From contig JAOUCL010000001.1 in assembly GCA_029859805.1 (NCBI GenBank), positions 1,300 to 65,299 of the forward strand: a stretch of 64,000 bases of DNA, written 5' to 3'. The notes below the pieces were generated by a model. The model was not told the DNA's origin. It searched no databases and saw only the letters and a list, made by a program, of their open reading frames with translations. How positions within the stretch are numbered: position 1 is the first letter of the stretch; each line of letters opens with the position of its first letter. This DNA comes from Rhodospirillales bacterium. Its GTDB lineage: Bacteria; Pseudomonadota; Alphaproteobacteria; Kiloniellales; JAKSDN01. Both the position numbers and the translations under genes were made by a program. Positions 1 to 64,000 of this stretch are shown here, piece after piece.

Positions 1-432
1 GTTGAACGGCATCGACAGCATCTTGCCGTCCGTCGTCGTGTAGTAGCCGGTCACCGCCCCCAGGTAGTCGTCGGGATCGAAGGGCGCGCCGGTCTCGGCC
101 ATCAGCTCGTGGACCGGCTTGATCGCCCCCTTGGCCCCCATCATGGTCGCCGTGCCGACCTCGAAGACCTGCAGGATGTGGGGCGGCTTGCCGGCCCGGA
201 ACGCGGCGATGCCCGCCGTCACGGTCTCCGTGTAGTTGCCCTTGTTCACCGGAACCAGCTTGTACTCGGACTGGGACCGGTTGAAGTTGTCGGCGATCTC
301 CACGACCCGCTCGCCGAGCGCGCCGCCCATGGCGTGCCACCACTGGATCTCGGTCTGCGCGGAGGCGGTGCCGGCCCCGCCCCCGATGGCCAGCGCCACG
401 GCGGCGGCGATCAAACTGCTTCTTCCTGTCAT
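1..432 (-). CDS. ugpB: sn-glycerol-3-phosphate ABC transporter periplasmic binding protein, N-terminal part (gene runs off the window start)
   Basis: Manual minus-strand translation from ATG 432-430: MTGRSSLIAAAVALAIGGGAGTASAQTEIQWWHAMGGALGERVVEIADNFNRSQSEYKLVPVNKGNYTETVTAGIAAFRAGKPPHILQVFEVGTATMMGAKGAIKPV... This is a signal peptide plus close resemblance to the E. coli UgpB N-terminus. It is absent from the ORF track because it is open at the edge. Confidence 0.8.
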   Translation of the reverse strand, partial: MTGRSSLIAAAVALAIGGGAGTASAQTEIQWWHAMGGALGERVVEIADNFNRSQSEYKLVPVNKGNYTETVTAGIAAFRAGKPPHILQVFEVGTATMMGAKGAIKPVHELMAETGAPFDPDDYLGAVTGYYTTTDGKMLSMPFN

Positions 433-670
433 TGGACTCCTCCCTCGTTGGCGACTCACGTCACCTGCCTCTATCGGCCCCCACCATAGGAGTCGACCAC
501 GCTCGCTTCGTTGCGGGAATGTTAAGCCCTTATGACAGGCGCTGTCACCCCAACCCATACCGACCCGACCGAATTCGACCTTTCACGTCCGGCGCGCAAG
601 CTTCGGATAGAGGGATCGCGTCTTCCCCACTACATGAAAGCCGGTCACAATGAGATGGAGGAACGCGACG

Positions 671-1546
671 ATGACCCCGGAGAGCGCCATGGCGGCCAGG
701 AACACGGCCCCCGCACACCACGTGGACCTGGTCCGCCGGGCCTGTGCCTACATCGACGGGCAGGACGGCGAGCCGGTGACCCTGGCCGAGCTGGCCGGCC
801 ACCTGGAAGTCAGCCCCTGGCACCTGCAACGCCTGTTCAAGAAGGCCACCGGGGTCAGCCCGCGCGACTATGCCGACGCCAGGCGGGCAGCGCGCTTCCG
901 CGCCGGGTTGAAGCGCGGCGAGTCCATCGCCGGCGCGACCTACGAGGCCGGCTACGGCTCGTCCAGCCGGGTCTACGAGGGCGCCCGCCGACAGCTCGGC
1001 ATGACGCCGGCCTCCTACGCCAAAGGCGGCAAGGGGGCGGAGATCGTCTACGACGTCGTCGCCGCGCCGCTCGGCCGGCTTCTGGTCGCCGCCACGGCCC
1101 AAGGCGTCTGCTTCGTGTGCCTGGGCGAGCGGGATGAACCGCTGGTCCGGGCCCTCCAGGCAGAGTTTCCGGCCGCCCGGTCGGTCGTCCGCGACAGCGG
1201 ATCCATCGGCCCGGCGCTGGAGCTTCTGGTCGCCTATCTCGCTGGCGAGACGCCGCACCTCGACCTGCCGCTCGACGTCCGCGCGACCGCGTTCCAACGC
1301 CGCGTGTGGCAGGAGCTGATCGCGATCCCCTACGGTGAGACCCGCAGCTATGCCGAGATTGCGAAACGACTCGGCCTGCCCCGGGGACAGCGCGCGGTGG
1401 CGCGGGCCTGCGCCACCAACCCGGTGCCGCTGATCGTGCCCTGCCACCGGGTGCTGCGCCAGGACGGCGCGCTCGGCGGCTACCGCTGGGGTGTCCGGCG
1501 CAAGGAGGCCCTGATCGCCACGGAAGCCGGCCGCGCCAACAAATAA
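671..1546 (+). CDS. ada: AraC-type HTH fused to methylated-DNA-protein-cysteine methyltransferase (Ada-like, no N-terminal Zn methylphosphotriester domain)
   Basis: ORF 650..1546. The N-terminal half is an AraC HTH (LAELAGHLEVSPWHLQRLFKK...GYGSSSRVYE). The C-terminal half is MGMT with the PCHRV active site (NPVPLIVPCHRVL). ATG 671 has GGAGGA 8 nt upstream; 650 is an alternative start. Confidence 0.8.
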   Translation: MTPESAMAARNTAPAHHVDLVRRACAYIDGQDGEPVTLAELAGHLEVSPWHLQRLFKKATGVSPRDYADARRAARFRAGLKRGESIAGATYEAGYGSSSRVYEGARRQLGMTPASYAKGGKGAEIVYDVVAAPLGRLLVAATAQGVCFVCLGERDEPLVRALQAEFPAARSVVRDSGSIGPALELLVAYLAGETPHLDLPLDVRATAFQRRVWQELIAIPYGETRSYAEIAKRLGLPRGQRAVARACATNPVPLIVPCHRVLRQDGALGGYRWGVRRKEALIATEAGRANK

Positions 1547-1595
1547 CCGGCGCTCCGGTCTTGTCCGGATTTCATCCCCAAGCTATACAATATGC

Positions 1596-2303
1596 ATGGC
1601 AAGGGAGCGTTCGAACCTCAACATATTGAAGCTGAAGGGCTTGGATCTGCCGCTGACCGTGCGCCGGAACCCGCGTGCCCGGCACCTGACGCTGCGGCTC
1701 GACCAGGCGAGCGGCGGGGTGCACCTGGCGCTGCCCCGCGGCGTGGCGCTGGCCGAGGGCCTGGATTTTGCGCGCAGCCGTTCGGACTGGATCCTGGCCC
1801 AGCTTGAAACCCTGCCGCCCCGCGTGACCTTTGCCGCTGGGGCGCAGGTGCCCTATCTCGGCGAGGCCCACGTGATCCGGCACGCCCCCGGCGCGCGCCG
1901 CGGCGTGTGGCGGGAGGCCGGCACGATCTGGGTCTCCGGCTTCGCCGAGCACCTAGCGCGGCGGGCCACCGACTTCCTCAAGGGCGAGGCGCGGCGCGAG
2001 CTTTCCGGCCGCGCCTGCGATAAGGCGGCCGGTATCGGACGCCGGGTGTCCCGGGTCAGCATCCGCGATACCCGCAGCCGCTGGGGCAGCTGCTCCAGCG
2101 ACGGCGAGCTCAACTTCTCCTGGCGCCTGATCCTGGCCCCGGAAGCGGTGCTCGACTACGTGGTCGCGCACGAGGTGGCGCATCTGGTCCACCTGAACCA
2201 CGGGCCGCAATTCTGGGCCCTGGCCGCCACCCTGACCGCCGAGGTCGCCGGCCCCCGGCGCTGGCTCCGGGAGAACGGCGGCAGCCTGCTGCGTTACGGC
2301 TGA
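1596..2303 (+). CDS. YgjP/DUF45-type (M48/SprT-like) zinc metallohydrolase
   Basis: 235 aa with an HExxH motif (VVAHEVAHLVHLNHGPQFW) and an RWGSCS motif typical of the DUF45/YgjP family. Confidence 0.7.
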   Translation: MARERSNLNILKLKGLDLPLTVRRNPRARHLTLRLDQASGGVHLALPRGVALAEGLDFARSRSDWILAQLETLPPRVTFAAGAQVPYLGEAHVIRHAPGARRGVWREAGTIWVSGFAEHLARRATDFLKGEARRELSGRACDKAAGIGRRVSRVSIRDTRSRWGSCSSDGELNFSWRLILAPEAVLDYVVAHEVAHLVHLNHGPQFWALAATLTAEVAGPRRWLRENGGSLLRYG

Positions 2304-2306
2304 CGA

Positions 2307-2744
2307 CTACTCGGAATTCCCGATGCCCGGCACCCAGACGTAGCCGTCCGGATCGGCCAGGAAGCATTCGCGCAGGCCGTGCGGCTTGTCCGCCGAGTCC
2401 GCCAGCACCGTATCACCCCGGGCCCGCGCCCGCGCCTCGGCGGCGTCCGGGTCGATGCCGTAGAGCCTGAGCTCCGCCCCCGCGCCGCGGATCGCGCCGT
2501 CGCCGGTCAGCGCCAACAGTGGATGGTCGCCATAGGTGTGGTCGGCGTGCAGCATCCACTGGGCCCCGCCGTGAGCGAGCACGGCAAAATCCGGATCCTG
2601 ATAGGCCAGCTCGACCCCCAGGACCTCGATCTGGAAGGCGACGGCGCGGGCCACGTCGCTGACCAGCAGGTTGACGCCGAAACCGCGCAGCGACCGCCCG
2701 TAGTCGGGGGCGGACATGAAGGGCTCGCCGGACCGCTTTTTCAT
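2307..2744 (-). CDS. VOC (glyoxalase/bleomycin-resistance/dioxygenase) family protein
   Basis: Track ORF 2307..2900 trimmed to MKKRSGEPF (AAGGAG RBS upstream). VOC-like repeats are visible (FGVNLLVSDVARAVAFQIEVLG...ECFLADPDGYVW). Confidence 0.6.
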   Translation of the reverse strand: MKKRSGEPFMSAPDYGRSLRGFGVNLLVSDVARAVAFQIEVLGVELAYQDPDFAVLAHGGAQWMLHADHTYGDHPLLALTGDGAIRGAGAELRLYGIDPDAAEARARARGDTVLADSADKPHGLRECFLADPDGYVWVPGIGNSE

Positions 2745-2838
2745 GGTTCGCTCCTTGGCGTCTTTCTCCGACCCGACTATAACCGGTCTTGGCGGCCGGA
2801 CGTAAAGGGCCACTTTCCAACAGCGGCAGGGGTCCATC

Positions 2839-4038
2839 GTGCGTCCCGACAATCTGGCCGTCGCCGTGCTGCTGACCGCGCTGGTCGCCTTCGGCGCCAT
2901 CTCGACCGATCTCTACCTGCCGTCCCTGCCGGCGATCGCCCGGGCTTTCGCGAGCGATACCGCCGAGGTCCAGTTGACCCTGTCGGTCTTCCTGGCGGGT
3001 TTCGCCGCCAGCCAAGTGGTCTATGGGCCGTTGTCCGACCGTTACGGCCGGCGCCCGGTCTTGATCGCGGGCCTCGGGCTTTACGTCGCCGCCAGCCTCG
3101 CCTGCATGGCGGCGCCCGATATCGGCTTCCTGATCGCCGCGCGGTTTCTCCAGGCCCTGGGCGCCTGCGCCGGGGTCGTGCTCGGCCGGGCCGTGGTGCG
3201 CGACGTCTACGGCCGCGAGCGGGCGGCCAAGGCGCTCTCTTATATGAGCATGGCGATGGCGCTCGCGCCCGCGCTGGGGCCGATTCTCGGCGGATACCTT
3301 CAGGTCTGGTTCGGCTGGCGCGCCAATTTCCTGGTGCTCGCCAGCTTCGGCGCAAGCTGCCTTCTGGCTGTCTTCCTGCTGCTGCCGGAGACCAACCCGT
3401 CGCGCGATGCCGCCGCGACCCGCGGGGCACAGATGTTGCGCAACTACCTGACCTTGGCGAGGGACCCGGCCTACGTCGGATACGTCCTGGTCGGCGCCTT
3501 CGCCTACGGCGGCATCTTCGCCTTCATCTCCGGATCGTCCTTCGTGCTGATAGATGTCCTCGGGCTGTCTCCCGACCGCTACGGCCTGTGCTTCGGCGCC
3601 GTCGTGGTCGGCTACATGATCGGCACCTTCGCCTCGGGCCGCCTGTCGCTGGCCGTGGGTCTGGACCGCCTAATCCTGACCGGCACCCTGGTCGGGCTTG
3701 CCGGCGGCGTCTTGGCGCTGGGTCTGGCGCTGTCCGATGTGCTCGGGGTCGCCGCGGTCGTGGCCCCGACATTCCTGTACCTGATCGGCGCGGGCCTGAT
3801 GCTGCCCAACGCCATTGCCGGCGCGATCGGCCCCTATCCGACCATGGCGGGCACGGCCTCCGCCTTCCTGGGCGTAGTGCAGATGGGCCTGGCCGCCTGC
3901 ATCGGCATCGCCGTAGGCCACCTGCACGACGGCACGGCACGCGGCATGTTCGCCGCGACCGCGGCGGTCGCGGCGGGTGCCCTGGCCTCCTACCTGCTGC
4001 TGGTCCGCCGGGATGGACAAGCGGTGCGCGGCGTTTAG
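2839..4038 (+). CDS. MFS drug-efflux transporter, Bcr/CflA subfamily
   Basis: 399 aa with 12 predicted TM segments. Typical Bcr motifs are present (STDLYLPSLPAIA, GPLSDRYGRRPVL). GTG start. Confidence 0.8.
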   Translation: MRPDNLAVAVLLTALVAFGAISTDLYLPSLPAIARAFASDTAEVQLTLSVFLAGFAASQVVYGPLSDRYGRRPVLIAGLGLYVAASLACMAAPDIGFLIAARFLQALGACAGVVLGRAVVRDVYGRERAAKALSYMSMAMALAPALGPILGGYLQVWFGWRANFLVLASFGASCLLAVFLLLPETNPSRDAAATRGAQMLRNYLTLARDPAYVGYVLVGAFAYGGIFAFISGSSFVLIDVLGLSPDRYGLCFGAVVVGYMIGTFASGRLSLAVGLDRLILTGTLVGLAGGVLALGLALSDVLGVAAVVAPTFLYLIGAGLMLPNAIAGAIGPYPTMAGTASAFLGVVQMGLAACIGIAVGHLHDGTARGMFAATAAVAAGALASYLLLVRRDGQAVRGV

Positions 4039-4041
4039 GGC

Positions 4042-6006
4042 CTAGCGATCGTCGATCCGGTTGCGCCTGTCCCAAGGCCGGGTTGGTTCCGTCTCCGTGC
4101 CGCCGCTCAGGCGGCGCAGGATGCGGGAGATGAGGCCGCCTTCGTTCTCGGCGACCACCACGTCGCCGCCGGGCAGCGGGCTGGCCGGCACGCCCGCCAG
4201 GCCTCGGGCCATGACCCGGCCCCACAGCCGCGCCGGGAGGTTGCCGCCGGTCACGTTCTTCATCGGCGTCTCGTCGTCGTTGCCGAACCAGGCACCGGCC
4301 ACCAGGTCGGCGGTATAGCCGACGAACCAGGCGTCGCGGAATTCCTGGCTGGTTCCGGTCTTGCCGGCCGCGGGCCTCTTCTGCCGGGCGGCCTTGCCGC
4401 TACCCCATTCGACCGTCGCGCTCATGAGATCGGCCATCTGGTTGACCGCCTCGGGCGCGACCACCTGGCCGGGACCGTCGCCGGATCGCCGGTAGAGGAC
4501 GCGGCCGGAGGCCTCGCGGATTTCCGAGATCGCATGGGGCCAGACGCCCGAGCCCCGATTGGCGAAAACGGCATAAGCCGCAGTCAACTCCAGGAGCGTC
4601 ACCTCTGAGGTGCCGAGGGCGATGCTGGGCGTGGCTTCGAGTTTCGAGGTGATGCCGAGGCGCCGGGCGGTGGCCGCGACCGTCTCGGGCCCGACCTTCT
4701 GCAGGACTTTCACGGCGACCGAGTTGAGCGAGCGGGCGAAGGCCTCGCGCAGGGTGACCTCGCCGTAATAGCGGTCGTTGTAGTTCCTGGGTGCCCAGCC
4801 GTCGACCTCGACCGGCGAATCGACCAAGCGGTCCTCCGGGTCCAGGCCCTTCTCGAAAGCCGCTAGGTAAGTAAAGGCCTTGAAGGCGGACCCCGGCTGG
4901 CGCAACGCCTGGACCGCCCTGTTGAACTGGCTTTCGCCGTAGTCGCGGCCGCCGACCATGGCGCGCACGGCCCCGCCGGGGGTGAGCGCCACGAAGGCCG
5001 CCTGGCCCGCCCCGAGTTCGCTTCCGGGACCGTCGAGCAGGCCGACCAGCTCCTTCTCCGCGATCTGCTGCAGGCGGGGATCGAGCGTGGTCACAATGAC
5101 CAGGTCCCGGGCGGTCTGGCCCACGTAACCGGCCACCTGGTTGAGCACCCAGTCGGTAAAGTAGCGTGCCTGGCCGATGGCGAGCACCCGGCTGCTGCTC
5201 TTCTTCTTCAGCGCCGCCTCGGCCTCGGCGGCCGAGATGAAACCCGCGTCCACCATAGCGCCCAGCACGAGCTGGGTGCGCAGGTCGGCGCCGCCGGAAT
5301 TGCGCGCCGGATTGTAGCGCGAGGGGGCCTTTAGCAGCCCGGCGAGCAGCGCCGACTCGTAGAGGCTCAGGTCCTGGACGGGCTTGCCGAAATAGCGCCG
5401 CGCGGCGGCGTCGACGCCGTAGTTGCCGGCGCCGAAATAGACCCGGTTCAGGTAGAGGGTCAGGATCTGGTCCTTGGTGAACTTGCGCTCCAGCCAGAAG
5501 GCCAGCAGCAGCTCCTGGACCTTGCGCCGGATCGTGCGATCGGGGTTCAGGAACAGGTTCTTGGCGAGCTGCTGGGTGATCGTGGAGCCGCCCTGAACGA
5601 TCCGTCCAGCGCGCAGGTTGGCCAACATCGCCCGGGCCAAGCCCCTCGGGTCCACCCCGAAATGCTCGTAGAACCGCCGGTCCTCGACGGCGATCAGCGC
5701 CTGCCTCAGAGCCGGCGGCACCTCGTGCAGGCCGATCGTCTTGCCGTGCACGTCGCCAACCGCGGCGATCTGGCTGCCGTCGGCGGCGATCATCGTGATG
5801 CTGGGCTGCCGGCCGGTCTTGGCGATGCTGGTGACCTCTGGCAGATCATAGGCGTACCAGCCGACGGCGAGCGCCAGGATCACCCCGCCCCAGATCGCCG
5901 CGACCAGGCCCCAGTTCGCCAGGCGCCAGAGCCAACCCCGCTTCTTGAGGGGCTTGGCGGAGGTAGATTTCCAGCGGATCTTGGCTTTTCGATTGCGGCG
6001 GAGCAT
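4042..6006 (-). CDS. Class A penicillin-binding protein (glycosyltransferase + transpeptidase), PBP1A family
   Basis: 654 aa with an N-terminal TM segment. GT51 motifs EDRRFYEHFG and GGSTITQQL are present. Transpeptidase motifs are SAFK (SxxK), SLN (SxN) and KTGTS (KTG). Confidence 0.85.
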   Translation of the reverse strand: MLRRNRKAKIRWKSTSAKPLKKRGWLWRLANWGLVAAIWGGVILALAVGWYAYDLPEVTSIAKTGRQPSITMIAADGSQIAAVGDVHGKTIGLHEVPPALRQALIAVEDRRFYEHFGVDPRGLARAMLANLRAGRIVQGGSTITQQLAKNLFLNPDRTIRRKVQELLLAFWLERKFTKDQILTLYLNRVYFGAGNYGVDAAARRYFGKPVQDLSLYESALLAGLLKAPSRYNPARNSGGADLRTQLVLGAMVDAGFISAAEAEAALKKKSSSRVLAIGQARYFTDWVLNQVAGYVGQTARDLVIVTTLDPRLQQIAEKELVGLLDGPGSELGAGQAAFVALTPGGAVRAMVGGRDYGESQFNRAVQALRQPGSAFKAFTYLAAFEKGLDPEDRLVDSPVEVDGWAPRNYNDRYYGEVTLREAFARSLNSVAVKVLQKVGPETVAATARRLGITSKLEATPSIALGTSEVTLLELTAAYAVFANRGSGVWPHAISEIREASGRVLYRRSGDGPGQVVAPEAVNQMADLMSATVEWGSGKAARQKRPAAGKTGTSQEFRDAWFVGYTADLVAGAWFGNDDETPMKNVTGGNLPARLWGRVMARGLAGVPASPLPGGDVVVAENEGGLISRILRRLSGGTETEPTRPWDRRNRIDDR

Positions 6007-6113
6007 GGAACTCTATTTAGGCGTTCGGGCACCCGCTTGCCATGTTTCCCGGTGGCCTCGGCAAAATCTGAGCGGTTGCGCCGGGGCCGGGCCTTGGCTT
6101 AGTTAATGCGCCC

Positions 6114-9058
<2,945 letters not shown>

Positions 9059-9076
9059 TCAAGGTCATGTCATAAA

Positions 9077-10297
9077 TCATGCTGCCCGGGTGACACGGGC
9101 ATCACGCACCAGGAAGAACTGCGCCGCGCCGCGCAGGCCGTCGAACAGCGCGGCGTCGGTGCCAGTCATCCAGGCCTGTGCGCCCAGCGCCAAAAGCTCT
9201 TCGAACAGGGCCGCGCGACGCTGCTCGTCCAGGTGTGCGACCACCTCGTCGAGCAACAGGACCGGGGCCGCCCCGCGGTCCAGGGTCAGCAGGCGCGCAT
9301 GCGCCAGGACAATGGAAATGAGCAGCGCCTTCTGCTCTCCGGTCGAACACAGCCCGGCGGCCAATCCGGTCTCCAGGTGCCGTACCGCCAGATCGCTGCG
9401 ATGCGGGCCGCTGGTCGCGCCTCCGTTCTCGGCATCCTGGGCTCGGCCCGCTTCCAGGCGCTCGCGCAGCCTGTCCTCGCTCTCCAGCGCGGAAAGCTCG
9501 CCAAGCCAGCTCTCGACCTCGCCGACCAACCCCAACTCGGCGCGGGGAAAGGGTCCGACACCGGCAGCACAGGCGCCGGCCAGCCGGGCCATGAGATCGC
9601 GCCGGGCCGCCGCGACGGCCACGCCATAGCGCGCCACGGACTCCTCCAGCGAGGTCAGCCAAGCCGCGTCGCCGCGGCCCGTTCTGAGCAGCCTGGCACG
9701 CTCGCGCAGCACCTGTTCGTAAGCGGCAACCCGCCCGGCGTGGGTCGGGTCGAAGCCATAGACTAGCCGGTCCAGGAAGCGCCGCCGGCCCGAGGCCGCG
9801 TCGCGAAACAGCCCGTCCATCTGTGGCGTCAGCCATACGACATTGAACACCTCGCCCAGCGCCTGCTGGCCCCGAACAAAGGAGCCGTCGACCTTGACCA
9901 GCCGCCGGTCCCGTCCGGCCATCTCGCGCGCCGGGTCGCGGCCGGTCCCCAGATCACACGGTCCCTGCGGGCCCATGACGCGGGCCGAAACCGCCCAGAC
10001 CCGGCCAGCGGCGGTCTCGCCCGGGGCCAGCCGGTCGATCTCGCCCAGCCGCGCCCGCCGCAGGCCCCGGCCCGGCGACAGAAAGGAAACGGCTTCCAGA
10101 AGGTTGGTCTTGCCGGCGCCGTTGGGGCCGGTCAGAATCAGGGGCCACGGCTCGGCCTCCAGCGAAATTTGCGCATAGCACCTGAAATCGCTCAACGTCA
10201 GGCGGGCCAGCCATAACGCGGCGGCCGAGGTTCCAGGGGGCGTGCTGGCCTCGGCCTCGGCGGTATCTGGTTTCGCTGAGTATATCCAGTTCACCAA
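9077..10297 (-). CDS. recF: DNA replication/repair protein RecF
   Basis: 406 aa with Walker A GPNGAGKTNLLEA, signature SxGEQK (STGEQKALL) and Walker B LLLDEV. It sits in the position dnaN-recF-gyrB. The N-terminus is about 25 aa longer than typical, so the start is uncertain. Confidence 0.92.
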   Translation of the reverse strand: MVNWIYSAKPDTAEAEASTPPGTSAAALWLARLTLSDFRCYAQISLEAEPWPLILTGPNGAGKTNLLEAVSFLSPGRGLRRARLGEIDRLAPGETAAGRVWAVSARVMGPQGPCDLGTGRDPAREMAGRDRRLVKVDGSFVRGQQALGEVFNVVWLTPQMDGLFRDAASGRRRFLDRLVYGFDPTHAGRVAAYEQVLRERARLLRTGRGDAAWLTSLEESVARYGVAVAAARRDLMARLAGACAAGVGPFPRAELGLVGEVESWLGELSALESEDRLRERLEAGRAQDAENGGATSGPHRSDLAVRHLETGLAAGLCSTGEQKALLISIVLAHARLLTLDRGAAPVLLLDEVVAHLDEQRRAALFEELLALGAQAWMTGTDAALFDGLRGAAQFFLVRDARVTRAA

Positions 10298-10319
10298 TCG
10301 TCTGGCGACTCAAGCTAGC

Positions 10320-11438
10320 TCATACCCGCATGGGCATGAGCACGTAGAGAGCGCTCGCATCCTCGACGTCGCGCACGATCGTCGGCGAGGCCGCGTCGGA
10401 CAACGCAAACTCGGCCTTGTCGCCCTCGATCTGCTGGGCGATGTCCAGCAGGTAGCGCGAGTTGAAACCGATTTCCAACGGCTCGCCGCCATAGGCGACC
10501 TCGATCTCCTCAATGGCGCTGCCGCTCTCCGGACTGGTCGCCGACAAGGTCAGGCTGCCGTCGCCAAGCGACAGCTTGACCGCCCGGCTCTTCTCGGTCG
10601 AGATAGTCGACACTCGGTCCACGGCGGCGGAAAAGGTTCGGCGGTCGACCCCCATGATCTTGTCATTGCCCGCGGGAATGACGCGCTCGTAGTCCGGGAA
10701 GGTGCCGTCGATCAGCTTGGACGTGAGCTCGGTGGAATCGAAGGCGAAACGAACCTTGGTATCCGACAGCGAAACCTGCACACCCTGGTCGCTCTCCTCG
10801 ATCAACTTGCGCAGCTCGCCGACGGTCTTGCGCGGCACGATGACGCCCGGCATGCCCTGGGCCCCTTCCGGCAGGGGCATCTCGAAACGGGCCAGCCTGT
10901 GGCCGTCGGTCGCCACGGCGCGCAGCAGCGGCGGCGCGCCGTCCTCGGCGCCATGCAGGTAGATGCCGTTCAGATAGTAGCGCGTCTCCTCGGTCGAAAT
11001 CGCAAAGCGCGTGCGATCGATCAGGTTCTTGATCTCGCCCGCCGCCAAGGCAAAGCTCAGCGGCAAGTCCTCCGCACCGGACGTCGGAAAGTCCTCCTTC
11101 GGCAGCGTCGCCAGCGTGAAGGTCGAGCGGCCGGAGCTCAGTTTCAACTGACCGGCTTCGCCACTCGCCGCAAGCTGGACCTGGGCGCCGTCGGGCAGCT
11201 TGCGAACGATATCGTAAAGCGTGTGCGCCGGTGCCGTCGTCGCGCCCGGCGCCGCCACTTCGGCAGTCGCCTGCTCGACGATGGTGAGGTCCATGTCGGT
11301 CGCGGTCAGCTCGAGCCGGCCGTCACCCGCCTCGACCAGAACGTTGGCCAGGATCGGTATGGTGTTGCGGCGCTCCACAACGCTTTGCACGTGGGCCAGT
11401 GATTTGAGGAGCGCCGCGCGTTCAATCGTCAGCTTCAT
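10320..11438 (-). CDS. dnaN: DNA polymerase III beta sliding clamp
   Basis: Track ORF 10320..11576 trimmed to MKLTIERAALLKSLAHVQSVVERRNTIPILANVL (372 aa). It has a typical beta-clamp N-terminus and the C-terminus YVLMPMRV. Confidence 0.95.
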   Translation of the reverse strand: MKLTIERAALLKSLAHVQSVVERRNTIPILANVLVEAGDGRLELTATDMDLTIVEQATAEVAAPGATTAPAHTLYDIVRKLPDGAQVQLAASGEAGQLKLSSGRSTFTLATLPKEDFPTSGAEDLPLSFALAAGEIKNLIDRTRFAISTEETRYYLNGIYLHGAEDGAPPLLRAVATDGHRLARFEMPLPEGAQGMPGVIVPRKTVGELRKLIEESDQGVQVSLSDTKVRFAFDSTELTSKLIDGTFPDYERVIPAGNDKIMGVDRRTFSAAVDRVSTISTEKSRAVKLSLGDGSLTLSATSPESGSAIEEIEVAYGGEPLEIGFNSRYLLDIAQQIEGDKAEFALSDAASPTIVRDVEDASALYVLMPMRV

Positions 11439-11485
11439 GATTCTCTGGGGCAAATTTCGGGTCTGTGCAGTCCATCGACAACCGA

Positions 11486-11518
11486 CCGATTCACGGCCGC
11501 AAAGCGCCCGTGAATCGG
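11486..11518. promoter_or_regulatory. 11-bp-stem inverted repeat carrying two GANTC motifs in the dnaA-dnaN spacer
   Basis: CCGATTCACGG - 11 nt - CCGTGAATCGG. GATTC is at 11488 and GAATC at 11512. Two more GAATC sites lie at 11548 and 11557. Confidence 0.5.
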
Positions 11519-11693
11519 GCCATTCGACAACCACCGCACCGCCAGGAGAATCGCGCGAATCGAGGCTCCGCGACACGGTTGCGCAGTATAGCAGCCGTCC
11601 CAGCGGAAGGTAAGCTTTAAAGCCGCCCCGCGCGACCGTTCAAGGCCGCCGTAAGGGCCTCCTTAGGGGCCTTCGGCCGGGGACTGCCGCGCC

Positions 11694-13124
11694 TCAGCCC
11701 TCGAGCATGCGCCGCAGCAGTTCGACGTCCTCGGCAAAGCCGTGGTCGGTCGCCTTTAGCTCCTCGATCCTGCGCACCGCGTGCATCACGGTCGTGTGGT
11801 CCCGGCCGCCGAACTTCCGGCCGATCTCGGGCAGGGACCGCGTGGTCAACTGCTTGGCGAGGTACATCGCCACCTGACGCGGCCGGGCCACGGCGCGCGC
11901 GCGTCGGGCCGAGTGCATGTCGGCGACGCGCACGTTGAAGTGCTCGGCGACGCGCTTTTGAATCTCCTCGATGGTGACCCGCCGGTCGTTGGCGCGCAGC
12001 AGGTCGTGCAGCACCTCCTGGGTCGTCTCGAGGGTGATCGAACGGCCGACCAGGGTGCCGTGGGCGACGATGCGGTTGAGCGCACCCTCCAGCTCGCGCA
12101 CGTTGGACGTGATCTTGTGGGCCAGGAACTCGAGGACCTTGCCGGGAATCTCGGCGGCCATCTGCTCGGCCTTGGCCTGCAGGATGCCGAGGCGCAGCTC
12201 GTAGGTGGTCGGGTGGATGTCCGCGACAAGACCCCAGCCGAGGCGCGAGCGCATGCGCTCCTCGACCCCCTCGAGATCCGTCGGGCTCTTGTCGGCCGAA
12301 ATGACCACCTGGCGGTTCTGGTCGACCAGGGCATTGAAGGTGTGGAAGAACTCTTCCTGGGTCGCCTCGCGCCCGCCGATGAACTGCACGTCGTCGATCA
12401 TCAGCACATCGACCGAGCGGAACTGCTCCTTGAAGGCCATGGTGTCCTTGGTCCTGAGCGCCCGGACGAACTGATACATGAACTTCTCGGCAGAAAGGTA
12501 GATGATCCGGCGCTCGGGCGTGCGCTTCCTGATGTTCCAGGCGATCGCGTGCATGAGATGGGTCTTGCCGAGCCCGACCCCGCCGTAGAGGAACAGCGGA
12601 TTGAAGGGCACGGTCTTGGCCTCGGCGATCCGTCTGGCCGCGGCGTAGGCCAGCTCGTTCGGCTTGCCGACCACGAAGTTTTCGAAGGTGAATCGCGGGT
12701 CGAGGGGCGCGCTGATTTCGCGCCGCCCACCCGAGGCCTTGCCGTCGTACAGGCCGTCGTCGCCGGATTTGGACGGGGCCCTGGCGGCCCTCCTGGCGCG
12801 CGGGCCGGCCTCGGCACAGGCCTCGCCGTCCGAACCCGGCTTCGGATCCGGCCGGGTCGGCGGCTGGACCACGATCTCGACCTTGCTGACCACGTCATTC
12901 TCGTCACCCCAAAGAGCGAAGATTCGCTCCGCATAATTGCTGCGCACCCAGTCGCGCATGAAGCGCGTCGGCACCGACATGCGGACGACGCCATCCTTGG
13001 CGCCCACCAAGGTCAGCGGCTTCAGCCAGCTGCGGAAAGCAGCCTCGCCGACCTCGGTCCGCAACCGACCGCGTACCCGCGCCCACTGTTCGCTCGTGTA
13101 GGAATCGAGATGCCCGATTTGCAT
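11694..13124 (-). CDS. dnaA: Chromosomal replication initiator DnaA
   Basis: 476 aa with AAA+ Walker [11 protein letters not shown], box VII and the C-terminal DNA-binding signature ([38 protein letters not shown]). Confidence 0.98.
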
Positions 13125-13289
13125 GCCCTTGAACTCTCACCAGAAACGGCAGATACGGACGCCGGAAAAGATCACGGCGCGCAGCCGACACGATGTCGTA
13201 CGAACCGCGTGCCCCCTGTCCGCGCGCCGGTAAGCCCCCTCGGACACGGTGTAATCACAGGCATGGCTCACGGCACGCAACCTCTCTAA

Positions 13290-13520
13290 AACAGGGACTC
13301 CGTCTACGATGGCTTAAAGTATTCGAGCGCCCTCCGGACCGAACACTTCGAAATCAGCATAGCAAATTATAATGGAAGACGCCACCCTCCTGTTTTCCCC
13401 AGACGAACATTCAATTCAGATTAAGTTGTCGCGCATGGTCAGGAGGTTTTTTCTTATTTCGCTTAGAGTTTTACTTATTGTCTGCCCCGCGCGCTGACGT
13501 GGTTAATGTACCTTTCGTAG
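13290..13520. promoter_or_regulatory. AT-rich island in the 563-bp rpsT-dnaA intergenic region (dnaA promoter/leader region)
   Basis: There is a local drop in GC (e.g. AGCAAATTATAATGGAAG, TTCAATTCAGATTAAGTT, TTTTTTCTTATTTCGCTTAGAGTTTTACTTATTG) in an otherwise roughly 65% GC window. I found no convincing TTATCCACA boxes. Confidence 0.45.
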
Positions 13521-13616
13521 CCTAGCATGGCAACGGGTCCGAAAGGGGAACGCAGAATTTTTCTCGGATTTTTCGGCCCGCCAGCCGCGGCGGCGGCACC
13601 GCGCGACCAGCCCACG

Positions 13617-13644
13617 CAAAATCGCGCCCCGACCGGAGCGCGAT
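13617..13644 (-). terminator. Weak candidate terminator after rpsT
   Basis: The minus strand reads ATCGCGC-(10 nt)-GCGCGAT followed by TTTG, about 45 nt after the rpsT stop. The U tract is short. Confidence 0.3.
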
Positions 13645-13687
13645 GCGTAACGGTATCGGAGCGACGAGGCCGCGGCACGAAGGCCGC

Positions 13688-13951
13688 TCAGCCGATCGCC
13701 TTGATCCGGGCGGAAAGGCGCGAGAGTTTCCGACCGACGGTATTGCGGTGAAGCACGCCCTTGGAGACGCCACGGTGCATCTCGGGCTGCGCCGCACGCA
13801 ACGCGGTCTCGGCCGCCGGTTTGTCGCCGCCCGCTATCGCCAGCTCGACCTTCTTCACGAAGGTACGGATCCGGCTGATCCTCGATCGGTTGATCTCGGC
13901 GCGGCGTTCGTTCCGCCGGATCCGCTTCTTAGCGGACTTGTGGTGCGCCAT
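13688..13951 (-). CDS. rpsT: 30S ribosomal protein S20
   Basis: 87 aa, [24 protein letters not shown]..., a typical S20. It lies upstream of dnaA, as in Caulobacter and other alphaproteobacteria. Confidence 0.95.
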
Positions 13952-14068
13952 GCTTGTCGACCTGCTCTTTGAGAAATGCCATACGGAAGGCCGGGGTTAT
14001 AGCCCCGGGGCGGGGTGCCGTCAAGCAGTGCGAACGGGCCGCCCGACGGTCCCGGAACCGATTCTTTT

Positions 14069-14845
14069 TCAGCGATTTTTCCACGTTGGCTTGCGTTTCT
14101 CGACGAAGGCCTCCATGCCCTCCTTGCGATCTTCCATGGCGAAAGAGGCGTGGAACATCCGGCGCTCGAACCTGATGCCCTCGGCCAGGGTCGTTTCGTA
14201 GGCCCGATTGACCGCTTCCTTGGCGATCAAGACCGCCGGCCGCGACAGCGAGGCCACCTTGGCGGCCGCCTTCATGGCCTCGTCCATCAGCTTGGCCGCC
14301 GGTACGACCCGCGCGACCAGTCCGGCGCGTTCGGCCTCCTCGGCATCCATCATGCGCCCGGTGAGACAGAGGTCCATGGCCTTGGCCTTGCCGACGGAAC
14401 GGGTCAGCCGCTGGGTGCCGCCCGAGCCCGGGATGGTCCCGAGCGTGATCTCCGGTTGGCCGAACTTGGCCGTATCCGCGGCGATGATCATGTCGCACAT
14501 CATGGCGATCTCGCAGCCGCCGCCCAGCGCATAGCCGGACACCGCGGCGATCACCGGCTTGCGCATCTCGGCCAGGCGTTCCCAGCCCTTGGTGATGAAG
14601 TCCTCGAGGTAGACCTGCATGAAGGTCTTGTCCTGCATCTCCTTGATGTCGGCACCGGCGGCAAAGGCCTTGTCCGAGCCGGTCAGCAGGATGCAGCCGA
14701 TGCCGTCGTCGGCCTCGAAGGCGTCGAGCGCCCGGGCCAGCTCGTCGATCAGGGCGGCACAGAGCGCGTTGAGCGCCTGCGGCCGGTCGAGCGTGATTAC
14801 GCCGACGCCGTCGCGGGTTTCAACCAGGATGTTCTCGTAGGCCAT
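14069..14845 (-). CDS. Enoyl-CoA hydratase (crotonase family)
   Basis: Track ORF trimmed to [28 protein letters not shown] (258 aa). Crotonase motifs are present: [10 protein letters not shown] and [15 protein letters not shown]. Confidence 0.9.
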
Positions 14846-14888
14846 GTGCCGTCGGTCCTCCAAATGTCGTTCGATGTGTCCCGGGCCG

Positions 14889-15272
14889 CTATCGCGGCAC
14901 CAGGGTGAAGCGCACGACGAGCGCGCCGCCGCCGTCCAGAAAATCCAGGGACAGGGTTTCGCCCTCGCGCCGGAACGCCGCGCCGCCGTCCGCTCGCCAG
15001 CCGAGCTGCGGCAGGGCCTGACGATAGAAGGCCAGCACCGCCTCGCGCGTGACCCGGCCCTGGGCATAGGCCTCGACGATGCGCCCGTGCGGCTTGTCGA
15101 ATACGACGCCGGCGCCCTCGACTTCGGCCAGGCCGGGCATCAAGGGCAGGTCCTCGACCTCGGCGATGTAGCCCTGGGCCTGGGCGCGCGGCCCCGGCGC
15201 GTCGGGACCGGCCAGGGCCAGCGCGGCGATCAAGGCGGCGAACAACAGTCGGCGGCGTGTTCTGGTCGGCAT
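14889..15272 (-). CDS. Small secreted hypothetical protein
   Basis: 127 aa with an Arg-rich n-region and hydrophobic signal peptide ([22 protein letters not shown]). It is co-oriented and tightly packed between mutM and the enoyl-CoA hydratase. I recognise no family. Confidence 0.5.
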
Positions 15273-15287
15273 GCGGGACTACCTACC

Positions 15288-16130
15288 TCACCGCTGGCGC
15301 CTCGGACAATAGAAAGTCGAGCGGTTCGACTGGACCAGCCGGCGGATGCCGCCGCTTTCGGCGGGATCGCAGTCGCAGTCCGGACAGGCCTCCCCGGCAT
15401 GGCCGTAGACCGCCCAGTGGTGCTGGAAGTAGCCCAGTTCGCCGTCCGCCTGCACGTAGTCGCGCAGGCTCGACCCGCCGGCCGCGATTGCCCGGTTCAG
15501 CACGTCGCGGATGGCCGCGACCAGGCGTTCGGCCCGGCCGCCCCGCACCGTATGGGCCGAGCGCCGGGGCGACAGCCCAGCGAAGTAGAGCGCCTCGCAG
15601 GCATAGATGTTGCCGAGGCCGGCCACCACCTTCTGGTCGAGCAGCGCCGCCTTGATCGGCGTCCGCCTGCCGTCAAGCGCGGCAGCCAGCGCCGGCCCGT
15701 TGAAGGCGTTGCCCAGCGGTTCGGGCCCCAGGTCGCGAAGCAGGCGGTGCTGCCACAGGCGCCCTTCCTCGACCAGATCCATGACACCGAAGCGGCGCGC
15801 GTCGTTGAACCGGATCTGGTCGCCCGTCTCGGTGGTGAAGACGACGTGATCGTGCCGCTCGAGCGGCCGGTCCCGGCCGTTGGTCAGCACCATGCGCCCG
15901 GACATGCCGAGGTGGCAGAGCAGCACCTCGCCGCCGTCGAGATGCGCCAGGATGTATTTGGCGCGCCGGCCGATGGACAGCACCCGGCGGCCCCGCAGAC
16001 GCCCGGCGAAGTCGGCCGGCAGAGGAAAGCGCAGGCTTGCGCAGCGTTGCTCGACCTCGGCCAGCACCCGCCCTTCCAGCTTGGGGCGCAGGCCGCGCAC
16101 GACCGTCTCGACTTCGGGCAGCTCGGGCAT
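15288..16130 (-). CDS. mutM: Formamidopyrimidine-DNA glycosylase
   Basis: 280 aa with the N-terminal catalytic MPELPEVE and a C-terminal zinc finger (CPDCDC...FYCPRRQ). Confidence 0.95.
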
Positions 16131-16207
16131 GAATATCTGGGCAGAAATCCGGGAAAGGAGCGGGAGATAGTATAGCGCGAGCCGGGGGCGCGCGCTATGG
16201 TCCGCAC

Positions 16208-17017
16208 ATGACCTCCAGGGCCTCCCGCGACACCCCGCCGCCAGACGACCCTGCCGACCGGCCGGAGCGGGCCGGCACTACGCATTTCGGCTTCGAGGAG
16301 ATCGCGGAAGGGGACAAGGCGCCCCGGGTGCGCGGCGTCTTCGAGAGCGTCTCCAACCGCTACGACCTCATGAACGACCTGATGTCGGGCGGCGTGCATC
16401 GGCTGTGGAAGGCGGCCATGATCGACTGGCTCGACCCGCGCCCGGGGCTGTCTCTGCTCGACGTGGCCGGCGGCACCGGGGACATCGCGCTGCGCGTGAT
16501 CGAGCGGCTCGGCCCGGAGCGCTGCGGGTTGGCCGTGGTCTGCGACCTGACGCCCGACATGCTGGCGATCGGCCGCGACCGGGCGCTCGACCGGGGTGTT
16601 CTGGGCGGCATCCACTGGGTCTGCGGCAACGCCGAGGCCCTGCCCCTGCCGGACCGCTGCACGGACGCTTATACCATCGCCTTTGGGCTGAGGAACGTGA
16701 CCCGGATCGAGCCGGCGCTCGCCGAGGCGCGCCGGGTGCTCCGGCCCGGCGGCCGCTTTCTCTGCCTGGAGTTCAGCCGCGTCGTGCTGCCGGTCCTGGC
16801 CCGACTTTACGACCTCTACTCCTTCAAGGTGCTGCCGGCCATGGGCGAGCTGGTCACGGGCGACCGTGACGCCTACCGTTATCTGGTCGAGAGCATTCGT
16901 CGGTTTCCGGCCCAGGACGAGCTGGCCGCGATGATGAGGGCGGCCGGCCTCGAGCAGGTGCGCTACCGCAACCTGACCGGCGGCGTGGCCGCCCTGCATT
17001 CGGCCTGGCGCCTTTGA
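16208..17017 (+). CDS. ubiE: Ubiquinone/menaquinone biosynthesis C-methyltransferase UbiE
   Basis: 269 aa with motifs [17 protein letters not shown] and the SAM-binding LDVAGGTGD. It is followed by ubiB. Confidence 0.92.
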
Positions 17018-18597
17018 TGGAGCGCGCCGGATTGGCCCCGGGCCTGCTGCGCCCGCTGCGCCTGGCCTGGCGCCTACTGGCGATCGCGCGCAGCCTGGCG
17101 CGCCACGACGCCCTGGCGCCCCTGGAGGAGGCCGGCATCGCGCCGGGCGTGGTCTGGCTGGCCCGCCTGGTCTCGCGCTCCCGGGCCGAGGGGCGCCCGG
17201 GCCAGAAGGTGGCCCGAGCGCTGACCGAGCTCGGGCCGAGCTTCATCAAGCTGGGCCAGTTTCTCTCGACCCGGGCCGACCTGCTTGGCGAGCAGCTGGC
17301 TGCCGACCTCTCGGAGCTGCAGGACCGCCTGCCGCCGTTTTCCAGCGCAGAGGCGCGGCGTACCATCGAGGCGGAGCTCGGGCGCCCGGTCGAGGAGCTC
17401 TTCGCCAATTTCGACGACACGCCGGTCTCCGCGGCCTCGATCGCCCAGGTGCACTTCGCGGTGACCCCAACGGCCGAGGGTCAGGCAAGCGAGGACGTCG
17501 CGGTCAAGGTGCTGCGGCCGGGAATCGAGCGCGCCTTCGCCCGCGACCTCGAGCTGTTCTACGCCCTGGCCGCCTTGACCGAACGTGCCCAGCCCAAGCT
17601 GCGTCGCTTCAAGCCGGTCGAGGTGGTCGGTGTTTTCGAGGCGACGGTACGGATTGAGATGGACCTGCGCATGGAGGCGGCGGCAGCCTCCGAGCTGGCG
17701 GAGAACTTCGCCGGCGACCCCAGCTACTGGGTACCGCAGGTCGACTGGCAGCGCTCGTCGCGCCGGGTGTTGACCGCAAGCCAACTCACCGGCATTCCGC
17801 TCGACGACCGCGACGCCCTGCTTGCCGCCGGCCACGATCTCGAGGAGGTCCTCACCAAGGCGGCGACGATCTTCTTTAAGCAAGTGTTTCGCGACGGATT
17901 CTTTCACGGCGACCAGCACCCAGGCAACATGTCGGTCGACCGGGAAGGCAACATCGTCGCCGTGGACTTCGGCATTATGGGACGGCTCGATCGCAGGACG
18001 CGCTGCTATCTGGCCGACATGCTGCTGGCCACGCTGGCGCGCGACTACCGGCGCCTGGCCGAGGTGCACGTCGAGGCCGGCTACCTGCCGCCGGGCGAGG
18101 CGCTCGACACCTTCGCCCAGGCGCTGCGCTCGGTCTGCGAGCCGATCTTCGGGCGGTCGCTCAACGACATCTCTTTCGCGCGCCTCCTGGCCCAGCTGCT
18201 GCAGCTCACCGAATCCTTCAACATGCCGGTGCAGCCCCAGCTCCTGCTGCTGCAGAAGAACATGCTGATGGCCGAGGGCGTGAGCCGACGGCTCGACCCC
18301 ACGCTCAACATTTGGTTGCTCGCCCAGCCGCTGATCGAAAACTGGATGCGCGAGAACCGCGGCCCGGAGGCCCGTCTGCGCGACGCGACCCAGGACCTCG
18401 CACGCACGCTCGAGCGCCTGCCGGGGACGCTGGCCGATCTTGAGCGCGCCGCCGCCGACCTCGCTACGTATGGCCTCAAGCTGCACCCGGAGACGATCAA
18501 GGCCTTCGGCGCGGAACGTAACGGCGAAGGTGTTTCGCGTTGGGCGCTCTGGATCGCGCTGGCGGCGCTCGCAGTGGCCGTCGCTGCCGTGCTGTAA
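17017..18597 (+). CDS. ubiB: Ubiquinone biosynthesis protein kinase-like UbiB (ABC1/ADCK family)
   Basis: About 526 aa with GPSFIKLGQFLSTRADLL, ASIAQVH, VAVKVLRPG and FFHGDQHPGN. ATG 17017 overlaps the ubiE stop (TGATG). The track uses TTG 17014. Confidence 0.92.
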   Translation: MERAGLAPGLLRPLRLAWRLLAIARSLARHDALAPLEEAGIAPGVVWLARLVSRSRAEGRPGQKVARALTELGPSFIKLGQFLSTRADLLGEQLAADLSELQDRLPPFSSAEARRTIEAELGRPVEELFANFDDTPVSAASIAQVHFAVTPTAEGQASEDVAVKVLRPGIERAFARDLELFYALAALTERAQPKLRRFKPVEVVGVFEATVRIEMDLRMEAAAASELAENFAGDPSYWVPQVDWQRSSRRVLTASQLTGIPLDDRDALLAAGHDLEEVLTKAATIFFKQVFRDGFFHGDQHPGNMSVDREGNIVAVDFGIMGRLDRRTRCYLADMLLATLARDYRRLAEVHVEAGYLPPGEALDTFAQALRSVCEPIFGRSLNDISFARLLAQLLQLTESFNMPVQPQLLLLQKNMLMAEGVSRRLDPTLNIWLLAQPLIENWMRENRGPEARLRDATQDLARTLERLPGTLADLERAAADLATYGLKLHPETIKAFGAERNGEGVSRWALWIALAALAVAVAAVL

Positions 18598-18686
18598 TAC
18601 CGAGATCGACCCTGGACGCTTGCCACGGCAAGGTCGCCGGCTTAGGTTATCTACGGTGAAACGGCGTGAAATCGGGTATTTTACCT

Positions 18687-19907
18687 ATGCTGGCGGGTAA
18701 ACGCATTCTCCTCATCATCTCGGGCGGCATCGCGGCCTACAAGTGCCTCGAGCTGATCCGCCGGCTGCGCGAGAGGGGCACCGCGGTGCGCTGCATCCTG
18801 ACCAAGGCCGGCGGCCAGTTCGTCACGCCGCTGGCGGTTTCCGCGCTCAGCGAGGATAAGGTCTACGGCGAGCTCTTCTCGCTGACCGACGAGGCCGAGA
18901 TGGGCCACATCCAGCTGTCGCGCGATGCCGACCTACTGGTCGTGGCGCCGGCCACCGCCGACCTCCTGGCCAGGATGGCGACCGGCCGGGCCGACGACCT
19001 GGCCTCGACCGCGCTGCTCGCGACCGACAAGCCGGTCCTGGTGGCGCCGGCCATGAACGTGCGCATGTGGGAACACGCGGCGACCAAGGCGAACATGGCG
19101 CTCCTGGTCGAACGCGGCGTGATGACCGTCGGCCCCAACGAGGGCGAGATGGCCTGCGGCGAGTACGGCCTTGGGCGCATGGCCGAGGCGGCCGAGATCC
19201 TGACCGCCATCGAGGCGTACTTCGGTACCGACGCGCCGCTCAGCGGGCGCCGTGCGCTGGTCACCAGCGGCCCCACGGTCGAGGCGATCGACCCGGTACG
19301 CTACCTCGCCAACCGCTCCTCCGGCCGGCAGGGCCACGCGATCGCCCTCGCCCTCGCCCGCCTCGGCGCCGAAACGACGCTGGTTTCCGGACCGACGCGC
19401 CTCGACGACCCGCCGGGCGTCCAGGTGGTCGCCGTCGAGTCGGCCGAGGAGATGCTGGCCGCGTGCCAGGCGGCGCTGCCGGTCGAAGTGGCGGTCTGCG
19501 CCGCGGCGGTCTCCGACTGGCGGGTCAAGACGCAAAGCGGGCAGAAGCTCAAGAAGAACGGCGGCGCACCGCCGCAGATCGAGCTGGCGGTCAATCCGGA
19601 CATCCTGGCGAGCCTTTCGGCGGCGGGCAACAAAAGGCCGCGCCTGGTGGTCGGCTTCGCGGCGGAAACCGAGAAAGTCGTCGCGCACGCCAAGGCAAAG
19701 CTGAAGTCCAAGGGTTGCGACTGGATCCTTGCCAACGATGTCTCGCCGGGTACCGGTATTTTCGGCGGCGCGGACAACCTGATCCACCTGATCGACGGGT
19801 CGGGAGTCGAGGACTGGCCGCGCATGACCAAGCAGGAAGTCGCCGAACGCCTGGCCCGGCGGATCGCCGGCGCGCTGGACTCAATCTCTGGGAGCAGCGG
19901 AGCATGA
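18687..19907 (+). CDS. coaBC: Bifunctional phosphopantothenoylcysteine decarboxylase / phosphopantothenate-cysteine ligase
   Basis: Starts [19 protein letters not shown] (flavoprotein domain). The C-terminal CoaB domain is visible ([24 protein letters not shown]). The track start 18666 is a GTG upstream. Confidence 0.93.
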
Positions 19908-20392
19908 CCCCGATCGAGATCGCCGTCCGGCGCCTGCCGCACGCCGCGGATCTGGACCTGCCGGCCTATGCGACGCCGGAGAGCGCCGGCATGGACCTGC
20001 TGGCGGCGGTCGAGGTCGAGGTCGTGCTTCAGCCTGGCGAACGGCGACTGGTCCCGAGTGGTCTGGCCATCGCATTGCCGGCCGGCTACGAGGCGCAGGT
20101 CCGGCCGCGCTCCGGCCTCGCGCTCAAGCACGGCGTGACGGTCCTCAACGCGCCGGGAACGGTCGACGCCGACTATCGCGGCGAGATCGGAGTCATCCTG
20201 GTCAACCTGGGCCAGGACCCCTTCGTCGTGACCCGTGGCTGCCGAATAGCCCAGCTGGTCGTGGCCGCCGTCGGCCGGGCGGTCTGGCGGCCGGCCGAGG
20301 CCCTTGAGCAAAGCGTGCGGGGCGTCGGGGGGTTCGGTTCGACGGGGCTGGGCGACGCGCGCGTCGGCCCAGCAAAGGGTGCGGCGGAGTAG
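19904..20392 (+). CDS. dut: dUTP diphosphatase
   Basis: Inside track ORF 19067..20392. The ATG overlaps the coaBC stop (ATGA). dUTPase motifs are present: [36 protein letters not shown]. Confidence 0.93.
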
Positions 20393-20399
20393 TGGGGCC

Positions 20400-20855
20400 A
20401 TGCTGAGGCTGTCGAGGAAGCTGCTGTTCGCCATCGAGGCGGTGGTCGACATCGCCTACAACGCCGGGCCCTCGCCGGTGCGGTCCACCGAGATCTCGCG
20501 CCGCCAGGGCATCCCGCGGCGCTACCTCGAACAGGTGCTCCAACAGCTCGTGCACCAGGGCATCCTGTCCGGGCAACGCGGCCCGCGCGGCGGCTACCGC
20601 CTGGCCCGGGAACGCCGGCGCATCACGGTCGGCGAGATCATACGCGTCGTGCGCAACGTGGAGGGCGCGGGCGATCCGGCCGGCGAACCCGACGGCTCGG
20701 AGATCGGCATCAAGGTCGTGCGGCCGATCTGGATCGAGATGCAGCGCGAGATGATGGCGCGCCTCGATTCCCTCACCATAGAGGACCTCTGCGAGAGGGC
20801 GCGCGAGCAGCAGGTGCCCCGAAAGCTCGCGGGGGTGCCCGACTTCAGCATCTGA
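20400..20855 (+). CDS. Rrf2 family transcriptional regulator lacking the three-Cys cluster ligands
   Basis: Track ORF trimmed to MLRLSRKLLFAIEAVVDIAYN (151 aa). An Rrf2 wHTH is present (STEISRRQGIPRRYLEQVLQQLVHQGIL). It has only one Cys. The start is 8 nt after the dut stop. Confidence 0.8.
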   Translation: MLRLSRKLLFAIEAVVDIAYNAGPSPVRSTEISRRQGIPRRYLEQVLQQLVHQGILSGQRGPRGGYRLARERRRITVGEIIRVVRNVEGAGDPAGEPDGSEIGIKVVRPIWIEMQREMMARLDSLTIEDLCERAREQQVPRKLAGVPDFSI

Positions 20856-20967
20856 CGGCCGGGGCGGCGCGCGGCGGCGCCGGTTGATCCCGCACCCGGT
20901 CGGCAGCTGACCCTTGTTGGGATCGCGTTGATAGTCTTGTTTGACTGGATCCAAGGGAGGTACTTCG

Positions 20968-21936
20968 ATGGACAGCACCGTGTCGACGACTGGCGAGTTT
21001 CGCGGCCGTGTCTACGACGACGTTTTGGGCACGATCGGTGCAACGCCCCTGGTGCGCCTGAACAAGCTGATGCGGCGCCATGCCAGCAAGGCGGAGATCC
21101 TGGGCAAGTGCGAGTTCTTCAATCCGCTCGGCTCGGTCAAGGACCGGATCGGCCTCGCCATGATCGAGGCGCTCGAGGCCGAGGGCCGGATCGGGCCCGA
21201 TACCACGATCGTCGAGCCGACCAGCGGCAACACCGGCATCGCGCTCGCCTTCGTCTGCGCAGCGAAGGGCTACCGCCTGACCCTGACCATGCCCGACACC
21301 ATGTCCGTTGAGCGGCGCAAGATGCTGCAGATCCTGGACGTCGACCTGGTGCTCACCCCGGGCGCCGAGGGCATGCGCGGCGCGATCGCCAAGGCGGAGG
21401 CCCTGTTGCAGGAGCTGCCCGACGCCGTGATGCCCCAGCAGTTCGCCAACCCGGCTAACCCGGCGGTGCACCGCGAAACCACCGCCGAGGAGATCTGGAA
21501 GGACACCGCCGGGCAGGTCGACGTGGTGATTTCCGGCGTCGGCACCGGCGGCACCCTGACCGGCATCGGCCAAGTTCTCAAGGCGCGCAAGGCCGGAGTG
21601 GAGATGATCGCCGTCGAACCCGAGGACAGCCCGGTCCTGTCCGGCGGTGAGCCGGGACCGCACAAGATCCAGGGCATCGGCGCGGGCTTCGTGCCCGAGG
21701 TGCTGGACACCGGCCTGATCGACGAGGTGTTGTGCATCGCCAACGACACCGCGATCGCGGTCGCGCGCGAGGCCGCGAGCCTCGAAGGCTTGCCGGTCGG
21801 CATCTCCTCGGGGGCGGCCCTGGCTGCGGCGCTCGAGGTCGGGGCCCGGCCCGAGAAGGCGGGCAAAACGATCGTGGCCGTGCTACCGTCCTTCGCCGAG
21901 CGCTATCTTTCGACCGACCTGTTCGAGGGCGATTAG
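20968..21936 (+). CDS. cysK: Cysteine synthase A (O-acetylserine sulfhydrylase)
   Basis: PLP-enzyme motifs are present: [15 protein letters not shown] (Lys), [22 protein letters not shown] and [10 protein letters not shown]. The start is MDSTVS, with AGGGAGG upstream. Confidence 0.93.
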
Positions 21937-21949
21937 GGACCCGGAAGCC

Positions 21950-22774
21950 ATGGACCTGGAACTGACCGATCCGCAGATCGAGCGTTATGCGCGCCACCTG
22001 GTGCTTCCCGAGGTGGGCGAAGAGGGCCAGGCGCGCCTCCTGGGTTCGCGGGTCCTGGTGGTCGGCGCGGGCGGCCTGGGCTCGCCGCTGCTGCTCTATC
22101 TGGCCGCCGCCGGGGTCGGCACCCTCGGCGTGGTCGACGACGACCAGGTCGACCTGTCCAACCTGCAGCGCCAGATCGTGCATGACACCTCCAACGTCGG
22201 CCTCGACAAGGTCGACAGCGCCAAGGCGCGCCTGGCCGAGATCAACCCCGAGGTCCGGGTGGTTACACACAAGGAGCGCCTCGTGCCAGGCAACGCCCTG
22301 GAGCTGATCGGCCAATACGATCTGGTCGCCGACGGCTCGGACAATTTCCCGACCCGCTACCTGGTGAACGACGCCTGCTACCTCGCGCGCAAGACCCTGG
22401 TCGCGGCCGCGATCATGCGCTTCGACGGACAGCTCTCGACCTACAAGGCCCATGAGGACAGCGCGCAGCCTTGCTACCGCTGCATCTTCGGCGCGCAGCC
22501 GGGAGATCCGAAACAGAGCTGCGCGGACGTCGGCGTCCTCGGCGCCCTGGCCGGCACGCTGGGTGCGCTGCAGGCGACAGAGGTGATCAAGGAGCTGCTG
22601 GGCATCGGTGAGAGCCTGGCCGGTCGCCTGCTGCTCTACGACTCCCTGGGCACCAGCTTTCACACGGTCAAGCTCAAGGCGGACCCGGCCTGTCCGCTGT
22701 GCGGCCCGCAGGCAAGCATCCGCGACCTCGAGACGGCCTCCTACAGGGAGTCCGAGCCCTACTGCGCCGCCTGA
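21950..22774 (+). CDS. moeB: ThiF/MoeB family adenylyltransferase (molybdopterin-synthase adenylyltransferase-like)
   Basis: 274 aa with RYARHLVLPEVGEEGQ, the nucleotide loop VVGAGGLGSP, DDDQVDLSNLQRQ and two CxxC pairs (CYRC, CPLC). It starts 13 nt after cysK. Confidence 0.85.
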   Translation: MDLELTDPQIERYARHLVLPEVGEEGQARLLGSRVLVVGAGGLGSPLLLYLAAAGVGTLGVVDDDQVDLSNLQRQIVHDTSNVGLDKVDSAKARLAEINPEVRVVTHKERLVPGNALELIGQYDLVADGSDNFPTRYLVNDACYLARKTLVAAAIMRFDGQLSTYKAHEDSAQPCYRCIFGAQPGDPKQSCADVGVLGALAGTLGALQATEVIKELLGIGESLAGRLLLYDSLGTSFHTVKLKADPACPLCGPQASIRDLETASYRESEPYCAA

Positions 22775-22795
22775 GGGCGGCGGGGCGGCCGCGGG

Positions 22796-24235
22796 GTGTT
22801 CTTCGAGCAGACCGTCGCCCTGCCGCTCTGGCTGGTGCTCCTTACTTGCCTGCTCGCCGCGCTGGCTCTGCTCGACCGCCTGCTGATGCCCAGCGCGCGC
22901 TGGTTCCTGCACCGCCGGCTCAACCGCGCGATCGAGAAGCTGAACGCCCGGCTGCACTTTCGTATCCGGCCCTTCACGCTGACCCGGCGGCGCGTGCTGG
23001 TCGACAACCTGACCTACGACCCCCAGGTGCTTGCCGCCGTGGAGCAGCTGGCCCGCGCGGAGAACCTGCCGCATGACGTGCTGATCGAGCGCGTCGGCCG
23101 CTATGCCCGAGAGATCGTGCCGGCCTTCAACGCCTACCTCTACTTCCGCCTCGGGGTCTGGCTGGCCCGGCGCTTGGCCCGTAACCTCTACCGGGTGCGG
23201 CTGGCCCAGGCCGACGACACCGCGCTCGAGGAGATCGGCGAAGATGCGGCAGTGGTCTTCGTCATGAACCACCGCTCCAATATGGACTACGTCCTGCTGG
23301 CCTTCCTGGCCGCCCGGCGCGCCGCGCTCAGCTTTGCCGCCGGGGAGTGGGCCCGGGTCTGGCCCCTGCAGGGCCTGGTGCGCGCCATGGGCGCCTACTT
23401 CGTGCGCCGCGACTCCGGCAACCTGCTGTATCGCCGGGTGCTGCAGCGCTACATCCAGATGGCCACCGCGGGCGGCGTGACCCAGGCCGTGTTTCCCGAG
23501 GGGGGCTTGAGCCGCGACGGTCGCCTGCGCGAGCCCAAGCTGGGTATTCTCGACTACATGGTCCGCGGCTTCCTGCCGAACGAGGGCCGCGACATCGTCT
23601 TCGTGCCGGTCGGCATCAACTACGACCGGGTTCTGGAGGAGGATAGCCTGCTGGGCATGACCGGTCCGCGTGCCACGCGCCGCGGCACCCGGCGGGCGCT
23701 TAGGACCGGCGCCGGCTTCCTGGTTCGCAACTTGTTTCTCATGAAAAAGCGCGAGCGCACCCGATTCGGCTACGCCTGCGTGAACTTCGGCCGGCCGATC
23801 TCGCTCAGGGCCTACCTGGGCGCGCGCGACAGCGTACCCGGTGCGCTCGACCGGGACGCGCGTTTCGCCGTCGTCGAAGCGCTCGGCCGCCACCTGATGC
23901 AGGAGATCGGCCGGGCCGTGCCGGTTCCGCCCATACCTCTCGTGGCCAACCTTTTCGCGCAGAATCCTGAAGCCTACCAGACCAGTGAGGAGCTGGCCGT
24001 CGCCCTGGACGCGCTGGCCGCCCGCCTGCGAGCGGTCGGGGCGAGGCTCCAGCTGCCTGGCGACGACCTGTCGAGCGCACTCAAAACCGGCCTGCGCACA
24101 CTGGTCCGGCGCGGCCTTATCGAAAGAGAGGCCGGCGGCTTCGTCGTGGTGGCCGGCGGGGGCGACCTGCTGACCTATTATGCCAACTCGATCGCGCACC
24201 TGATCGAACAAGACGCGAACGTATCCCCTGGGTAG
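22796..24235 (+). CDS. PlsB-type glycerol-3-phosphate/1-acylglycerol-phosphate acyltransferase (short form, N-terminal TM)
   Basis: 479 aa. All four GPAT blocks resemble E. coli PlsB: VMNHRSNMDYVLL (HX4D), GAYFVRR, FPEGGLSRDGR and IVFVPVGINYD. Confidence 0.75.
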   Translation: MFFEQTVALPLWLVLLTCLLAALALLDRLLMPSARWFLHRRLNRAIEKLNARLHFRIRPFTLTRRRVLVDNLTYDPQVLAAVEQLARAENLPHDVLIERVGRYAREIVPAFNAYLYFRLGVWLARRLARNLYRVRLAQADDTALEEIGEDAAVVFVMNHRSNMDYVLLAFLAARRAALSFAAGEWARVWPLQGLVRAMGAYFVRRDSGNLLYRRVLQRYIQMATAGGVTQAVFPEGGLSRDGRLREPKLGILDYMVRGFLPNEGRDIVFVPVGINYDRVLEEDSLLGMTGPRATRRGTRRALRTGAGFLVRNLFLMKKRERTRFGYACVNFGRPISLRAYLGARDSVPGALDRDARFAVVEALGRHLMQEIGRAVPVPPIPLVANLFAQNPEAYQTSEELAVALDALAARLRAVGARLQLPGDDLSSALKTGLRTLVRRGLIEREAGGFVVVAGGGDLLTYYANSIAHLIEQDANVSPG

Positions 24236-24263
24236 CGGGAACAGCCTGTCCCGCTTCGCGCCC

Positions 24264-25250
24264 TCAGAACATCGCCTCGAGTACCCGGTCGGGGGGGGTG
24301 TGGCCGTCGGCGAAGGTTTTGATATTGATGATGACCTTCTCGCCCATAGCGATGCGGCCCTCGAAGGTGGCCGAGCCCATGTGCGGCAGCAGGACCACGT
24401 TGTCAAGCTGGAGCAGCTTGGGGTTGATCGCAGGCTCGTGCTCGAAGACGTCGAGCCCGGCGCCCGCGATCTCGGCAGCCTGCAACATGCGGGTCAGCGC
24501 GTTCTCGTCGATCACCTCGCCGCGGCTGGTGTTTACGATGACGGCGTGGGGCTGCAGCAGCTTGAGCCGCCGGGCCGAAAGCAGGTGGTAGGTCGCAGGG
24601 GTGTGCGGGCAGTTGACCGAAATGATGTCCATGCGCGAGAGCATCTGGTCGAGGCTCTCCCAGTAGGTTGCCTCGAGTTCCGCCTCGATGTCCGGGTGTA
24701 CCCGGCGGCGGTTGTGGTAGTGGACCGAGAGCCCGAAGCCCCGGGCGCGCCGCGCCACAGCCTGGCCGATCCGGCCCATGCCGATGATGCCGAGCCGCTT
24801 GCCCCAGATCCGGTGGCCCAGCATGGAGGTCGGGCTCCAGCCCCGCCACTCGCCCGCGCGCACCAAGCGTTCGCCTTCCGCGAGGCGGCGCGGCACCGCG
24901 AGGATCAGGGCCATGGTCATGTCGGCCGTGTCCTCGGTCAGGACCCCCGGCGTGTTGGTGACGTTGATGCCGCGCTGACGCGCTGTCTTCAGGTCGATAT
25001 GGTCGACACCGGTGCCGAAGGAGGCGATCAGCTTGAGGTTCGGCCCGGCCTGAGAGAGCACACCGAGGTCGATCCGGTCGGTCACCGTCGGTACCAGCAC
25101 GTCGGCCTCCGCCGCCGCCTCGATCAACTCCGCCTGATTCATCGGCTCGTCTTCGATATTCAGGCGAGCGTCGAACAGCTCCATCATGCGCGTCTCGATG
25201 GCGTCCGGAAGCCGGCGCGTGACAATGACCAGCGGTTTCTTCTGGGGCAT
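24264..25250 (-). CDS. D-isomer-specific 2-hydroxyacid dehydrogenase (glyoxylate/hydroxypyruvate reductase-like)
   Basis: Track ORF 24264..25742 trimmed to MPQKKPLVIVTRRLP (328 aa). It has the NAD loop GIIGMGRIGQAVARR and the catalytic R/E/H region (NTSRGEVIDE...LPHMGSAT). Confidence 0.9.
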   Translation of the reverse strand: MPQKKPLVIVTRRLPDAIETRMMELFDARLNIEDEPMNQAELIEAAAEADVLVPTVTDRIDLGVLSQAGPNLKLIASFGTGVDHIDLKTARQRGINVTNTPGVLTEDTADMTMALILAVPRRLAEGERLVRAGEWRGWSPTSMLGHRIWGKRLGIIGMGRIGQAVARRARGFGLSVHYHNRRRVHPDIEAELEATYWESLDQMLSRMDIISVNCPHTPATYHLLSARRLKLLQPHAVIVNTSRGEVIDENALTRMLQAAEIAGAGLDVFEHEPAINPKLLQLDNVVLLPHMGSATFEGRIAMGEKVIINIKTFADGHTPPDRVLEAMF

Positions 25251-25406
25251 GAACCTCTCCCGGCAACGCCTGACTTTTCGGCTTGCCATAGCAGGTGCGC
25301 CGGTCCCTTGTCCAGAGCGCGCGCTCCGGTTCGCTCCGATCGCTTGACCGCGGACGGCCGGCGTGGGTAGGAGAACGCTCGGTACCCGCCGGGTACCGAA
25401 ATCTCT

Positions 25407-25970
25407 ATGAAGAGAAGTTGCCGGAGGTCCGCGTTGAGCCGCCGTGGCGTATTGTTCTTTTGTCTGGCGTTCCTGCCTGCCGCCTGGACCGGCACCGCCG
25501 CGGCCCAGGACGACGCCAAGCCGGCGGACACCCGCCAAGTCGAGCGGCCAGGGCGTACCGGCCTGCCGCTGCCGCGGTTCGTCTCGCTGCGCGCCGCCGA
25601 GATCAACCTGAGGATTGGCCCGGGCGTCCGCTATCCGATCGACTGGGTCTACCGACGGCGCGGGTTGCCGGTCGAAGTGATTGACGAATTCGAGACCTGG
25701 CGGCGCATCCGCGACCATGAAGGGACCACGGGCTGGGTGCACCAGTCTATGCTGGACGGCCGGCGCAGCGTCATGGTGACCGGCAAGGCCCGGCTGCTCA
25801 GACGCGCACCGGAGGCCGGCGCGCCCGGCGTCGCCCGCCTGGAAGCAGGCGTCATCGCCCGTCTGGAAGGCTGCGAGGGAGACTGGTGCCGCGTCACCGT
25901 GGACCGTTTCGGCGGCTGGCTGCGCCGCGGTGAGGTCTTCGGTCTCTATCCCGGCGAAACGGTTCCTTGA
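25407..25970 (+). CDS. Secreted bacterial SH3-like domain protein (DUF1058-like)
   Basis: 187 aa with a signal peptide (VLFFCLAFLPAAWTGTAAAQ). It carries two SH3b-like segments (RFVSLRAAEINLRIGPGVRYPIDWVY...WRRIRDHEGTTGWVHQSML; ...GDWCRVTVDRFGGWL). Confidence 0.65.
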   Translation: MKRSCRRSALSRRGVLFFCLAFLPAAWTGTAAAQDDAKPADTRQVERPGRTGLPLPRFVSLRAAEINLRIGPGVRYPIDWVYRRRGLPVEVIDEFETWRRIRDHEGTTGWVHQSMLDGRRSVMVTGKARLLRRAPEAGAPGVARLEAGVIARLEGCEGDWCRVTVDRFGGWLRRGEVFGLYPGETVP

Positions 25971-25973
25971 TCG

Positions 25974-27365
25974 TTACACGAAGCGTAGACGACTGCCCGG
26001 CGCCGCAGGTTTCGCCTTGGCGACCACCCGCTCCGCCGGGAAGCGGGCGGCAACGGTCGTGCCGGCCTCGGCCCGGCTCTCCACGTCGACCGAGCCGCCG
26101 TGGATCTCGACCAGGGCCTTGACGACGGACAGACCGAAACCCGGGCCTTCGAATTTCCCGGCGACCGAAGAGTCGATCCGGCTGAAATCCGAGATCGTTT
26201 TTGCAGCGTTTTCCCGATCAGCCGCACTCCCGCCGTCCGCGACCCTCAGGACGAGCTGTCCATCATCGTCGAGTTCGGTGACGACGGTGACTTGGCCGCC
26301 GCGGGGCGTGAACTGCACGGCGTTGCAGATCAGGCTGGACAGGATCTCGCCGAACGCGGAATCGTCCGCCCGCAAGACCGTGCAGGACTCGGAGAGGTCC
26401 GTCGTGAGGCGCACCCCGCCAGCCTCAGCCGTCTCGCGCACGCTCTCCACCGCGGCAGCCACGGCCTCGCGCAGGTCGAGTGGCTGATCGTCCAGTTTGA
26501 CCCTGCCCGACTCCATGCTCGACAGCATCAGGATCTCGTCGATCATCTTGAGAAGTTGTTCGGCGCTGGCGTTTATCGAGTGGACATAATCCTTGTACTG
26601 CTTCGAGCCGACCGGTCCGAACATCTCCGATTTTATGATTTCCGAGAACCCCAGTATGGCGTTGAGTGGCGTACGAAGCTCGTGGCTCATGGCGGCAAAG
26701 AACCGGGATTTGGCCTGGCTTCCGACTTCGCTCAGGTGCGCGCGCTCCAGTCTGTCGCCCAGGAGGAGGTTTTCGAAACGCAGGCTCAGGGATCGCACGA
26801 GCGATCGGTTGAAACGAGTCGCGACCGCGCAGAAAATCGCCCACATCAGGCAGGCCATGGCCGCCAGGACGAGGTATCGCGCGTCACCCTGTAACAGGTA
26901 GGCGCCGGCCTGCCCCAGGCCTATGAGGGTCAGGAAGGTCAGCGCCGCCGGCAGCCAGATGCTGAGCGTGACGATGGCACCGGCCGCCATTCCGGCCACG
27001 ACATAGGCGAGGACGAGCTCCGCGACGGGCTCGCCCGGAATGAACAAAAGCATGCAGCCGATGCCCCAGGCAGTCCCGCTGGCCACCGATCCAACAGTGA
27101 AAAACGTCGCCCAGCGCCCAGCGTCCTGCGCGCCCCCGGGTCGCTTGCGATACGCATAGGATAGGCCGGCACGCGCCAGGGTTATCACCCAGACGGCAGC
27201 GAGCCACAACAGCGCGGGCAGGCCGAGCCAATGCCAGAACAGGGCCACGACAAGGGCGGAGACCACGGCATTTGCAAGCAGGACGAACTTGTCCTGGCGG
27301 TACAGGGCAGCGACCTGCTCGGCCTTGATCCAGGCCCGCTTCATGGCTTCCGACTGGTCCGTCAT
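25974..27365 (-). CDS. Membrane sensor histidine kinase (orphan; no response regulator adjacent)
   Basis: Track ORF trimmed to MTDQSEAMKRAW (463 aa). About 6 N-terminal TM helices are followed by the HisKA H-box FFAAMSHELRTPLNAILGFSE and HATPase N/G boxes (ICNAVQFTPRGG, GPGFGLSVVKALVEIHGG). Confidence 0.88.
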   Translation of the reverse strand: MTDQSEAMKRAWIKAEQVAALYRQDKFVLLANAVVSALVVALFWHWLGLPALLWLAAVWVITLARAGLSYAYRKRPGGAQDAGRWATFFTVGSVASGTAWGIGCMLLFIPGEPVAELVLAYVVAGMAAGAIVTLSIWLPAALTFLTLIGLGQAGAYLLQGDARYLVLAAMACLMWAIFCAVATRFNRSLVRSLSLRFENLLLGDRLERAHLSEVGSQAKSRFFAAMSHELRTPLNAILGFSEIIKSEMFGPVGSKQYKDYVHSINASAEQLLKMIDEILMLSSMESGRVKLDDQPLDLREAVAAAVESVRETAEAGGVRLTTDLSESCTVLRADDSAFGEILSSLICNAVQFTPRGGQVTVVTELDDDGQLVLRVADGGSAADRENAAKTISDFSRIDSSVAGKFEGPGFGLSVVKALVEIHGGSVDVESRAEAGTTVAARFPAERVVAKAKPAAPGSRLRFV

Positions 27366-27692
27366 ACGACCAACCCTCCTGACGCCGAACGCCGGGGTCC
27401 ATGTAACGAAAGCGCAAGGAGGGGATGGTTTCCCGGCGGGTTCACGACTCCGGATAGTAAAACGTAAGAGACGGTCACCGCCGGATCTGAAAGAACGTTC
27501 TGGCGATACTTGGCCATTGTCGGTGTGCCCCGCAATTGAACCTCTTCCCTTGTTTTGGAAGTAGTTCCGGGGACAGCTTGCCAATGTGACGGCGGTCACG
27601 ATTGTGTCAAATTTAAAGAAAATCAGAGGTATCGGCCCCATGGCGTGTGCCGTTGGAGGCTCCGGCCTCGACAACCCCCTGGAATTGCGCCG

Positions 27693-28322
27693 TTACTCCG
27701 CGGCCGCGGCTTGGTGTCCCGCCAGCTCCTGCCATGCCTGGCGCAGGACCGATTGCCCGGCCCAGGCCGCGAGCGAGGCGATGACCAGGCCGACAAACAG
27801 ATCCGGCCAATGGGCACCGGTCACGGCGACGCCCCCGGCCGCCGCGAGGACCGCGAGGTTGCCAATGGCATCGTTGCGGCTGCACAGCCAGACCGCGCGC
27901 AGGTTGGCATCGCCCCCGCGGAAGCGGAACAGCAGCAGCGCACAGCCCAGGTTGGCGCAAAGCGCCAGCAGGCCGATGACACCCATCACCGGCGCTTCGG
28001 GGCTGGCGCCCAGGACCGCGTTGTGCACGCTGGAGCCGAGCACGAATAGCCCGAAGGCCAGCATCGCAAGACCCTTGACCAGGGCCGCGCCGGCCCGCCA
28101 GGAGAGCGGCTTGGACAGGACGTAGAGCGCCGTGGCGTAGTTGAGCGAATCGCCGAAGAAGTCGAGGGCGTCGGCCTGCAGCGCCACCGACTGGGCACCC
28201 CAGCCGGCGCCCGCCTCGATCAGGAACATCGCCACGTTGACGGTCAGCACCACCCCGAGCATCCGCCGCTGGACGCCAAGCGCCGGCGCGGCACAGCTGT
28301 CACCACAGCAACCGCCCGCCAT
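27693..28322 (-). CDS. Cation diffusion facilitator-type metal transporter, membrane domain only, with an N-terminal Cys-rich motif
   Basis: Track ORF trimmed to MAGGCCGDSCAAP (209 aa). CDF TM2/TM5 metal-site-like motifs are present (ALQADALDFFGDSLNY; CSRNDAIGNLAV). No C-terminal cytoplasmic domain is present. The ATG lies 1 nt after the arsR stop. Confidence 0.7.
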   Translation of the reverse strand: MAGGCCGDSCAAPALGVQRRMLGVVLTVNVAMFLIEAGAGWGAQSVALQADALDFFGDSLNYATALYVLSKPLSWRAGAALVKGLAMLAFGLFVLGSSVHNAVLGASPEAPVMGVIGLLALCANLGCALLLFRFRGGDANLRAVWLCSRNDAIGNLAVLAAAGGVAVTGAHWPDLFVGLVIASLAAWAGQSVLRQAWQELAGHQAAAAE

Positions 28323-28323
28323 G

Positions 28324-28653
28324 TCACGCCCGCCCCAAGGGTGGGCCCGGCCGGTCGACCTCGCCGATATGCTCAAGCATGTCCCTCAGCACCGTCCGCA
28401 CATGCTGGTCGGCCGCCACATAGAAGACCTGCTTGCCGCGCCGCTCGGCGCGTACCAGCCGGCTGGCCCGCAAACGGCCGAGATTATGGCTGACCAGCGA
28501 CTGCGACAGGCCGGTGGCCGCCGCGATTTCTCCCACCGGCCGCAGCCGGTCCAGCACCAGCACGAGAATGCGCAGACGGTTGGCGTCGCCCATGACGCGG
28601 AACACCTCCGCCAAATCATCGACACGCGTTTCATCCTGGCTGGTCGGGTTCAT
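28324..28653 (-). CDS. ArsR/SmtB family metalloregulator
   Basis: wHTH signature VFRVMGDANRLRILVLVL...GEIAAATGLSQSLVSHNLGRLRASRLV. The start could be MNPTSQ (28653) or the upstream ATG at 28668. Confidence 0.85.
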   Translation of the reverse strand: MNPTSQDETRVDDLAEVFRVMGDANRLRILVLVLDRLRPVGEIAAATGLSQSLVSHNLGRLRASRLVRAERRGKQVFYVAADQHVRTVLRDMLEHIGEVDRPGPPLGRA

Positions 28654-28673
28654 TAATAAAACGTTCATTCATG

Positions 28674-28687
28674 TGAACAATTGTTCA
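28674..28687. promoter_or_regulatory. Candidate ArsR/SmtB operator: perfect 14-bp palindrome TGAACAATTGTTCA
   Basis: Read directly from an AT-rich patch 6-21 nt upstream of the candidate arsR starts. TGAACA-N2-TGTTCA resembles the inverted repeats described for SmtB/CzrA-type operators. Confidence 0.6.
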
Positions 28688-28755
28688 TATAACATGCTTG
28701 GGTGCGAGAGTCCAGGGCCTCCGCCTCGGCGCTCGCGAAACGTCCGGTTGGAGGC

Positions 28756-29349
28756 CTAATCCAGGTCTTCGGCGAGAGCGGCGCGGGTCGCCTCGGGCAG
28801 GACTGCCATGTGGCTGTAGTTCGAGTGACCGAAGCCGAGCACGACCTCGGTGTCCGGGGCCTTGAAGCCCGCGGCCTGTTCGGCGGTCATGGGAAAATGG
28901 ATGAACTGTACCGACGAGGCCTTGCCGGCGGCGGTCGTGCGATCGACGTCCTCCTCCGGCAACCCGGTAATCGTTTCGCCCCCGAACCGCAGGAAGGCCG
29001 TCTCTTCCACGCCGCCCAGCTTGGCTAGCACGGCCTGCCGCCGCGCTGGGTCGTCGATCTCGAACATGACCGTGGCAACCAGCTCCCGGCCCTTCGGGAT
29101 CAAGGGATTATAGGCTGCCAGTTCATCGGGAATCTGCTCCTCGCCACCCTTTTCGATAAACAGCATCTCGTGGACCTGATGCCACATTGTCTCGTAGTTC
29201 TCGAAGTAGAAGGTGCAGTCCGGTCCGACCGGCATGCGCCGGTGCTTCTTGACCTCGACGAGCTTGGTCCGGCGTTCCTTGCGTTCACCGGCATAGCGTT
29301 CCATCGGCAGAATGTCCTCGCGGGTGATCTCGTGCTTCATGGCCATCAT
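28756..29349 (-). CDS. DUF3501 family protein (function unknown)
   Basis: Track ORF trimmed to MMAMKHEITREDILPMERY (GGAGGA 7 nt upstream). The sequence (FYFENYETMWHQVHEMLFIEK...AAYNPLIPKGRELVATVMFEI...SVQFIHF) matches my memory of DUF3501. It starts 28 nt after the Fe-S gene. Confidence 0.65.
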   Translation of the reverse strand: MMAMKHEITREDILPMERYAGERKERRTKLVEVKKHRRMPVGPDCTFYFENYETMWHQVHEMLFIEKGGEEQIPDELAAYNPLIPKGRELVATVMFEIDDPARRQAVLAKLGGVEETAFLRFGGETITGLPEEDVDRTTAAGKASSVQFIHFPMTAEQAAGFKAPDTEVVLGFGHSNYSHMAVLPEATRAALAEDLD

Positions 29350-29377
29350 TCCGTCATCCTCCAACTTTCGGGATCCG

Positions 29378-30724
29378 TCAGAGCGCGAGTCCATAGGCCT
29401 GGGCGAGAAGTTCGATCGGATGTCGCGCGCGGTCGATCTCCGGCTTGCCCTGGACCTCGAGGCGATCGATGCCCTGCAGGACGTGCTCGCCAGCCAACGG
29501 GCACTCCGAAGCGAGAAAGGTCTTGCCTGCCTCGGCCGCCTGGCGCGCCACCGGGCGGCCGACCTTGAGCGCCACCTCGAAGTTCTCCTTCAACACGCCC
29601 CAGGATCCGCCATGACCCGAACAGCGTTCGATGACCGCGACATCGGCCTCAGGGGCGAGACGCAGCATTTCGGCCGCTTTCTGGCCCATGTTCTGGGCCC
29701 GCGCATGACAGGCGATGTGTAGCGCAACCCCGCCCGGCAAGGGCCCGAGGCCCTCGGCCAGGCCCTCCTTCTTGGCGATGGCGACGACGTACTCGCTGAT
29801 GTCGAAGGTCGCCTGCGACAGCCGTTTGATGTCTTCGTCCTTGGGCAGGATCAACGGCCACTCGAACTTGAGCATGAGGGCGCAAGACGGCACCAGGGCG
29901 ATGATGTCGTAACCTTTTTCGATCCAGGGCTTCATCTCGGCCGCGATCCGCCTGGCATTCTCGGCCACCTTGGCGAGGTCGCCCTGCTCGAGTTGCGGCA
30001 TGCCGCAGCACGACGGGTAGACGACTTCGGTGTCGACCCCGTTGCGCGCCAGCACGGCGCGCGCGGCCATGCCTATGGCCGGGTTGTTGTAGTTGACGAA
30101 ACAGGTCGCGTAGAGCACGGCCTTGCGTCCGTGGGCCGGAGCCGCCGCGTTGACCTCGACGGCCTCGGTTCTGTCCCGCAGGGTGAAGGTCTTGCCGTGG
30201 AATTCCGGCAGGGCGGCGTCACGATGAATGTCGGCGGCCTTCTCCAGGACCGGCCGGGTGACCCGGTTCGAGGTTCCGCTGGCCCAGTTCACGACGCCGG
30301 GCGCCAGCCGAGCCAGCCGGCCGTTGCGGTCGGTCTTGGTGAATTGCCGGTGCACGGCGCTGGTCTCGCCCCGGGCGTGCTCGGCGGCACGATAGCGCAG
30401 CATCAAGTGCGGAAAGTCGAGATCGAACTCGTGCGGCGGCACATAGGGGCACTTGGTCATGAAACACAGGTCGCAGAGCGTGCAGGCATCCACGACGGGC
30501 TTGAAGTCCGAAGAGGCGACGGAATCGAGCTCGCCGGTCTCCGACTCGTCGATCAGGTCGAACAACCGCGGAAAGGAGTCGCACAGGTTGAAGCAACGGC
30601 GGCACCCGTGGCAGATATCGGAAACCCGGCGCAGTTCCTCGTCGATCTTCTCGGGATCTATGAAATCGGGATCGGTCCAGGCGATCGGATGCCGCGTCGG
30701 CGCGTCCAGGCTGCCTTCGCGCAT
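29378..30724 (-). CDS. HdrD/GlpC-like iron-sulfur protein (2x ferredoxin-type Cys motif + 2x CCG domain)
   Basis: 448 aa. It has CHGCRRCFNLCDSFP and CTLCDLCFMTKCPYVPP motifs. CCG-type regions follow (ATCFVNYNNP...PSCCGMPQ; VPSCALMLK...IACHARAQ...RCSGHGGSWG). Confidence 0.8.
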   Translation of the reverse strand: MREGSLDAPTRHPIAWTDPDFIDPEKIDEELRRVSDICHGCRRCFNLCDSFPRLFDLIDESETGELDSVASSDFKPVVDACTLCDLCFMTKCPYVPPHEFDLDFPHLMLRYRAAEHARGETSAVHRQFTKTDRNGRLARLAPGVVNWASGTSNRVTRPVLEKAADIHRDAALPEFHGKTFTLRDRTEAVEVNAAAPAHGRKAVLYATCFVNYNNPAIGMAARAVLARNGVDTEVVYPSCCGMPQLEQGDLAKVAENARRIAAEMKPWIEKGYDIIALVPSCALMLKFEWPLILPKDEDIKRLSQATFDISEYVVAIAKKEGLAEGLGPLPGGVALHIACHARAQNMGQKAAEMLRLAPEADVAVIERCSGHGGSWGVLKENFEVALKVGRPVARQAAEAGKTFLASECPLAGEHVLQGIDRLEVQGKPEIDRARHPIELLAQAYGLAL

Positions 30725-30782
30725 GGCTTTTTCCTCTGGCCTTTGAGAATGCGATCGAAAAATAGGGCGTGCGGCCAGGGCG

Positions 30783-30813
30783 AAGCGTCGCCGCGCCCTG
30801 GCCTGCCCCGCGT
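30783..30813 (-). terminator. Hairpin between rubrerythrin and the Fe-S gene (possible partial terminator)
   Basis: GGCCAGGGCG - 11 nt loop - CGCCCTGGCC, a perfect 10-bp stem. On the minus strand a TATTTTT run follows after a 9-nt spacer. Confidence 0.35.
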
Positions 30814-30852
30814 ACTCGGATCGAGCGAACCTCTGGGTTCGGCCTGACCCGG

Positions 30853-31275
30853 TCAGTCGTTCATGGTCTCCAGGGCCTTCTGGAAGCGGCCGGCGTGGCT
30901 CTTCTCGGCCTTGGCCAAGGTCTCGAACCAGTCGGCGATCTCGTCGAAGCCCTCCTCGCGGGCGCTGCGCGCCATGCCAGGGTACATATCGGTGTACTCG
31001 TGCGTCTCACCGGCAATCGACGCCTTCAAGTTGGCGTCGGTCGCGCCGATCGGCTCACCGGTCGCCGGATCGCCGACCTCTTCGAGGTACTGGAGGTGGC
31101 CATGGGCGTGACCGGTTTCGCCCTCGGCGGTGGAGCGGAACACGGCGGCGATGTCGTTGTAACCCTCGACGTCCGCCTTCTGGGCGAAATACAGGTAGCG
31201 CCGGTTGGCTTGGCTCTCGCCGGAAAATGCGTCCTTCAAGTTCTGCTCGGTCTTGCTCCCCTTTAACGCGGGCAT
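30853..31275 (-). CDS. Rubrerythrin-family diiron protein without a rubredoxin domain
   Basis: 140 aa. It has a four-helix diiron pattern with two ExxH motifs ([11 protein letters not shown]; [11 protein letters not shown]) plus ESQANRRY and [10 protein letters not shown]. There is no C-terminal CxxC pair. Confidence 0.88.
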
Positions 31276-31396
31276 CGCTCTATCTCCCTAGTGTCTTTGA
31301 GGCTGGTTTGCGAAAAATGGCAGCGGTCCTGCCGCGGGACGGAGGTTCCGTCCCCATGCGACGATAGATAGCCCAAGCCACGGCCGTTGTCAATAG

Positions 31397-31414
31397 CTTA
31401 GAGTAATTCTAGAA
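31397..31414. promoter_or_regulatory. ICE-like (iron control element) candidate Irr-binding site upstream of rubrerythrin
   Basis: CTTAGAG-TAA-TTCTAGAA compared with the ICE consensus TTTAGAA-N3-TTCTAAA gives 11 of 14 matches. It lies about 125 nt upstream of the rubrerythrin ATG and 28 nt downstream of the irr stop. Confidence 0.45.
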
Positions 31415-31441
31415 AAGGTTTTATCAGATTGAATCGACGAG

Positions 31442-31864
31442 TTAAACTAGGTCCGATTTTACACGGATGACCACGTCGACGCGGGTCACGCTGGTGCCCG
31501 CGGGCGGCGCGGGCAGATCGCCGACCTGGAGGTGCTCGCCTGGGATGTCTTCGAGCCCGCACGTGTCTTCGCGATAGAAGTGGTGGTGCTCTTTGACATT
31601 GGTGTCGAAGTAGGAACGGCCCGGCTCGACGACGACCTCGCGCAGCAGGCCGGCGGCTGTGAACTGGTGCAGCGCGTTGTAGACGGTGGCCAGCGAAATG
31701 CGCGCGTTGGCGGCGCTCGCCTCGCCGTGCAGGTGTTCGGCAGTAACGTGCCGGTTTCCCTTTTCAAACAACAGCTTGGCCAGCGCCAGACGCTGGCGCG
31801 TCGGGCGCAGACCAGCGCTCTTCAGACGTTCGATGATCGAGCTATAGGGACGGTTGCTTGCCAT
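31442..31864 (-). CDS. irr: Fur-family iron response regulator Irr
   Basis: Track ORF trimmed to MASNRPYSS (140 aa). A Fur-type wHTH is present (LRPTRQRLALAKLLF...ISLATVYNALHQF), along with an HHH motif (KEHHHFY). It is divergent from fabA-fabB-fabI, as in Rhizobiales irr loci. No N-terminal CP heme regulatory motif. Confidence 0.8.
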   Translation of the reverse strand: MASNRPYSSIIERLKSAGLRPTRQRLALAKLLFEKGNRHVTAEHLHGEASAANARISLATVYNALHQFTAAGLLREVVVEPGRSYFDTNVKEHHHFYREDTCGLEDIPGEHLQVGDLPAPPAGTSVTRVDVVIRVKSDLV

Positions 31865-32111
31865 GGTGCTAATATAGTCAATTACGGTGCGGATAGAAGG
31901 GTTAAAACAGCTTCTTGCGGATTTTCTTGGAACTTGTTTAAAGCACAAAGAGGGAGATCAGCCTGCCATATGCGTTTCGTGTTTCTTCCTCGACTTCGCC
32001 GTTGCTTGCACAGCCAGCACCTGATGCTATAGTCCGGTCAGGGACGGTGCCGGATGGATGTCCTGCGCTGCGGTATGCTGTGACTCCACCTGGGCGGTGA
32101 AGCGGGGATTC

Positions 32112-32630
32112 GTGACAATACGAAAAGGCAGCTATAGCTACGAGGACCTGTTGCAGTGCGCCCATGGCGAGCTCTTTGGTCCGGGCAATGCCCAGTTGCC
32201 GCTGCCCCCCATGCTAATGGTCGATCGCATCACCAGGATCAGCGCCGAGGGTGGCGAGCGCGGCAAGGGTGAAGTCGTTGCCGAACTCGATATCAAGCCC
32301 GATCTCTGGTTCTTCGAGGGCCACTTCGAGAACGATCCGGTGATGCCGGGTTGTCTGGGCCTTGACGCCCTGTGGCAACTGCTCGGCTTCTTCCTGGGTT
32401 GGCTTGGGGCGCCCGGGCGGGGTCGGGCCTTGGGCGTCGGCGAGGTCAAGCTGATGGGACAGATTTTTCCGACGGCCAAGAAGGCGATTTACAAAGTGAA
32501 CCTGAAACGCGTGATCATGCGCAAACTCGTGCTCGGCATCGCCGATGGCATGATAGAGGTGGACGGGGAGACCGTCTACGAGGCGAAGGACCTGAAGGTC
32601 GGCCTGTTCACCCCGCCGGAAGCGGCTTAG
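32112..32630 (+). CDS. fabA: 3-hydroxydecanoyl-ACP dehydratase / trans-2-decenoyl-ACP isomerase
   Basis: GTG start gives [40 protein letters not shown] (172 aa). The active-site region is [24 protein letters not shown]. Confidence 0.92.
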
Positions 32631-32640
32631 GGAATCGCCC

Positions 32641-33861
32641 ATGCGACGCGTCGTCGTCACCGGTATCGGCATCGTGTCGAGCATCGGCAACAACAAGCAC
32701 GAAGTGCTGGACTCGCTGAAGGCCGGCCGATCAGGAATCGAGCGTTCGGAGGAGTACGCCGAACTTGGCTTCCGCAGCCATGTCCACGGGTCGATAAAAC
32801 TCGACATCGAGTCTGTCTTGGACCGCAAATTGCGTCGCTTCATGGGTGACGGCGCGGCTTTCAACTACATCGCCATGCAAGAGGCGATCGGCGACGCGGG
32901 CCTGGAGAGCGATGAGGTCTCGAACGAGCGGACCGGCCTCATCATGGGATCGGGCGGTAACTCGACCAAGGATTTGTCCCGCGCTTTCGCGACGGCGAAG
33001 GAAAGGGGGCCGCGCAGGGTCGGCCCCTTCATGGTGCCGCGCGTCATGTCGAACACCAACTCGGCGACGCTCGCGGTCCCCTTCAGGATCAAGGGGGTCA
33101 ACTATTCGATCACCTCGGCCTGCGCCACCAGCACCCACTGTATCGGCAACGGCATGGAGCTGATCCAGCTGGGCAAGCAGGACATCGTTTTTGCCGGCGG
33201 TGGCGAGGAGCTATATTGGACCGCTTCGGTCCTTTTCGACGCGATGCCGGCGCTGTCTTCAAGCTACAACGATTCGCCGACCCGGGCCTCGCGCGCCTTC
33301 GACGTCGGGCGCGACGGCTTCGTCATCTCGGGTGGCGGCGGCGTGGTCGTGCTCGAAGAGCTGGACCGCGCACTGGCGCGCGGTGCCAGGATTTATGCCG
33401 AGCTGGTCGGCTACGGCGCCACGTCCGACGGCTACGATATGGTCCAGCCGTCGGGTGACGGGGCCGTACGCTGCATGAAGATGGCTATCCAGTCGCTCGG
33501 CAAAACGCCGGTGGACTACATCAACACCCATGGCACCTCGACCCCGATCGGCGACACCGTCGAACTCAAGGCGATCAAGAAGGTCTTCGGGGCGGACCTG
33601 CCAAAGATCAATTCGACCAAATCCCTGACCGGCCATGCCCTGGGTGCCGCGGGCGTCAACGAGGCGATCTATTCTCTGCTCATGATGGAGCACAAGTTCA
33701 TCGCCGCCTCCGCCAACATCGACGAGTTGGATCCGGAGGGCGAAGGCATGCCGATCGTGCGTGAGCGCGAAGACGATGTCGAACTGAACTGTGTCGTCTC
33801 CAACAGCTTCGGCTTCGGCGGCACCAATGCTTCGCTCGCCCTAAAGTGCTACGAACCGTGA
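32641..33861 (+). CDS. fabB: 3-oxoacyl-ACP synthase I
   Basis: 406 aa KAS I with the active Cys in SITSACATS, the His region [11 protein letters not shown] and GHALGAAG...NSFGFGGTN. Confidence 0.93.
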
Positions 33862-33979
33862 ACCAAGGGGACTCAATGAGGCACAAACCGGCCGCGGGGT
33901 CACCGCTGCGTCTGGCTGTCGACCCGGCCCGGCGCGTGCAACAGGCCCTGGCGCAAGTGATCAAGGGCGGAACTCTGAC

Positions 33980-34786
33980 GTGAGCGCCAATTCGGCATTG
34001 ATGGCGGGCAAACGCGGCCTCATCATGGGGGTTGCGAACGACCACTCGATCGCCTGGGGCATCGCGACCGCGCTCCGTGCCGAGGGGGCCGAACTGGCGT
34101 TCACTTATCAGGGCGAAGCATTCGGAAAACGTGTCCGGCCCCTGGCCGGCTCGCTCGGATCGAATCTGGTCCTGCCCTGCGACGTCGAAGACGACGGCAC
34201 GATCGGCCGGGTCTTCGAGGAGATCGACAAGGCCTGGGGCAGGTTGGACTTTTTGGTACATGCCATCGCTTACTCGGACAAGGAGGAGCTGAAGGGCCGC
34301 TACCTGAACACGACCCGCGGCAACTTCGCCCGCACGCTCGCGATCTCCTGCTATTCGTTCACGGCGCTGGCCCGCCGCGCCCAGCCGCTGATGGTCGAGG
34401 GCGGCAGCCTGGTCACCTTGTCGTATCTTGGCGCCCAGCGGGTGACGCCGAACTACAATGTCATGGGCGTGGCCAAGGCGGCGCTTGAGGCCAGCGTGCG
34501 CTACCTCGCGGCCGACCTGGGCGCCCAGGGCGTCAGGGTCAATGCAATCTCGGCAGGCCCCATGCGCACGCTCGCCGGTTCGGCGATCGCCGACGCCCGC
34601 TTCGTGTATCGCTGGAACCAGGACCACGCGCCGCTGAGGCGCAACGTGCTGCTGACCGAGGTCGGCGCGGCCGGGCTCTATCTGTTGTCGGACCTGTCGC
34701 TCGGCGTAACCGGCGAGGTGCATCACGTCGATGCCGGCTACAACGTGATCGGCATCCCGTCACCGGCCCGCCTGGCGGACGGCTGA
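33980..34786 (+). CDS. fabI: Enoyl-ACP reductase (NADH), FabI
   Basis: 268 aa with GKRGLIMGVANDHSIAWGIA, YLGAQRVTPNYNVMGVAKAALE (Y-x6-K) and ISAGPMRTLA. GTG start. The 3' end overlaps the convergent GDPD gene by 27 nt. Confidence 0.92.
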   Translation: MSANSALMAGKRGLIMGVANDHSIAWGIATALRAEGAELAFTYQGEAFGKRVRPLAGSLGSNLVLPCDVEDDGTIGRVFEEIDKAWGRLDFLVHAIAYSDKEELKGRYLNTTRGNFARTLAISCYSFTALARRAQPLMVEGGSLVTLSYLGAQRVTPNYNVMGVAKAALEASVRYLAADLGAQGVRVNAISAGPMRTLAGSAIADARFVYRWNQDHAPLRRNVLLTEVGAAGLYLLSDLSLGVTGEVHHVDAGYNVIGIPSPARLADG

Positions 34787-35548
34787 GGCCGGACCGTCTT
34801 CTCCATCGAGGGTGGCGATCGCCGTCGCGATCCTGTCCGGGGCATCGCTAATCAGGCAATCGACCTCGGATGCGATCAGTTCGCGCGCGCGCCGCTTCTG
34901 GTTGACCGTGAAGGCCGCCACCAGGTAGCCGGCACGCTTGATCTCGGCGACGAATGGCGGGTTCAGAACCTTGCTGCTGAGATGAAACGAGGCGCAGCCA
35001 AGGGCCTCGAGCGCCGTCTGCCAATCGGACGGCACCTTGAAAGCGATGAGCGCACGTGGCCAGTCCGGCCGCAACACCCGTGCCGCGGCCAGGCTCATCC
35101 GGCTGAAGCTGCTGATCATCGGTGGCCGCCGTCTCCGGCCGAGTCCGGCAGCAACCACATCCAGTGCGGCCTGGGCGGTCTCCACATCGCGCCCCGGTGT
35201 CGATTTGATCTCGATATTGGCGTCCAGGCCCAGGTCCCACACGAGATCCAGCGCCGCATCGAGGGTGGGCACGGGCTCGCCGGCGAAAATCGGCGAGAAC
35301 CAGCGACCGGCATCGAGCCCCTTGACCCGGCTGTAGGGCGTCCGGGCCATCAGCGCGTCCAGGCCGGTCAACCGCTTCAGGTTGTCGTCGTGGAACAGGA
35401 CCGGTCGACCGTCGCCGGTCAGCATGACGTCGAACTCGACCCAGGTGGCCCCCAGGTCGGCGGCCTTCTGGATCGAGGCGAGCGTGTTCTCCGGCGCCCA
35501 GGCGGCCGCGCCGCGATGGCCCATCACGCGCGGCAGTTCAAGGTCCAT
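34760..35548 (-). CDS. Glycerophosphodiester phosphodiesterase family protein
   Basis: 262 aa with the GDPD signature MGHRGAAAWAPENTLASIQKAADLGATWVEFDVMLTGDGRPVLFHD. Confidence 0.85.
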   Translation of the reverse strand: MDLELPRVMGHRGAAAWAPENTLASIQKAADLGATWVEFDVMLTGDGRPVLFHDDNLKRLTGLDALMARTPYSRVKGLDAGRWFSPIFAGEPVPTLDAALDLVWDLGLDANIEIKSTPGRDVETAQAALDVVAAGLGRRRRPPMISSFSRMSLAAARVLRPDWPRALIAFKVPSDWQTALEALGCASFHLSSKVLNPPFVAEIKRAGYLVAAFTVNQKRRARELIASEVDCLISDAPDRIATAIATLDGEDGPASAVRQAGR

Positions 35549-35594
35549 GCCACCTCCAAGAACGGAGCGGTTCGCCGGGCTGGAATTGGCGATA

Positions 35595-35622
35595 CCGGGC
35601 GGCCCGCTTTGTGGCCGCCCGG
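35595..35622 (-). terminator. GC-rich hairpin downstream of pnp (possible terminator or 3' stabiliser, no U tract)
   Basis: CCGGGCGGCC - 8 nt loop - GGCCGCCCGG, a perfect 10-bp stem about 55 nt after the pnp stop. No T-run follows. Confidence 0.3.
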
Positions 35623-35674
35623 CGCAAGTGGATCAGTACGCCCTGCCGTGGTCAAGCAAGGGCCGAGCGGTGGC

Positions 35675-37789
35675 CTAGCCGGCCGCCGCCTGCAGATCCT
35701 GGCCGGTCGCCTGGTCGACCGCCTTCATGGACAGCTTGACCTTGCCCCGGTCGTCGATGCCGATGCATTTCACCTTCACCGTATCGCCTTCCTGGACGAT
35801 CTCACCGACCGTCTTGACCCTGTGGGGCGCCAACTCGCTGATATGCACCAAGCCGTCCCGGGGTCCCATGAAGTTCACGAAGGCGCCGAAGTCCACGACC
35901 TTGACGACCTTGCCGGAATAGATCTCACCGACCTCCGGCTCGGCGGTGATCGACTTGATCCAGTCGATCGCCTTCTGGGCCTGGTCCTGGTCTACGGCCG
36001 CCACCTTGATCGTCCCGTCATCTTCTATGTCGATCTTGGCGCCTGTGTTCTCGGTGATCTCGCGGATCACCTTACCGCCCGTGCCGATAACCTCGCGGAT
36101 CTTCTCGCGCGGGATGGAGATCACGGTGATGCGCGGCGCGTGCTCCGAGACACCCTCGCGCGCGCTGGTGAGCGCCTTGGCCATCTCGTTCAGGATGTGA
36201 AGGCGACCCTCGCGGGCTTGGTCCAGGGCGATTTGCATGATTTCGGCGGTGATCGAGGTGATCTTGATATCCATCTGCAGCGAGGTCACCCCTTGGTCCG
36301 TACCGGCCACCTTGAAATCCATGTCTCCAAGGTGGTCCTCGTCGCCCAGAATGTCGGACAGCACGGCAAAGTCGTCATCCTCCTTGATCAGGCCCATGGC
36401 AATGCCGGCGATCGGCCGCGACAAGGGCACACCGGCATCCATCAGCGCCAGCGACGACCCGCAGACCGTGGCCATGGAGGAGGAGCCGTTGGACTCGGTA
36501 ATCTCGGAGACCACGCGGATGGTGTAAGGAAAGTCCTCCTTGTTCGGCAGCACTGGGCGCACGGCTCGCCACGCCAGCTTGCCATGACCCACCTCGCGCC
36601 GTCCCGGCGGGATCATGCGCTTGGCCTCGCCGACGGAATAGGGCGGAAAGTTGTAGTGCAGCATGAAGTATTCCCGGTAGTCGCCTTCCAAGGCATCGAT
36701 GATCTGTTCGTCCTGACCGGTGCCCAGCGTGGTGGTGACCAGCGCCTGGGTCTCACCGCGGGTGAACAGCGCCGACCCGTGCGTGAGCGGCAGCACGCCG
36801 ACTTCACAGACGATCGGGCGCACGTCCGCGGTCGTGCGGCCGTCGATGCGCTTGCGGGTCTTGAGGATATTCCCGCGAACGATCTCGCTTTCCAGGGCCT
36901 TGAGGACGCCGGGCGCCACCGCCACCGCGGCCGAGTCGTCGCCCAGCAATTCAAGCCCGGCTTCCTTGGCTGCCCCGACCTTCTCGTGGCGCAGCATCTT
37001 GTCAGGCTCCTGATAGGCCTCGGCGAGCTGTGCGGCGATCCCCTGACTCAGCCTTTCACGCACGGCCTCGACCTCGGGCGCCGGCGCGGGGACATCCAAA
37101 GGCTCCTTGGCGCAATCCTCGGCCAAGCTGATGATGAGGTCGATCACCGGCTGCATCTGTTCATGGCCGAACGTGACCGCCCCCAGCATGACCTCTTCGG
37201 AGAGTTCCTGGGCCTCGGACTCGACCATCAGCACGCCCTCGCGCGTGCCGGCCACAATCAGATCCAGTTGGGTGGATGGGAGCTCGTCCTGCCGCGGATT
37301 GAGCAGGTATTCGCCATCCTTGTACCCGACCCGGCAACCGCCGATCGGTCCGAGGAACGGCAGGCCCGAAATGGTCAGAGCCGCCGAGGTGCCAATCATG
37401 GCCGCGATGTCGGGATTGTTCTCCAGGTCGTGGCTGAGCACGGTACAGATGACCTGGGTCTCGTTCCGATAGCCTTTGGCGAAAAGCGGCCGGATCGGAC
37501 GGTCGATGAGCCGGGAGGTCAGGGTCTCCTTCTCCGATGGCCGGCCCTCGCGCTTGAAAAAGCCGCCTGGAATCTTGCCGGCGGCAAAGGTCTTTTCCTG
37601 GTAGTTCACGGTGAGCGGGAAGAAGTCGATGCCCTCCCGCGGTTCGTTGGCGCCGACAGCCGTGCAGAGCACCACCGTATCGCCGTAGGTGACGACGACC
37701 GCGCCATCGGCCTGCCGGGCGATTCGACCGGATTCCAGCACCAACGGGCGCCCGCCCCAGTCGATTTCCTTGCGAAAGATGTTAAACAT
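35675..37789 (-). CDS. pnp: Polyribonucleotide nucleotidyltransferase (PNPase)
   Basis: Track ORF trimmed to [21 protein letters not shown] (704 aa). Two RNase PH domains are followed by KH (GKVIREI) and S1 ([15 protein letters not shown]) domains. Confidence 0.97.
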
Positions 37790-37840
37790 GTTCCTTTGGT
37801 CCTTCCAACCTCGGCCGTCTTGCCATAGCCGGACCCGCGG

Positions 37841-37896
37841 AAAGGGCGCAGTCGCAGCGCTCGGGAAAACGCAGTTCCCCGGCCGCCGCGCCCTTT
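37841..37896 (-). promoter_or_regulatory. Long stem-loop in the rpsO-pnp intergenic leader (candidate RNase III/PNPase autoregulation site)
   Basis: AAAGGGCGC (37841-37849) pairs with GCGCCCTTT (37888-37896) and encloses further pairing. It lies 52-107 nt upstream of the pnp ATG. Confidence 0.4.
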
Positions 37897-38043
37897 TCGT
37901 CGGCCCGGCCGTCTCGCCCGGTCGCACCGGCCTGTATGCGATCGGATCCTTGATTTCGTGTTTCGATGGGGTTCACCCGCACCTGCCCTCGGCCGCGTCC
38001 GGCGGTCCAGCGCTGGCTGGTCCCGGACACGTGCAGCGCCTCG

Positions 38044-38313
38044 TTACCGACGCAGGCCCAAGCGCTGGATCAAGGCGTCGTAGCGCGGCTTCGCCTTACG
38101 CTTCAGGTAGTCCAGCATTCGCCGGCGCTGCCCGACCATGATCAACAAGCCGCGGCGTGAGTGAAAATCTTTTTTGTGCGTCTTGAGGTGTTCGGTCAGG
38201 TTGGTGATCCGTTCGGTCAGGATCGCCACCTGGACTTCGGGCGACCCGGTATCGCCTACGTGGGTCGCGAATTCGTTGATAACCTCGTTCTTCCGCTCAG
38301 CGGTAATCGACAT
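38044..38313 (-). CDS. rpsO: 30S ribosomal protein S15
   Basis: 89 aa: [57 protein letters not shown]... Confidence 0.97.
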
Positions 38314-38331
38314 CGTGATCGTTCCCTAACA

Positions 38332-39258
38332 TTAAAGATTCAAAACCCGCACCGGACGAATTCCGCCGTCCTCGAAACGGGCCAACGCCACAGGCCTGCC
38401 TGCCGACATGGCGCAGATCGTGGCCCCGCTTGTGAGATCGCGGACCCGCTCGCGGTGAGCACGCGCCAAGAATGACACCGCTTGGCCGCGACGCAGGCAA
38501 TTCGCCTCGGTTTCCGTCAAGTCCAACGCCGGGATGTCGTCCAGCGCGGCCTCGACCGGGAGCAGATGCTCAGAAGCGGCGGCACTATGCCCCAGGGCAT
38601 CGAGAGATTCCAGCGAAATCGCATCGCTTTCGGAAAACGGTCCGACCGTTGTTCGGCGCAGCGCGACGATGTGCGCTGGGCTGTCCAGCGACCTCCCGAT
38701 ATCGCGTGCCAGCGACCTCATGTAGGCCCCTTTCCCGCAGCGAACCTCGAAGGTTGCATGGTCGGCGTCGTCCAGCGACACCAGATCGAGACGCTCGATC
38801 AGCACCCGGCGTGGCCCTAGCTCAAAGTCGGTCTCCGCCCTGGCCAGGTCATAGGCGCGCCGACCGGCGATCTTGACCGCCGAGTAGGTCGGCGGCACCT
38901 GGTCAATGACTCCCAGAAATTCGGGCAGAACCTCCTCGACCTCGGCAGCGCCCGGCCGCCGGTTGCCCTCTTCGATCACCTCGCCCTCGGCATCGTCGGT
39001 GCTGGTGGCCTGGCCCCAGCGCAGCGTGAAGCGGTAGGTCTTCATGCCGTCCATGACATAGGCGACGGTCTTGGTCGCCTCGCCCAGCGCAATCGGCAGC
39101 AGACCTGTGGCCAAAGGATCCAGGGTGCCGCCGTGCCCGGCCTTCTTCGCGTCGAGGGTCCGGCGCACCCTACCGACGACCTGGGTGGAGGTCAGGCCGG
39201 CCGGCTTGTCGATGACGATCCAGCCGTTAACCGTTTTGCCGCGGCGTTTACGTGTCAT
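38332..39258 (-). CDS. truB: tRNA pseudouridine(55) synthase
   Basis: Starts MTRKRRGKTVNGWIVIDKPAGLTST. The catalytic Asp motif is GHGGTLDPLATGLLPIALGEATK. The start overlaps the rbfA stop by 11 nt; alternative upstream ATGs exist. Confidence 0.92.
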   Translation of the reverse strand: MTRKRRGKTVNGWIVIDKPAGLTSTQVVGRVRRTLDAKKAGHGGTLDPLATGLLPIALGEATKTVAYVMDGMKTYRFTLRWGQATSTDDAEGEVIEEGNRRPGAAEVEEVLPEFLGVIDQVPPTYSAVKIAGRRAYDLARAETDFELGPRRVLIERLDLVSLDDADHATFEVRCGKGAYMRSLARDIGRSLDSPAHIVALRRTTVGPFSESDAISLESLDALGHSAAASEHLLPVEAALDDIPALDLTETEANCLRRGQAVSFLARAHRERVRDLTSGATICAMSAGRPVALARFEDGGIRPVRVLNL

Positions 39259-39664
39259 GACCCCCATCCTCATCGCCCGGGGGCGGTACGTCACGGCGCA
39301 CCCGGGCGGTCGCCAGAAGGCCCTCCATCCGCGCGGCGTGATCGAATGAGAGGTCCGCTGCGAACGTCAGACGTGGCGTATGGCGCAGCGAAACTTCGCG
39401 GCTGAGCTCGCCACGCAGGAAGCGCGCCGCCCGGTTGAGCGTGTTGACGGTCGCCTGCAGATCCGCACCCCCCAGTGGGGTAACGAAGACCGTGGCGTTC
39501 CTCAGGTCTGGGCTCACTTTGACTTCAGTTACGGTTATGTTGGCCTCGGCCACGGCCGGATCGGCCAGGCAGCCACGGCCTAGGACGCGCACCAAAGCGT
39601 GGCGCAGCTCCTCTCCGACACGCAGCTGACGCAGGCTCGGGGTCGCGCCCCGGCTCCGAACCAT
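39248..39664 (-). CDS. rbfA: Ribosome-binding factor A
   Basis: Track ORF trimmed to MVRSRGATPSLRQLRVGEELRHAL (138 aa). The KH-like RbfA core is present (ITVTEVKVSPDLRNATVFV). Confidence 0.9.
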   Translation of the reverse strand: MVRSRGATPSLRQLRVGEELRHALVRVLGRGCLADPAVAEANITVTEVKVSPDLRNATVFVTPLGGADLQATVNTLNRAARFLRGELSREVSLRHTPRLTFAADLSFDHAARMEGLLATARVRRDVPPPGDEDGGHDT

Positions 39665-39707
39665 ATTCCGTCTCCGACTGAAGTTCGACCGCCACCAACG
39701 GGCCGGA

Positions 39708-42284
39708 CTATAGGGCCCGGGCCACCTCTTCGACCTCGTAGCATTCGATCCGGTCGCCGGCCTGGATGTCGTGATAATTCTCGAAGGCCATGCCGCATTC
39801 ATAGCCTTCCTTGACTTCCTTGACCTCGTCCTTGAAGCGGCGCAGGGTTTTCAGCGTGCCGTCGTGGATGACCACGTCGTCGCGCAGGAGGCGCACCTTG
39901 GCGCCCCGCTTGACCAATCCCTCGGTCACCATGCAGCCGGCGACCTTGCCGACCTTGGTAATATTGAAGACCTCGCGGATTTCGGCATAACCGAGGAACT
40001 TCTCGCGCTGCTGCGGCGCGAGCAGGCCGGACAGCGCCGCCTTCAGGTCGTCCAGAACATTGTAGATGATCGAATAATACCGGATATCGACGTTGTCCCG
40101 GCGCGCCATGTCCCGCGCCTGCGGGTTGGCCCGCACGTTGAAACCGATAACCGTCGCGCCGGTCGCGTTCGCCAGGGTGACATCCGACTCGTTGATGCCG
40201 CCGACCGCGGCGTGCAGCACCCGGATCTTGACTTCTTCGTTGCCCATCTTCTCCAGGCTGCTGTTGATCGCCTCGAGCGAGCCGTGTACGTCGGATTTCA
40301 CGACAACGGGCAGTTCCTTGACCTCACCCTCCTTGATCCTCGACAGCATTTGCTCGAGGCTGCCGCGCCCTTGGGCGGCGATCGAGGTGTCGCGCTTGGC
40401 GCCGGCCCGGAACGAGGCGATCTCGCGGGCGCGGCTCTCATTTTCGACGACCACGAAGTCGTCGCCGGCGAAAGGTGTGCCGTTCAAACCCAGCACCTCG
40501 ACCGGCACCGCCGGACCCGCCTCTTCCAGGCTCTCGCCGCGCTCGTTGACCATTGCGCGCACCCGGCCCCATTCGCTGCCGGTCACGAAGATGTCGCCCA
40601 CCTTGAGGGTGCCGCGCTGCACCAGGACGGTGGCCACGGACCCGCGCCCGCGCTCGACTTTGGCCTCGATGACGATGCCCTCGGCGCTGCGTGTCGGGTT
40701 CGCCGTCAGCTCGAGCAGTTCGGCCTGCAGAAGGATGGCCTCCTGCAGCTTGTCCAGGTTCTGCTTTTCCTTGGCCGAGACCTCGATGGCCAGGACTTCG
40801 CCCCCCAGGTCCTCGACCACCAGGTCGTGCTGCAACAGGCCCTGCTTGACTCGGTCAGGATCGGCCTCCGGCCTATCCATCTTGTTGATCGCCACGATGA
40901 TCGGCACCTTGGCGGCCTTGGCGTGGTTGATGGCCTCGATCGTCTGGTCCTTGATCCCGTCGTCGGCGGCCACGACCAGAACGACGATATCGGTCACGTT
41001 GGCACCGCGCGAACGCATCTCGGTGAAGGCGGCATGGCCCGGCGTGTCGATGAAGGTAATCTTGTCGCCGGAGCCGAGCATTACCTGATAGGCACCGATG
41101 TGCTGAGTGATGCCGCCGGCTTCGTGCGCGGCGACATCGGTCTCCCGCAATGCGTCCAGCAGGGAAGTCTTGCCGTGGTCGACATGGCCCATGATGGTCA
41201 CGACCGGGGGCCGCGGTGCCAGTTCACCCGCCTCGTCCGGCGCCCCCTTCAGACCCAGCTCCACGTCCGACGCGGCAACACGCTTGAATCGATGGCCGAA
41301 TTCCTCGACCACCAACTCGGCGGTATCGGCGTCGACCAGCTGGTTGATCGTCGCCATCACGTCCATCTTCATCAGCGCCTTGATCACCTCGGTGCCGCGC
41401 TCGGCCATCCGATTGGCCAGTTCCTGCACCGTGATCGTCTCGGGCACGACCACGTCACGAATGACCTTGTGCGGCAACTGGTGCGCCTGTCGGTCCTGCG
41501 CGGCGCGGAGCTTCTCCTGGCGCCGACGGACCGAGGCCAGCGAACGCACGCGCTCGCGCTCTCCCCCGTCCAGCGCTTGGGTAATAGTGAGCTTGCCATG
41601 GCGCCGGCGCTGCTGACCGCGCCGTGTCGTACTCGGCTTGGGTGCCGCCGACTTGCGTTTGACGCGGCCGCCGAGCTCCTCTTCGAGGCCGGCCTTGCCG
41701 GGGGGCTTCGGTTCGGCGGCGGGCCGCGGCTTGGCCTCGCGGGCCGGTTCTGGGACAGTAATCTCGGAGGCCGCAGCGTCGGGGATAGTCGGCGCCGCCG
41801 CCACCGTCTCCGGTGAGGAGACCGCTTCGGCCTTGGCTTCGGCCTCGCGCTTGGCGGCTTCCTCGGCTTGGCGCTTGGCCTCCTCCTCGGCGAGACGAGC
41901 CGCCTCGGCCGCTTCCCGCACCCGGCGCTGCTCCTCCTCCAGCTTTGCGCTCTCCAAGGCGTGCAGTCGCGCCGCGCGCTCGTGCTCGGTCAGATGGCGC
42001 ACCGCCTCCGCCGCCGCCTCGAAACTCCTTTCCAGCGTTTCGACCGCGCTCTCGCCGGCCGCCTGGTCCAATCCGGCTGGTTGGGCAACAACCTCAGTCA
42101 TGCGGCCTTCGGCCCCGGGCGCGAAGGTGCGCTTTCGCTTGACCTCGACCATGACCGTCTTTGAGCGCCCGTGACTGAAGCTTTGTCGGACCTGACCGGT
42201 CTCGACGGTCTTTTTAAGCTCGAGCCGGCCTGGCCGGTTCAGCTTCAAGGGTTTCTTGTCATTGCTCGTCGTCATATCACTCAA
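39708..42284 (-). CDS. infB: Translation initiation factor IF-2
   Basis: 858 aa with a charged Ala/Glu/Lys-rich N-terminus. The G domain has [17 protein letters not shown] and NKMD. The C-terminus is typical of IF-2. Confidence 0.98.
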
Positions 42285-42288
42285 GCGC

Positions 42289-42951
42289 TCACGTCTTGGT
42301 ATCGGTGTTTTCGATGCCGGCAGCCGCGCTCAACCGCGCAACTTCCGAGATGAAGCGGTCCGTCAGGGCGCCGGGCGCCAAGACCACATGCACCGCCGCG
42401 TCCCGCCCGAGAACCCGGCCCAGCTCCCCGGCGGTAAAGACCTCCACGACCGGCAGGCCGGGCACTGCCAATCCGGCCAAGTTGGACAATTTCCGCCGTC
42501 CGCCCGGGGCCGCATCAACAGCCTGAACCAGGGCCGCAGCCCGTCCGGCAGCCAGCCTTGACTTGACCCTCTCGTAGCCGGCGGTCACCAACCCCCCCCG
42601 CCGCGCCAGACCGATCAGATCGAGGCAGCGCTGACGCAAAGCCCGGACTACCTGCTCGGCAAAGTCGCCCGGCACGCTGACCGACGCTTTTGCCGCCCGA
42701 GCGAAAAGGTTGCGCCCACAGGCTCTGTCTATCATATCGCGCCGCGGCAAACACCACAAACCACGGCCCGGCAACTTACCGGCGAGATCCAGAACCACGC
42801 CACCATCGGGAGCTATGACGAACCGCAGCAGGTCGCGCACATCACGAAGCTCTCCGCTAGCAATGCAGCGTCTGGTCGAAACCCGCCCTCCATCCGCGGC
42901 CGCTTGCGCGGGCCGCGGAGCACTTGGCCGCCGGGTCAAGGTCGCCGTCAT
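42289..42951 (-). CDS. YlxR (DUF448)-like RNA-binding protein fused to an L7Ae/YlxQ-like domain
   Basis: Track ORF trimmed to [10 protein letters not shown] (220 aa). The DUF448 motif is [19 protein letters not shown]...[10 protein letters not shown]. The C-terminal half resembles YlxQ ([18 protein letters not shown]...[12 protein letters not shown]). It sits between nusA and infB. Confidence 0.7.
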
Positions 42952-42962
42952 GGCTCCTCCGC

Positions 42963-44543
42963 TCAGTCCTGCTCGGCCTCGGCGGGCTCCGTCGCCGCCA
43001 AACCCTCGCCATCGTCCGCCGGTTCGCCCTCGACCACGGGCTCGTCGTCGAACCAATGGGCGCGGGCTGCCATGATGATCGCGTTGGCTTCCTCCACCCC
43101 CGGCGCCTGTTCGCCGAGTATTTCGATCAGCTCGTCGCTGGCCAGATCGCCCAAATCGTCGAGGGTCTTGACCTCGTTCTTGCCGAGCGTGGCCAACATG
43201 GCCGCATTCACGCCCTCAAGCGCCGCCACCTCGTCCGTCACGCCGAGAGCACGGCGCTCCTCGTCGAACTTGCGGTCCTGCTCTTCGAGGTAGGTCCGGG
43301 CGCGCATGCGCAGCTCTTCGGCGACCTCCTCGTCGAAACCCTCGATTTCGGCCAGTTCCTGAAGCGGTACGAAGGCGACTTGCTCAAGACTGACAAAGCC
43401 TTCCGCCAACAGCAAATGGGCGATGACATCGTCCACGTCAAGGGCATCTATAAACATCTGTGAGCGTGCGCGGATCTCTTCCTGGCGACGACGCGACTCC
43501 TCCTCCTCGGTCAGAATGTCGATTTCCCATCCCGACAGTTGCGAGGCGAGACGTACGTTCTGGCCGCGCCGGCCGATCGCGAGAGAAAGCTGATCATCCG
43601 GAACGACGACCTCGATCCGGCCCTGCTCCTCGTCGAGCACCACCTTTGTCACCTCCGCCGGCGCCAGGGCGTTGACCACGAAGGTGGCCGTATCCGGCGA
43701 CCACGGGATGATGTCGATCTTCTCGCCCTGCAGCTCGCTGACCACCGCCTGAACGCGGCTGCCGCGCATGCCGACGCAGGCGCCGACCGGATCGATAGCC
43801 GAATCGTGCGAGATCACCGCGATCTTGGCCCGACTGCCCGGATCGCGGGCAACCGCCTTGATCTCGATGATACTGTCGTAGATCTCCGGAACCTCCTGGG
43901 CAAAAAGCTTCGCCATGAACTGCGGATGCGAGCGCGACAGGAAGATCTGCGGTCCGCGGGCCTCCTCGCGCACGTCGTAGATATAGGCACGCACGCGGTC
44001 ACCGGTCCTGAAGGATTCTCGCGGCAGCGATTCGTCGCGGCGCATCAAGCCCTCCGCCCGGCCGAGGTCGACCGTGACGTTGCCGAACTCGTTGCGCTTG
44101 ACGATGCCGTTGACGATCTCGCTGACCCTGTCCTTGTATTCCTCGTACTGCCGCGCACGTTCTGCCTCACGCACCTTCTGGACGATCACCTGCTTGGCGG
44201 TCTGAGCGGCGATACGGCCTAAATCGATGGGCGGCAACTCCTCGATGATGAAATCCCCCAACTGGATTCCGGGCTCGCGCGCTTCCGCTTCGGCCAGGGT
44301 AAGCTGGGTAAACTCGCTCTCGACCTCCTCGACAACCTCGCGGAACCGGCGCAACCCGATCTCTCCGGTCTTGCGGTCGATCTCGGCGCGAATGTCGTGT
44401 TCGTGACCGTACTTTGCGCGGCCAGCCTTGCTGATTGCCTGCTCCATGGCTTCGAGCACCTCGTCGCGCTCGATGCTCTTCTCGCGGGCGACCGCATCGG
44501 CGACCTGCAGAAGTTCGGTTCTGGAAAGGGCGGTTGTATCCAT
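42963..44543 (-). CDS. nusA: Transcription termination/antitermination factor NusA
   Basis: Track ORF trimmed to MDTTALSRTELLQVADAVAREKSI (526 aa). S1 and two KH domains are present (PVGACVGMRGSRVQ; AIGRRGQNVRLASQL), followed by C-terminal acidic repeats. Confidence 0.96.
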   Translation of the reverse strand: MDTTALSRTELLQVADAVAREKSIERDEVLEAMEQAISKAGRAKYGHEHDIRAEIDRKTGEIGLRRFREVVEEVESEFTQLTLAEAEAREPGIQLGDFIIEELPPIDLGRIAAQTAKQVIVQKVREAERARQYEEYKDRVSEIVNGIVKRNEFGNVTVDLGRAEGLMRRDESLPRESFRTGDRVRAYIYDVREEARGPQIFLSRSHPQFMAKLFAQEVPEIYDSIIEIKAVARDPGSRAKIAVISHDSAIDPVGACVGMRGSRVQAVVSELQGEKIDIIPWSPDTATFVVNALAPAEVTKVVLDEEQGRIEVVVPDDQLSLAIGRRGQNVRLASQLSGWEIDILTEEEESRRRQEEIRARSQMFIDALDVDDVIAHLLLAEGFVSLEQVAFVPLQELAEIEGFDEEVAEELRMRARTYLEEQDRKFDEERRALGVTDEVAALEGVNAAMLATLGKNEVKTLDDLGDLASDELIEILGEQAPGVEEANAIIMAARAHWFDDEPVVEGEPADDGEGLAATEPAEAEQD

Positions 44544-44580
44544 TGCTGCTATTCCGAATCCCCGTTTGGTCTCTTTCGGC

Positions 44581-45120
44581 TCAGTCCTTGCTCTGCGCCT
44601 GATTGGCCGCGAGCAGATCATCAGTGAGCACCAGTTTCGCCTTCGCCATGTCAGCGAACGGAAGGGCAAAATCGCCGCTCTCGGTCGCGAGGCACACCAA
44701 GTCGCCATCCAGCCCGAGAAGACGGCCGTTGAAGCGCCGGCGGCCGCCGATCGGCATGCGCATCTCTATGCGGGCGGCGAAGCCGGCAAACCGCTCGAAG
44801 TCGCCGCGGCGCGTCAGCGGCCGGTCGATGCCGGGCGAGCTCGTCTCGAGCACGTACGTCCCGGCAATCGGATCGGCCACATCGAGAATTGCCTCGACCG
44901 CGCGGCTCACGCCGGCACAGTCATCCACGGTCATGCCACCGCCGTCGTGGCGCTCTACCATGACCTGCAGCTTGGCGCGACGCTCGCCGGATAACTGAAC
45001 CCGCACAATATCGTAACCCATCTCGGCAAGCGACGGGGCGATCAAGCGTTCGACCTCCGCCGCCTTGCCCTCGCTGGTTTTGGCGAGGGCCGGCCCACCT
45101 GCCGGGAAGGCCTCGGACAC
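44581..45120 (-). CDS. rimP: Ribosome maturation factor RimP
   Basis: The GTG start at 45120 (GGAGGGA 8 nt upstream) is the only plausible in-frame start before the conserved core VERLIAPSLAEMGYDIVRVQL...LETSSPGIDRPLTR. Confidence 0.85.
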   Translation of the reverse strand: MSEAFPAGGPALAKTSEGKAAEVERLIAPSLAEMGYDIVRVQLSGERRAKLQVMVERHDGGGMTVDDCAGVSRAVEAILDVADPIAGTYVLETSSPGIDRPLTRRGDFERFAGFAARIEMRMPIGGRRRFNGRLLGLDGDLVCLATESGDFALPFADMAKAKLVLTDDLLAANQAQSKD

Positions 45121-45146
45121 GCGACGTCTCCCTCCCCAGTCTAGCG

Positions 45147-45173
45147 AAATAAAAAAGTGGGCCGCTGGCCCAC
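45147..45173 (-). terminator. Intrinsic terminator / attenuator in the rimP-nusA-infB leader
   Basis: The minus strand reads GTGGGCC-AGC-GGCCCAC followed by TTTTTTATTT. The T tract ends only about 27 nt upstream of the rimP GTG. Confidence 0.7.
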
Positions 45174-45301
45174 CGTTCGTGAGAGCCCGACATGGCGTCA
45201 TCGTCGATCGCCACGCCAACCCTTATGGTCGGCGGCAATCTACGCTTAACCTTGCCGTCCCGCAAGGATTTTCTCTCCGGGCGCCGCTCGGCCCCAAGGT
45301 G

Positions 45302-46045
45302 CTAGGGCGCGCCACGCCGTCGGCGGACAAACCTTAGATAGGTAGGCGCCAAGCCTTCGCCAAGCGCCTTCAATTCGTAGCGCGAGGCCGGCCAGTCCGC
45401 AGGTCGCTCGCGCCAATCCCTCGGCCCAGAGGCCAGCCACAGGAACGCCGGGTGCGCGGTCGCAACCTCAAGCATCCAACGCAGATAGTCGGCATGGTCC
45501 GTCGCCATGCGCAATTCCGCGCCGTCCTTCATGACGCTCGCCAAGCGGTCCAGCAACGCGGCCTGAACGATGCGGCGCTTATGGTGGCGCTGTTTGGGCC
45601 AGGGGTCGGGAAAGAGAATGAAGACTCGGGACAGCGAATTCTCAGGCAGGACATCGAGCAGGTCCCGCCCGTCACCCTGAAAAACGCGAACGTTGGCCAA
45701 TTGCAGCGCATCAATCCGCCTGACCAGTGCGGCGATCCCGTTGACGAAGACCTCGGCGCCGAGAATCGTGACTTCCGGATGTTGGGCGGCCTGCCAGGCC
45801 AGGTGTTCGCCAGCCCCAAAGCCGATCTCGAGCCAGACTTGGCCCGGCATGCCGCCGAAGAGCTCCGCCGGGTCGATCGGCCGGCCGGAGGCCGGCGGCG
45901 TGACCTGCAAGCGGGGCAGCAGAGTCTCCAGTAGGGTCTTCAACCCCCGGCGCAGAGGGCGGCCACGACGGCGGCCGTGGGTATTGCGCCGCGGAGAGCC
46001 CGATCGCCCCGACGACGCGCCGGATCCGCCACGCCTGCCGGTCAT
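45302..46045 (-). CDS. trmB: tRNA (guanine46-N7)-methyltransferase
   Basis: Track ORF trimmed to MTGRRGGSG (247 aa). Motifs are LEIGFGAGEHL and FILFPDPWPKQRHHKRR. It has the Arg-rich N-terminal tail typical of alphaproteobacterial TrmB. Confidence 0.9.
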   Translation of the reverse strand: MTGRRGGSGASSGRSGSPRRNTHGRRRGRPLRRGLKTLLETLLPRLQVTPPASGRPIDPAELFGGMPGQVWLEIGFGAGEHLAWQAAQHPEVTILGAEVFVNGIAALVRRIDALQLANVRVFQGDGRDLLDVLPENSLSRVFILFPDPWPKQRHHKRRIVQAALLDRLASVMKDGAELRMATDHADYLRWMLEVATAHPAFLWLASGPRDWRERPADWPASRYELKALGEGLAPTYLRFVRRRRGAP

Positions 46046-46059
46046 GACACCGGCGACCT

Positions 46060-47226
46060 CTAAGCGCCGAAGGCGGACCTCAGATCCTCGACCAAGTCCA
46101 GGGCCTCCCAGGAAAAGCCGCCATCGGGATCCGGCGCCCGGCCGAAATGTCCATAAGCCGCAGTGCGCGCGTATACCGGCCGGCTGAGTGCCAAGCACTC
46201 GCGGATACCGCGCGGCGAGAGGTCCACCATCTCCTGAAGCGTGGCGGACAACCTGTCTTCGTCGACCCGACCGGTCCGGTGGGTGTTGACATAGACCGAA
46301 AGGGGCCTGGAAATGCCGATCGCATAGGACAGCTGGATGGTACAGCGCTCCGCCAAATCCGCGGCGACCACATTCTTGGCCAGATAACGCGCCGCGTAAG
46401 CGGCCGAGCGGTCGACCTTGGTGGGATCCTTTCCGGAAAAGGCGCCGCCGCCGTGGGGCGCCGCACCCCCATAGGTGTCGACTATGATCTTGCGCCCGGT
46501 CAGGCCGCAGTCGCCGTCCGGCCCGCCGATCACGAATCGCCCGGTCGGGTTCACGTAGAACTCCTCCTCCGGGCACATCCACCCCTCGGGCAACACGTTG
46601 ACTACGTGGGGGCGAACGATCTCGCGAACCTCTGCCTGATCGAGCGTATCGCTGTGCTGGGTCGACACCACGATCGAACTGGCCCGTATCGGCTTGCCGT
46701 CCAGATACTCAAGCGTGACCTGGCTCTTGGCATCGGGTCCGAGTCCCGGTTCCGCGCCCGAGTGGCGCGCCTCCGCGAGCGACCGCAGGATACTGTGCGA
46801 CAGGTGGATCGGCGCCGGCATCAACTGTTCGGTCTCGCGGCACGCGTAGCCGAACATGATCCCCTGATCGCCCGCACCCTCATCCTTGTTGCCGGAAGCA
46901 TCCACTCCCAAGGCGATATCGGTGGACTGTTCGTGAATATGGTTCTCGACGAGGGCATTGCGCCAGTGAAAACCGTCCTGCTCGTAACCGATATCCTTCA
47001 CGGCGTGGCGGGCAACCTCTTCGATGAGCTCCGCGGTCACCGAGGCCGGCCCGCGCACCTCGCCCCCCAGGACGATGCGGTTCGTCGTGGCCATAGTTTC
47101 CACCGCCACGCGAGCGTGTGGGTCTTGGGTAAGATAGCTATCGACAATGGCATCCGAGATTCGGTCGCAAACCTTGTCCGGATGACCTTCTGCGACGGAT
47201 TCGCTGGTAAACAGAAATTTCCCCAT
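46060..47226 (-). CDS. metK: S-adenosylmethionine synthase
   Basis: Starts [25 protein letters not shown], with [12 protein letters not shown] and [28 protein letters not shown]. An ATG two codons upstream is an alternative start. Confidence 0.97.
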
Positions 47227-47478
47227 ACGCACGCCCTACTCCATCGCGCTGCCGTAGTTCGGCCGCCCCGGAACAGGGCGCCCATTCTTGAGACAGCCCC
47301 GCGCCGTTGTTCGTCCGCCCGGGGTCATAAGTGTCGGCGACCAAGTACGTTCCAGCCGCACGGCATGTTGCCGTCTTGGGAAAATTCCCGTCAAGCACAT
47401 TCGCTGGCGGCGACCCGGATCGATAGGAACCCTGCTACAGGCCAGCGACCTCGGAGGCGGCCAGCCCGGCGGGCGCCT

Positions 47479-47931
47479 TTACTCTTTACCGGCTTCGCCC
47501 GCCGCGAGGGCCTTGACCATCTCGAACAGGCGCTTGCGCACAGCCGGATTATGGATCTTGTAATAGGCCCGCACCAACTCCAGCGTCTCGCGCTTGGCCA
47601 TGGGACTCGGCTCGACATCCACCGGCTCCATCCGGCCGCGCGACTGCCCGGGCGATCGAGCCGCGACCTCTTCCGACATGTCGTCGAAAAAGAACCCCAC
47701 GGGCACATCGAGCACCCGCGAAAGATCGAACAAACGGCTGGCCCCTATTCGGTTGGAGCCGCGCTCGTATTTCTGGACCTGTTGAAAAGTCAGGCCGATC
47801 GCCGCTCCCAGCTTCTCCTGACTCAGGCCCAATAGTGTACGGCGCAGACGCAACCGCCGGCCGACATGCACATCCACTGGGTTTGGCACGCCGGTTCCGC
47901 GGCCCACACCGCTCTCCCCCCCTCTCACCAT
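47479..47931 (-). CDS. XRE (Cro/C1) family HTH transcriptional regulator
   Basis: 150 aa with HTH_3 signature VGRRLRLRRTLLGLSQEKLGAAIGLTFQQVQKYERGSNRIGASRL. It lies between lnt and metK. Confidence 0.8.
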   Translation of the reverse strand: MVRGGESGVGRGTGVPNPVDVHVGRRLRLRRTLLGLSQEKLGAAIGLTFQQVQKYERGSNRIGASRLFDLSRVLDVPVGFFFDDMSEEVAARSPGQSRGRMEPVDVEPSPMAKRETLELVRAYYKIHNPAVRKRLFEMVKALAAGEAGKE

Positions 47932-47982
47932 CTGGATAGGCTCCTTGGCTACAATCCTGGAACAGATCGCTTGGTTCTAGGC

Positions 47983-47994
47983 ATACCATGGTAT
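47983..47994. promoter_or_regulatory. 12-bp perfect palindrome ATACCATGGTAT upstream of the XRE regulator (candidate operator)
   Basis: Read directly. It lies 52-63 nt upstream of the XRE-family ATG in a relatively AT-rich spacer. Confidence 0.3.
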
Positions 47995-48045
47995 TCCGGT
48001 CAATAGCGCAAAGCGATTCGAGCCCAAATCCGCCAAGAAATATTG

Positions 48046-49641
48046 TCAGGAATTGTAAAATAACCGCAACACAAAGGCCGGTACCGCGAAAATCGCAATG
48101 AGAATTAGAACCATCCAATTGCCGACCCGCGAATAAAGCGTCCCAGCGTCGGCCGGACGCGGCAGGGGCGAATCGATCACGCCGACACGGTTGAGCCCAA
48201 GGCGATGGAGCACGCGTCCATAGCTGTCGACAACCGCCGAGATCCCCGTATTGGCGACCCGCACGACGGGCAGACCCTCCTCGACGGCGCGCAGTCGGAC
48301 GCTCGCAAAGTGCTGATAGGGGCCCGAACTGGTGCCGAACCAGGCATCGTTCGTCACGTTGAGAAGCCAGGCCGGCCGTCTGTCGGGCTCGGTCACCTGC
48401 CCGGGAAAGATCACCTCATAGCAGATCAGCGGGCCGGCCGGCGGCAAGCCTGGTAACTCGAGCGTCCGCGGACCCGGTCCGGGACTGAAATCGATGCGGC
48501 CCTGGGTCAGCTTGGCAAACCCGAATAACGATCTGAAAGGTACGTACTCGCCGAAAGGAACCAAGTGGAACTTGTCGTAGGTGCCGCGGATCTCGCCCGA
48601 GGAGTCGAGAGCGTGCAACGAATTCCACACACTCAGCCGGCCGGCGCCCGCCGAACGGCGCACCGCACCCGATAGCAACAGACCGTCCGGCGGCACGATC
48701 CGGGCGAGCACGCGCCTCAGGTCCGGGTCGTTCGCCAGGCTGTAGGTGATCGCTGTTTCCGACCAGACGATGTGGGTGATGTCGTCCGTGGTATTGCGAG
48801 CGCTCATGGTCATTTGGTCGGCTATGTTTTGGCTGCGCAGCTGGGCCTGCCACTTGCTCGACTGATCGATACCGGGCTGTACCAGCCGCAACATGACACC
48901 GGGTACCGCGTCGCTGCCTGGGACCGGTGCCGCGGCCAAACGCAATGCACCTCCGGACCACACCAGCGCCAGCGCCAACAAGCTGACGCAGGTCGGCGCC
49001 CACCGCCTTAACGGGCGCGCGGCCGCGTCGCCCAAGGTCGAGGGCGCCGCCGCGGTCAGCACGGTGAGCAACGAGAGGCCCCAGACGCCGGTTAGCGCTC
49101 CGAGCTGAAGCATGGCGTCGGAGAACACCCAGACACTGCCGATCAGGTTCCACGGGAAACCGGTGAAGAGCCAGGATCGCACCCATTCCGTGGCGAGCCA
49201 AGCCGCCGCCAGAAGCAGCACCCGGCCCAGGCCGCGGCAACGGCTGGCCCAGACCGCCAGGGCGGCGAGCCCCGGAAACAGGCCCATCCCAGCGGCAAGC
49301 GCTCCCACGGCCAGGGGAATCAGTGCGGCGAACTGCTCGGCGTCCACCAGGAAGGCTATCCCGACCCAGTAAAGTCCGGCGAGGAAGTGCCCGGTCCCAA
49401 ACGCCCAGCCGACCAAGAACGCGCCGCGCGGCCGTTTGCTGCCGTCGAGCAACCACAGCAGGCCAACAAACGCAGGCCAAAGCAGGGGCACGAGATGGGC
49501 CGGCGGCAGGGCCGCGCTGGCCACCGCTCCGAGCATCGCCGCCGCGAGATAGCGCCGCCAGCCGGTGAGGCCAGCGAGGACCCCGGCGACCCGGGCGAAG
49601 AAATGTTGGGTGGACCCCGCCTTCGCAAGAGAATCAGTCAT
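48046..49641 (-). CDS. lnt: Apolipoprotein N-acyltransferase
   Basis: 531 aa with a multi-TM N-terminal half. A CN-hydrolase domain follows (VWSETA...KFHLVPFGEYVP...LICYEVIFP...NDAWFG). Confidence 0.92.
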   Translation of the reverse strand: MTDSLAKAGSTQHFFARVAGVLAGLTGWRRYLAAAMLGAVASAALPPAHLVPLLWPAFVGLLWLLDGSKRPRGAFLVGWAFGTGHFLAGLYWVGIAFLVDAEQFAALIPLAVGALAAGMGLFPGLAALAVWASRCRGLGRVLLLAAAWLATEWVRSWLFTGFPWNLIGSVWVFSDAMLQLGALTGVWGLSLLTVLTAAAPSTLGDAAARPLRRWAPTCVSLLALALVWSGGALRLAAAPVPGSDAVPGVMLRLVQPGIDQSSKWQAQLRSQNIADQMTMSARNTTDDITHIVWSETAITYSLANDPDLRRVLARIVPPDGLLLSGAVRRSAGAGRLSVWNSLHALDSSGEIRGTYDKFHLVPFGEYVPFRSLFGFAKLTQGRIDFSPGPGPRTLELPGLPPAGPLICYEVIFPGQVTEPDRRPAWLLNVTNDAWFGTSSGPYQHFASVRLRAVEEGLPVVRVANTGISAVVDSYGRVLHRLGLNRVGVIDSPLPRPADAGTLYSRVGNWMVLILIAIFAVPAFVLRLFYNS

Positions 49642-49686
49642 CGCCGCCCATGTTCATCGTTTCAGCGGGAACCTGCGCACGCGTGT

Positions 49687-50628
49687 TCACCCGCCCTGCG
49701 CTGCCTCTTCTAGCGGCGGCAGATTGCGGACCCGCAAGCGCTTGACCCGCCGCGGGTCGGCCTGGATCACCTCGAAGGATATTCCCGACGGCGAATGGAC
49801 CAACAACTCGCCGCGCGTCGGCACGCGCCCCGCCAATGCGGCCACCAGGCCACCCAGCGTGTCGATGTCCTCCTCACGTTCTTCGTCGGAGAGGACCGGG
49901 CCGACCCGCTCCTCGAACTCCTCGACCGTCGTCCGCCCGTCGGCGACCAGTGACCCATCGGCCCGCGCGGTCAGCTTGGGCCCTTCGTCCACGTCGTGCT
50001 CGTCCTCGATTTCGCCGACGATCTCCTCGACCAGGTCCTCGATCGTGATCAGCCCGTCTATGCCGCCGAATTCGTCGACCACGAGGGCCATGTGGACGCG
50101 CGATTCGCGCATTTCAAGCAAGAGATCGAGCACTCGCATGGAGGGCGCGGCGAACAACACCCGGCGGGTGATGGATTCGAGTTTGAAGCGTTCGGCCTTT
50201 GCGGTAAGGGGTAGGACGTCCTTGATGTGGACCAGGCCGACGACATCGTCCAGGGTGCCTCGATAAACCGGCAGACGCGAGTGCCCGACCTTGCCCATGA
50301 CCTTCAAAAGCTTTTGCAGGCTGGTGCCGACCTCAACGGCGACAATATCGGCCCGCGGCACCATCACGTCGTAGGTCGTGCGATGACGCTGTTTGAGAAG
50401 GTTGGCGAGCATCACTCTCTCGTCGTCGGAGATCGGCGTCGCGCTCGCCTCTTCGCTCTCGGCCTCCTCGATCTCCTCTATGATTTCCTCGATCGTATCG
50501 CGCAAAGCCGAATCGCCGTTCCGGCCGCGCAACAGGCCACGCAGCCAGTGCCAGATACGGCTCAGCCTGCCGGTCTCGGCGCCCTGCCCGTTATTCCGCG
50601 CGGTCCTGCTGCCGGAAAAATCGGTCAT
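49687..50628 (-). CDS. corC: CorC/TlyC family protein (CBS pair + CorC_HlyC domain)
   Basis: Track ORF trimmed to MTDFSGSRT (313 aa). The ATG overlaps the ybeY stop (ATGA). Motifs are VMVPRADIVAVE, SRLPVY, VDEFGGIDGLITIEDLVEEIVGEI and a C-terminal transporter-associated domain. Confidence 0.88.
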   Translation of the reverse strand: MTDFSGSRTARNNGQGAETGRLSRIWHWLRGLLRGRNGDSALRDTIEEIIEEIEEAESEEASATPISDDERVMLANLLKQRHRTTYDVMVPRADIVAVEVGTSLQKLLKVMGKVGHSRLPVYRGTLDDVVGLVHIKDVLPLTAKAERFKLESITRRVLFAAPSMRVLDLLLEMRESRVHMALVVDEFGGIDGLITIEDLVEEIVGEIEDEHDVDEGPKLTARADGSLVADGRTTVEEFEERVGPVLSDEEREEDIDTLGGLVAALAGRVPTRGELLVHSPSGISFEVIQADPRRVKRLRVRNLPPLEEAAQGG

Positions 50629-51212
50629 GACAGAGCCCCGCGGCCCGGGCTCGACGGGCCTGCTGGCTCGGGACTCAGATAGGGGTCGGCGACTCCCAGC
50701 CCGGCCAGAACCGCCCGCTCCAGGTCTTCCATCGTCTCGGCCTGCGTGGTGGTCTGGTGATCGTAGCCGAGGAGGTGCAGCACCCCGTGCACCACCAGGT
50801 GCGCAAGATGATCGGCCGGGGTCTTGCCCTGCTCGCACGCTTCGCGCACCACAGTCTCGCGTGCCAACACGACGTCTCCGAGCAGGCGGGGCGTCCCGGG
50901 CTCGGCCGGCCCGTCCAGGCCGGCAAAAGACAAGACGTTGGTCGCTGTGTCCCGCCCCCGGTATTCACGGTTCAGGCTTCGAACCAGCCGATCGTCGGCC
51001 AGCACCACCGCAAGCTCCGCCGGCCCGAGCCTGTCCCCCGATTTCCGTGATTTCCGGCTCGCGAGGGCGAAATCCGCCGCACCCTGATGCCGCAAGGCAG
51101 CCCGGGCAGCTCGACCGGCCACCTCCTCGGGCTCATTTAATATCTCGAGCCACGTCGGATCCTGGGCCACAACGGCGATTTCTATGCTGGGACTTGGAGG
51201 TTCTTCGCTCAT
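50625..51212 (-). CDS. ybeY: rRNA maturation endoribonuclease YbeY
   Basis: 195 aa with the zinc motif HLVVHGVLHLLGYDH, in the position phoH-ybeY-corC. Confidence 0.92.
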   Translation of the reverse strand: MSEEPPSPSIEIAVVAQDPTWLEILNEPEEVAGRAARAALRHQGAADFALASRKSRKSGDRLGPAELAVVLADDRLVRSLNREYRGRDTATNVLSFAGLDGPAEPGTPRLLGDVVLARETVVREACEQGKTPADHLAHLVVHGVLHLLGYDHQTTTQAETMEDLERAVLAGLGVADPYLSPEPAGPSSPGRGALS

Positions 51213-51257
51213 CTCAGTGCGTGAAGCCGGGGTGCCATCGCCCCTTGGCGGGCCCGT

Positions 51258-52292
51258 TCATTTGCCGTCCAATCCTTTGGTGTCACCCGCCCCCTCCGCC
51301 GCATCTCGCGCCTCGTAGGCGCGCACGATGCGGGTCACTAGGGAGTGACGGACCACATCGGCATCGGTGAACTCGATGAAAGCCACGCCGTTCATACCGG
51401 TCAAGAGCTCGACCGCATCGCGCAGCCCCGAAGGTTGCCCCTTGGGCAGGTCGATCTGGGAAGGGTCGCCGGTCACGGCCATCCGGCTGTTTTCGCCGAA
51501 ACGGGTTAAGAACATCTTCATCTGCACCGGCGTCGTGTTCTGCGCCTCGTCGAGAATGACAAACGCGTTGCTGAGCGTGCGCCCGCGCATGAAGGCCAGT
51601 GGCGCAACCTCGATCTCCCCGCTGGACAACCGGCTCATGACCTGCTCGGCGGGCAGCATCTCGAAGAGCGCGTCGTAGAGTGGCCGCAAATAAGGGTCGA
51701 CCTTCTCGCGCAGATCTCCGGGCAGAAAGCCGAGCCGCTCTCCGGCTTCGACCGCCGGCCGGGAAACAATTATCCGCTCGACCTTTCCGCCCATCAAGAG
51801 CGAAACCGCCATGGCCACCGCCAGATAGGTCTTCCCGGTCCCTGCCGGGCCCAATCCGAAGACCAACTCGTGGGTCGCGAGCGCATCGATGTAGGCCGCC
51901 TGGCCCGGCGAGCGCGGCGAAACATGCCGCTTGCGGGTGCGGATCGTCAAGTGATCGGCGTGGATCGCCTTGGCCGCGGTCGCACCGGCCACCGGGTCGG
52001 GTGCGCTCTGCGCCATGCGCACCGCCGCGTCCACCTCGGCGTCGCCCACCTGCAGGCCCTTCTTCAACCGTGCGTAAAGCGCCTCGAGCGCGATATTGGC
52101 GCTCTTGACCGCGTCTGTGGGACCCGAGACGGCCAATCGGTTGCCGCGTGATGCCACGGACACGCCCAACTGGCTTTCGATACGTGCGAGATTCTGGTCA
52201 TGCTCACCATAGAGCAGAGGCAGCAAGCTGTTGTCATCGAACTTGAGGACCTCGGGTTGCCCGGTATCCGGTGGCGGCGGCGCGGCTGTCAT
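51258..52292 (-). CDS. phoH: PhoH-like ATPase (YbeZ)
   Basis: Track ORF trimmed to [12 protein letters not shown] (344 aa). The ATG overlaps the miaB stop. Walker A is [11 protein letters not shown]. Also present: ILDEAQNTT and GDPSQIDLP. Confidence 0.92.
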
Positions 52293-53722
52293 ATCGTGGC
52301 TTCCGAAAGGCCATCGCCCGAATCCGCGGCGCCACTGTGGACCGCGGGCCTGCCGCACCGGCCGCCAGCCAGGCTGCCGGCCAAGCTGTTCGGGTGCCCG
52401 GACCCGATGTGCGCCTCCACGATCCGGCCCAGCAGTCGCGGTGGCGCGGCAAGGTGAACCGCCTGCATGTAGGGGCTGCGACCGACGAGTTGCCCGGCGC
52501 GGCGTCCCGTTCGCTCCAGTAGAACCGCCATGGTGTGCCCTTCGCTCGCCCGATTGAAGGCCGCCTGTTGTTCGTTCAACAGGGTTTGAAGCATGGCCAG
52601 GCGCTCGTTCTTCACGGCGTCCGGCACCTGCACTTCGGCCAACGCCGCCGGGGTGCCGGGGCGCGGCGAGTACTTGAACGAATAGGCCTGGGCGAAGCCG
52701 ATCTCGGTGACAAGGCGCAGGGTCTCGGCAAAATCGCGGGCTGTCTCGCCTGGAAACCCGACGATGAAATCCGACGACAACGCCAAGTCCGGACGGGCGG
52801 CCCGTAGCCGTTTCACGACGCGGCGATAGTCGTCGGCCGAATGGCGCCTGTTCATGGCCGCCAGGATCCGGTCCGATCCCGACTGGATCGGCAGGTGCAA
52901 GTAGGGCATGAGCTTGCCCACGTCACCGTGGGCAGCGACCAGATCGTCATCCATATCGCGCGGGTGCGACGTGGTGTAACGCAGACGTTCGAGGCCGTCG
53001 ATCTGCGCCAGACGCCGGATCAACCGGCCGAGACCATAGGTGTCGCGGCCGTCGGGCGCCGAACCATGGTAGGCGTTGACGTTCTGACCGAGCAGCGTGA
53101 TCTCCACTGCACCGGCGGCCACCAACCGTTCGGCCTCTGCCACGACCTCGCCCACAGGGCGCGAAAATTCGGCGCCGCGCGTGTAGGGCACGACACAGAA
53201 CGTGCAGAACTTGTCACAGCCCTCCTGCACCGAGAGAAAGGCGGCCGGTCCCCGGGAGGCCGCTTCCTCGGGCAGGTGGTCGAACTTCGATTCGACCGGA
53301 AAATCGGTCTCGAGAATTCCCGCACCGGGCACGGCCCCGAGCGCCCGTGCCACCAGTTCGGGCAGGAGATGGTAGGTCTGCGGGCCGAGAACGATGTCGA
53401 CCTGCGGCGCACGGCGCAGAACCTCGTCGCCTTCGGCTTGGCCCACACAGCCGGCGACCGCGATCAGCATGCGCCCGCCGAGGGTTTCCTTCTCGACCTT
53501 GAAGCCCTTCAGACGGCCCAGTTCAGAGAACACCTTCTCCGCTGCCTTTTCGCGGATATGGCAGGTATTCAGGATGACCAGATCCGCGTCCCGCGGCGTG
53601 ACCGAGATCTTGAAACCGAGCGGCGCCAAGACGTCCGCCATGCGCGCGGAGTCGTAGACGTTCATCTGGCAGCCGTACGTCTTGATGAAAAGTTTCTTGG
53701 TCAAAGCCGATTCACAAACCAC
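52289..53722 (-). CDS. miaB: tRNA-2-methylthio-N6-dimethylallyladenosine synthase
   Basis: 477 aa with an UPF0004 N-domain ([17 protein letters not shown]), the radical-SAM CxxxCxxC ([13 protein letters not shown]) and a TRAM domain. The C-terminal tail of about 25 aa is unusually long. Confidence 0.93.
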
Positions 53723-53941
53723 TGGGCCGGTGGCGGAAGGCCGTGGCCAAGCGGTCCCGCTTCGTCTCGAATCCGCACTGTCGCTTCAGTGCCATGTCCA
53801 ACATCCTGGACTTTGTCCCGGACTTCGACCGGTTGACCGCCCGCCGCCTTGCCGAAGCCCATCCGGCTGCTCTGCCTGCCCGCTGCCTCTCCTTGATCGG
53901 CGCTGAGTTCTCGAGTGCTCGGCACGAAGACGCAAATTTCG

Positions 53942-54403
53942 TCATCCGTTTCGCTTGGCTGGACGGTTTTGCCTGGATTCGCGCCCGGGAGTTTCCGGGT
54001 CGATTTTCGTGCCGTACAGCTCAAGACGGTGGCCAACTAACCGGTAGCCCAGCTTCTTCGCCACCAGCTGCTGCAGACTCTCGATTTCGTCGTTGCGGAA
54101 CTCGATGACTTCGCCCGAATTCACATCGATCAGGTGGTCGTGGTGGCCTTCGGAAGCCTTTTCATAGCGTGCACGCCCATCGCCGAAATCATGCCGCTCC
54201 AGAATACTCGCCTCCTCGAACAACTTCACTGTGCGATAGACCGTGGCGATTGAAATTCGCGAGTCGACTTCGGCGGCCCGCCGATAGAGCAACTCCACAT
54301 CCGGATGGTCGGTGGCCTCCGATAGGACTCGCGCGATGACCCGACGTTGCTCGGTCATCTTGAGGCCCTTCTCGGCACAGAGTTGTTCGATCCGCGAAGT
54401 CAT
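53942..54403 (-). CDS. fur: Fur family metal-uptake regulator (Fur/Mur type without CxxC structural site)
   Basis: Track ORF trimmed to MTSRIEQLCAEKGLKMTEQRRVIARVL (153 aa). It has ISIATVYRTVKLF and HHDHLIDVNSGEVIEF, with Cys replaced as in alphaproteobacterial Fur/Mur. Confidence 0.85.
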   Translation of the reverse strand: MTSRIEQLCAEKGLKMTEQRRVIARVLSEATDHPDVELLYRRAAEVDSRISIATVYRTVKLFEEASILERHDFGDGRARYEKASEGHHDHLIDVNSGEVIEFRNDEIESLQQLVAKKLGYRLVGHRLELYGTKIDPETPGRESRQNRPAKRNG

Positions 54404-54487
54404 CGCTCCGTCGCAAAGAGGTGGGCCCAATCTTGCGCGTATAGCCAAGCAGACGCCCCTTGGCACCGGTTCTCCGGCCGCAAGGGG

Positions 54488-54904
54488 TCAGGCTCGCTTT
54501 CGTCGGGCTCGTGTGCCAAGGCCAATCTGCTTTGCGAGCTTCGAGCGTTGCTTCGCATAGTTCGGCGCCACCATCGGGTAATCCGCCGCCAACCCCCAGC
54601 GCTCGCGGTACTCTTCCGGCGTCATGTTGTAGGCCGTCTTGAGGTGGCGTTTCAGCATCTTCAGCTTTTTCCCGTCCTCAAGACAAACAATGTGATCCGG
54701 CGTCACCGATTTCTTCACCGGAACCGCCGGGGTCGGGCGCTCGGCCTCCAGGTCGCCGCCACCCTCGACGGTCGATAACGTCTGATAGACGTCCCGAATG
54801 AGTTGCGGAAGATCGGTGACCGGGACCGAGTGGTTTGACACATGTGCCGCCACGATACTGGTCGTTAGAGATAGAATCTCGCCAAGTTTTGTCTGTTCTG
54901 TCAT
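54488..54904 (-). CDS. mucR: MucR/Ros family zinc-finger transcriptional regulator
   Basis: 138 aa. The Ros/MucR signature is IVCLEDGKKLKMLKRHLKTAYNMTPEEYRERWGLAADYPMVAPNYA. Confidence 0.9.
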   Translation of the reverse strand: MTEQTKLGEILSLTTSIVAAHVSNHSVPVTDLPQLIRDVYQTLSTVEGGGDLEAERPTPAVPVKKSVTPDHIVCLEDGKKLKMLKRHLKTAYNMTPEEYRERWGLAADYPMVAPNYAKQRSKLAKQIGLGTRARRKRA

Positions 54905-55130
54905 AGCCCTCTAGCGCCCCATTTCACTGCTTCGGCTCTATATGGGATTTATTATATCCAAAAACAACTGAACAATACAAACAAATAAACAGCAATGCTA
55001 GTCGGCCCAGTGGATCGGCGTCTACTAGCGCCTGCTTTGCACATGGTCCTCCAGGCCAAGGATAGCGCCAATCCCGGACCGCAATGCTTGCCGTGGCCGG
55101 ACACCGGCCCTCCATGCCAACGGCCGCGGG

Positions 55131-55595
55131 TCAGGGCAGGTCGCGGCTGAGCACCAGGGCCGCGATTTCCGTGGATCCCGCGCGACGGTAGTAGTCGCCC
55201 CGCCGGCCCGTGACGGTGAAGCCCTCGACCGCATAGAGGTGCCGCGCCACCGAGTTGTCCTCCGCCACCTCGAGGTGAACGGCCCGTGCCCTGGATGCAT
55301 TCGCGAAGCGGAGAGCCGCCCGCAGCAACTCGCGACCCAGGCCGCTTTGCCGGGAGGCGCGCCGGACGCCCAGAGACAGAATCTCGCATTCGTCCGCAGC
55401 CACGCGCGCCAGCACGAAACCCCCGGGTACCTCGTGCTCCAAGGCGATGAAGCCGTAGGCTCCGGGCAGGGCAAGGATCTCGGTCACCGCACGCTCGTCC
55501 CAACGCGCTTCGTCGAAACATTCGGCATGCAGCAGCGAAATCACCGCCGCGTCGAATAGCCCCACCGGTCGGATCGCGGTTTCGGCGCCGGTCAT
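55131..55595 (-). CDS. rimI: Ribosomal-protein-alanine N-acetyltransferase (GNAT)
   Basis: 154 aa GNAT (RQSGLGRELLRAAL). It overlaps tsaB by 4 nt in the conserved tsaB-rimI arrangement. Confidence 0.8.
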   Translation of the reverse strand: MTGAETAIRPVGLFDAAVISLLHAECFDEARWDERAVTEILALPGAYGFIALEHEVPGGFVLARVAADECEILSLGVRRASRQSGLGRELLRAALRFANASRARAVHLEVAEDNSVARHLYAVEGFTVTGRRGDYYRRAGSTEIAALVLSRDLP

Positions 55596-56290
55596 GACCT
55601 GCGCGGGCCGGCGGGCAAGGTCACGTCCGGCGGTCGCAGATAGAGCGGGACGGGCACTTGAGCACCCGGCCCGGGCAGGGACAAGGCCGCTGCCAGCTCG
55701 GCAACCCGCGCCGCATCGGCGTGCCCCGGAGCCGTGGAAACCAGAAGGTCGCCGCCCCGCGCTTCGGCCAGCTCGCGATACCCCTGGGCGACCCCGTCCC
55801 CGGCAAGCACCAGCGGGCCGGCCGGCAGACGGCTGGCCAAGTCCTCGGGCGGCAGGGATGCGGGCTCGGCCAATGGCGCCAAGTCTGCGCCGAAAGCCTG
55901 CACGTAGAGATCGGCACGCTTGGCATCGAGCAGCACCGCCAGCCGACGGCCCCGCCGCTCTTCCGCCGTGACGGCGGCGCCCACCGCCGCGAAGCTGCTG
56001 ACTCCCAGAACCGGGCGGCCACAGGCCAGCGCCAGCCCGCGGGCCGTGGCCAGACCGATGCGCACCCCGGTAAATCCGCCCGGCCCCAAGGTTACCGCGA
56101 TGGCCTCAAGCCCCGGGTATTCCAGGCCCGCCTCCGCCATGACGGCCTGGATCATCGGGACAAGCCGCTCGGATTGGCCGCGCCGCATGGCCTCGAAGCG
56201 CCGCGCCAGGACATAGCCGTCCGCCCAGACAGCCGCCGAGCAGGCGGATCCAGCAGCATCGAGTGCCAAGAGGCGGCGCGCCCTTGCCAA
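55592..56290 (-). CDS. tsaB: tRNA threonylcarbamoyladenosine biosynthesis protein TsaB
   Basis: 232 aa with the YeaZ/TsaB pattern LLALDAAGSACSAAV...IAVTLGPGGFTGVRIGLATARGLA. Confidence 0.85.
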   Translation of the reverse strand: MARARRLLALDAAGSACSAAVWADGYVLARRFEAMRRGQSERLVPMIQAVMAEAGLEYPGLEAIAVTLGPGGFTGVRIGLATARGLALACGRPVLGVSSFAAVGAAVTAEERRGRRLAVLLDAKRADLYVQAFGADLAPLAEPASLPPEDLASRLPAGPLVLAGDGVAQGYRELAEARGGDLLVSTAPGHADAARVAELAAALSLPGPGAQVPVPLYLRPPDVTLPAGPRRS

Positions 56291-56397
56291 AAGCCGGCGG
56301 CCTCAGCCGTGCGCCTTCGTCAGGCGGTCGGCTTGATGCATCTGCTCCGCCTTCCCTTCTGGGTTCTCGATGTCCCGGCCCGACTCCCGATCGACCC

Positions 56398-56991
56398 TTA
56401 CACCACCTGGCAAGCCTCGTCGAAATCGAGGCGTGGCGCACGCGGGCGCAGCTGGTCGTGATCCCCATGCCCCAGGTTGCACAGGAAGTTCGATTTGATT
56501 TTCCCATCCGGGAAGAACTCCCGGTCGACGGCCTCGTTGTCGAAGCCCGACATCGGTCCGCAGTCGAGCCCAAGTGCGCGCGCCGCCATGATGAAATAGG
56601 CGCCCTGCAGGCTGCCGTTGCGGAACGCCGTGTCCCGGATGTGCTCCGGCGGCTTGCCGACGAACCAGGCGCGTGCGTCGGTGTGCGGGAACAGCTTGGG
56701 CAGACGTTCGAAGAACTCCAGGTCATGGGCGATGATCGCCGTAGCCGGTGCGGCCATGGTCTTAGCGACGTTGCCCTCGGCCAGCGCGGGTTTGAGCCGC
56801 GCCTTCGCCTCCGGCGAACGCACGTAGACCACACGCATGGGGCTGCAGTTGGCGCTGGTCGGCGCCATCTTCGCCAGATCGTAGACCGCTTCCAGAAGCA
56901 CGTCGCTGACCCCCTGGTCGAGCCAAGCCGTATGGGTGCGGGCGTTCCGGAACATTTGATCCAAGCTCGCGTCGCTCAGGATATTGCTCAC
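56398..56991 (-). CDS. Nitroreductase family protein, RutE/YdjA-like (malonic semialdehyde reductase-like)
   Basis: 197 aa. It starts [30 protein letters not shown], followed by [14 protein letters not shown] and CGPMSGFD, which resembles the RutE subfamily. Confidence 0.75.
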
Positions 56992-57091
56992 CGTTGTCCC
57001 TCTCGTCTGTCGCGCGCGGCCGATCGCCGAACTCCGACCGCAATGTTAAATTGGACCGCCCGGTCGCGCCCGGCAAGCCCCCTAATGTCCC

Positions 57092-57125
57092 GAATCCGAA
57101 ATTCGATCGATCGAATTTCGGATTC
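57092..57125. repeat. 34-bp perfect palindrome GAATCCGAAATTCGATC|GATCGAATTTCGGATTC
   Basis: Verified base by base. It is extended by GTCCC/GGGAC flanks (57087-57133). It lies in the divergent intergenic region between the nitroreductase-like gene and the deacetylase gene. Confidence 0.9.
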
Positions 57126-57168
57126 AAAGGGACACTAACTGTCGGATTCTGGTGTGATTCAGCTGCCA

Positions 57169-57197
57169 AAGTTCGTCACGTCGAATGTGACGAACTT
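57169..57197. repeat. Second perfect inverted repeat, 11-bp arms (AAGTTCGTCAC - 7 nt - GTGACGAACTT)
   Basis: Read directly. It lies 36 nt from the first palindrome, with two further GATTC motifs (57145, 57156) in between. Confidence 0.85.
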
Positions 57198-57313
57198 CGA
57201 AACCATCACGCCAGCGAAGCTTTGTGCCACGGGCCGCGCATCTTGAGCCTGCTGTCAGGCCGAGGGTAAAGTGCGCCCGGGCAACCGCCGGCTTATTCAG
57301 GACCGCCACAACT

Positions 57314-58375
57314 ATGCAGAACGCGACCGCCACACTCCGGCGCTGGACCGCCGCCCTGTTTGTCGCCGGCCATGTCTGGCCCGGGGCCGGGGCCGATGTC
57401 TCGGCAACCGAGCCCGCGGCGGATAACGGCGCCGTTGTGGTCATGTACCACCGCTTCGGCGAGGACCGCTATGCTGCCACGAATATCGGACTCGACCAGT
57501 TCGACAGTCACATCGAAGAACTCACGTCAGGGCGTTACAACGTCCTGCCACTGCCCGAGATCGTGGCCGCGCTGGCCGCCGGGCGCAAGCTGCCGGCGCG
57601 CAGCCTCGCGATTACCATCGACGACGCCTTCCTGTCGGTCTACACCCAGGCTTGGCCTCGACTGCGGGAGGCAGGCCTGCCCTTCACGCTGTTCGTCGCC
57701 ACAGAGCCGGTGGACCGCAATTATCCGGGCTATATGAGCTGGGTCCAGCTTCGCGAGATGGTCGCCGCCGGCGGCGTGACGATCGCCGCCCACGGTGTCA
57801 CGCATCGCAGCATGATCGGACAATCGATGGCGGAAACCCGCCGGGAAATCGCCCGTGGCAGAGCGGAGATTCGTGAGCAACTCGGCGTCACCCCGGAACT
57901 TTTCGCCTATCCTTTTGGCGAGTACGGGCGGGCCTTGCGCGATCTTGTGGCGGAACTGGGCTTCACGGCCGCGTTCGGGCAGCATTCCGGCGCCATAGCC
58001 CGAACCACCGACCGCTACGCGTTGCCGCGCTTTCCGCTCAACGAGTCCTACGGCGACCTCCAGCGCTTTCGCCTGGTGGCAAACTCCCTGCCCATGCCCA
58101 CGGTCGACGTCACGCCGAACGACCCGCTGTTGAGCGCCGCAAACAACCCGCCGCCCTACGGATTTACGGTGCTGGAGGGCTTCGGCAATCTGGAGAGGAT
58201 CGCCTGCTATGCCATCGGTCAGACGCTCGACATCGAGCAGCTGGGCAGCCGGCGGGTCGAGGTACGGCTCTCCGACGCGTTCAAGCCGGGCCGCAATCGG
58301 ATCAACTGCACCCTGCCGGGGCCGGAGGGCCGCTGGCGCTGGCTTGGACGCCAGTTCTACGTGCCAAGTGGCTAG
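57314..58375 (+). CDS. Secreted polysaccharide deacetylase (NodB homology domain) with extra C-terminal domain
   Basis: Track ORF trimmed to MQNATATLRRWTAALFVAG (signal-like). NodB motifs are present: ITIDDAF, TLFVATEPV and AAHGVTHRSM. The C-terminal domain of about 110 aa is unassigned. Confidence 0.75.
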   Translation: MQNATATLRRWTAALFVAGHVWPGAGADVSATEPAADNGAVVVMYHRFGEDRYAATNIGLDQFDSHIEELTSGRYNVLPLPEIVAALAAGRKLPARSLAITIDDAFLSVYTQAWPRLREAGLPFTLFVATEPVDRNYPGYMSWVQLREMVAAGGVTIAAHGVTHRSMIGQSMAETRREIARGRAEIREQLGVTPELFAYPFGEYGRALRDLVAELGFTAAFGQHSGAIARTTDRYALPRFPLNESYGDLQRFRLVANSLPMPTVDVTPNDPLLSAANNPPPYGFTVLEGFGNLERIACYAIGQTLDIEQLGSRRVEVRLSDAFKPGRNRINCTLPGPEGRWRWLGRQFYVPSG

Positions 58376-58378
58376 GCA

Positions 58379-59386
58379 TCAGCCGGCGACGCGCCGGGCC
58401 TTGGCTGTGGCCGATAGGCGCGCCCGCTCCAACGCGGCCAAGCCATTGACGCGCATGAGACCGCGCAGTTGAGCGACATAGGCTTCGCCCCGCTCGGAAT
58501 AGCCGAGCAGCGTTTCAGCCAGGGCATAGCCGTCGGCCGGTTGTCCGGCCGCACGCTGACGGGCCCTCGCCGCGCGCAGGGACGCGTAGGCGGGGTGCGT
58601 GTTCAGGTTGTGCATATAGGAACGCACGGCCCCCATGAGGTTCATATAGCTGCGCACCCGAAAGGTCTGGTCCCGGTCACGCCCGGCCGGCACCACGCCC
58701 GCCACCCTGTTTGCCCAGGTGCGCTGGCCGAAGAGCGCATTGCCGACGCGCGCGAAACGGGACGTGCCCCACCCGCTTTCCTCTATCGACTGCGCGAGCG
58801 CCAGGCTCACGGGCACCGCGTCGACGCGGCGCAGCAGCTCGTCGATGCCCTGGTCGGCAGAGACACTGTACCGGGCGCTCACCCGGCGCAGCCACGCCTC
58901 GTCGTCCTCGCTTGGGCCGCCGGGCTCGCGCATCCGCTCGCGCAGAGCCCGAATCCTCGCTCGGAGCTCGTACAATTCCTCGTTCGCCATCAGCACCAGG
59001 GGCAGCACAGAACTCAGGAAAAGCGCCTTGCGCTTTTCGGTCGGTGCCACCTGGGACAAATCCTCTGGCAAGGCGGTGACATAGACCCGTGGCACAGTGG
59101 CGCCGCCGCTGCGCACCGCTTTCAGATCGTAGTCGAGAGTTTCGAAGACCGACTGCAGATGTCCGGAATCGGCCGGACGCACCAAGCTCTGGACCGGAAG
59201 CCTCTCCGACCCGACCAAGCTTGGAATCCCGGCATGGGAACCGATGCTCGCCAGGTCCGCCTCGCTCGGAATCGTAGCCGCCACCCCAGCGGCAACCAGG
59301 GCCGCCAGGACACAGACGCCGCCAATGGTCGTGTACAGCACCCGGCCGGCCGGCGGCAGCAACGAATACTCGATATCTCGCCCCAT
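58379..59386 (-). CDS. Glucosaminidase-domain protein (Bax/FlgJ-like peptidoglycan hydrolase), N-terminal membrane anchor
   Basis: The 727-aa track ORF is a composite. The real gene starts at MGRDIEYSLLPPAGRVLYTTIGGVCVLAALVAAGV (335 aa). The glucosaminidase core is LALAQSIEESGWGTSRFARVGNALFGQ. Confidence 0.7.
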   Translation of the reverse strand: MGRDIEYSLLPPAGRVLYTTIGGVCVLAALVAAGVAATIPSEADLASIGSHAGIPSLVGSERLPVQSLVRPADSGHLQSVFETLDYDLKAVRSGGATVPRVYVTALPEDLSQVAPTEKRKALFLSSVLPLVLMANEELYELRARIRALRERMREPGGPSEDDEAWLRRVSARYSVSADQGIDELLRRVDAVPVSLALAQSIEESGWGTSRFARVGNALFGQRTWANRVAGVVPAGRDRDQTFRVRSYMNLMGAVRSYMHNLNTHPAYASLRAARARQRAAGQPADGYALAETLLGYSERGEAYVAQLRGLMRVNGLAALERARLSATAKARRVAG

Positions 59387-59460
59387 TCCCCCTGCCTGCC
59401 CCAGGCCGGTCCCTGGCCCGCCCTCGCCCCCGCGGCGCGGCCAGCCGTGGGGGTCACATC

Positions 59461-60018
59461 CTAGAGGACGGCGCGCACCTCGACGACTTCGGGAATGTAA
59501 TGACGAAGCATGTTCTCGATGCCCATCTTCAACGTGGCGGTCGAGCTTGGGCAGCCCGCGCAGGCTCCCTGCATGTGCAAGAGCACGACCCCGTTCTCGA
59601 AGCCGTGGAAGACGATGTCCCCACCGTCCTGGGCGACCGCCGGCCGGACCCGCGTATTGATCAGCTCCTTGATCTGCGCGACGACCTCGGAGTCCTCTTC
59701 GGAGTCCGACCCCTGCGTGCTCTGGTGCTCTTCGCCCAGGACGACCGGCCGGCCGGCCGTGAAGTGCTCCATGATGACGCCGAGGATGGCGGGCTTCAAG
59801 AGGTGCCACTCCCGATCGTCGGCCTTGGTCACGGTGATGAAATCGGAGCCGAGGAACACGCCGGTGAGGCCATCGACCTGGAACAGGCGCTCGGCGAGCG
59901 GCGAACGCGCCGCCGATTCGCGGTCCGGAAAATTCGCCGTCCCGCTCTGCATGACGTCGCGACCCGGTAGAAACTTGAGGGTCGCTGGGTTGGGCGTCGC
60001 TTCGGTCTGTATGAACAT
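59461..60018 (-). CDS. NifU/Nfu-type Fe-S cluster carrier (Nfu_N + NifU C-terminal domain)
   Basis: Starts MFIQTEATPNPATLKFLPGR (185 aa). The C-terminal CxxC is in GACAGCPSSTATLKMGIENML. Confidence 0.88.
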   Translation of the reverse strand: MFIQTEATPNPATLKFLPGRDVMQSGTANFPDRESAARSPLAERLFQVDGLTGVFLGSDFITVTKADDREWHLLKPAILGVIMEHFTAGRPVVLGEEHQSTQGSDSEEDSEVVAQIKELINTRVRPAVAQDGGDIVFHGFENGVVLLHMQGACAGCPSSTATLKMGIENMLRHYIPEVVEVRAVL

Positions 60019-60165
60019 CTTGCCTCTCCCGACGGGCTTGTCCTGGGGTCCATTCAATGTGGGTCAGGACAGGGCAAAGATCAAGCGCGCGGGCGAACGG
60101 TCGACTTCGGGCCCGAGGCGGCAGGGGCCACGCGGGGCCGCTGACAAACCGGGACCTGCACCAAA

Positions 60166-60651
60166 TCAGGAGATGCTGTCGATGTCCTCTTCGTCGAGGT
60201 TGCCCGGCACGATGGTCACCGGCACCCGGAGCTTGCCGACGAACTTGCCGGTCAGCGCCTCGATCAAGGGTCCGGGGCCGCGTTTGTCGATGCTGGCGCC
60301 CAGGACCAAGATCGAAATGCTGGGCTCCTCGTCGATCAGCTTCATCAGTTCCTCCCGGCGCGAGCCCTCGCGTACATAGAGCACCGGCAGCGTGCCGGTC
60401 AGCTCGTTGACCCGCGCCGCCAGCCTCTGCAACAGCTGTTCGCCTTCGTTGCGCGCCTCCTCGCGCATCAGGTCGCCAACCGCCATCCAGTGCTGGAAAT
60501 CCGTGGGCTCGACGACGAAGAGCAGCGCCACCCGCCCGCCGGTGTTGCTCGCCCGACGACAAGCGTAGCGCAGCGCAACGCCCATTTCCTCGCTGTCGTC
60601 GACAACGACGAGGAAGACACGGTCGTTGGAACTGCCGGGGCCGTCGTTCAT
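60166..60651 (-). CDS. Universal stress protein family protein
   Basis: Track ORF trimmed to MNDGPGSSNDRVFLVVVDDSEE (161 aa). A USP alpha/beta pattern is visible (ILVLGAS...GPGPLIEALTGK...VPVTIVPG). Confidence 0.7.
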   Translation of the reverse strand: MNDGPGSSNDRVFLVVVDDSEEMGVALRYACRRASNTGGRVALLFVVEPTDFQHWMAVGDLMREEARNEGEQLLQRLAARVNELTGTLPVLYVREGSRREELMKLIDEEPSISILVLGASIDKRGPGPLIEALTGKFVGKLRVPVTIVPGNLDEEDIDSIS

Positions 60652-60658
60652 CGCAGCT

Positions 60659-61393
60659 TCAAGCTCTCCGGAATGCAACGTGGGCCAGCCATCCTGCCAT
60701 CAGTGCCACAAGAATCGCAATGATGCCGTAGAGGGCGCTCTGGTCGTATGCAAAGTCGAAAATCTCCGCCTCCAAGCCGACTTTGCTCACGAAGAGCGGC
60801 GTCGTCTGGGCGCTCACGATCTGACCATCGCGCAGGAAATAGACCTTGGCCTCGTAGGTGCCGGTCGGGACATTGGCCGGCAGGGCCAGGCGGGCGCGGA
60901 ACAGGCGATCTCCGAGGAAGCCCACTCGCCCCACCTCCGCCGGGTAGAGGCCGGCACGCTGCTGGTTGCGTATCAGGGCTTCGCGCCAGTCCTGCGCCAC
61001 GTTCGGCGAGGCCTTCGCCCTCGGCAGATCGAGCCGCAGGTTCTCGACCCCCATCTCGTTGCGCGCCAGCACCGTCGGTGCCGCGATCTCTTCAAGCGGC
61101 CGCGTGCTCGCGATGGCGTAGTAGGCGGGCACATCCTCGAAGGTCATATGATCGGCGTTGACCCAAATTCCGAAGTGCCGGCTCTTGCGGTACATGATCA
61201 TCGGCCGCGTCGGGCCGCGCACGATGACGACGACGTCGCCCGGCTCGTCGACGGCCCCGAACAGCAGCACCTCGGCGCCGGCAAAGCCGGCGGTGATCGC
61301 CACCAGGTGCTCGGACAGGTCGACCACGATGGGGGCCGCGCGCAGCGGCGCGGCGGCGAACAGCACGGCCAGCAGGGCGACGACACGGATCAT
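60659..61393 (-). CDS. TIGR02186 / Alph_Pro_TM family protein (unknown function; signal peptide + C-terminal TM)
   Basis: 244 aa. It has the signal MIRVVALLAVLFAAAPLRA and a C-terminal TM (LYGIIAILVALMAGWLAHV). The ATG overlaps the upstream TauE-family stop (ATGA). The family call is from memory of this alphaproteobacterial gene pair. Confidence 0.6.
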   Translation of the reverse strand: MIRVVALLAVLFAAAPLRAAPIVVDLSEHLVAITAGFAGAEVLLFGAVDEPGDVVVIVRGPTRPMIMYRKSRHFGIWVNADHMTFEDVPAYYAIASTRPLEEIAAPTVLARNEMGVENLRLDLPRAKASPNVAQDWREALIRNQQRAGLYPAEVGRVGFLGDRLFRARLALPANVPTGTYEAKVYFLRDGQIVSAQTTPLFVSKVGLEAEIFDFAYDQSALYGIIAILVALMAGWLAHVAFRRA

Positions 61394-62304
61394 TCGCCCC
61401 CCCCGATCGAATAGAGGTCCGCCGGCGTCACGGTCAGGTCGTAGAGCAGCTTGCCGCAGACGACCAGCACCATGAGCGCCAGCAGGATGCGCAGTTGCTC
61501 GCCGCGCAGCTTGGCGCCGACCCTGGCGCCGAACTGGGCACCGATGACGGCGCCAGTCAGCAGAATGATGGCGAGCACCACGTCCACCGTTTGGTTGGCA
61601 TAGGCCTGAAGGAAGGTGACGTTGGCGGTGACGAAGATGATCTGGAACAGCGAGGTGCCGACGACCACCGCGGTCGGCATGCCGAGCAGATAGATCATCG
61701 CCGGCACCATGATGAAGCCGCCGCCCACGCCCATGATCGCCGAGAGCACCCCGACCAGCACGCCCACGCCGCCCGGCAGCAGCGCCGAGATGTACAGCTT
61801 CGACTTGCGGAAGCGCATCTTGAGCGGCAGGCCGTGAATCCAGGTGTGCTTGTGCATCTTGTCGCGCGCCGCCGTGGCGCGACGGCGCCGGCCCAGTGCG
61901 CGCAGGCTCTCGACGAACATCAGGCCGCCGATCACCCCGAGGAAGGTGACGTAGCAGAGCTTGATCACCAGGTCGATCTGGCCGAGCTGCCGCAGGATCG
62001 CAAACAGCCAGACCCCCAAGGTCGAGCCGAACAAGCCGCCGAGCAGCAGGATACCGCCCATCTTGAAGTCGACGTTGCCACGCCGCCAGTGCGCCAACAC
62101 GCCCGAAACGGAGGACGCGACGATCTGGTTGGCCTCGGTGCCGACGGCGACCGGCGGCGGGATGCCGATGAAGATCAGGATGGGGGTCATCAGAAAGCCG
62201 CCGCCCACCCCGAACAGGCCGGAAAGAAAGCCGATCGCTCCGCCCAGGCCCAGCAGCAAGAAGACGTCCACGGAGAGCTCGGCAATGGGCAGGTAGATCT
62301 GCAT
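61390..62304 (-). CDS. TauE/SafE (DUF81) family anion exporter
   Basis: 304 aa with about 8 TM helices and duplicated GxGGG motifs (GLFGVGGGFLMTP; SAIMGVGGGFIMVP). Confidence 0.8.
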   Translation of the reverse strand: MQIYLPIAELSVDVFLLLGLGGAIGFLSGLFGVGGGFLMTPILIFIGIPPPVAVGTEANQIVASSVSGVLAHWRRGNVDFKMGGILLLGGLFGSTLGVWLFAILRQLGQIDLVIKLCYVTFLGVIGGLMFVESLRALGRRRRATAARDKMHKHTWIHGLPLKMRFRKSKLYISALLPGGVGVLVGVLSAIMGVGGGFIMVPAMIYLLGMPTAVVVGTSLFQIIFVTANVTFLQAYANQTVDVVLAIILLTGAVIGAQFGARVGAKLRGEQLRILLALMVLVVCGKLLYDLTVTPADLYSIGGGE

Positions 62305-62498
62305 CGCTCAGTGGATCACTGGGCCGCGGTGTCGGATGTCAGGGTCATGACGGACCGGGGATTGACCGGGATGGAACAAACGAAGCGCCAAGTGCAACGA
62401 GGCCGTACGTCTTGTGGAAGCTTACTGCGCGACAATCGATCCGCCAATGGTCTGGAAGGGACATTCTTGGGTCTTCTTTCAAGAAATCGCCGCAAGGC

Positions 62499-63530
62499 CT
62501 AGCCGGGGCGCAGGAAACCGACGATATCGTGCGTCTCCCTCAGGATCGGCCCCGCGATGGCCCGGGCCCGCTCGACCCCATCCGCCAGCACCCGGTCCAC
62601 CGTAGTCGGGTCGTCCATGAGGCGCTTCATCTCCGCGCCGATGGGGCCGAGCGTGGCGACCGCGAGATCGGTGAACACCGCCTTGAAATGGGAGAATTGG
62701 GCGCCCTCGAATTCCGCCAGCACCCCGGCAAGGGGCTTGTCGGCGAGCGCCGCGTAGATGCCCAGCAGGTTGTAGGCCTCCGGGCGGCCGCGGCGGGTCT
62801 CCTCCGGCAGCTCCTCGTCCGGGCCCAGAACCTCGGGGCCGGGCAGCAGGTCGGGGTCGGTCGTCGCCCTGCGGACCTTCTTCTGGATCGCGTCGGCGCC
62901 GTCGGTCATGTTGATTCGGCTCATGTCGGAGGCCTCCGACTTGCTCATCTTCTTGGCGCCGTCGCGCAGGCTCATGACACGGGTCGCCGCGCCCAGGATC
63001 AAGGGCTCGGTCAGCGGAAAGAACTCGACGCCGAAGTCGTTGTTGAACTTCTGGGCGATGTCGCGGGTCAGCTCCAGGTGCTGCTTCTGGTCCTCGCCAA
63101 CCGGTACGTGGGTCGCCTTGTAGACCAGTATGTCCGCCGCCATGAGATTGGGGTAGACGTAGAGTCCGGCGCTCGCGTTCTCGCGGTGCTTGCCGGCCTT
63201 CTCCTTGAACTGGGTCATGCGGTTCAGCCAGCCGAGCCGCGTCACGCAGTTGAAGATCCAGGCCAGCTCGGCGTGCTCCGGGACCTGGCTCTGGTTGAAA
63301 ATGATGCAGCGTTGCGGATCGATGCCGGCGGCCAGATAGGCGGCGGTCACCTCGCGGGTGGCGCGGCGCAGCTCGCCCGGCTCCTGCCAGGCGGTAATCG
63401 CGTGCAGATCGACGACGCAGTAGATGCAGTCGTACTCGTCCTGCAGGGTGACGAAATTACGGATCGCCCCCAGGTAGTTGCCGAGATGCAGATTGCCGGT
63501 GGGCTGGACGCCCGAGAAGATGCGCTTCAT
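62499..63530 (-). CDS. trpS: Tryptophan-tRNA ligase
   Basis: 343 aa. It starts [22 protein letters not shown] (HIGH-like) and has KMSKS (AKKMSKSE). Confidence 0.96.
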
Positions 63531-63615
63531 TGCCCCTGTCCGCCGAATTCCGAGCTTGCCGCCGATCGGGCCGCGGCGTTATCGCCGCTCGGCCCCCCAG
63601 GGTCAAGGGGGCCGG

Positions 63616-64000
63616 TCACGGTCGGCGGGAGAGCAGCGCCCTCAGCTCGGCCGGCGCGACCGCGCCAAGAAGCAGGGCGAGCAGACCATAAGACGCCAGT
63701 CCCCCCCCGACCAGGACAACGAGGCCCGCGACGCCGCTCCACAGGCCGTCGTCGAACCAGCCGGCCAAGGGCCGTTGCCCGGCCCAGAGCGCTGCCCCCA
63801 TCAGCAGGCTCGCGATCGCGATGCGCGGCAGGCGGGCCTTGAGGCGGGCGTCGGGCGCGAGGTACGCCCTGCGGTGCAGCAGGATCGCGAGCAACCCGGC
63901 ATTGAGACAAGCAGCGATGGCGGTAGCCAGGGCCAGACCGACTAAGCCGATTTGCCAGAACAGGCCAATGGCAAGCACGACGTTGGCACCCACCGATATC
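63616..64000 (-). CDS. murJ: Lipid II flippase MurJ, C-terminal part (gene continues beyond window end)
   Basis: The C-terminal TM helices (LALATAIAACLNAGLLAILLHRR...ASLLMGAALW) are MviN/MurJ-like. The frame stays open to position 64000. Confidence 0.7.
   Translation of the reverse strand, partial: ISVGANVVLAIGLFWQIGLVGLALATAIAACLNAGLLAILLHRRAYLAPDARLKARLPRIAIASLLMGAALWAGQRPLAGWFDDGLWSGVAGLVVLVGGGLASYGLLALLLGAVAPAELRALLSRRP

Follow-up and report, generated by a model that had tools for sequence, protein, structure and literature searches.

The 64-kb window, by which we mean the whole stretch of DNA that was analysed, comes from an uncultured alphaproteobacterium and carries a four-gene cassette on its minus strand. 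The gene irr (31442–31864) is followed by rbr (30853–31275), which encodes a rubrerythrin (Rbr); the RFO gene (29378–30724), which encodes a CCG/Fe-S protein; and a gene for a DUF3501 protein (28756–29349), with coordinates read from the sequence. All coordinates and sequence features of a preliminary description of this DNA were reproduced on re-checking, and Pfam searches matched the three families that it had proposed downstream of irr (rubrerythrin PF02915, 5.9e-30; CCG, 4e-10 in two stretches; DUF3501 PF12007, 8.6e-59). The gene identities are clear.

The 140-aa product of irr is a Fur-family iron-response regulator that exceeds the cut-offs of the NCBIfam models IrrA (211 bits; cut-off 150) and Irr (187 bits; cut-off 170) and matches Pfam FUR (5.7e-20); PerR models came next in the NCBIfam ranking, at 61–66 bits. 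Residues 93–95 form the HHH version of the HXH haem motif, and H93, H94 and H95 are kept in 97–100% of 74 relatives. No Cys was found in the 140-aa sequence, and the protein therefore has no haem-regulatory CP motif. Apo-Irr is known to bind the Irr box, or ICE, and haem at the HXH motif abolishes binding (PMC7762939).

Rbr, also of 140 aa, is of the aerobic (sulerythrin-like) type and, as already described, has no rubredoxin domain by Pfam search. It is approximately 80% identical to the Burkholderia pseudomallei protein BpRbr, which likewise lacks that domain (structures 4di0 and 9onm; E ~3e-70), and also matches the sulerythrin structure 1j30 (E 3e-52). The di-iron ligands E20, E53, H56, E90, E93, E124 and H127 can all be read in the sequence. 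A metal-free variant of BpRbr, a protein that is promiscuous for Fe, Mn and Co, was made by mutating E53 and E124 (preprint 10.1101/2025.06.01.657255). Two members of the same Rbr group, sulerythrin and ferriperoxin, are documented peroxidases (PMC5114695; preprint 10.1101/2025.06.01.657255). The Bradyrhizobium gene blr7895 had been offered as a precedent for Irr control of such a gene. However, blr7895 encodes MbfA, in which an erythrin domain is joined to a membrane iron exporter of the VIT1 type (PMC1698941; PMC3413700; PMC7762939), and Rbr scores 16.7 bits against an MbfA cut-off of 450. The analogy therefore concerns another gene family, and we rejected Rbr as a blr7895/MbfA-type protein.

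RFO (448 aa) had been credited with two ferredoxin Cys motifs and two CCG regions, and both assignments stand in part. The motifs C38xxC41xxC44xxxC48 and C81xxC84xxC87xxxxC92 are present and 100% conserved in 80 relatives, but Pfam 4Fe-4S dicluster models matched only below threshold (E ~0.015), so that the assignment of ferredoxin-type clusters rests on the Cys motifs. The two stretches matched by the CCG model correspond to a first domain with C208, C239, C240 and C281, and a second with C339-H340, C368-x-x-H371, C408 and H414, in which the signature reads C368-S-G-H371. These Cys and His residues are 100% conserved. The motifs are degenerate, with four and three Cys instead of five each, plus conserved His, and their cofactors and chemistry are therefore not transferable from HdrB. 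The AlphaFold2 model of RFO (pLDDT 82) has LutA (9a6l), HdrB (8rwn and 5odc) and EtfD (9ojn) as nearest folds in Foldseek (E 1e-9 to 5e-7); a PDB sequence search found no homologue. RFO shares with the HdrD/GlpC/EtfD/LutA family an N-terminal 2x[4Fe-4S] ferredoxin-like domain followed by two CCG-type domains. Unlike that family, it has no detectable TM segment or membrane domain, its first CCG domain reads C...CC...C without the final CXXC, and its second carries 'CSGH' and conserved His. It also differs from GlpC in falling under the GlpC model cut-offs (181 versus 278) and in having no glpA or glpB neighbours.

The start codon of the DUF3501 gene lies 28 nt past the RFO stop and is preceded by its own GGAGGA, both as previously reported; in related loci the median gap is 19 nt. 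The encoded protein has 197 aa, the length that gene callers also gave on identical metagenome contigs. The protein matches the DUF3501 structure 3fjv (E 4e-29), which is also the only structural match of its AlphaFold2 model (pLDDT 89). By this model, the protein appears to be an orphan alpha/beta fold with no informative neighbour.

The trio had been put forward as an under-described system, but it is already defined and named. Aerobic-type RBR, RFO and DUF3501 co-occur in 185 genomes (Cardenas, Quatrini & Holmes 2016, PMC5114695); RFO and DUF3501 are found almost exclusively with aerobic-type Rbr and are fused in Nitrosomonas. The same three families stand here in the same order as in that module, examples of which are the BpRbr operon of B. 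pseudomallei and, in S. tokodaii, the sulerythrin cluster (PMC5114695; Gray et al. 2020, PMC7050145); RFO is likewise a CCG/COG0247 protein, and the DUF3501 protein is homologous to 3fjv. Ferriperoxin of Hydrogenobacter thermophilus, whose peroxidase function is demonstrated, belongs with Rbr to the rubredoxin-less group 4, although its RFO gene lies apart from rbr and DUF3501, unlike at this locus (PMC5114695). Regulation is not discussed by Cardenas et al., in whose text the stem 'regulat' occurs 0 times (PMC5114695).

All 74 related loci with enough DNA have irr immediately ahead of rbr-RFO-DUF3501 in the same orientation. These loci span Kiloniellales, Rhodospirillales, SAR116, Sneathiella, Azospirillum and Stella, with RFO identities of 64–76%, and two further entries (L087 and L088) have the same arrangement. 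The irr–trio synteny is thus conserved. In this window, as in no fewer than 74 related species of alphaproteobacteria, the trio has both irr and an ICE in front of it, whereas Burkholderia and Paraburkholderia trios have neither.

The ICE, a predicted Irr operator, occupies 31413–31397 on the minus strand (TCTAGAATTACTCTAAG), starting 28 nt past the irr stop at 31442, where it had been noted before, and ending 3 nt before a −35 hexamer. It has three mismatches to the published consensus TTTRGAAYNRTTCYAAA (PMC1698941) and is the only match with up to three mismatches in the window, in which 0.15 such sites would be expected by chance. With a weight matrix trained solely on the 74 relatives, it scores 21.9–23.4 bits as the only strong ICE in the 64 kb, the runner-up reaching 13.3 bits. 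Matches with up to three mismatches occur in 68 of 75 irr–rbr spacers, compared with approximately 0.65 of 75 after shuffling, and 68–73 of the 75 loci have a homologous box in the equivalent position; 654 kb of real flanking DNA contained 0 sites with 0–1 mismatches and 9 with 2 mismatches. Positions T3, A6, T12 and A15 are invariant (74/74) and all four are present here. In the relatives, the palindrome TTTAGAA-N3-TTCTAAA is followed after 3–6 nt by a conserved −35 element, TTGACA, giving the logo tTTAGAAt.aTTCTAAa-cTA-TTGACa-N17-cATAta. Burkholderia and Paraburkholderia trio loci, used as a negative control, have no Fur-family gene and no ICE, with best matches at 6–7 mismatches. By these sequence comparisons, the box is no chance match, and we infer that Irr binds it. 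The runner-up (31926–31942, minus strand; TTTAAACAAGTTCCAAG) lies in the divergent spacer between fabA and irr, 62 nt ahead of the irr start codon. Training sites of the matrix score at least 12.2 bits, and sites with two mismatches occur at the matching place upstream of irr in six related loci (L008, L013, L022, L026, L031 and L059); this weak ICE-like candidate may mediate Irr autoregulation.

Directly beyond the ICE lies a predicted sigma-70 promoter of rbr (31365–31393), read from the sequence and from its conservation in relatives, with TTGACA at 31393–31388, a 17-nt spacer and TATCTA at 31370–31365; the start of transcription is predicted near 31358. A strict-consensus promoter scan missed it because the −10 element ends in A. 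TTGAC-like −35 elements follow the box by 3–6 nt in 72 of 75 loci, with a cATAta-like −10 element 16–19 nt further on, so the geometry of box and promoter is conserved. The rbr leader of approximately 83 nt (31276–31358) contains two GC hairpins (31354–31336 and 31333–31319), the second followed by a run of five T (31317–31313) and listed as a terminator-like site (fold −26.7 kcal/mol, z −1.7). A 5' leader hairpin is common in relatives, but its sequence and the T-run are not conserved, and an Rfam search of the leader gave no match. The rbr–RFO spacer is also structured (30757–30809; −57.2 kcal/mol, z −2.4), with a 10-bp GC stem (30803–30773) nested in a longer stem and followed by TATTTTT. 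Of 76 related loci, 72 carry a stable hairpin in the same spacer (median z −2.9). Here the structure probably acts as a partial terminator or stabilises the mRNA, and so sets the Rbr:RFO ratio.

With the alphaproteobacterial Irr/ICE regulon, which includes Bradyrhizobium japonicum bll6680 (bfr) and blr7895 (mbfA) and Rhodobacter sphaeroides mbfA and ccpA, the locus has in common an Irr orthologue above NCBIfam cut-offs, the HXH motif, an operator matching the ICE consensus and, as target, iron-containing oxidative-stress proteins. It differs in that the target is an aerobic-type rbr operon, not mbfA, and in that the regulator gene adjoins its target in cis, as a local regulator does. The box-to-start distance is comparable to that of R. 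sphaeroides ccpA. There, an Irr box lies approximately 40 nt upstream of the transcription start, Irr binds this DNA in vitro, and mutation of irr raises expression about 2-fold when iron is low (PMC3413700). For non-rhizobial alphaproteobacteria, Rodionov et al. (2006) had predicted that Irr acts through an ICE on a rubrerythrin-like gene, a member of the "minimal Irr regulons" of Rhodospirillum, Magnetospirillum and Pelagibacter (PMC1698941). In Ca. Pelagibacter ubique, the rbr transcript rises 1.57-fold under iron limitation (PMC2864753), which runs opposite to simple low-iron repression. Anaerobes have PerR/Fur-linked rubrerythrin units, such as the Nitratidesulfovibrio (Desulfovibrio) vulgaris rbr operon with its Fur/Zur-type regulator, and these too place a Fur-superfamily gene beside a rubrerythrin gene (preprint 10.1101/2025.06.01.657255). 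Unlike in those units, the regulator here belongs to the haem-sensing Irr branch and does not sense metal-catalysed oxidation (PMC7762939), and Rbr, having no rubredoxin domain, is accompanied by RFO and DUF3501 instead.

Taken as a whole, the locus is best explained, with a probability of about 0.6, as an Irr-dampened operon for an Rbr peroxidase that is re-reduced via RFO, with DUF3501 as partner. Synteny, box position and the HHH motif give strong comparative support to the Irr-controlled operon of the preliminary description; its blr7895 precedent and the supposed novelty fall away. Rbr would act as a domain-swapped di-iron four-helix bundle that reduces H2O2 to water. Classical rubrerythrins are re-reduced by their rubredoxin domain. 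Rbr has none, so its electrons would come by way of the co-encoded soluble RFO, with two predicted ferredoxin-type [4Fe-4S] clusters and two CCG-like sites for metal, from a thiol, quinol, ferredoxin or NAD(P)H as ultimate donor. That RFO resembles the electron-transfer proteins HdrB, LutA and EtfD in fold speaks for this role. DUF3501 would be a tightly coupled partner, as an adaptor or substrate-binding subunit. In 2012, Sato reportedly described a ferredoxin system as the electron donor of ferriperoxin; if this holds, Rbr may not be reduced by RFO directly.

The same Irr control could instead serve a module whose main task is other than H2O2 reduction. In that case, RFO and DUF3501 would oxidise or reduce a small molecule, such as a thiol or disulfide, a quinone or, like LutA/GlcF, a 2-hydroxy acid, and Rbr would be an electron sink linked to O2 or peroxide, or an iron- or metal-handling (ferroxidase) protein. 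The folds nearest to RFO point this way, coming from lactate utilisation (LutA), disulfide reduction (HdrB) and quinone-linked chemistry (EtfD), as do its second CCG-like site, whose conserved Cys/His set is unlike that of HdrB, the metal promiscuity of BpRbr (preprint 10.1101/2025.06.01.657255) and the annotation of rbr as a putative ferroxidase by the Pelagibacter authors (PMC2864753). We consider this quite improbable given the peroxidase activity measured in the same Rbr group (PMC5114695), the seven intact di-iron ligands, and the near-exclusive association of RFO and DUF3501 with this Rbr, which argues for a dedicated partner role (PMC5114695). Still less credible, and in our view very unlikely, is that another regulator (Fur, Mur or a PerR-like paralogue) reads the palindrome, or that it is a conserved UP-like element, with irr adjacent by coincidence. 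Fur-family boxes are all AT-rich palindromes, and the irr–rbr spacer is rich in AT while the genome has 66% GC; but the logo is the published ICE consensus and not a Fur or Mur box, irr adjoins in every one of the 74 loci, the box is missing where irr is missing (Burkholderia and Paraburkholderia), and four invariant positions with dyad symmetry are not expected of an UP element.

The direction of control is uncertain because the box lies upstream of the −35 hexamer, not over it, and Irr can activate. With the same parts, apo-Irr could recruit RNA polymerase from this position, and non-haem Rbr would be induced at low haem or iron to back up catalase and peroxidases that depend on haem. The lack of overlap with the −35 element fits such activation, as does the dependence of the Irr effect on ICE position, direct activation being common (PMC7762939), and the response of Pelagibacter rbr, a predicted Irr target (PMC2864753), although that effect is small. 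Activation nonetheless seems unlikely: the conserved near-consensus TTGACA/−10 promoter is typical of repressor-controlled, not activator-dependent, promoters; established promoter geometry would put the box centre, at about −47, between the usual activator positions; the equivalent geometry at ccpA yields weak repression (PMC3413700); and the module is expensive in iron.

We therefore favour repression at low iron, in an operon that we expect to respond to iron and peroxide in the source organism. A near-consensus sigma-70 promoter would drive the operon, with its single Irr operator abutting the −35 hexamer, and the conserved hairpin past rbr would leave Rbr in excess over RFO and DUF3501. 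The locus belongs to known kinds and does not indicate a new system; that it is a copy of the named "aerobic-type rubrerythrin" peroxide-defence module behind its own irr and a conserved Irr operator is well supported. When iron or haem is scarce, apo-Irr on the box (approximately −55 to −39) would hinder RNA polymerase and so save iron, as each unit of the module takes about ten Fe atoms or more. Once haem becomes available, above all under oxidative conditions, its binding at the HHH motif would release or inactivate Irr and the operon would be switched on.

Four co-oriented genes on the minus strand follow one another in the order irr (31864-31442, 140 aa), rbr (31275-30853, 140 aa), the gene for the Cys-rich protein RFO (30724-29378, 448 aa) and the gene for a DUF3501 protein (29349-28756, 197 aa). 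Their spacers measure 166, 128 and 28 nt, respectively, and the last contains GGAGGA. ORFs, raw sequence and HMM scans reproduced the series as it had been read in the preliminary description. Pfam Rubrerythrin matched Rbr at 5.9e-30, and the rubredoxin domain is indeed absent; the CCG family was recovered on RFO (4e-10), and PF12007 covered the DUF3501 protein over its full length (8.6e-59). The expected 4Fe-4S dicluster held only in part: the Pfam models stayed below threshold, but two ferredoxin-type four-Cys motifs are present and 100% conserved in 80 relatives. As a whole, rbr-RFO-DUF3501 corresponds precisely to what Cardenas et al. 2016 defined as the 'aerobic-type rubrerythrin + RFO + DUF3501' cluster (PMC5114695), and its billing as a candidate under-described system has to be withdrawn, because the system was already defined there.

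Using the RFO protein to scan a single genome for each species, we matched at least 600 stretches and confirmed at least 592 as relatives, which in this one scan places an RFO relative in at least 592 species-level genomes. The best 80 of these at least 592 relatives were retained as loci L007-L086. Among them, tblastn found an irr homologue immediately 5′ of rbr-RFO-DUF3501 and on the same strand in every locus extending far enough (74/74), and the DUF3501 gene was found in each of the 80 related loci with enough sequence to contain it. The anticipated co-occurrence of the three operon genes in related genomes is borne out. The irr-rbr-RFO-DUF3501 arrangement is repeated on two more metagenome contigs. 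Proteins identical to the RFO of the window came from metagenome contigs only, with the same gene order; among the best matches listed, the nearest genomes by RFO are MAGs and isolates of Kiloniellaceae and Pelagibius (72-76% identity), which assigns the window to an uncultured alphaproteobacterium of the Kiloniellales/Rhodospirillales grade. The loci span Kiloniellales, Rhodospirillales sensu lato, SAR116, Sneathiella, Azospirillum, Stella and others, and cultured carriers include Pelagibius litoralis DSM 21314 (L014), Pelagibius sp. 7325 (L019), Sneathiella chungangensis KCTC 32476 (L072) and Azospirillum agricola (L074).

A few cassette-carrying contigs bear record labels from other groups: Mycobacteriaceae (L037), Flavobacteriaceae (L039), Flavobacteriales (L044) and Gemmatimonas (L081). 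On the metagenome contig L087, it is the RFO protein that carries such a label, Halothiobacillaceae. The RFO proteins of these five loci are 66-74% identical and the cassettes are typically alphaproteobacterial; the contigs are probably mis-binned. The trio also occurs in some protist mitochondria, and Gray et al. 2020 described it there as a three-component system of alphaproteobacterial origin (PMC7050145).

The ICE-like box (the Irr operator palindrome), TCTAGAATTACTCTAAG, lies at 31413-31397 on the minus strand and starts 28 nt after the irr stop, as first read, with three mismatches to the published consensus TTTRGAAYNRTTCYAAA (PMC1698941). It is the sole match with at most three mismatches in the 64-kb window, where 0.15 would be expected by chance. 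The best match had 0-3 mismatches in 68 of 75 irr-rbr spacers, compared with 0.65 of 75 in shuffled spacers. In 654 kb of real flanking DNA we found no site with 0-1 mismatches, nine with two and 20 with three. The box is kept at a constant position in 68-73 of the 75 loci; in 72/75, 3-6 nt separate its end from a TTGAC-type -35 hexamer, which in the related loci is followed after 16-19 nt by a cATAta-like -10 and a leader of ~60-120 nt before the rbr start. The logo over these loci reads tTTAGAAt.aTTCTAAa-cTA-TTGACa-N17-cATAta, with T3, A6, T12 and A15 invariant in 74/74 sites and all four retained in the window box. On a weight matrix built from the relatives without the window sequence, the window box scored 21.9-23.4 bits and the next-best window site 13.3 bits; no further site in the 64-kb window exceeded 13.3 bits. 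A candidate at 48104 was discarded, as it lies inside an ORF. This phylogenetic footprint is strong evidence for TCTAGAATTACTCTAAG as a predicted operator tied to the adjacent irr.

The weaker site, TTTAAACAAGTTCCAAG (31926-31942, minus strand, 13.3 bits), sits 62 nt ahead of the start codon of irr, in the divergent fabA-irr spacer. Sites with two mismatches occupy the matching place in six related loci (L008:2640, L013:2599, L022:2658, L026:2654, L031:2664 and L059:2748), which points to autoregulation by Irr, or to regulation of fabA, in some members of the clade.

Loci from Burkholderia and Paraburkholderia served as a negative control. They carry rbr-RFO-DUF3501 with no Fur-family neighbour, and the best ICE match in these trio loci had 6-7 mismatches, that is, the box is absent. 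The two loci share another conserved upstream stretch, GGCTATCGGCGAnATTGAAA ... CCTAGATTGA (L089:1830-2104 and L090:1618-1982). It may be the operator of another regulator, and our guess would be one of OxyR type.

The genes flanking the cassette were considered as parts of the unit and set aside. Downstream, an ArsR/SmtB-family regulator gene (28668-28324, minus) overlaps a cation-diffusion-facilitator (CDF) gene (28376-27693, minus) and is directly preceded by a perfect 14-bp palindrome, TGAACAATTGTTCA (28674-28687). Together they resemble a classic metal-efflux unit with a CzrA/SmtB-type operator. Beyond having its own operator palindrome, the arsR-CDF pair is apparently unrelated to the rbr operon, because L009 is the only one among 80 relatives in which it comes after the trio. 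On the other side, fabA, fabB and fabI (31865-34786, plus) adjoin irr and diverge from it; only some relatives share this layout, with irr next to fabA at roughly one related locus in three.

The regulator itself, from the Irr branch of the Fur superfamily, scored above the cut-offs of both NCBIfam models, IrrA (211 bits, cut-off 150) and Irr (187 bits, cut-off 170). It carries HHH, the HXH motif, at residues 93-95, and 97-100% of 74 relatives share these residues. The window Irr contains no cysteine and therefore no counterpart of the haem-regulatory CP motif found in B. japonicum Irr. Apo-Irr binds the ICE, haem at the HXH motif abolishes DNA binding, and the position of the ICE sets repression or activation (PMC7762939). 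If TTGACA is numbered -35 to -30, the box here covers positions from about -55 to -39.

We predict that Irr represses the trio promoter, with a probability of about 0.6-0.65. Both promoter hexamers are conserved and close to consensus and would need no activator, which favours repression. The iron-rich nature of the trio counts toward repression at low iron, and Rodionov et al. 2006 read ICE boxes before genes for iron-containing enzymes in the same way (PMC1698941). The R. sphaeroides ccpA region, which Irr binds in vitro and for which expression was ~2-fold higher in an irr mutant at low iron, was likewise counted in favour of repression (PMC3413700). The opposite sign, in which Irr activates this promoter, seems improbable to us, even though two observations point its way: the ICE lies outside the core promoter without overlapping it, which counts against repression, and rbr of Ca. 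Pelagibacter ubique, which is predicted to be under Irr control, increased 1.57-fold when iron was limiting (PMC2864753).

A Bradyrhizobium gene that the preliminary description had invoked as precedent for Irr repression of a rubrerythrin, blr7895, does not serve as one: it is mbfA and encodes an erythrin-VIT1 iron exporter (PMC1698941, PMC3413700, PMC7762939). MbfA joins an N-terminal erythrin to a C-terminal VIT1-type membrane domain, whereas the window Rbr has 140 aa, no hydrophobic segment (maximum KD19 0.27) and 16.7 bits against the NCBIfam MbfA cut-off of 450, and is not of that family. Rodionov et al. 2006 had predicted that Irr and the ICE control 'a rubrerythrin-like protein' in the minimal Irr regulons of Rhodospirillum, Magnetospirillum and Pelagibacter (PMC1698941).

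Rbr has Pfam Rubrerythrin as its only domain and shares ~80% identity with the rubrerythrin of B. pseudomallei, known from the structures 4di0, 8fuh and 9onm (E about 3e-70 for 9onm/4di0; 3e-52 for sulerythrin, 1j30). All seven di-iron ligands (E20, E53, H56, E90, E93, E124 and H127) can be read off its sequence. Sulerythrin and ferriperoxin, of the same Rbr group, are described as functional rubredoxin-less forms with peroxidase activity, and assays of the type examples of the trio cover the Rbr component only (PMC5114695; preprint 10.1101/2025.06.01.657255). That 2025 preprint on the B. pseudomallei protein repeats the hypothesis that the operon partners stand in for the rubredoxin domain. 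RFO and DUF3501 are found almost only alongside this Rbr, all three being present in 185 genomes, and the two are fused in Nitrosomonas (PMC5114695). Together with the short RFO-to-DUF3501 gap (median 19 nt in related loci), these observations are evidence for a physical partnership of RFO, DUF3501 and Rbr. DUF3501 is homologous to PDB 3fjv, a B. pseudomallei 'novel protein of unknown function'; its predicted model is confident (pLDDT 89), and comparison with the PDB returned no structural neighbours besides 3fjv and hence no functional hint from the fold.

RFO is a COG0247-type Fe-S oxidoreductase that combines the CCG domain with the two conserved ferredoxin motifs. No sequence homologue of known structure was found in the PDB; the nearest folds to its AlphaFold model (pLDDT 82) are LutA, HdrB and mycobacterial EtfD, and a membrane segment is absent, though the architecture is HdrD/GlpC/EtfD-like. 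In the first CCG-like domain (residues 208-284), C208, C239, C240 and C281 are followed by an invariant M284 that replaces the last Cys of the CXXC. The second (residues 339-414) reads C339-H340, C368-S-G-H371, C408 and H414, with H340, H371 and H414 conserved. At the sequence level, both signatures are degenerate relative to the five-Cys CCG signature, and they suggest a metal site with mixed Cys/His ligands that differs from the HdrB site. Because of this degeneracy, HdrB non-cubane clusters are not to be assumed as RFO cofactors. We took as the mark of HdrB/HdrD two complete CXnCCGXmCXXC signatures, of five Cys each, carrying non-cubane [4Fe-4S] clusters; with its degenerate motifs and no partner genes, RFO was not classed as a heterodisulfide reductase of this type, and the likeness in fold was retained. 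Nor is RFO a GlpC: it scored 181 against a cut-off of 278 for PRK11168 and 105 against 280 for TIGR03379, and its neighbours are rbr and DUF3501, with neither glpA nor glpB next to it. Among the RFO homologues P0122-P0240, many database names are 'glycerol-3-phosphate dehydrogenase subunit C', 'ferredoxin' or 'heterodisulfide reductase-related', and JGI uses the first of these. The failed cut-offs and the absence of glpA and glpB make the GlpC labels misannotations, a name that has been propagated recurrently.

In 72 of 76 related loci a stable hairpin lies in the spacer between rbr and RFO, whose median length across related loci is 124 nt; the median fold z is -2.9. In the window this is a strong GC hairpin (30757-30809, minus; -57 kcal/mol, z -2.4) followed by TATTTTT. 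It probably acts as a partial terminator or as a stabiliser, and suggests that Rbr is produced in excess over RFO and DUF3501. Two further hairpins occupy the rbr 5′ leader (31313-31354, minus), the second of which (31333-31313) runs into TTTTT and is terminator-like; located downstream of the predicted rbr promoter, it could additionally end irr transcripts. A conserved riboswitch or attenuator in this leader was rejected, as sequence and T-run are not conserved and the z was only -1.7; an Rfam search of the leader gave no match.

The initial observation holds up, was well made and makes biological sense, and the locus belongs to known kinds. Added here are the breadth and rigidity of the irr-ICE-promoter-rbr-RFO-DUF3501 cassette (74/74 loci), the betaproteobacterial versions without irr and ICE, and the degenerate CCG sites of RFO. 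We put forward, as a tentative and on balance doubtful synthesis, that non-rhizobial Irr would be primarily a local, PerR-like haem and oxidant sensor for the adjoining rbr operon. The cassette would then be the ancestral Irr regulon and the global iron regulons of Rhizobiales later expansions, with RFO and DUF3501 forming an uncharacterised reductase (a degenerate CCG Cys/His site plus an orphan fold) that passes electrons from the thiol or quinol pool to the di-iron peroxidase.

Current views are not overturned by these results; they extend the predictions of 2006 and 2016, and flag the naming of RFO as GlpC as a recurrent error. With its own irr and a rigidly placed operator across a broad range of marine and soil alphaproteobacteria, the cassette offers a minimal setting of one regulator and one promoter, in which the haem and oxidant sensing of Irr can be studied free of the complexity of the rhizobial global regulon, and in which it can be established when the Rbr system is induced.
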